20,000 nucleotides of DNA from an uncultured virus (IMG/VR IMGVR_UViG_3300010885_019006) (taxonomy: Duplodnaviria; Heunggongvirae; Uroviricota; Caudoviricetes). The notes under the pieces were generated by a model, which had not been told where the DNA came from, searched no databases, and saw only the letters and a list, made by a program, of their open reading frames with translations. The stretch is taken from positions 54,356 to 74,355 of IMG/VR virus record IMGVR_UViG_3300010885_019006; one strand, written 5' to 3'. The number at the start of each line of letters is the position of its first letter. The first letter of the stretch is position 1. The translations under genes and the position numbers were made by a program. Positions 1-20,000 of this stretch are shown here, one piece after another.

Positions 1-31
1 TCGGGTGAAAAAATAACTGTAGTATCTCATA

Positions 32-415
32 TCAAAGTCCTTTCACAAAGTCAGACGTAATCATAGCAGCAAGTTCTCTAAACTTAACTATTTCTTCTTC
101 TGTAAGAAGTTCAGTAATTTCAGTGTTAAGAATCCAACCATTAGTTTGTTTCCAACTATCATTTATCCAAACTCTACCACCACGAAGTTTATGTTTAAAC
201 CCGTACATATTATTGGTAATAGACTGGTAAGGATACTGACGGTGAGCACATACCTTACCTGGTGTAAATGATTTGGTGAGAAAATGCTTGAGGATTGTGA
301 CCTTGTCTTCTGACTTAGCCTTCATAGTTTTATAGACACATAGTGCAATAATATCTGCTGCTGTGAGTGTCTTGTTCTTTGCTTTAGTTTTGAATGTAGT
401 AATAAAAGTAGACAT
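32..415 (-). CDS. Hypothetical protein (127 aa), downstream of the amber leader ORF
   Basis: Open ORF with AAGGA RBS about 8 nt upstream of the ATG; no family recognised. Confidence 0.8.
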   Translation of the reverse strand: MSTFITTFKTKAKNKTLTAADIIALCVYKTMKAKSEDKVTILKHFLTKSFTPGKVCAHRQYPYQSITNNMYGFKHKLRGGRVWINDSWKQTNGWILNTEITELLTEEEIVKFRELAAMITSDFVKGL

Positions 416-512
416 AATAGGATTCCTTTTTGTTTAATAAGAGTTTGTTTGATCTTATTAAACCTTCGGGAGGTCCTACTGCGTCATACGGCTACATAGT
501 TTCGGTACTCAT
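384..512 (-). CDS. Leader ORF MSTETM*(UAG)PYDAVGPPEG...; 6 aa if terminated, 42 aa if the amber codon is read through
   Basis: AAGGA RBS, ATG at 512, in-frame TAG at 494-492, next in-frame stop TAA at 386-384, overlapping the start of the 127-aa gene. Confidence 0.6.
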
Positions 513-536
513 ACTATTTCCTTTATTTAAGTAAAG

Positions 537-614
537 TGGTGCTTTGTGGGGGATTTGAACCCCCGACGGCATGATTTTAGAGATCACCGCTCTTGACCAC
601 TGAGCTAACAAAGC
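537..614 (-). tRNA. Amber suppressor tRNA (anticodon CUA)
   Basis: Acceptor GCTTTGT/ACAAAGC-A-CCA; anticodon arm GTGAT-CTCTAAA-ATCAT; T arm GGGGG-TTCAAAT-CCCCC. Confidence 0.88.
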
Positions 615-621
615 ATAAGAT

Positions 622-724
622 AACAGGTAAGTTGCCTACTTTGTATTATTTCCAGACGTACAAAATCGAAAATCGTCCTGGCCGAAGCCTTTTTAAAAGT
701 TTTGCGAGTGGCTGTAACTTACCT
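622..724 (-). ncRNA. Putative structured small RNA (unit 2 of a pair)
   Basis: Closing stem AGGTAAGTT/AACTTACCT; ACAGCCA follows the 5' strand and GTT follows the 3' strand; internal GGC-TTCG-GCC hairpin. Confidence 0.55.
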
Positions 725-731
725 AAATTTC

Positions 732-941
732 AACGGGATGTTATTTGAATTCGGATTTTTACCTCTTCTTCTATTCGGAGAAGCCCTATTCCTACATTCG
801 GGTAGGACACCTACTCCTGGTCCGCCAGGCCGTTGTTAATAGCATGAGTCGCCGAAGCGCTCAGTGACCGGATTTAACATCGAGAGTACCCGAAGGTACA
901 TATGCGCCCGAAGGCTTGAGTCGGTTTGCAGTAACCATCCC
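732..941 (-). ncRNA. Putative structured RNA of about 210 nt (unit 1 of a pair)
   Basis: Closing stem GGGATG(G)TTA/TAACATCCC followed by GTT; three cUUCGg hairpins; GC-rich and non-coding; sits just downstream of an early promoter. Confidence 0.65.
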
Positions 942-945
942 TTAT

Positions 946-979
946 TAGTTTAATATAATCATTTACTTTAAAATGTCAA
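946..979 (-). promoter_or_regulatory. Early (sigma70-like) promoter driving the structured RNAs and suppressor tRNA
   Basis: TTGACA (979-974), 16 nt, then TATATT and AAACTAATAAGGGATGG; a variant of the repeated cassette. Confidence 0.6.
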
Positions 980-1191
980 CCTTTATCTACAAAAGATTTA
1001 AACTTTTTTGCCTCTTCAATAATGCTATCACCAGTAGGATAAGGTGGGACCTCAACCAAAAACTGAGCACTTTCATTGATTCTTGCCTTTTCGGTAGCAG
1101 TTTGCCACTCTACGTGAAACTTTTCTGAAGCTCTCTGTTGAGCTAGTTTGATCATCTCCATGCGTAGGAGATATGGGGTATCTAGTGACAT
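976..1191 (-). CDS. Small hypothetical phage protein (71 aa)
   Basis: AAGGA RBS; late promoter TATAAATA at 1253-1246; predicted helical sequence. Confidence 0.8.
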   Translation of the reverse strand: MSLDTPYLLRMEMIKLAQQRASEKFHVEWQTATEKARINESAQFLVEVPPYPTGDSIIEEAKKFKSFVDKG

Positions 1192-1245
1192 AGTAATTCC
1201 TTTGTGTATGTGTATCAGTCCTTAGTCCTGAGACAGTGGACAGAC

Positions 1246-1253
1246 TATTTATA
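1246..1253 (-). promoter_or_regulatory. T4-type late promoter TATAAATA
   Basis: Exact consensus upstream of the 71-aa gene. Other copies at 1851-1858, 7904-7911, 11973-11980, 18164-18171 and 19371-19378. Confidence 0.7.
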
Positions 1254-1259
1254 CACAAA

Positions 1260-1342
1260 CTTAGATGAACCCACTGGAATTTCGGAGAACTAAATTACAC
1301 CATGTTCAGCTCCGACCATGGTAACCAATGGATTCATCTAAG
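1260..1342 (-). ncRNA. Long hairpin B with a possible internal H-type pseudoknot
   Basis: Stem CTTAGATGAATCCATTGG/CCAGTGGGTTCATCTAAG; interleaved inner helices ACCATG/CATGGT and TCGGAG/CTCCGA. Confidence 0.5.
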
Positions 1343-1433
1343 TGGTGGATTTCTGTTCAAAGGTACCACCGAACCCGTTGTCTAGGACCTTTCGGCTCCC
1401 CCTAAGAGAAGGGCTTACTTAGTAGATAGACAA
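1343..1433 (-). ncRNA. Unknown small RNA ending in a copy of the tmRNA 3' module and CCA
   Basis: TTGTCTA/TAGACAA stem, then GGGTTCGGTGGTACCTTTGAACAGAAATCCACCA, a near copy of 1588-1554. Confidence 0.5.
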
Positions 1434-1440
1434 AATAGAA

Positions 1441-1553
1441 CTTAGAAGAATGCTGGTTGGGTCGAGTTTGCCGATCTAATGTCGGATATCCATCGGAGAG
1501 GTGCGCTCTCCTCTTCCTGCTTATTTGCCGATCAAGACCAGCACTCATCTAAG
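1441..1553 (-). ncRNA. Long hairpin A after the tmRNA coding piece
   Basis: Stem CTTAGATGAGTGCTGGT/ACCAGCATTCTTCTAAG with inner hairpins GGAGAG/CTCTCC and CCGA/TCGG. Confidence 0.5.
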
Positions 1554-1845
1554 TGGTGGGTTTCTGTTTCAAGGTACCCACCAAACCCATGTTAAATTAG
1601 GCAGCTAGTGCGTAATCAACAATATCGTTATCATTAGATGCGACATTTAGTTTGTTTTGGCCGCTCAGCCACCGAATCAGTCTAAGCAATATCCCTATTC
1701 CACGAAAATCGAGCCTGTTTCATCCCCATCAGTAGTTATGAGTAAGCAACATCTAGCCTCTTTCGGCGCCTCATAACTACTGGTGGAGATGGCGGGTACT
1801 GCCCCCGCGTCTTTCCGTCTTTATTGTCAGCTTTCAAGCAACCAA
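1554..1845 (-). ncRNA. ssrA: Circularly permuted two-piece tmRNA (alphaproteobacterial type)
   Basis: Acceptor piece ends GCGGGGGCAGTACCCGCCATCTCCACCA (1781); hairpin intervening segment; coding piece starts GGGGATG (1727, G3:U70); tag frame 1641-1597 reads ASNDNDIVDYALAA*. The 5' end is approximate. Confidence 0.93.
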
Positions 1846-1980
1846 TATCTTATTTATATTGTCTTTTATGAAGAAGTTCACGAAAATCGAGCCTGTTTCA
1901 TCCCCATCAGTAGTTATGAGTAAGCAACATCTAGCCTCTTTCGGCGCCTCATAACTACTGGTGGAGATGGCGGAAAACAT
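1834..1980 (-). CDS. Possible 48-aa ORF (MFSAISTSSYEAPK...) made largely of the tmRNA duplicate
   Basis: The ATG belongs to an intact early promoter/GGAG RBS cassette; translation is unproven. Confidence 0.3.
   Translation of the reverse strand: MFSAISTSSYEAPKEARCCLLITTDGDETGSIFVNFFIKDNINKILVA
1879..1973 (-). repeat. Exact 95-bp direct duplicate of tmRNA segment 1701-1795
   Basis: Base-by-base identity at an offset of 178. Confidence 0.95.
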
Positions 1981-2034
1981 TGTCAATCTCCATTCCTTAT
2001 AGTTTAGTCTACCATACCATAAGAAAAATGTCAA
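1978..2034 (-). promoter_or_regulatory. Early promoter-RBS cassette
   Basis: TTGACA-17nt-TAGACT-AAACTATAAGGAATGGAGATTGACAATG. Confidence 0.85.
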
Positions 2035-2417
2035 TCGGTTTCTGCATCTTCTGAAATATATTCTTTCTGAATGACTATTTTAGTCACGACAGTCGGCATT
2101 TGTGGACCTGGCATAAGAACTGAAAATGTCTTATTAGTCCAGTAAAGAGGCCAAAACACACCAGAAAAAAGACCGACCATTCCATCAGGATCATTATCAA
2201 AATCTAAACTATAGCAATCTTTACCAGTTGCAACTCGATCTTCTAATGTTGAACATTGAGCATCTTTAAAAGCTTGAAGTCTAGCCTTTTCATTATGATG
2301 TTCTACTGAAGCAAAGCCAAAGGTTAGTAGAGCAACGATACCATAAACACCAACCCAGTAACCAAATGAGCGCTCACTTAGCCATTCTTTAAATGTTTTA
2401 ATATAAGTCAAATACAT
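2031..2417 (-). CDS. Hypothetical membrane protein (128 aa)
   Basis: Hydrophobic N-terminal helix and a GVFWPLYW segment; coupled to the ligase stop (TAATG). Confidence 0.75.
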   Translation of the reverse strand: MYLTYIKTFKEWLSERSFGYWVGVYGIVALLTFGFASVEHHNEKARLQAFKDAQCSTLEDRVATGKDCYSLDFDNDPDGMVGLFSGVFWPLYWTNKTFSVLMPGPQMPTVVTKIVIQKEYISEDAETD

Positions 2418-3622
2418 TAAATTTCTCGCTTCAAACCGTGGAACATAGTAGCTACACCAAACCGAGGGACACCATCAGGAGTTCGTTCAAAGAACTTGAT
2501 AGTCACAATCTTATGAGTCTCAGTAAGAAGTTCTACACCTCGCTCATAAGATCCCTTGATTCCAGCCTTAGCGACACGGACAGAGCCTTCAGAAGGAACT
2601 ACAGTTGAGGAGTACTGTAGCATCTCATCACTACCAGGATTATAGAACAAATCACCAAAGTTGATTGCGGCACCTGGAACCTTGAAGAAAACAGATTTTG
2701 CCGCTCCAGCCCAGTTACCTTGACCTTCCTCAGTCTTGATCATCTCAAACTCTTCGTCAAGAAAATCCTTGCGCTTCAGAAGGTTCTTAGTCCGGCGATT
2801 CTCATACTTTGTATTGTTACGCCACATGGAACCTTCGTAACCAGCCTCAAGCCATTCGCCATGACACTGGTCAAAACTATCAGCAGTGAAAACAGCCTGA
2901 GTAGAAACCAGACGAAGACACTTAGGGCATGGATCTTCCTCATCCAAGAAAAGACTCTCCAGATACGCATCCCGTTCGGCAAAGTTACCGCTATGAGAGG
3001 GCACATCGTAGATATGGTATTGAACCATCGCACGTGTCTTGGTATAGTGCTCAGGCGTCAGCTTCTTGTCAGACTTCACACCAATCAGGCTTGCAATCTC
3101 ATTGAAGTTATCCCGAAGCTCATGGTTGTAAAGTTCACCATCAAAAATCAGATCAGGATCTTCGGCAAAGAGAGGAGCAAGAGCTTCCATAATATGAGGA
3201 CTGGAAACAAATGGCTTTCCAGAACGACTCCATAATCCGTCCTTATTTGCGATACAACGGAAGCCATCTAGCTTAGGTTGAGCAAAACCAGATTGAAAGT
3301 TCTTGGCATCATACTTCTCAGCCAGCATAGCTTCAAAGATATGCGATCCACCAGTCTTAGCAGACTCAATGGAAGTATGATAATCCTTTTCACACTTCTT
3401 CTTATAGAGAGCTTCAATTTCAAATGCGGCTTGAGCAGAACCATCACGTTCATTAGACCGACCAAGATTAGTAGGAAAAGCTATCCGCCATTCAGAACAC
3501 TTAATCTTTCCACCTTGTGTTCCATCCCATGTACGATACTTATCGTCCTGTTGTTCAATATACCAAATCCGTACCTTAGACTTGGAATCAACCTTGTAGC
3601 ACATATCATACATTATAGCCAT
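2417..3622 (-). CDS. ATP-dependent DNA ligase with an N-terminal WGR-like extension
   Basis: Motifs QPKLDGFRC (I), FDGELY (III), YDV (IIIa), EGSMWR (IV) and LLKRK (V), plus an OB-fold tail with PRF. The AGGA RBS favours the ATG at 3622. Confidence 0.93.
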   Translation of the reverse strand: MAIMYDMCYKVDSKSKVRIWYIEQQDDKYRTWDGTQGGKIKCSEWRIAFPTNLGRSNERDGSAQAAFEIEALYKKKCEKDYHTSIESAKTGGSHIFEAMLAEKYDAKNFQSGFAQPKLDGFRCIANKDGLWSRSGKPFVSSPHIMEALAPLFAEDPDLIFDGELYNHELRDNFNEIASLIGVKSDKKLTPEHYTKTRAMVQYHIYDVPSHSGNFAERDAYLESLFLDEEDPCPKCLRLVSTQAVFTADSFDQCHGEWLEAGYEGSMWRNNTKYENRRTKNLLKRKDFLDEEFEMIKTEEGQGNWAGAAKSVFFKVPGAAINFGDLFYNPGSDEMLQYSSTVVPSEGSVRVAKAGIKGSYERGVELLTETHKIVTIKFFERTPDGVPRFGVATMFHGLKREI

Positions 3623-3652
3623 ATTCAAATCCTAATTATATGTTGAACCGAT

Positions 3653-3686
3653 AGTATCATTATAACCACACTAAGAATAATGTCAA
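3653..3686 (-). promoter_or_regulatory. Early promoter for the ligase
   Basis: TTGACA-16nt-TATAAT. Confidence 0.65.
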
Positions 3687-3695
3687 CCAATTTAT

Positions 3696-4076
3696 TCAGA
3701 TTGGCAGATTCTTTTTAGCACTTTCAATGTAGTCTCTGATTCGCTTGGAGTCAATAGGATTCATCGAATGGATGGTATAATCAGGAAAGCTACACCTTTT
3801 CCGCTCGCAGTAATCCACAAGCCACTTGGCGCACTCATAACCAGTCTTTTCAGGTCCATAGTCGACATTGTTTTTGTCGTTAACTTCATCGAGCATTGCA
3901 GCATAATGCTGCTCGGCAAGGTCGTGATCAAATGTCACAAATTTAGGAACCCCGAATGCTTCAATATGATTCACAAACTGATTATAGCTGCGGACAATGT
4001 GATAGTTAGCATAAGGAATACCAACCCAAGTAACTTGACCTGGGTTTCGCTCGTCATCAAGAAACAAATGGTACAA
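3696..4076 (-). CDS. Cyclic-phosphate-processing receiver-domain protein (associated with RNA repair)
   Basis: Motifs LFLDDER, VRSY, FDHDL, TGYECAKWL and HSMNP; TTG start after AGGAG. Confidence 0.8.
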   Translation of the reverse strand: MYHLFLDDERNPGQVTWVGIPYANYHIVRSYNQFVNHIEAFGVPKFVTFDHDLAEQHYAAMLDEVNDKNNVDYGPEKTGYECAKWLVDYCERKRCSFPDYTIHSMNPIDSKRIRDYIESAKKNLPI

Positions 4077-4088
4077 AAGTTAAAGCTC

Positions 4089-4241
4089 CTAAGCAAAAGG
4101 TTGACAAGAATGGAATGACTGTTCGGCAGAAACATCCCAAGCTTCTTTGGCAATTTCCTTGAAAGATAATCTAATTATCTTCATGTGATCTGCAAAATCA
4201 GATTCAGGAAGTCGCGAATCAAACCATTCATCAAACGTCAT
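4089..4241 (-). CDS. Hypothetical protein (50 aa, MTFDEWFDS...)
   Basis: The ATG directly follows the previous stop; FDEWF...AWD is a pattern common in small phage proteins. Confidence 0.65.
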   Translation of the reverse strand: MTFDEWFDSRLPESDFADHMKIIRLSFKEIAKEAWDVSAEQSFHSCQPFA

Positions 4242-4242
4242 A

Positions 4243-4407
4243 TTACAAACCTTCTTTTGTAAATAGAATAGACAAAAAACCACCAAGTAAAGTAAATGTC
4301 ACACTCATAATCAGCCAAGCAATATCGTGATTATATGCTTTCTCGATTGAGACCGCAAATTCTATAAGTGTTACAAAGATCATCAATCGACTACTAGGAG
4401 TAATCAT
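4243..4407 (-). CDS. Small membrane protein (54 aa, MITPSSRLM...)
   Basis: Translated by hand; TAATG coupling; two hydrophobic segments. Confidence 0.6.
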   Translation of the reverse strand: MITPSSRLMIFVTLIEFAVSIEKAYNHDIAWLIMSVTFTLLGGFLSILFTKEGL

Positions 4408-4580
4408 TACATAAAACCCACTTCTCTAACTTGCCGGACATGATACGAAATAAGTTCTGAAAAATTATTTTCCGCATGTCTGCACCACATTTCATTCTTT
4501 ACCGCTTCAGCCTCATCTGCTGATGCATATGGACCATAGACTGCAAGACTATATGAAGAATTCTCAACGACTACGTACAT
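4407..4580 (-). CDS. Hypothetical protein (57 aa, MYVVVENSS...)
   Basis: Translated by hand; TAATG coupling at both ends. Confidence 0.65.
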   Translation of the reverse strand: MYVVVENSSYSLAVYGPYASADEAEAVKNEMWCRHAENNFSELISYHVRQVREVGFM

Positions 4581-4981
4581 TATGCTTCTTCCTTCAACCA
4601 GTTCTTAATGGAATTAAAGCGGAGACAAAGACGATATTCAAGAACTTCCCAACCATAGAACTCAATCTCATCGGCTCGGATGCCTTCAGCATCAGCAATA
4701 ATCTTAACTGCAGCTTCACGGCTGGTGCAATTAACTACCATCTGCATGGTATCTGCAACACGAACCTTGAACTCCTCAAACCAAGCGGCTTGATCAAGTG
4801 CTTCCTGATCAATCTGGCGTGAGAGCTGTTCAGAGAGTTGATCGAAGTCTTCTTGAAACTCGTCCAACGAAGCGAAGGTTGAACCACGAGGACGCATACC
4901 ATAAACGTCCTTATAGAGGTCCGAGTAGATGTCACCGTCATGGCTGTCAGTGAGAGCATTGATGTCAGAGAGAGTAAGCAT
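4580..4981 (-). CDS. Acidic early phage protein (133 aa)
   Basis: Starts at the cassette ATG; YSDLYKDVYGMRPR motif familiar from T4-like early proteins. Confidence 0.85.
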   Translation of the reverse strand: MLTLSDINALTDSHDGDIYSDLYKDVYGMRPRGSTFASLDEFQEDFDQLSEQLSRQIDQEALDQAAWFEEFKVRVADTMQMVVNCTSREAAVKIIADAEGIRADEIEFYGWEVLEYRLCLRFNSIKNWLKEEA

Positions 4982-5035
4982 GTTGATCTCCATTCCCTAT
5001 AGATTATGTATAACCCATCTAAGGAAAAATGTCAA
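4979..5035 (-). promoter_or_regulatory. Early promoter-RBS cassette
   Basis: TTGACATTTTTC...ATAGGGAATGGAGATCAACATG. Confidence 0.8.
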
Positions 5036-5065
5036 CTGTTTTTAAAATAAAAATGATCTGCCAAC

Positions 5066-6163
5066 TTAAGCCAGCAGATCATTCTTAGTCAGTGTGAAGT
5101 CAGACTTCTTCCATTCGTCTCGCAGGTTCTTCAGAGCGTCACCTAGTTCCCGACCTTGCTTCATACCACGATCCAGTAGATCTTGACCCGTCACAGGGAA
5201 CACAGGGATTTCCCAATTAGCAACTCGAACTGGCATGAACTGATCACGCTCAATCCAAGAAAGATCCAGAACCCACTGACGTGGAACTCCATCAACCAAC
5301 TGTTCCCTCCAATCCCACCGCTTGTAGCAATTTTCTACAATCCAGCGAAGATGCTTAGCTTCATCAGCAGAGAGTTTCCACTTAAAGAGAAAAGAATCCA
5401 GAGTACCAACACTCAGCATAGTACCCAGAGCACCAACGGCAGACTGTTTGATAGTGCAGTGGCGCCGTTTGCCGAGACCCAGAGCTTTCAGAACTCCATG
5501 ATAGTACATGCAATCCAGAACTTCATTTGCATAAAGACTGGTGACAAGCTTTTGCATTTCCAACCAGTAGCGCTCAACCGACACAGTCTTAAGACCGTCC
5601 AGATTTTCCTTGGTGCAGATATCTTTGACCTCATCCAGACACTGATTGATGTTGCCGAACCGAGCCATGAACCGGAAGTACCGCAGAATGCGCAGATAGT
5701 CTTCTTTGACACGAGCATCAGCATCACCAACGAACCGAACTTGATAGTTCAGAAGATCTTCCTGACCGCCGAAGTAGTCATAGATCTTACCATCAAAGTC
5801 CATCGACATAGCATTGATAGTCAAATCACGGCGTGCTGCATCAGCCTCAAAGTCACGCGTATATGCAATGACTGCATGCCGACCATCAGTCTCGGTATCA
5901 ATCCGCAGAGTCGTAACCTCGAACTGCTCACCATTCACAACGATCGTAATCGTGCCGTGTTGCAGACCAGTAGGAATGTAAGAGAAATCCATATCCTCTA
6001 CAATCTCAATCATCTCCTGAGGTGTAGCATTGACACACAGATCAATGTCCTTAGGTTCCATCTTGAGAATGCTATCGCGGACTGCACCACCAACGACTCG
6101 AATTTCGAAGCCATATTGGCGGAACGCAGTCCCCAGGATTTTAAGATTTTCGGAAAAGATCAT
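5066..6163 (-). CDS. cca: Class II tRNA nucleotidyltransferase (CCA-adding enzyme)
   Basis: VGGAVRD, DIDL, EVTTLR, RRDLTINA and EDYLRILR motifs. AAGGAG RBS favours the ATG at 6163. Own promoter TTTACA-17-TAGACT. Confidence 0.92.
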   Translation of the reverse strand: MIFSENLKILGTAFRQYGFEIRVVGGAVRDSILKMEPKDIDLCVNATPQEMIEIVEDMDFSYIPTGLQHGTITIVVNGEQFEVTTLRIDTETDGRHAVIAYTRDFEADAARRDLTINAMSMDFDGKIYDYFGGQEDLLNYQVRFVGDADARVKEDYLRILRYFRFMARFGNINQCLDEVKDICTKENLDGLKTVSVERYWLEMQKLVTSLYANEVLDCMYYHGVLKALGLGKRRHCTIKQSAVGALGTMLSVGTLDSFLFKWKLSADEAKHLRWIVENCYKRWDWREQLVDGVPRQWVLDLSWIERDQFMPVRVANWEIPVFPVTGQDLLDRGMKQGRELGDALKNLRDEWKKSDFTLTKNDLLA

Positions 6164-6219
6164 AAACACTCCTTATGGTTTAGTCTACCATAAAACGTGA
6201 ATTATGTAAACAACTAAGT

Positions 6220-6305
6220 TGGTAGGGGCGAAGGGACTCGAACCCTCAAAAACCACTGGGTTTAAACCAGCCGACTGTACCAATTTGCCATCTGGTCACG
6301 CCCCC
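6220..6305 (-). tRNA. tRNA-Leu(UAA) with enlarged D-loop and short variable loop
   Basis: GCTGG-TTTAAAC-CCAGT; TTCGAGT T-loop; encoded CCA. Confidence 0.85.
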
Positions 6306-6316
6306 AAGAATTCTAT

Positions 6317-6811
6317 TTATCCGCCAAAATCAGCGGTAACATTCTTAATTGAACTTTCTGGTACTAGATAGACTTCAAAGCTATCAAACACTCTATATAG
6401 TTCTCCTTCGCACCAGATACCAATGAGATCATAAATAGATTTTTGATAAAAATCACTGAGACTATTTCGAATATCATTTACAAAGTCTGCATAGTCAGGA
6501 TTCATAAAATCCCATTCTTTAGGAATATCATAGTTGAGTCTACGAGCGCTATCAACAATTTGAGTGATAGCTTGTGTAAGAGCATCTCTCGTCCGGTCAA
6601 TATCAGAATTACCGAATGCGTTTTCTCTTAGCTTTTTCCACTTACCATTTATAAAGCTACCATCATTTTCACTATAGAAAAGTTTAGCAATAGAAATCAA
6701 AACACGAGCGGCAGACTCAGTAAGTCCACTAAACTCAGTTGTATTATAATTGCCTAAATCATTTTCCCAAGACTTAATCTTGACTAGATAACCTGGTAGA
6801 ATATCATTCAT
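6317..6811 (-). CDS. Hypothetical phage protein (164 aa)
   Basis: GGAG RBS; fills the gap between tRNAs. Confidence 0.85.
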   Translation of the reverse strand: MNDILPGYLVKIKSWENDLGNYNTTEFSGLTESAARVLISIAKLFYSENDGSFINGKWKKLRENAFGNSDIDRTRDALTQAITQIVDSARRLNYDIPKEWDFMNPDYADFVNDIRNSLSDFYQKSIYDLIGIWCEGELYRVFDSFEVYLVPESSIKNVTADFGG

Positions 6812-6829
6812 AATATAAACTCCAAAAGT

Positions 6830-6921
6830 TGGAGGAGAGCAGGGTTCCCGCCACCCAGACCCGTCTTAGGGGTCCCAGCCGTTTTCGAAACGGCACTAGC
6901 ACCTCGGCTAGTTTACTCTCC
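6830..6921 (-). tRNA. tRNA-Ser(CGA), 8/4 fold
   Basis: GCCGT-TTCGAAA-ACGGC; 8-bp acceptor, 4-bp T-stem, 6-bp D-stem, long variable arm, U73. Confidence 0.85.
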
Positions 6922-6923
6922 GA

Positions 6924-7094
6924 TTAATAGCATTTTCTAGTCTGTTCTTGACAATACCACATTGCATATCTATACACATCAAGTTCAGATTGTGGAAGTT
7001 TTTCAAGTACGGATTTCTGAACATAGAGATTCAGATACTTTTTAGACTCTTTAGACCAAAATTCATATTGTTTAATTCTATGTTCGTCACTCAT
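6924..7094 (-). CDS. Hypothetical protein (56 aa, MSDEHRIKQ...)
   Basis: Translated by hand; starts 4 nt after the previous stop. Confidence 0.55.
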   Translation of the reverse strand: MSDEHRIKQYEFWSKESKKYLNLYVQKSVLEKLPQSELDVYRYAMWYCQEQTRKCY

Positions 7095-7098
7095 CTTA

Positions 7099-7566
7099 TC
7101 ACCAATGTTCGTAGGGAATTACTCTGTTACCGACGTTGTTCTTAACATCATATTCCTTAGCATCATAGATGGCAAGAGCACGGTTCCGATTGCGGTGACC
7201 AGAACCGCTGTTCTTCTTAGCAACGTGGTTCATCTTCCAACCAGCCTTGCTAGTGCCAGTACGAGGAATAGGAAGTCCCTTTGCAGCAATTCCTCGGATT
7301 TCAGCCTGCCGTTTGTTGTAGTACTTCCAGTTAGTTCCAAAGGAAACTACATCGTCGTACTTAACAATTTTGCCACGATCATCACGAACAATCCAGCCGT
7401 TGGTCTTTCTACGATACATAAAAGAACTAATATCATAGTAGTAATCAACGTGATGTTCAGTGAACTGACCGTACTTACCAATGAAGGAAGCAAGTGCATC
7501 GTTGGAATAAAGAAGAATAGGTTTGCCATCGATGTGGATAGCAATGAGAGGATAGAGGTAGTTCAT
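7099..7566 (-). CDS. Basic hypothetical protein (155 aa) with a leader-controlled RBS
   Basis: AGGAG RBS; K/R-rich C-terminal half containing GLPIPRTG. Confidence 0.85.
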   Translation of the reverse strand: MNYLYPLIAIHIDGKPILLYSNDALASFIGKYGQFTEHHVDYYYDISSFMYRRKTNGWIVRDDRGKIVKYDDVVSFGTNWKYYNKRQAEIRGIAAKGLPIPRTGTSKAGWKMNHVAKKNSGSGHRNRNRALAIYDAKEYDVKNNVGNRVIPYEHW

Positions 7567-7593
7567 GTTTTATCTCCTAGCTAGTAAGTTAGC

Positions 7594-7623
7594 TTAGAAG
7601 ATATCGCTTTCCATGTAGTTCAT
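7594..7623 (-). CDS. Leader peptide MNYMESDIF*
   Basis: GGAG RBS 7 nt before the ATG; the stop lies in a hairpin that pairs with the downstream SD. Confidence 0.6.
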   Translation of the reverse strand: MNYMESDIF

Positions 7624-7650
7624 TTTTAATCTCCAAACTTTAGTCATCAG

Positions 7651-7725
7651 TGGTATCTCTCGTAGGTTACGCTCCTACTTCTCCAGAATGTCGATCTGGG
7701 ATTCTAACTAGTGAACTAGAGAGAC
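7651..7725 (-). tRNA. tRNA-Val(GAC) with C33 and an atypical T-loop
   Basis: CCAGA-TCGACAT-TCTGG; T arm GTAGG-AGCGTAA-CCTAC; CCA. Confidence 0.75.
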
Positions 7726-7734
7726 ATATAATTC

Positions 7735-7811
7735 TGGTGCCAGGAGAGGGACTTGAACCCTCAGACATTAGGCTCTCGACCTAATCGCTTTGCCAATTTG
7801 CGTATCCGGGC
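7735..7811 (-). tRNA. tRNA-Leu(GAG) with C33 and short variable loop
   Basis: TTAGG-TCGAGAG-CCTAA; CCA. Confidence 0.8.
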
Positions 7812-7818
7812 ATTAACT

Positions 7819-7897
7819 TGGTGCCTGTAGTGAGACTCGAACTCACACTGTAAGCGGTTTTGAACCCCTCGCCTTCTTCCATTTGGGCTACACAGGC
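7819..7897 (-). tRNA. tRNA-Leu(CAA), short variable loop
   Basis: AGGGG-TTCAAAA-CCGCT; CCA. Confidence 0.82.
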
Positions 7898-7913
7898 ATA
7901 ATCTATTTATATC

Positions 7914-7988
7914 TGGTGCCCTCACGGAGAATCGAACTCCGACTTGATCCTTACCAAGGACCCGTTCTGCCGTTACAACTATGTGGGC
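7914..7988 (-). tRNA. tRNA-Thr(GGU)
   Basis: GGTCC-TTGGTAA-GGATC; CCA. Confidence 0.88.
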
Positions 7989-7990
7989 AA

Positions 7991-8128
7991 TTATTCTACT
8001 TGAACATATCCATAATAAGGTCCACCAAAATGGCATCTATCACTTCTACTGTTTTTATATCTATAGCAAGAAGTACAAACAGCACACTTCATAAGTGTTG
8101 TTGTTTCTTCTTTTTTCTTCTTAGACAT
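7991..8128 (-). CDS. Small Cys-rich protein (45 aa, MSKKKKEE...)
   Basis: Translated by hand; CxxCxxC...CH pattern; fills the inter-tRNA gap. Confidence 0.5.
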   Translation of the reverse strand: MSKKKKEETTTLMKCAVCTSCYRYKNSRSDRCHFGGPYYGYVQVE

Positions 8129-8141
8129 AAAATTCTTTCAG

Positions 8142-8234
8142 TGGAGGAAGGCCGAGGTCCCGATCCTCAGACTATATCACTATAGCCCCACTGGTTTAGC
8201 AAACCGTGACAATCACCCGACTGCTTGACCTTCC
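8142..8234 (-). tRNA. tRNA-Ser(GCU), 8/4 fold
   Basis: Loop TTGCTAA; acceptor GGAAGGTC/GGCCTTCC; T-stem GAGG/CCTC; 6-bp D-stem with 4-nt loop; U73. Confidence 0.8.
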
Positions 8235-8239
8235 GTGTA

Positions 8240-8392
8240 TTATTTTGGTGCCATTGCAATAGCACCCATTCCTGCAAATCCAGCGGCAAAGAAATATGTA
8301 GCAATTATATATGGATTTATATTATTAGCAATGTTATTAAATCCTAGACCAAGATTAAGAATAAGAAGTAAAATTTGTAATACAATCCACAT
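8240..8392 (-). CDS. Small membrane protein (50 aa, MWIVLQILL...)
   Basis: Translated by hand; two hydrophobic helices. Confidence 0.55.
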   Translation of the reverse strand: MWIVLQILLLILNLGLGFNNIANNINPYIIATYFFAAGFAGMGAIAMAPK

Positions 8393-8410
8393 GTCAATTT
8401 TCTTTCATAA

Positions 8411-8502
8411 TGGAGGAGCGCGGGATTCCCGCCATCCAGACCTGTTTTAGAGGTCCCAACCGCTTTCCAAGCGGTGCCAGCACCTCGGCTGGTTCACACT
8501 CC
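8411..8502 (-). tRNA. tRNA-Ser(GGA), 8/4 fold
   Basis: ACCGC-TTGGAAA-GCGGT; acceptor GGAGTGTG/CGCGCTCC; T arm GGAT-GGCGGGA-ATCC. Confidence 0.85.
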
Positions 8503-8506
8503 AGAC

Positions 8507-8716
8507 TTATTTAGACGTAGTATGCACAGCACCGGTGAAAATACCAACAAGTATCCATAGACCAAATGCTGATGACCAGTCAATAGCCTTAGCCCATGTC
8601 ACAGCAGGAACAAGTGAATCATTCCATAGCCACATTATAGGGAATGACATAATACAACCTAGAATGATATTAGCTATAATTGAGCCGACAAACTTTGCAA
8701 AAGCATCAGAATCCAT
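8507..8716 (-). CDS. Small membrane protein (69 aa, MDSDAFAK...)
   Basis: GGAG RBS; PIMWLWN motif; two hydrophobic segments. Confidence 0.8.
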   Translation of the reverse strand: MDSDAFAKFVGSIIANIILGCIMSFPIMWLWNDSLVPAVTWAKAIDWSSAFGLWILVGIFTGAVHTTSK

Positions 8717-8736
8717 AATATTCTCCAAAAGTAAAG

Positions 8737-8813
8737 TGGTGGACAATCTGGGGTTCGAACCCAGGACCTCAGGTTTAAAAGACCCGTGCAACTACCAACT
8801 GTGCTAATCGTCC
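8737..8813 (-). tRNA. tRNA-Lys(UUU)
   Basis: CGGGT-CTTTTAA-ACCTG; CCA. Confidence 0.9.
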
Positions 8814-8823
8814 ATATTCTTAA

Positions 8824-9033
8824 TTACCAAATTTCTGCTCGAACTTCTTGTCTACGTTCATCTAGAAGTTTTACAACTCTGCGACATTTTGAGATAGCAC
8901 CCTGAGTTGTTCTAGATCTTCCAATCTCTTTTGCAATATCCTCATCACTCCAACACTCAACCAAATAGTCCCAACCATCTTTCTCATAGTTAGCAAGTGC
9001 ATGTTCACGAACTGCAGCAATCAAATCAGTCAT
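8824..9033 (-). CDS. Hypothetical protein (69 aa)
   Basis: AAGGA RBS; NYEKDGWDYLVECW motif. Confidence 0.8.
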   Translation of the reverse strand: MTDLIAAVREHALANYEKDGWDYLVECWSDEDIAKEIGRSRTTQGAISKCRRVVKLLDERRQEVRAEIW

Positions 9034-9046
9034 AACAAAATCCTTT

Positions 9047-9117
9047 TGGTGCCAGAAGTGGGTAACGATCCCACCTAGTCAGCCTTATGAGAGCCGACCG
9101 GTCCCTGACCCACTGGC
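9047..9117 (-). tRNA. tRNA(CAU), Met or Ile2, with a miniature D-arm
   Basis: CGGCT-CTCATAA-GGCTG; D-arm GGTC-AGG-GACC; T-loop ATCGTTA; 71 nt. Confidence 0.7.
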
Positions 9118-9118
9118 A

Positions 9119-9250
9119 TTATTCGTCATAAACGCGATCATATTCAAACTTGCGAAGACGGCGCCGCTGATAAGTGGTTTTCTTATCAGGCACAACCTTC
9201 GGAACATTGTATTTCCAAGCATTACCTGCAACTGGATTACGCGGCTTCAT
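9119..9250 (-). CDS. Small basic protein (43 aa), weakly ArfA-like
   Basis: GGAG RBS; sequence RNPVA...KVVPDKKTTYQRRR. Confidence 0.7.
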   Translation of the reverse strand: MKPRNPVAGNAWKYNVPKVVPDKKTTYQRRRLRKFEYDRVYDE

Positions 9251-9275
9251 GTCGATCTCCAAACTTTTCTTAAAC

Positions 9276-9437
9276 TTACGGATAAGCTTCAAAGAAGTAA
9301 TAACCGTCACGGTCCTCAAAACCAAGAGGGCGAGCAGGCTTAGTATCAAGCCAGTCCTTTGCATCATCTTCAGAGTCCATAAGAAACATGGACTCTTCTT
9401 CCTTGTTGTCATAGCAACGGTAAACAACCAAAACCAT
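9276..9437 (-). CDS. Early hypothetical protein (53 aa, MVLVVYRCY...)
   Basis: Translated by hand from the ATG of the cassette at 9435-9491. Confidence 0.7.
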   Translation of the reverse strand: MVLVVYRCYDNKEEESMFLMDSEDDAKDWLDTKPARPLGFEDRDGYYFFEAYP

Positions 9438-9499
9438 GTTAAACTCCATTCCCTATAGATTATGTATAATCCATACCGAGAAATATGTCAACCAAAAAG

Positions 9500-9592
9500 T
9501 GGAGGAGCAGTTCGGTGTCGATCCGAATACCAGTCTTAGTGGTACCTTTGGTTTTCAAAACCAAGACGAGGGCCGCCTCGCTTATCTACTCC
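9500..9592 (-). tRNA. tRNA-Ser(UGA) with a 6-bp D-stem
   Basis: TTGGT-TTTGAAA-ACCAA; long variable arm; T-loop ATCGACA; U73. Confidence 0.85.
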
Positions 9593-9651
9593 AAAATTTG
9601 TCGGCGCGGTCCGTTTCCCGCATTAAGTCTCTGGATCAACGCCAATTCTAT

Positions 9652-10068
9652 TTATGTGAATGTCTTAAGGGATCTAAGATCCGGACCAACTTTATCTTCT
9701 GCAATTGGACCTAGACCCAAGCAAGTAGTCGTAGGTTCATCGAATACTGTGAACCCAGCATCAGTTACAAGACTAGTACCGCAGATGTTCTTGTACTTTT
9801 CTTGTAGAGTCTTGAGTTCATCCACAGTATCTACGATCAACGTAATCTTGTATGCACGGTCACTATTATAGTACGCCTGTGCTTGATCTACTTTGCGTTT
9901 TGCAATTAATACTTCTTCCGTAGTAAACGGTTCTACATTAGCAGCATAGTTAGCGTCCCAAAACGCATGGAGGTAAGCGTGTCCTGCTTGAGTACACATC
10001 TTACCTCGAATTCCATTCATCTTCTTTACAGATTCAAGTGCAAAGATGCAGTACATTTTATATTGCAT
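9652..10068 (-). CDS. pth2: Peptidyl-tRNA hydrolase, Pth2 family
   Basis: GKMCTQAGHA, KITL, DAGFT and TCLGLGP motifs. Confidence 0.92.
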   Translation of the reverse strand: MQYKMYCIFALESVKKMNGIRGKMCTQAGHAYLHAFWDANYAANVEPFTTEEVLIAKRKVDQAQAYYNSDRAYKITLIVDTVDELKTLQEKYKNICGTSLVTDAGFTVFDEPTTTCLGLGPIAEDKVGPDLRSLKTFT

Positions 10069-10084
10069 TTTAAATCCTTCTAAT

Positions 10085-10163
10085 TGGTCGCGACGAGGAG
10101 ATTCGAACTCCTAACTCGGGTACCACAAACCCGCGTGTTCACCGTTTACACCACGCCGTCACA
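10085..10163 (-). tRNA. tRNA-His(GUG) variant with A73 and no G-1
   Basis: CGGGT-TTGTGGT-ACCCG; 3' end CGTCGCG-A-CCA; 5' end ambiguous (10160-10163). Confidence 0.75.
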
Positions 10164-10167
10164 AAGA

Positions 10168-10270
10168 TGGGAATTATCGTATTCCCTGTGGGTCGAGTTT
10201 TGTCCCACACGGCAGTACTATGAACACAACAAAACGGAATGGATACGTATCCTATTGTTGACTAGTACGA
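10168..10270 (-). ncRNA. Putative structured RNA between tRNAs
   Basis: Helices GTACTA/TAGTAC, CAACAA/TTGTTG, TGTGGG/CCCACA and GGGAAT/ATTCCC. Confidence 0.45.
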
Positions 10271-10299
10271 GCTCTAATATCCGCCTAACTCGGTTTAAC

Positions 10300-10376
10300 T
10301 GGAGGACCTGCCGGGTCTCGAACCCGGATCGCAAGGATTAAGAGTCCCGCTATTAGCCTATTATTAAGACAGGTCC
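10300..10376 (-). tRNA. tRNA-Lys(CUU) with a weak D-arm
   Basis: Loop CTCTTAA; acceptor GGACCTG/CAGGTCC-T-CCA. Confidence 0.75.
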
Positions 10377-10382
10377 ATTAAC

Positions 10383-10505
10383 TTAAAATTCACCTTCATC
10401 AGCTTCAGAAGTCTTATCTTCATTCACAAAATCACAACCATAACAGTGACCAGACCGTTCTGTTCCATGTACTTCCAAGTATTCTTCACAAAAATCGCAA
10501 AGCAT
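10383..10505 (-). CDS. Small zinc-ribbon-like protein (40 aa)
   Basis: MLCDFC...HCYGC, two CxxC motifs; translated by hand. Confidence 0.6.
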   Translation of the reverse strand: MLCDFCEEYLEVHGTERSGHCYGCDFVNEDKTSEADEGEF

Positions 10506-10506
10506 A

Positions 10507-10704
10507 TCAGTAATCCTTACTCATAAAACCTGAGTCATCCATCTCAAAGCCAGTCTCCGAATTCAATTCGAACTTGGTCTCGATCAAATTGATCAAATCT
10601 TTCTTAACTGCCTGTATATACATAGTGTCATTAAAGTTAGAAAGTTCGACAAAAACCGGACCTTGAAACTTCTTGAGCTTTTTGATAAGATCACAAGCAA
10701 TCAT
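10507..10704 (-). CDS. Early hypothetical protein (65 aa)
   Basis: Starts at the cassette ATG (cassette 10702-10757). Confidence 0.75.
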   Translation of the reverse strand: MIACDLIKKLKKFQGPVFVELSNFNDTMYIQAVKKDLINLIETKFELNSETGFEMDDSGFMSKDY

Positions 10705-10740
10705 ATTGATCTCCATTCCTTATAATTTAGTCTACCACGG

Positions 10741-11013
10741 CTATGGAAAAATGTCAACCAAAAAGAGCATTGCTTCTTCTTTTGTTTTAAAAGTTTTTGA
10801 GATTAGAGGATCTTGAAGTGCGACATGGACAGTCTCACCAAAGCACCTAATCAACCCGTAGCCGGGATACCTACCACTACCTGGAGCTCTGTTGTTCCAC
10901 CTGGTGCGTCTGGAAGACGTCCATGGGAATGGTTTACAGTCGTAGGTAGTATCAAGTATCCCAGCCACATGTTTGTAGAATTCTTCGTTTGTCAATCTAT
11001 TCCAAGACTGCAT
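10741..11013 (-). CDS. Hypothetical protein (90 aa)
   Basis: ORF overlapping the end of gapR; RTRWNNRAPGSGRYPGYG motif. Confidence 0.75.
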   Translation of the reverse strand: MQSWNRLTNEEFYKHVAGILDTTYDCKPFPWTSSRRTRWNNRAPGSGRYPGYGLIRCFGETVHVALQDPLISKTFKTKEEAMLFLVDIFP

Positions 11014-11240
11014 TTGTAAGTCTCAAGAATAGCTTCCTCAGCCATTCGATCATCACGTGACTTCTTACGGATCTTGATGATTTCCTTCATAGCCTTGGTA
11101 TCATACCCAGTGGCTTTAGCTTCACCAAAAACATCCTTGATGTCGTCACTAATGCCCTTCTTTTCATCTTGTAGGCGCTCGACACGTTCAATAAGTAGGC
11201 GTAGCCGATCATCAGTGGTAGTTGCATCAGTATCAATCAT
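10992..11240 (-). CDS. gapR: GapR / DUF2312 nucleoid-associated protein
   Basis: DDRLRLLIERVERL..EKK.ISDDIKDVF.EAKA.GYD.K.M..II..RK signature; AAGGA RBS before the ATG at 11240. Confidence 0.92.
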   Translation of the reverse strand: MIDTDATTTDDRLRLLIERVERLQDEKKGISDDIKDVFGEAKATGYDTKAMKEIIKIRKKSRDDRMAEEAILETYKCSLGID

Positions 11241-11251
11241 AATATAGTCCT

Positions 11252-11932
11252 TCACTTGTTGTTTAATTTTCTTCCAGAATACCAATTCTCAGGAATTATA
11301 TCTGTCTTTTTTATTTTTTTATTCTCAGTACCATTTGTAATCCATATTGACCCAAATTGAGAATTTTTTGAACCAGATTGTGAAAGAGAATTTGCAATTC
11401 CCATTTTTTTCTTAGTTTCTTCGGTGTGAATTTTACCACTAAATCCATTAACACCGCCATTATTATAATAATTTTTATTGCTTTCTGAAACCTTTTTTCT
11501 TCTTTCTTCTGCCCATAAACCATTTTGTTTCCATAATATCTTTTGAGTAACTCTTCCCTTATTTAATCCATCAAAAAATATTTTTCTATATTCAAGAACA
11601 AACATGGTTACTTCCAAACCATTTCTTTTTCCATTCTTATTAATATAACCCCAACCGCCTTTTCCTCCGGGACAGATATTGTAAGTGTCCTCACGAAGGC
11701 AGAAGTCCTCGGTTACAAGTTCAGCTTCTTTAGAGTTCATTTCTTCTTCTGAACTAAATATGAAAAGAAGTTCTTTCTTAAAATTTTCTAAACCGTGTTT
11801 CTTTTGAGATCTAGTTAATAATTTACCAGAACCCATGTAATTATCATTAAGATCATATGTTTCGTGTTTACCGATATAAATTTTATTATTAAGTAAGTCT
11901 GTTATCTGATAAATTGTATAATACTTTTGCAT
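11252..11932 (-). mobile_element. Free-standing GIY-YIG homing endonuclease (Seg-like)
   Basis: TIY-x-IYIGKH, YMGSG, NUMOD3-like KIHTEETKKK and WITNG; AT-rich; late promoter. Confidence 0.9.
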
Positions 11933-11942
11933 GTTTATAGTC

Positions 11943-11988
11943 CAGGATTTTATAAAAGAGTCTTATATGCTCTATTTATAAAATCCTG
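11943..11988 (-). promoter_or_regulatory. Late promoter inside a hairpin next to the endonuclease RBS
   Basis: CAGGATTTTATAAATAGAG/CTCTTTTATAAAATCCTG inverted repeat containing TATAAATA. Confidence 0.75.
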
Positions 11989-11997
11989 AACTCTATG

Positions 11998-12068
11998 ATC
12001 CCCGTCAGGGATTCGAACCCCAATCTGATGGCTCAAAACCACCGGTCCTGCCGTTAAACGAACGGGGA
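11998..12068 (-). tRNA. tRNA-Gln(UUG) without an encoded CCA
   Basis: GGTGG-TTTTGAG-CCATC; ends ACGGGGA-T-CAT. Confidence 0.85.
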
Positions 12069-12071
12069 ATG

Positions 12072-13352
12072 TTATTTGCGATACACAGAAATTAAATTGT
12101 CTCTATGTATATTCTTTACATTAACAGTTTGAGCAAATAAGTCAACTGAAAGTTTTACACTGTCAATGTTTATATCATCAAAAATGAGTAATGCATTATC
12201 TGCTAATAGATTATAGCTTAGAATAGCATCAGTAAGAACACTTTTAAGATCATGTTCACCATCAACATAAATGACATCAAACTTAATATCAGGATCAGTC
12301 AAAGCTTCAAGCATTACACTAGTAGATTCTACTGGAATTGTATTAAGCTTGTAGTAATACTTTGAAAAGTAAGTATGATATCTGAACAATTGTTCAAGAT
12401 CTTGTGAAGGCCAATAAGCTTCCTTCTGTTCATAAGTTCCTCTAAATGAACCTATAACATGCATCTGACTATCATTATGACTTAATAGCTTATTAGATAG
12501 CCAGACTGTAGATCTACCTTCATAACCACCAAGAACCAGAACATTAAGCTTTCGATCTGCATTAAAGTAGTTATCAAAAACAACATTAAGTGCTGGAATC
12601 TGAAGATCAAATATCTTATTTGAGTAATGAAGCTTTCGTTCTGGTGCAATCTTAGCCCCAGGTCGAACATACTTTAAGAACTTTTGTGTATTATAAGCAT
12701 TCCAAAAGCCAGGATTGCCACTTGTTTCAATACAAGATGATCTGTTACCTACTACAGCTACTACTGGGGGTGGATCAAGTGTCCGCATCTTAAGATCGAA
12801 CATGTTTCGCATACCAAGTTGACCATCAAGCGAATCATTAAAGCCATACTTTTCAAAGCAAAAAATTAGATATCTTGCTGTGGCTGGTGTGATAGCATAA
12901 GCGTGAGTACCTTCGAATCTATCCACCTCAACATAATCATACGACACATCAGATGGAACATTGTAGTCGTATTCTAAGTCGATTCTAGGACCAAGCCATA
13001 AAATTTCATTATCCACAGGTTCAACTGAACTAAAGTCATACTTAACAATTGCATCATGCTCTAAAACAACGCCAGGCTCACCAGACTCGACAATTTTTTG
13101 CCAAATACGATAATGACCTGCGGAACAAGAGAATGCACCGTTAATTTCTTTAGACTTAGTACTTATCTGATTTACATAGAAGGGAATGATTGGAACATCT
13201 AGTTCCTTACATAGTTCTTGATATGTAGCACCATTATAACCAAGTACTGGAATAGGATTAAAATTGAACTTTAAACAAGTCCCAACGCAATCATCTTTAT
13301 AAGAAATTGAGTCTTTATTGTCAATGTATAGAATATAGATATTTTTAAGCAT
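12072..13352 (-). CDS. GT25-like glycosyltransferase fused to a class I SAM methyltransferase
   Basis: N-terminal CSAGH..IW, VLEHDA and GTHAYAITP; C-terminal VLGGYEGRS, FDVIYVDGEH and FDD. Confidence 0.8.
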   Translation of the reverse strand: MLKNIYILYIDNKDSISYKDDCVGTCLKFNFNPIPVLGYNGATYQELCKELDVPIIPFYVNQISTKSKEINGAFSCSAGHYRIWQKIVESGEPGVVLEHDAIVKYDFSSVEPVDNEILWLGPRIDLEYDYNVPSDVSYDYVEVDRFEGTHAYAITPATARYLIFCFEKYGFNDSLDGQLGMRNMFDLKMRTLDPPPVVAVVGNRSSCIETSGNPGFWNAYNTQKFLKYVRPGAKIAPERKLHYSNKIFDLQIPALNVVFDNYFNADRKLNVLVLGGYEGRSTVWLSNKLLSHNDSQMHVIGSFRGTYEQKEAYWPSQDLEQLFRYHTYFSKYYYKLNTIPVESTSVMLEALTDPDIKFDVIYVDGEHDLKSVLTDAILSYNLLADNALLIFDDINIDSVKLSVDLFAQTVNVKNIHRDNLISVYRK

Positions 13353-13506
13353 TATGTACTCGCTTAGACCAAACTGTATTATAGAAGTTTAATTCTGCAA
13401 TATTGTGTTTGTAAGTTAGAAACTTTGCACGTTCAGCTTTAGGGAGATTATCAAACCAGTCCCAAAAAGCTTTCTTAAACTCAGGTGAGTCAAAAAGATC
13501 TTCCAT
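13345..13506 (-). CDS. Hypothetical protein (53 aa)
   Basis: GAG RBS; overlaps the start of the glycosyltransferase gene. Confidence 0.7.
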   Translation of the reverse strand: MEDLFDSPEFKKAFWDWFDNLPKAERAKFLTYKHNIAELNFYNTVWSKRVHNA

Positions 13507-13522
13507 GTTAATCTCACTTGAT

Positions 13523-13596
13523 TGGCTGCCCCTCAAGGACTCGAACCTTGATTGACGGATTCAGAGTCCGCTCTCTTACCATTAGAGGAAAGGGCA
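13523..13596 (-). tRNA. tRNA-Gln(CUG)
   Basis: GCGGA-CTCTGAA-TCCGT; G73; CCA. Confidence 0.92.
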
Positions 13597-13603
13597 ATAT
13601 AAC

Positions 13604-13671
13604 TGGTGGACATAATGGGACTCGAACCCAAATACCGGGCGCCGTATGGTTGGTGGTTGCCTAACATGCCC
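13604..13671 (-). pseudogene. tRNA-like element with acceptor and T arm but no recognisable D or anticodon arm
   Basis: GGGCATG/TATGTCC-A-CCA; TGGG-TTCGAGT-CCCA; 68 nt. Confidence 0.65.
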
Positions 13672-13677
13672 ATAAGG

Positions 13678-13752
13678 TGGAGAGGATGAAGGGAATCGAA
13701 CCCTCATCTCTAGACTGGCAATCTAGCGCAGTTCCCAAACTACGACACCCTC
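13678..13752 (-). tRNA. tRNA-Gly(GCC)
   Basis: CTAGA-TTGCCAG-TCTAG; U73; CCA. Confidence 0.85.
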
Positions 13753-13927
13753 ATATTTCTTTAAGTTTAACCCAACAAGTATAAGAATCATTTTTCATAA
13801 AGTTCTCATCTTCTTGAGCATGAGGTTCACAAAGATAATGTGAACCTGCAAATTGAGTATGTCTTATATATTCTGCTTTCTTATCACAGTCTTCATAAGC
13901 ATTCCCAAAGCATTCTTCTTTCATCAT
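13751..13927 (-). CDS. Small protein with C...C/CxxH pattern (58 aa)
   Basis: AGGA RBS; MMKEECFG...YLCEPHA. Confidence 0.7.
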   Translation of the reverse strand: MMKEECFGNAYEDCDKKAEYIRHTQFAGSHYLCEPHAQEDENFMKNDSYTCWVKLKEI

Positions 13928-13938
13928 ATATCCTAAAC

Positions 13939-14014
13939 TGGAGTCCCGTTCGGGAATTGAACCCGAGTACGATGGTTTTGCAGACCACGACAATTGCCAT
14001 TCTGTCAACGAGAC
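13939..14014 (-). tRNA. tRNA-Cys(GCA)
   Basis: GTGGT-CTGCAAA-ACCAT; U73. Confidence 0.9.
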
Positions 14015-14023
14015 ATTAATTCT

Positions 14024-14098
14024 TGGTGCCCACTGGAAGAATTGAACTTCCGACCTACGAGTTATCAGCTCGTTGCTCTCCCACTGAGCTAAACGGGC
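14024..14098 (-). tRNA. tRNA-Ile(GAU)
   Basis: ACGAG-CTGATAA-CTCGT. Confidence 0.92.
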
Positions 14099-14105
14099 AT
14101 TAATT

Positions 14106-14134
14106 TGGGGTGACGTAGGGGTAACGATCCCCTC
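14106..14134 (-). pseudogene. 3' fragment of a tRNA, probably His (C73)
   Basis: AGGGG-ATCGTTA-CCCCT-ACGTCAC-C-CCA with no 5' half. Confidence 0.6.
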
Positions 14135-14146
14135 ACTTTTCAATAA

Positions 14147-14223
14147 TGGGGTGAACAACGAGGTTCGAACTCGTTCCTCAGGCTTCACAGGCCCGTATGA
14201 CTTCCGACTACACCATGTCCACC
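14147..14223 (-). tRNA. tRNA-His(GUG), canonical G-1:C73
   Basis: G-GTGGACA/TGTTCAC-C-CCA; CGGGC-CTGTGAA-GCCTG. Confidence 0.9.
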
Positions 14224-14284
14224 ATAAACTGGTTGTAGACCTAACCGTGAGTCTACGCGTGCCTATTAAGTAGCAACCCTTAAC

Positions 14285-14361
14285 TGGTGGACCCGCTCGG
14301 ACTTGAACCGAGAACTTACCGCTTAAAAGGCGGTTACTCTGACCTATTGAGTTACGGGTCC
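14285..14361 (-). tRNA. tRNA-Lys(UUU), second copy
   Basis: ACCGC-CTTTTAA-GCGGT. Confidence 0.92.
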
Positions 14362-14416
14362 ATAAAGACTCTCAATATCGGCTGCAACCTTGACTTATGA
14401 TCAAGGATTTTATCAG

Positions 14417-14493
14417 TGGCTCCCTAGACAGGACTCGAACCTGTAACGTCCTGCTTAACAGGCAGGTGCCAGTACCCATCCGGCCCCTAGGGA
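14417..14493 (-). tRNA. tRNA-Asn(GUU)
   Basis: CCTGC-CTGTTAA-GCAGG; G73. Confidence 0.9.
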
Positions 14494-14508
14494 ATGATCT
14501 CTATAGTC

Positions 14509-14727
14509 TTATATATACTCATTTTTCTTAATAATGTCAATAATTGTTTTAGAAGAAACGATCTCACATAGAGCTTCAAGTTCCTTCTGGCGCCTCTTAG
14601 GTAGATCGTAATGATTCTTATGAAACCAGCACCTCTTTAACCCTAATTGCTTAGCCATCTCGTGGAGGTTCTCAATTGAATATGGAACACAAACAAGATG
14701 CCGTTTACCATCAGTAAAATATTTCAT
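14509..14727 (-). CDS. DUF4031-like small protein (72 aa)
   Basis: HL....S...LH.MA..LGLKR.WF...HYD pattern. Confidence 0.7.
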   Translation of the reverse strand: MKYFTDGKRHLVCVPYSIENLHEMAKQLGLKRCWFHKNHYDLPKRRQKELEALCEIVSSKTIIDIIKKNEYI

Positions 14728-14728
14728 C

Positions 14729-14859
14729 TTAAATCCAAGCACAGAAAAGGTGCCAGCCCTCTCTCTTGGTCTACGGATTCCACTGGCATGTCATCCGATC
14801 ATCAACTTATCCTGAACGGTCAACACAGATGAATCTGTGGCCGCAGGACTTGGATTTAA
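14729..14859 (-). ncRNA. Putative three-way-junction RNA abutting the start of the DUF4031-like gene
   Basis: Closing stem TTAAATCCAAG/CTTGGATTTAA; arms TCCTG/CAGGA, CGGCCA/TGACCG, ACAGAT/ATCTGT and TGCCAG/CTGGCA. Confidence 0.6.
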
Positions 14860-14900
14860 AAACTAATACTAGATCGTACAGTCGGATCGTTCTTAGTAAA

Positions 14901-14977
14901 TGGTACCGGCGGTGAGAATTGAACTCACCTAAAACCCACTTGTAAGGAGGGCGGATTCACCAGAAGCCTACGCCGGC
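14901..14977 (-). tRNA. tRNA-Val(UAC)
   Basis: Loop CTTACAA; GCCGGCG/CGCCGGT-A-CCA. Confidence 0.85.
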
Positions 14978-15123
14978 ATTAAAATTACTTTAAGTGAATG
15001 TACATTATAATGCATCAATCCACCAAAATCAAGTTCTACTTCAACTGTTGTATCATCTAAGATACTAATTACTGTACCTATGTGACCACCAGGAGTAATG
15101 ACTCGATTACCAATCTTTACCAT
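14968..15123 (-). CDS. Small beta-barrel (KOW/YajC-C-like) protein (51 aa)
   Basis: MVKIGNRVITPGGHIGTVISILDDTTVEVE; TGATG coupling; the stop lies inside the tRNA-Val 5' end. Confidence 0.55.
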   Translation of the reverse strand: MVKIGNRVITPGGHIGTVISILDDTTVEVELDFGGLMHYNVHSLKVILMPA

Positions 15124-15296
15124 CAGAAAAACTTCCAACCAGAGATGGGAGAGTAAGACCCAACAAACGAACCATCAAGTAGAATGGTACATTCAAAGCC
15201 GCTCTTTTCAGCAGCCTGCGCCGCTTCATGTGAGGCATGACCGGTATACACCGTAGTACCAAAGTTGGTCAAAATTGTCTGATAGATCTTAGGCAT
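15123..15296 (-). CDS. Hypothetical protein (57 aa, MPKIYQTIL...)
   Basis: GAGGA RBS; the ORF-track start is too far upstream. Confidence 0.7.
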   Translation of the reverse strand: MPKIYQTILTNFGTTVYTGHASHEAAQAAEKSGFECTILLDGSFVGSYSPISGWKFF

Positions 15297-15306
15297 TGAA
15301 ACATCC

Positions 15307-15510
15307 TCAACCAAAAGTGTTTTCCATCTTGGTAGCATAATGAATCGGTCGTTCATAGCGACCAGTTTCGTCGCGGAAGACACTAATCCACTTACCATTC
15401 GATGCAAATTGGACAGTCTGATCGTAGGAAATATTAAGACCCATGGGCCAAAAGTCAACCAAACCCTCAGCTTCAAGAGCATCATTGAGTGTGTTAAACC
15501 AAAATTGCAT
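15307..15510 (-). CDS. Early hypothetical protein (67 aa, MQFWFNTL...)
   Basis: Cassette ATG (cassette 15508-15564). Confidence 0.8.
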   Translation of the reverse strand: MQFWFNTLNDALEAEGLVDFWPMGLNISYDQTVQFASNGKWISVFRDETGRYERPIHYATKMENTFG

Positions 15511-15569
15511 GGTCAATCTCCATTCCTTATAGTTTAGTCTACCACGGTTGTGGTAAAATGTCAACCAAC

Positions 15570-15746
15570 TTATGCAACTTTTGCAAGCATCTTAGCTGCA
15601 CCGCGTTCTGCTGCAATTTGGGTAGCATAAGAGCGAGAAGGAAGACCGTGTAGGCAATCACCATCACGAGTCACGAGGACAAGAAAACCATCCGAGTTTG
15701 TACGGATGGTTGCAACATAACGGCCTTTTGAAATTGTCTTGATCAT
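15570..15746 (-). CDS. Hypothetical protein (58 aa, MIKTISKG...)
   Basis: ATG 1 nt after the previous stop. Confidence 0.7.
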   Translation of the reverse strand: MIKTISKGRYVATIRTNSDGFLVLVTRDGDCLHGLPSRSYATQIAAERGAAKMLAKVA

Positions 15747-15747
15747 G

Positions 15748-16074
15748 TCAAGCAGCCTTTCTCTCAGCTTTAAGATGAGCTTCCTCAAGTATCTGGCGCC
15801 AATAAATGGCAATCCTCATACCTTGTTTACCCTGTTGTCTCCAATATGCAATCTGCTTTGGAGAGAGATATCCATTCCGTTCATAAAACTTAGCCATGGA
15901 AGTACCACGTGCTGCATGACAAGGACGAAAGCCACGACCATTCCGATACTTAACATCTTCGGCTTGTTGTTCATCATATGTCTGACGATTCTTAAGAAGA
16001 ACCAACGCCCGAGCTACTGCTTTATCATTAGTCTTAAGAAGGTTTACAATGTCAGTTCCGGTAAGATTAATCAT
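15748..16074 (-). CDS. Early hypothetical phage protein (108 aa)
   Basis: Cassette ATG (cassette 16072-16127); RQTYDEQ..NGRGF motif. Confidence 0.85.
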   Translation of the reverse strand: MINLTGTDIVNLLKTNDKAVARALVLLKNRQTYDEQQAEDVKYRNGRGFRPCHAARGTSMAKFYERNGYLSPKQIAYWRQQGKQGMRIAIYWRQILEEAHLKAERKAA

Positions 16075-16150
16075 ATCAATCTCCATTCCTTATAGTTTAG
16101 TCTACCACGGTTGTGGAAAAATGTCAACTAAAAAGAATGGAGATTGCTTT

Positions 16151-16594
16151 TTAATGTAGATGTCTTACAGCATGGTCAGCACAATGTGTAGCTGCCCAAG
16201 AGTCTGGTTTGATCTTAGCTTCAAAGCCGAGCGAACCTCGAACCCAACCCAATGCTTCCTTAACAGCAACGTTTGATTTGTGTCGTGGATCAGGATTGAT
16301 ATCAATATGAAGTTCAAGATGGCGATCACCGATAACTTCAACAATTTCAGTAGCTGCATCAACTGCAAGCTGAACTTCAGTTAGAAGTCTCTGCTTTAGG
16401 TTGCCGTAGTCACGCATATCAATTGATTCGTGATAGATTTTGCAACCGTGTCTAGAATCCTTATGAACGATGATACAAGTCGAATACTTAGCCCACCACT
16501 CACCCTTCTTCTTATAGCGAATGGAATCACAACCCACGTATACTGAAGACTGTGGACTTGATTCTAGAATCGCCTTCTTTGCTTCATCAAACAT
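16151..16594 (-). CDS. RNase H-like YkuK (DUF458) family protein
   Basis: VYVGCDS, RLLTEV, ELHIDIN and KIKPDSWAA..CAD motifs. Confidence 0.85.
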   Translation of the reverse strand: MFDEAKKAILESSPQSSVYVGCDSIRYKKKGEWWAKYSTCIIVHKDSRHGCKIYHESIDMRDYGNLKQRLLTEVQLAVDAATEIVEVIGDRHLELHIDINPDPRHKSNVAVKEALGWVRGSLGFEAKIKPDSWAATHCADHAVRHLH

Positions 16595-16611
16595 GTTACT
16601 TTCCTTTAAAA

Positions 16612-16686
16612 TGGCATCGGTGGTCGGAATCGAACCGACTTCTCAAGGTTTTGGAGGCCCGCGGATTACCAGTTTCCCTCACCGAT
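16612..16686 (-). tRNA. tRNA-Trp(CCA) with a weak anticodon stem
   Basis: Loop CTCCAAA; ATCGGTG/CACCGAT-G-CCA. Confidence 0.8.
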
Positions 16687-16688
16687 AT

Positions 16689-16760
16689 AAGCTGGGGTAT
16701 TCTAGATTTTACAAGCAGAGCCCCGCGTTACTTGTCACCTGCATTATACCCAAGCAGCTT
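16689..16760 (-). ncRNA. Putative structured RNA
   Basis: Nested helices AAGCTG/CAGCTT, GGGTAT/ATACCC and ACAAGT/GCTTGT. Confidence 0.4.
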
Positions 16761-16806
16761 GGATGCTAGCTATCTATTGTCCGGTGAGCCGACATTTCGA
16801 TCTTGT

Positions 16807-17109
16807 TTAGTCATTAAAAACAATCAACTTTAAATCCATGCAATGTTCTGGATTTTCATAACAGTGAGCCGAGAAGTTAAACGAGACAAGATCATCATCT
16901 TCATCACGAGTAGGTCCAACCTCACAAAAGAGGATCTTCTTACCGGTCTTTTCAGAGACCAGATAGAAGCCAATATCACAAGCATCATCATAGATGCGCC
17001 TTGGCTCAAAGCCCCGAAGATCACTAGCCTCACATACAAAGGTCTTTGTAGCAGGATTATAAGTGAACTGCTTGGTGCTGAGCTCGGGGATAAATTTCAT
17101 CTTTGACAT
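16807..17109 (-). CDS. Early hypothetical protein (100 aa)
   Basis: Cassette ATG (cassette 17107-17162). Confidence 0.85.
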   Translation of the reverse strand: MSKMKFIPELSTKQFTYNPATKTFVCEASDLRGFEPRRIYDDACDIGFYLVSEKTGKKILFCEVGPTRDEDDDLVSFNFSAHCYENPEHCMDLKLIVFND

Positions 17110-17325
17110 GTTGATCTCCATTCCTTATAGTTTAGACTACCACGGTTCTGGAAAAATGTCAAACGATTTTTAAAAAAGATGTGAAGCTCCCATTCACTGC
17201 CCGTATCTTGCACCGGTCTTCAGTTACACTGCATAAGGGCCGTATCTAAGATACTGCATCCACCACTCCATTTTTACCGTTTGGAGAAACGTTCGAAGCG
17301 TTGCTCGGTTACTAGGCCATTAACT

Positions 17326-17518
17326 TTAAATGTCTCGTTCTACTCTTCTTCGCCATTTATCTTTAGTTTCTTCACTAAGTTCTGACCAAGATGGAAAGCG
17401 ATTTGAATGAATAATTGGATCATTATCTGTATAATTGGATCATTATCTGTATAATTGGATCATTATCTGTATAGTACGTATATAAGATTTTAGCTTGACG
17501 CTCAGATTCTTCATTCAT
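17326..17518 (-). pseudogene. Small gene frameshifted by a tandem-repeat expansion
   Basis: AAGGA RBS; a 50-aa ORF is restored if the repeat has one copy. Confidence 0.7.
17411..17473. repeat. Perfect tandem repeat, 20 bp x 3 plus ATA
   Basis: ATAATTGGATCATTATCTGT at 17411, 17431 and 17451. Confidence 0.98.
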
Positions 17519-17534
17519 AATATGATCCTTAAAC

Positions 17535-17610
17535 TGGAGCCGCTGACAGGGTTCGAACCTGCATCCTTCTCCTTCGTAGGGAGTTGCTCCTCCAGTTGAG
17601 CTTCAGCGGC
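17535..17610 (-). tRNA. tRNA-Arg(ACG)
   Basis: CTCC-CTACGAA-GGAG; CCA. Confidence 0.9.
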
Positions 17611-17624
17611 ATTAAACTTGATAA

Positions 17625-17718
17625 TGGTAGAGAACGCCGGTGCTGCCCCGGCCCGTGAACGCTAATCTGGCGCCTTAAGGGGATATAAGTCCCTCCCGCA
17701 CTGCTGGTGCTGCCCTCC
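17625..17718 (-). tRNA. Atypical tRNA-Ile(UAU) with a long variable arm
   Basis: Acceptor GGAGGGC/GTTCTCT-A-CCA; loop CTTATAT; T arm GCCGG-GGCAGCA-CCGGC. Confidence 0.65.
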
Positions 17719-18139
17719 GTAATAATGACTCTTTAATTTTTCTTTTATGTTCTTCTGTTTTAGGTTTACCTTTATTAGATAAGCCGCCTTTCTTAGAAGA
17801 ATTTTTATGTAACTCTTTGTAAATTTCTGACCCATATTTATTTATGGTTCTTTCATTTATAGAAGTGAGAGTCCCCGCCTCTTTTTGATCTTGTATATTA
17901 TCAAAAGGACTTCCCCAATATAAATGGTCTGAATTTGAGCACTTGGTGTTGTTACAAGCATGACAAACTGCAGCCATATACTTTTTTGTAGGAAAAAGTA
18001 CTTTAAATTTATGTGCCAACAGAACTCTTAATTCTGCATTATGTTTATGGCCAATTTCAATACAAGACTCATTAAGTTTCAGATGTGATCTTCTTTCTTC
18101 TCTAGTCTTAGAAAGATATTCTTCCATTGTGATATACAT
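17675..18139 (-). mobile_element. Free-standing HNH homing endonuclease
   Basis: VCHACNNTKCSNSDHLYWG...N (HNH) and KTEEHKRKI (NUMOD3-like); late promoter at 18171-18164; AGGAG RBS. Confidence 0.85.
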
Positions 18140-18175
18140 ATATACTCCTAAATTAGTTGTATATATTTATAAATC

Positions 18176-18207
18176 CTCACCGCTCTAACCAATTGAGATA
18201 CAGGACC
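18176..18207 (-). pseudogene. 5' fragment of a tRNA truncated at the HNH cassette
   Basis: GGTCCTG-TA-TCTCAATTGGTTAGAGC-GGTGAG, then AT-rich promoter sequence. Confidence 0.7.
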
Positions 18208-18213
18208 TAATTC

Positions 18214-18789
18214 TTAGTGATGGCCCAGCGCGACCTTGGTGTGCCATTCACCACCAATCTTTCGTTGATAGAAATGTTTCTTCAACTCTGGGTGGCGCTT
18301 AACTTCTGGATCATCATGTGGTGCCGGACGAATTTCATCATCTGGCAAATGTTTACGTACTTGATCATGAGTCAAAGCATGCTGTGTAAGATCACCATGA
18401 ACTTTCTTATGAAAAGAAAGTGACGGACCAGAGGTTTCAACAAAAGCACGTCTAGACGACAGATCATTCTTGACGATATGCTTTAGACCTTTCTTACCCT
18501 GACCAGTGTTATCAGTTGCAACGGCAACACGTTTTGTCTTACCATTCTTGACTTTATAAAGACCAACAGCTCTTACCTTGCCTTCATGATCTTTGTGAAG
18601 CTTCCAGATTGGAATATTCTTAACCATATCGTGATGGTCTTTAAAGCCGGAGCCGTGAATACCACCAATCGATTTATAAGCATGTTGAACCATATTGTAG
18701 ACATGTTCAGCATGTTTCTTTTTTTCTTCTTCATGTTCTGGATGAAGGATTGAAAAACCTTCAGCTAAAAAGTCTTTAAAGTTAATCAT
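18214..18789 (-). CDS. His-rich basic protein (191 aa), possible capsid-internal protein
   Basis: N-terminus MINFKDFLAE resembles the T4 capsid-targeting sequence; coupled to the esterase gene. Confidence 0.8.
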   Translation of the reverse strand: MINFKDFLAEGFSILHPEHEEEKKKHAEHVYNMVQHAYKSIGGIHGSGFKDHHDMVKNIPIWKLHKDHEGKVRAVGLYKVKNGKTKRVAVATDNTGQGKKGLKHIVKNDLSSRRAFVETSGPSLSFHKKVHGDLTQHALTHDQVRKHLPDDEIRPAPHDDPEVKRHPELKKHFYQRKIGGEWHTKVALGHH

Positions 18790-19334
18790 TGATTGTGCTC
18801 CGGGAAGTTGCCAATCATACTACGTACCATTTTAATAACCGGAGTCATATCATTAAGTCTATGACCTTCACCTTTTAGCATAATAGGATTTGAATAATGA
18901 GTCTTTACATGATCGAGTGGAACCACATCATCTTTATCACCAGCAAATGCAACCATGTGATGACGAGCATGATGTTTGATCCATTCTTGCATATCCGCAT
19001 ATTTATCATAATATGCTGAAGGCAAATTGTATTTCTTATAATTAGTGGCAGGTCGCAACGAAGGATTTACAAGAACAGTCTTGAAACCATAAACCGCACC
19101 GAGATAATCAGCCCAGAAACCACCAGCACTGGAACCGACAATAATCACATCGTCGTGCTTACCTAGTGTTTTTGCCAGCTTATCAAGTTGTGCCTTGATA
19201 GTATCTGGATCGGCAGAGTGGTCAAGCTGAGGGCAAAGGAACTTTTCACTAGGAAAGGCCTTTTTGACATCTTGAGCCGTGGTACCATTAGGACCACTAC
19301 CAAAACCATGGATATAAACAATTGTACTCTTCAT
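18786..19334 (-). CDS. YqiA/YcfP-like alpha/beta hydrolase (esterase)
   Basis: YIHGFGS, GSSAGG nucleophile elbow, DDVV and GHR. The start could be 19352. Confidence 0.88.
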   Translation of the reverse strand: MKSTIVYIHGFGSGPNGTTAQDVKKAFPSEKFLCPQLDHSADPDTIKAQLDKLAKTLGKHDDVIIVGSSAGGFWADYLGAVYGFKTVLVNPSLRPATNYKKYNLPSAYYDKYADMQEWIKHHARHHMVAFAGDKDDVVPLDHVKTHYSNPIMLKGEGHRLNDMTPVIKMVRSMIGNFPEHNQ

Positions 19335-19454
19335 AATTTTCTTATACCACATTGAGATATTAAGTAAACATATTTATATGGCTATCACCTCACGTATCGG
19401 CAATAAAGGTATGGAATTGCGACAGCGACTAGGCGCAGTGTATCCATATCAGAT

Positions 19455-19533
19455 TGGAAGCGCAGATGGGATTTGAACCCACGATTTTCTGCTTATGAGA
19501 CAGACGAGGACGGCCGGACTCCTCTACCGCGCA
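19455..19533 (-). tRNA. tRNA-Met(CAU), initiator-like
   Basis: U1xU72 mismatch; fMet-like D-arm; TCTGT-CTCATAA-GCAGA. Confidence 0.8.
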
Positions 19534-19560
19534 AAACGTAGAGACTTTCGTCTCAATCTT

Positions 19561-19634
19561 TGGAGCGGATAGCGGGAATCGAACCCGCGTCTTCAGCTTG
19601 GAAGGCTGTAATAATACCATTATACGATATCCGC
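19561..19634 (-). tRNA. tRNA-Gly(UCC)
   Basis: ACAGC-CTTCCAA-GCTGA; U73. Confidence 0.93.
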
Positions 19635-19643
19635 ATTAAAATT

Positions 19644-19726
19644 TGGTGGGCCCCTGTGGTTACGCTCCACTCCCCAAGAGATCGGTTTTACAGACCGACT
19701 GCCGAAACTACCGGCTTTAGGGACCC
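19644..19726 (-). tRNA. tRNA-Tyr(GUA), apparent 8/4 fold
   Basis: TCGGT-CTGTAAA-ACCGA; GGGTCCCT/AGGGGCCC; T arm GTGG-AGCGTAA-CCAC. Confidence 0.8.
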
Positions 19727-19733
19727 TTAAACT

Positions 19734-19809
19734 TGGTACCTGCAGCGAGACTCGAACTCGCACTGGATGCGTTCTAAGCGCATTGCCTCTGCCATTGGGC
19801 TACGCAGGC
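19734..19809 (-). tRNA. tRNA-Leu(UAG), short variable loop
   Basis: ATGCG-CTTAGAA-CGCAT. Confidence 0.88.
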
Positions 19810-19819
19810 ATATTTAACT

Positions 19820-19999
19820 TTACCATTCAATTGTGTATCCTTCAGAACTAGGATATTCAAAGCGACGAAGATACATGACCTCGTCAGCCATTGCATAACC
19901 ACTGTAGTTTTCATACAGATGAGCAACAATAAAGTCGCCGTTCTTATAGACATTGCAACCATAGTCAGGCCATTTGGGGCTGATGGGTTGATTGAAGGT
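19820..19999 (-). CDS. 3' part of a hypothetical protein running off the window
   Basis: Open frame ...TFNQPISPKWPDYG...EGYTIEW*. Confidence 0.6.
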   Translation of the reverse strand, partial: TFNQPISPKWPDYGCNVYKNGDFIVAHLYENYSGYAMADEVMYLRRFEYPSSEGYTIEW

Positions 20000-20000
20000 C

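What the first reader, a model, noticed from the sequence alone, without database searches (positions are those of the whole stretch)
32..614. Amber-suppressor tRNA plus amber leader ORF: candidate readthrough-gated gene switch
Seen: a tRNA with anticodon CUA ends 24 nt upstream of an SD-led leader, ATG AGT ACC GAA ACT ATG TAG CCG TAT GAC GCA GTA GGA CCT CCC. The V-G-P-P codons (GTAGGA-CC-TCC) can pair with GGA-A-TCCTAT, which covers the SD and the bases just before the ATG of the 127-aa gene; this outer stem encloses a perfect 11-bp inner stem, GTTTAATAAGA/TCTTATTAAAC. Known: GPP/xPP motifs stall ribosomes (EF-P dependent; compare RAPP/RGPP arrest peptides). Inference: termination at UAG leaves the SD closed, while readthrough by the phage suppressor tRNA puts a paused ribosome on the anti-SD and turns the gene on. 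The large genes here are open in code 11 and at least three small ORFs end in TAG, so the tRNA looks regulatory rather than a sign of genome-wide recoding. It could sense RF1 activity or suppressor charging.
Basis: partly seen in the sequence, partly recalled or inferred. Interest (0 to 1): 0.88.

Follow-up and report, generated by a model that had tools for sequence, protein, structure and literature searches.

The report
Suppressor-tRNA-gated leader switch in phage
A phage that uses the normal genetic code carries a stop-codon-reading tRNA followed by a tiny leader gene with a built-in UAG stop, and the next gene is probably translated only when that tRNA reads the stop through; the design recurs in dozens of aquatic phages.

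Summary
No experiment was possible.

**What is in the window (- strand)**
- tRNA(CUA), 614..537.
- An SD-led mini-ORF, MSTETM-UAG-PYDAVGPP, starting 24 nt further on.
- A hairpin (-26.5 kcal/mol, z -4.9) that pairs the Pro-Pro codons with the SD of a 127-aa gene.

**Evidence from relatives**
- I found 54 distinct leaders (57 with three TTG-start ones) in front of two gene families not shown to be related.
- All keep the order start, in-frame stop, 2-6 codons, Pro-Pro, hairpin, SD.
- Codons after the stop vary synonymously, so they are translated. The stems covary.
- The gate codon is TAG in 53 of 54. The one TGA leader sits behind a tRNA(UCA).
- The predicted anti-SD lies inside the footprint of a ribosome at Pro-Pro(-stop) in 54 of 54 leaders. 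It lies beyond a ribosome at the gate stop in 53 of 54.
- The phage, a T4-like myovirus, uses the standard code.

**Open points**
- Stalling, readthrough, the inserted amino acid and the function of the regulated proteins are untested.
- Two cultured phages (DSS3_MAL1, BUCT-ZZ01) carry the module.
- Eight literature searches found only synthetic analogues.

The parts
952..979 (-). Promoter-like site TTGACA-16-TATATT (11 of 12), probable start of the transcription unit. Tentative.
   Evidence: Consensus scan. 6 sites were found in 2.1 kb against 4.9 expected, so the site alone is weak.
724..946 (-). Conserved structured RNA of unknown kind between the promoter-like site and the tRNA. It is context, and not shown to belong to the switch.
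   Evidence: blastn to L013, L017, L018 and L019. RNAalifold gives 29 pairs, 11 with compensatory change. No Rfam hit at E<=5. Lake metatranscriptome contigs cover 704-895 and 759-864 only.
537..614 (-). Suppressor tRNA, anticodon CUA (loop CU-CUA-AA), CCA encoded. The amino acid it carries is unknown.
   Evidence: Ten relatives aligned (plus one wrong row, L015, ignored) keep the anticodon loop, while their acceptor stems change with compensation.
519..522 (-). Shine-Dalgarno AGGA of the leader ORF, 6 nt before its ATG.
   Evidence: Read. A comparable SD stands before every relative's leader.
495..512 (-). Leader ORF before the gate: ATG AGT ACC GAA ACT ATG (MSTETM).
   Evidence: In the relatives read this part has 0-15 codons after the start and is in frame with the gate in all 54 parsed leaders.
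492..494 (-). Gate codon TAG, followed by C.
   Evidence: The gate is TAG in 53 and TGA in 1 of 54 distinct leaders.
468..491 (-). Post-gate codons CCG TAT GAC GCA GTA GGA CCT CCC (PYDAVGPP). This is the proposed pause site and contains the anti-SD.
   Evidence: Synonymous third-position changes occur in 7 of 8 codons among 13 relatives.
469..480 (-). 5' arm of the outer stem: AGUAGGA (480..474) and anti-SD UCC (471..469).
   Evidence: Fold. Covariation.
432..463 (-). Inner hairpin, an 11-bp perfect stem with a 10-nt loop.
   Evidence: At least 6 unrelated inner-stem sequences in relatives are all self-complementary.
416..428 (-). SD of the 127-aa gene (AAGGAA 428..423, with GGA 426..424 paired) and the 3' arm UCCUAUU (422..416).
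   Evidence: P(SD paired) is 0.97.
32..415 (-). Regulated gene, 127 aa, function unknown.
   Evidence: ORF. 34 homologues. AF2 pLDDT 94.1. No Pfam, PHROG, NCBIfam, PDB or BFVD match.

Best explanation
This is a translational ON switch gated by the phage's own suppressor tRNA.

**OFF state.** The tRNA(CUA) and the leader lie in one transcript. In the free mRNA a hairpin pairs the Shine-Dalgarno sequence, and in part the AUG, of the downstream gene with the Pro-Pro codons of the leader or the bases just after them. Ribosomes start on the leader's own SD and reach the in-frame UAG after a few codons. If RF1 wins, they leave 13 nt or more short of the anti-SD and the gene stays closed.

**ON state.** If the charged suppressor tRNA decodes UAG, the ribosome translates 4-8 more codons. 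It then dwells at x-Pro-Pro: in this window G-P-P followed by a sense codon, in most relatives R/K-P-P followed directly by a stop. This is a context of slow peptide-bond formation or slow termination. The dwelling ribosome holds the anti-SD inside its mRNA channel, the SD is freed, and a second ribosome initiates on the 127-aa gene.

**What is shown by sequence comparison:** the conserved parts, translation across the gate (coding signature), SD sequestration, the geometry, and the pairing of gate codon with anticodon.

**What is inferred:** that readthrough occurs, that the ribosome pauses at Pro-Pro, that the effect is activation, and what the output protein does.
For: 1. **Architecture.** 54 distinct leaders parsed (10 before the 127-aa family, 44 before a 120-aa family), plus 3 with a TTG start directly before TAG. 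All run SD, start, 0-15 codons, in-frame stop, 2-6 codons, Pro-Pro, with the Pro-Pro end 47-65 nt before the gene's ATG.
2. **The gate is specific.** The gate is TAG in 53, TGA in 1 and TAA in 0 of 54, although TAG is the rarest stop in this genome. A pattern search without the TAG found 30 places (21 distinct). All 8 distinct true leaders among them carry TAG. The other 13 are unrelated G+C-rich DNA.
3. **The gate matches the tRNA.** ARAGORN calls tRNA(CUA) upstream on the same strand in 41 of 52 loci scanned. A further 3 have odd loops that contain CUA. The single TGA leader (L133) follows a tRNA(UCA). That tRNA is 69-75% identical to the CUA tRNAs of other loci and 55-65% to its own neighbouring tRNAs.
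4. **Translation passes the gate.** In the window's subfamily 7 of 8 post-gate codons vary at the third position, all synonymously (GGA/T/G/C, CCT/A, CCC/G/T, TAT/C, GAC/T, GCA/G, TCG/A, CCG/C). There is no start codon after the gate. All four CCN codons are used at both Pro positions across the family.
5. **Structure.** 12 of 12 leaders of the window's subfamily fold with z -3.1 to -6.0 and P(SD paired) 0.64-0.99. 53 of 54 leaders have P(SD paired) of at least 0.59. On the model-fitted alignment, 15 of 20 pairs changed on both sides and 87.7% of cells are paired, against 34-49% when slid; 0 of 500 shuffles reach this. On the MAFFT alignment, 8 of 16 pairs are compensatory.
6. **Ruler.** The MFE partner of the SD lies -11 to +12 nt from the codon after Pro-Pro in 54 of 54 leaders, and more than 12 nt past the gate stop in 53 of 54. 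Masking a ribosome at UAG leaves P(SD paired) at 0.64-0.99. Masking one at Pro-Pro lowers it to 0.08-0.57 in 12 of 12.
7. **Natural ungated forms.** In L129 and L159-L162 an 81-83-aa upstream ORF ends in (V/A)PP-stop 54-63 nt before the ATG, with no gate and no tRNA. So Pro-Pro-stop plus hairpin works as a coupling device by itself, and the gate is an added condition.
8. **No genome-wide recoding**.
Against: - Nothing here shows that the tRNA is charged, that UAG is read through, or that a ribosome pauses. All structure and footprint arguments rest on thermodynamic prediction, and on a footprint of about 12 nt past the A-site codon that I recalled and did not measure.
- In the larger 120-aa family the hairpins are weaker. 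Only 32 of 54 have z below -2, and some are near 0.
- In 28 of 54 MFE folds the SD partner lies just after the Pro-Pro codons, not inside them. A helicase reach shorter than the footprint would open these only in part.
- 7 of 52 loci have no suppressor tRNA called upstream. In L125 the adjacent tRNA is Val(UAC) although the gate is TAG.
- L101 has a TAG gate but no Pro-Pro.
- The TGA/UCA match rests on one contig.
- The window's GPP is followed by a sense codon, and its readthrough frame runs on to TAA at 386..384 inside the gene. The pause there would have to be of the elongation kind.
- The regulated proteins have no known function, so no biological logic can be checked.
Confidence: 0.7

Rival explanations
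1. Release-factor sensor with the pause at the gate itself. The ribosome waits at UAG-C/A/G because termination there is slow or RF1 is depleted during infection. This waiting ribosome, not one that has read through, opens the structure. The tRNA would relieve the pause or be irrelevant.
For: The base after the gate is never T (A 27, G 14, C 13 of 54), so the context may be tuned. The gate lies only 2-3 codons before Pro-Pro in 31 of 54 leaders. In one leader (L147) the anti-SD starts 7 nt after the gate.
Against: The codons after the gate carry a clear coding signature, and Pro-Pro is kept in 54 of 54 parsed leaders. This has no reason under this model. The anti-SD lies more than 12 nt past the gate in 53 of 54. 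The gate codon follows the anticodon in L133.
Confidence: 0.1
2. Plain translational coupling or a functional micropeptide. Readthrough occurs, but no programmed pause is needed. Any ribosome passing the 5' arm opens the hairpin briefly, or the 15-40-residue product itself is the point.
For: The ungated variants (L129, L159-L162) couple the gene to an ordinary upstream ORF. In L004 and L005 the readthrough frame ends at a TGA that overlaps the gene's ATG (read).
Against: Pro-Pro is kept in every parsed leader whatever the rest of the peptide. It is followed at once by a stop in 38 of 54, and the distance to the ATG is held at 47-65 nt. The peptide before the gate and after Pro-Pro is not conserved, which argues against a functional peptide.
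Confidence: 0.12
3. Translational bypass of the T4 gene 60 kind. Peptidyl-tRNA takes off at the codon before UAG and lands downstream, skipping the hairpin.
For: The phage is T4-like. Several leaders have a Gly codon (GGA, GGC, GGG, GGT) right before TAG, and a hairpin follows.
Against: The codon before the gate varies widely (ATG, GGC, GGA, TTC, AAC, CGG, AAA and others), and I saw no matching landing codon in the leaders I read. The stretch that would be skipped is conserved as coding sequence.
Confidence: 0.02
4. Chance or an assembly artefact: a tRNA, a short ORF and a hairpin that merely lie side by side.
For: None beyond the small size of each element.
Against: The design recurs in 54 distinct sequences from many samples and in two cultured phages. 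The background rate of the pattern is 3 of 381 other ORF upstream regions.
Confidence: 0.01

Closest known systems
Regulatory arrest peptides that unmask a downstream SD (SecM-secA; RAPP-type ApdA/ApdP/ApcA; ErmCL)
   Same: A short upstream ORF. A proline-based pause site: SecM and RAPP motifs end in Pro (PMC10951233 and PMC7897499, abstracts only; PMC12856214, passages). An mRNA stem holds the next gene's SD, and a paused ribosome opens it.
   Different: The input is not secretion or a drug but decoding of an in-frame stop codon by a co-transcribed suppressor tRNA. The peptides are much shorter: 4-8 residues after the gate. The motif is x-P-P, mostly followed by a stop. In this window it is VGPP, not RAPP. 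The downstream genes are not Sec/YidC components.
Phage suppressor tRNAs of stop-codon-recoded phages (TAG to Gln 'code 15', TGA to Trp; Borges et al., bioRxiv 10.1101/2021.08.26.457843, passages read)
   Same: A phage-encoded tRNA(CUA) or tRNA(UCA) that competes with the host release factor. There is also the idea that suppression times gene expression.
   Different: That work describes many in-frame stops inside late and lysis genes. Here the genome is in standard code and the only conserved in-frame stop I found is in a regulatory leader.
RF2 (prfB) autoregulation (recalled, no call)
   Same: An in-frame stop codon early in a reading frame serves as a sensor of decoding capacity at that stop.
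   Different: prfB uses a +1 frameshift at UGA and senses RF2. Here the frame is kept, a tRNA reads the stop, and the output is SD unmasking of a separate gene.
Synthetic amber-gated leader switches (review PMC6412442, section 6 and Figure 8 legend; PMC7969014, abstract only)
   Same: A TAG placed in a leader peptide makes downstream expression depend on an amber suppressor tRNA.
   Different: These are engineered, and act through transcription attenuation (trp/tna leaders) or direct gating of the target ORF. The present case is natural and acts on an SD hairpin.

Membership tests
Leader-peptide / arrest-peptide SD-unmasking switches | Short translated ORF immediately upstream of the regulated gene | tested here: met
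   An SD-led ORF is present in 54 distinct leaders. A coding signature is seen after the gate.
Leader-peptide / arrest-peptide SD-unmasking switches | SD of the regulated gene sequestered by a structure that overlaps the leader's pause site | tested here: met
   Predicted only. P(SD paired) is at least 0.59 in 53 of 54. The anti-SD lies within -11..+12 nt of the codon after Pro-Pro in 54 of 54. Covariation.
Leader-peptide / arrest-peptide SD-unmasking switches | Ribosome arrest at a defined codon | not testable with these tools
   Pro-Pro is present in all parsed leaders, and a stop follows in 38 of 54. Pausing itself needs toeprinting or ribosome profiling.
RAPP-type arrest peptides (ApdA/ApdP/ApcA) | R-A-P-P/G motif at the arrest site | tested here: not met
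   The window has A-V-G-P-P. Among the 54 leaders the residue before Pro-Pro is R in 18, G in 14 and K in 7. No R-A-P-P was seen.
RAPP-type arrest peptides (ApdA/ApdP/ApcA) | Located upstream of Sec/YidC pathway genes | tested here: not met
   The downstream genes are 127-aa and 120-aa proteins without Pfam, PHROG or NCBIfam matches.
Stop-codon-recoded phage (code 15 type) | Phage-encoded suppressor tRNA | tested here: met
   tRNA(CUA) at 614..537.
Stop-codon-recoded phage (code 15 type) | Many genes with in-frame recoded stops; longer ORFs and higher density when the stop is read as sense | tested here: not met
   Coding density is 91-92% by code 11. Reading TAG as sense adds nothing. Extensions after TAG stops are 2-18 codons in the 74-kb contig. 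T4-like structural genes are open.
T4 gene 60-type bypass | Matched take-off and landing codons around an untranslated gap | tested here: not met
   The pre-gate codon varies widely, and the supposed gap is conserved as coding sequence.
Pyrrolysine / selenocysteine insertion (ARAGORN labels 'Pyl', 'SeC') | Dedicated machinery (PylS/PylBCD; SelA/SelB and SECIS) and the special tRNA shapes | not tested
   The labels follow from the anticodon alone. I did not search for the machinery. The tRNA scores 63 bits against the general tRNA model.

The most novel reading that the evidence does not exclude
In these phages the suppressor tRNA is not a decoding aid. It is a dedicated trans-acting regulator: a tRNA that switches on one gene through a one-codon 'lock' in a leader, with lock and key able to change together (TAG/CUA to TGA/UCA). 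This would explain why standard-code phages keep suppressor tRNAs. It would also provide a ready-made, self-checking starting point from which genome-wide stop-codon recoding could evolve. The unknown 120-127-aa proteins set inside tRNA arrays would then be factors that act on termination, on the suppressor tRNA or on stalled ribosomes, possibly together with the neighbouring phage tmRNA.
Probability: 0.45. Interest if true: 0.93.

Novelty: new variant of a known kind. Interest (0 to 1): 0.88.

Why it matters
- Suppressor tRNAs in phages that use the standard code have had no clear role. Here one is tied to a specific, conserved regulatory target.
- If confirmed, this would be a natural switch in which stop-codon readthrough by a co-encoded tRNA is the signal. 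So far that principle is known only from engineered circuits.
- It links three fields: arrest-peptide control, release-factor competition, and the evolution of alternative genetic codes.
- It is directly testable. The parts are under 200 nt. A natural TAG/CUA to TGA/UCA swap suggests the decisive experiment. Two cultured phages carry the module: DSS3_MAL1, and Synechococcus phage BUCT-ZZ01 on S. elongatus PCC 7942.
- It points to two abundant protein families of unknown function as likely players in translation during infection.

Tried and rejected
**Genome-wide recoding.** Rejected.

**Function of the 127-aa protein.** No match in:
- Pfam, PHROGs or NCBIfam.
- Foldseek against PDB and BFVD, no match at E<=0.001.
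- VIA-align wide, best Z 4.9.
- ESM Atlas, best score 0.87, below the level to trust.

**Function of the 120-aa protein.** Pfam gave only YfmQ at E 0.03, below cut-off. No PHROG or NCBIfam match. Foldseek PDB best E 1.7, ESCRT-III-like helical hairpins.

**Homology between the two regulated families.** hhalign probability is 1.8-5%, so it is not shown. My guess that the 129-aa gene downstream is a PTH2-type hydrolase found no Pfam support.

**Other searches that found nothing useful**
- RF-1 domain in the 144 kb held: none. The 187-kb record behind L007 could not be searched.
- Relatives among cultured phages by DNA or by the 127-aa protein: none.
- Cr30 and phiM12, the nearest cultured relatives by a baseplate protein, lack the leader pattern.
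- The genome contigs pattern scan gave two chance matches in bacterial coding DNA.
- The covariance model gave one more weak hit in this genome, L032:10267-10354. It is a hairpin inside a 50-aa ORF with no gate.
- A second TGA/UCA example: none found.

**Expression.** RNA-library contigs covered only 704-895 and 759-864. The leader had no cover, which says nothing.

**tRNA identity.** It could not be settled. The nearest own tRNAs are 'Leu' at 65-69%, and the discriminator base varies between A and G.

Full report
**1. Observation**

All genes of the window lie on the - strand.
- ARAGORN finds 21 tRNAs. One has anticodon CUA, at 614..537, and scores 63.1 bits on Rfam's tRNA model.
- After its encoded CCA come 24 nt containing AGGA.
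- Then comes ATG AGT ACC GAA ACT ATG TAG CCG TAT GAC GCA GTA GGA CCT CCC (ATG at 512..510, TAG at 494..492).
- The stretch 405-495(-) folds at -26.5 kcal/mol, z -4.9, with 0 of 200 shuffles as stable. AGUAGGA pairs with UCCUAUU. UCC of the Pro-Pro codons pairs with GGA of the SD of the 127-aa gene (415..32).

**2. The genome**

- The window is the end of a 74,355-bp virus contig. A sister record of 141,838 bp (CheckV 77%) extends it.
- PHROG matches make it a T4-like myovirus: gp32-like SSB, helicase loader, DNA end protector, baseplate wedge and hub, tail sheath stabilizer, and neck proteins.
- The nearest cultured relative by a baseplate wedge protein is Caulobacter phage Cr30, at 41.5%.
- An alphaproteobacterial-type permuted tmRNA lies at 1552-1876.
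- Code 11 gives a coding density of 91-92%, and reading TAG as sense adds nothing.
- TAG ends 6 of 82 picked genes in the 74-kb contig (7 plus-strand picks of the 89 were dropped). It ends 9 of 111 in the further 70 kb.
- Extensions behind TAG stops in the 74-kb contig are 2-18 codons.

The tRNA is therefore not a sign of genome-wide recoding.

**3. Relatives of the 127-aa gene**

The protein has 34 homologues. Loci came from viral contigs and metagenomes.
- Every locus with enough upstream sequence has the leader, except L017. There a deletion joins the 5' half of the tRNA to the gene's SD.
- With a pattern search this gives 12 distinct leader-hairpin sequences.
- The part before the gate has 6, 8, 9, 10, 12, 14 or 15 codons and is always in frame.
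- The gate is always TAG.
- The next eight codons read [P/L]Y[D/H/Y][A/S][V/I]GPP. Third-position changes occur in 7 of 8 codons, and all are synonymous.
- After Pro-Pro comes TAA in four leaders (L002, L008, L018, L019) and sense codons in the others.
- No start codon lies behind the gate, so this stretch can only be translated by reading through.
- A search for the post-gate motif without the TAG found 30 places. The 8 distinct true leaders among them all carry TAG. The other 13 distinct hits are unrelated G+C-rich DNA.

**4. Structure**

- All 12 fold with z -3.1 to -6.0 and P(SD paired) 0.64-0.99.
- At least six unrelated inner-stem sequences are each self-complementary.
- RNAalifold on a MAFFT alignment finds 8 of 16 pairs with compensatory change.
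- On an alignment fitted to a covariance model (18 rows, two of them doubtful weak hits):
  - 15 of 20 pairs changed on both sides.
  - 87.7% of cells pair, against 34-49% with slid partners.
  - 0 of 500 shuffles reach this.
  - That alignment leans towards the structure by construction.
- The Gly third base covaries with the base after GGAA (GGA/UCC, GGU/ACC).

**5. A much larger family**

Three pattern-search loci (L020, L029, L030) have the same tRNA and leader, but a different downstream gene of 120-123 aa.
- That family has 538 members at E<=0.001.
- It is not shown to be related to the 127-aa family (hhalign 1.8-5%).
- Eighty viral loci gave 58 distinct upstream regions.
- A parser found 54 distinct leaders in both families together. 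Three more (L109, L132, L135) have TTG directly followed by TAG.

Counts:

| Feature | Count among 54 leaders |
|---|---|
| Gate codon | TAG 53, TGA 1, TAA 0 |
| Base after the gate | A 27, G 14, C 13, T 0 |
| Codons between gate and Pro-Pro | 2-6 |
| Residue before Pro-Pro | R 18, G 14, K 7, S 6 |
| Codon right after Pro-Pro is a stop | 38 |
| Pro-Pro end to the gene's ATG | 47-65 nt |

- Typical post-gate peptides are IRPP, ITRPP, ITKPP, VFRPP, VSRSPP and xAKSRDPP.
- The same parser hits 4 of 382 ORF upstream regions in this phage's 143,980 bp, one of them the true leader.
- Exceptions:
  - L101 has TAG but no Pro-Pro.
  - L138 has no leader.
  - L125 has TAG but an adjacent Val(UAC) tRNA.

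**6. tRNA link**

- Of 52 loci scanned, ARAGORN calls tRNA(CUA) upstream in 41. Odd loops containing CUA occur in 3, and no suppressor is called in 7. Of those 7, L101 and L104 show CUA-type loops by eye.
- In most loci the tRNA ends about 105-123 nt before the gene's ATG, so the leader follows it directly.
- L133 is the one leader with a TGA gate (ATG TTG TGA GTA TAC GCG CCA CCT TAA). Its adjacent tRNA has anticodon UCA.
- That tRNA is 69-75% identical to the CUA tRNAs of other loci and 55-65% to its own neighbours. It belongs to the same tRNA lineage, and lock and key changed together.
- I found only this one contig of the kind.

**7. Geometry**

- In the MFE folds the partner of the SD lies -11 to +12 nt from the codon after Pro-Pro in 54 of 54 leaders. 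It lies more than 12 nt past the first base of the gate in 53 of 54.
- With a ribosome-sized mask on UAG, P(SD paired) stays at 0.64-0.99. With the mask on Pro-Pro it drops to 0.08-0.57 in 12 of 12.
- The footprint size is recalled knowledge. The helicase reach is shorter, so leaders whose anti-SD lies at +7..+11 would be opened only in part.
- In the larger family many hairpins are modest: 32 of 54 have z below -2.

**8. Ungated natural variants**

- In L129 and L159-L162 an 81-83-aa ORF ends in (V/A)PP-stop 54-63 nt before the ATG of the 120-aa gene.
- These loci have the anti-SD at the Pro-Pro codons, no gate stop and no tRNA.
- So Pro-Pro-stop plus hairpin is a coupling device in its own right. 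The gate makes it conditional.

**9. Mechanism proposed**

- Termination at the gate leaves the SD closed.
- Readthrough by the suppressor carries the ribosome to Pro-Pro, where it dwells.
  - In this window the cause would be slow peptide-bond formation.
  - In most relatives the cause would be slow termination after C-terminal Pro-Pro. That effect was described by Hayes et al. 2002, which I know only from a reference list and from recall.
- The dwelling ribosome covers the anti-SD, so the gene is switched on.
- The neighbouring phage tmRNA may recycle such ribosomes. It lies near the tRNA in the window, L002, L004, L005, L019, L020 and BUCT-ZZ01. This link is speculation.

**10. Known systems and literature**

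- It works like SecM/ErmCL/RAPP-type arrest leaders, but it fails the RAPP motif and the Sec/YidC context.
- It shares the tRNA with recoded phages, but not the recoding.
- Eight searches found no natural precedent. One search was uninformative because 'MAL1' is a common word.
- What I read of the papers:
  - The Borges preprint (passages) treats genome-wide recoding only.
  - A review (PMC6412442, section 6 and a figure legend) describes engineered TAG-gated leaders.
  - The Melnitz paper (passages) describes phage two-piece tmRNA without mention of suppressors.
- Supplements were not consulted.
- Two earlier notes of this scan on other genomes describe the same design (e1-5911500) and a TAG-to-TTA gate change with a UAA tRNA (e1-5778575). 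They are leads, not support.

**11. Testability**

- Bacteriophage DSS3_MAL1 carries MKS-TAG-IRPPP-TGA behind its tRNA(CUA).
- Synechococcus phage BUCT-ZZ01 (host S. elongatus PCC 7942) carries MGGDAS-TAG-INLKPP-TAA.
- In both, the hairpin sequesters the SD: z -3.4 and -3.15.
- Their records annotate only 'tRNA-Pyl' (DSS3_MAL1) and hypothetical proteins.

**12. Verdict**

This is a real, conserved and apparently undescribed regulatory cassette. The parts and their co-variation are shown. Readthrough, pausing, the direction of control and the role of the regulated proteins are inferred.

Noticed in passing
window 724-946 (-), with 615-723 as a long hairpin before the tRNA: A conserved structured RNA of about 220 nt starts just after the promoter-like site. 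It has a closing helix GGGAUG/CAUCCC, several UUCG-type hairpins and an invariant block around UAGGGCUUCUCCGAAUAGAAGAAGAG. Homologues occur in L013, L017, L018 and L019, and 11 of 29 predicted pairs are compensatory. There is no Rfam hit. Two lake metatranscriptome contigs (192 nt at 704-895, 151 nt with 759-864 aligned) cover just this RNA.
   Followed up: partly
window 1552-1876 (-): A phage-encoded permuted (two-piece) tmRNA of the alphaproteobacterial type, 89.8 bits. A tmRNA lies near the suppressor tRNA in several related loci and in Synechococcus phage BUCT-ZZ01.
   Followed up: partly
window 7735-7811, 7819-7897, 19734-19809 (-): The three tRNAs with Leu anticodons (GAG, CAA, UAG) are only 76-79 nt long, so they lack the long variable arm expected of bacterial tRNA-Leu. 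The CUA tRNA is most similar to two of them (65-69%).
   Followed up: no
L017:2440-2510: A deletion variant: the 5' half of the suppressor tRNA is joined directly to the SD of the 127-aa gene, with no leader. It may be a natural loss or an assembly error.
   Followed up: no
L133:1018-1206: An opal version of the cassette: tRNA(UCA) followed by a leader with a TGA gate (ML-TGA-VYAPP-TAA). Only one such contig was found.
   Followed up: yes
L099:1120-1150; L109, L132, L135 likewise: Minimal leaders in which the start codon (ATG or TTG) is followed at once by TAG. Without suppression the ORF is a bare start-stop pair.
   Followed up: partly
L129:904-1149; L159-L162:89-340: Ungated variants: a conserved 81-83-aa ORF ends in (V/A)PP-stop at the anti-SD of the 120-aa gene, with no tRNA or gate codon.
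   Followed up: yes
L076, L079, L111, L121, L124, L127, L131, L141: The 120-aa gene is often the only protein-coding gene inside a dense tRNA array, directly after the suppressor tRNA. This hints at a tRNA- or translation-related role.
   Followed up: no
window 2417-3628, 5066-6169, 11252-11932, 17675-18139 (-): The tRNA region also encodes an ATP-dependent ligase-like protein, a PolyA_pol head-domain protein (probably a CCA-adding enzyme), a GIY-YIG/NUMOD3 homing-endonuclease-like protein and an HNH endonuclease-like protein.
   Followed up: no
L099:222-297, L109:942-1017, L147:122-196: Suppressor-type tRNAs with unusual anticodon loops (CCCUAAC, so C rather than U before the anticodon), which ARAGORN reports as '???'.
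   Followed up: no
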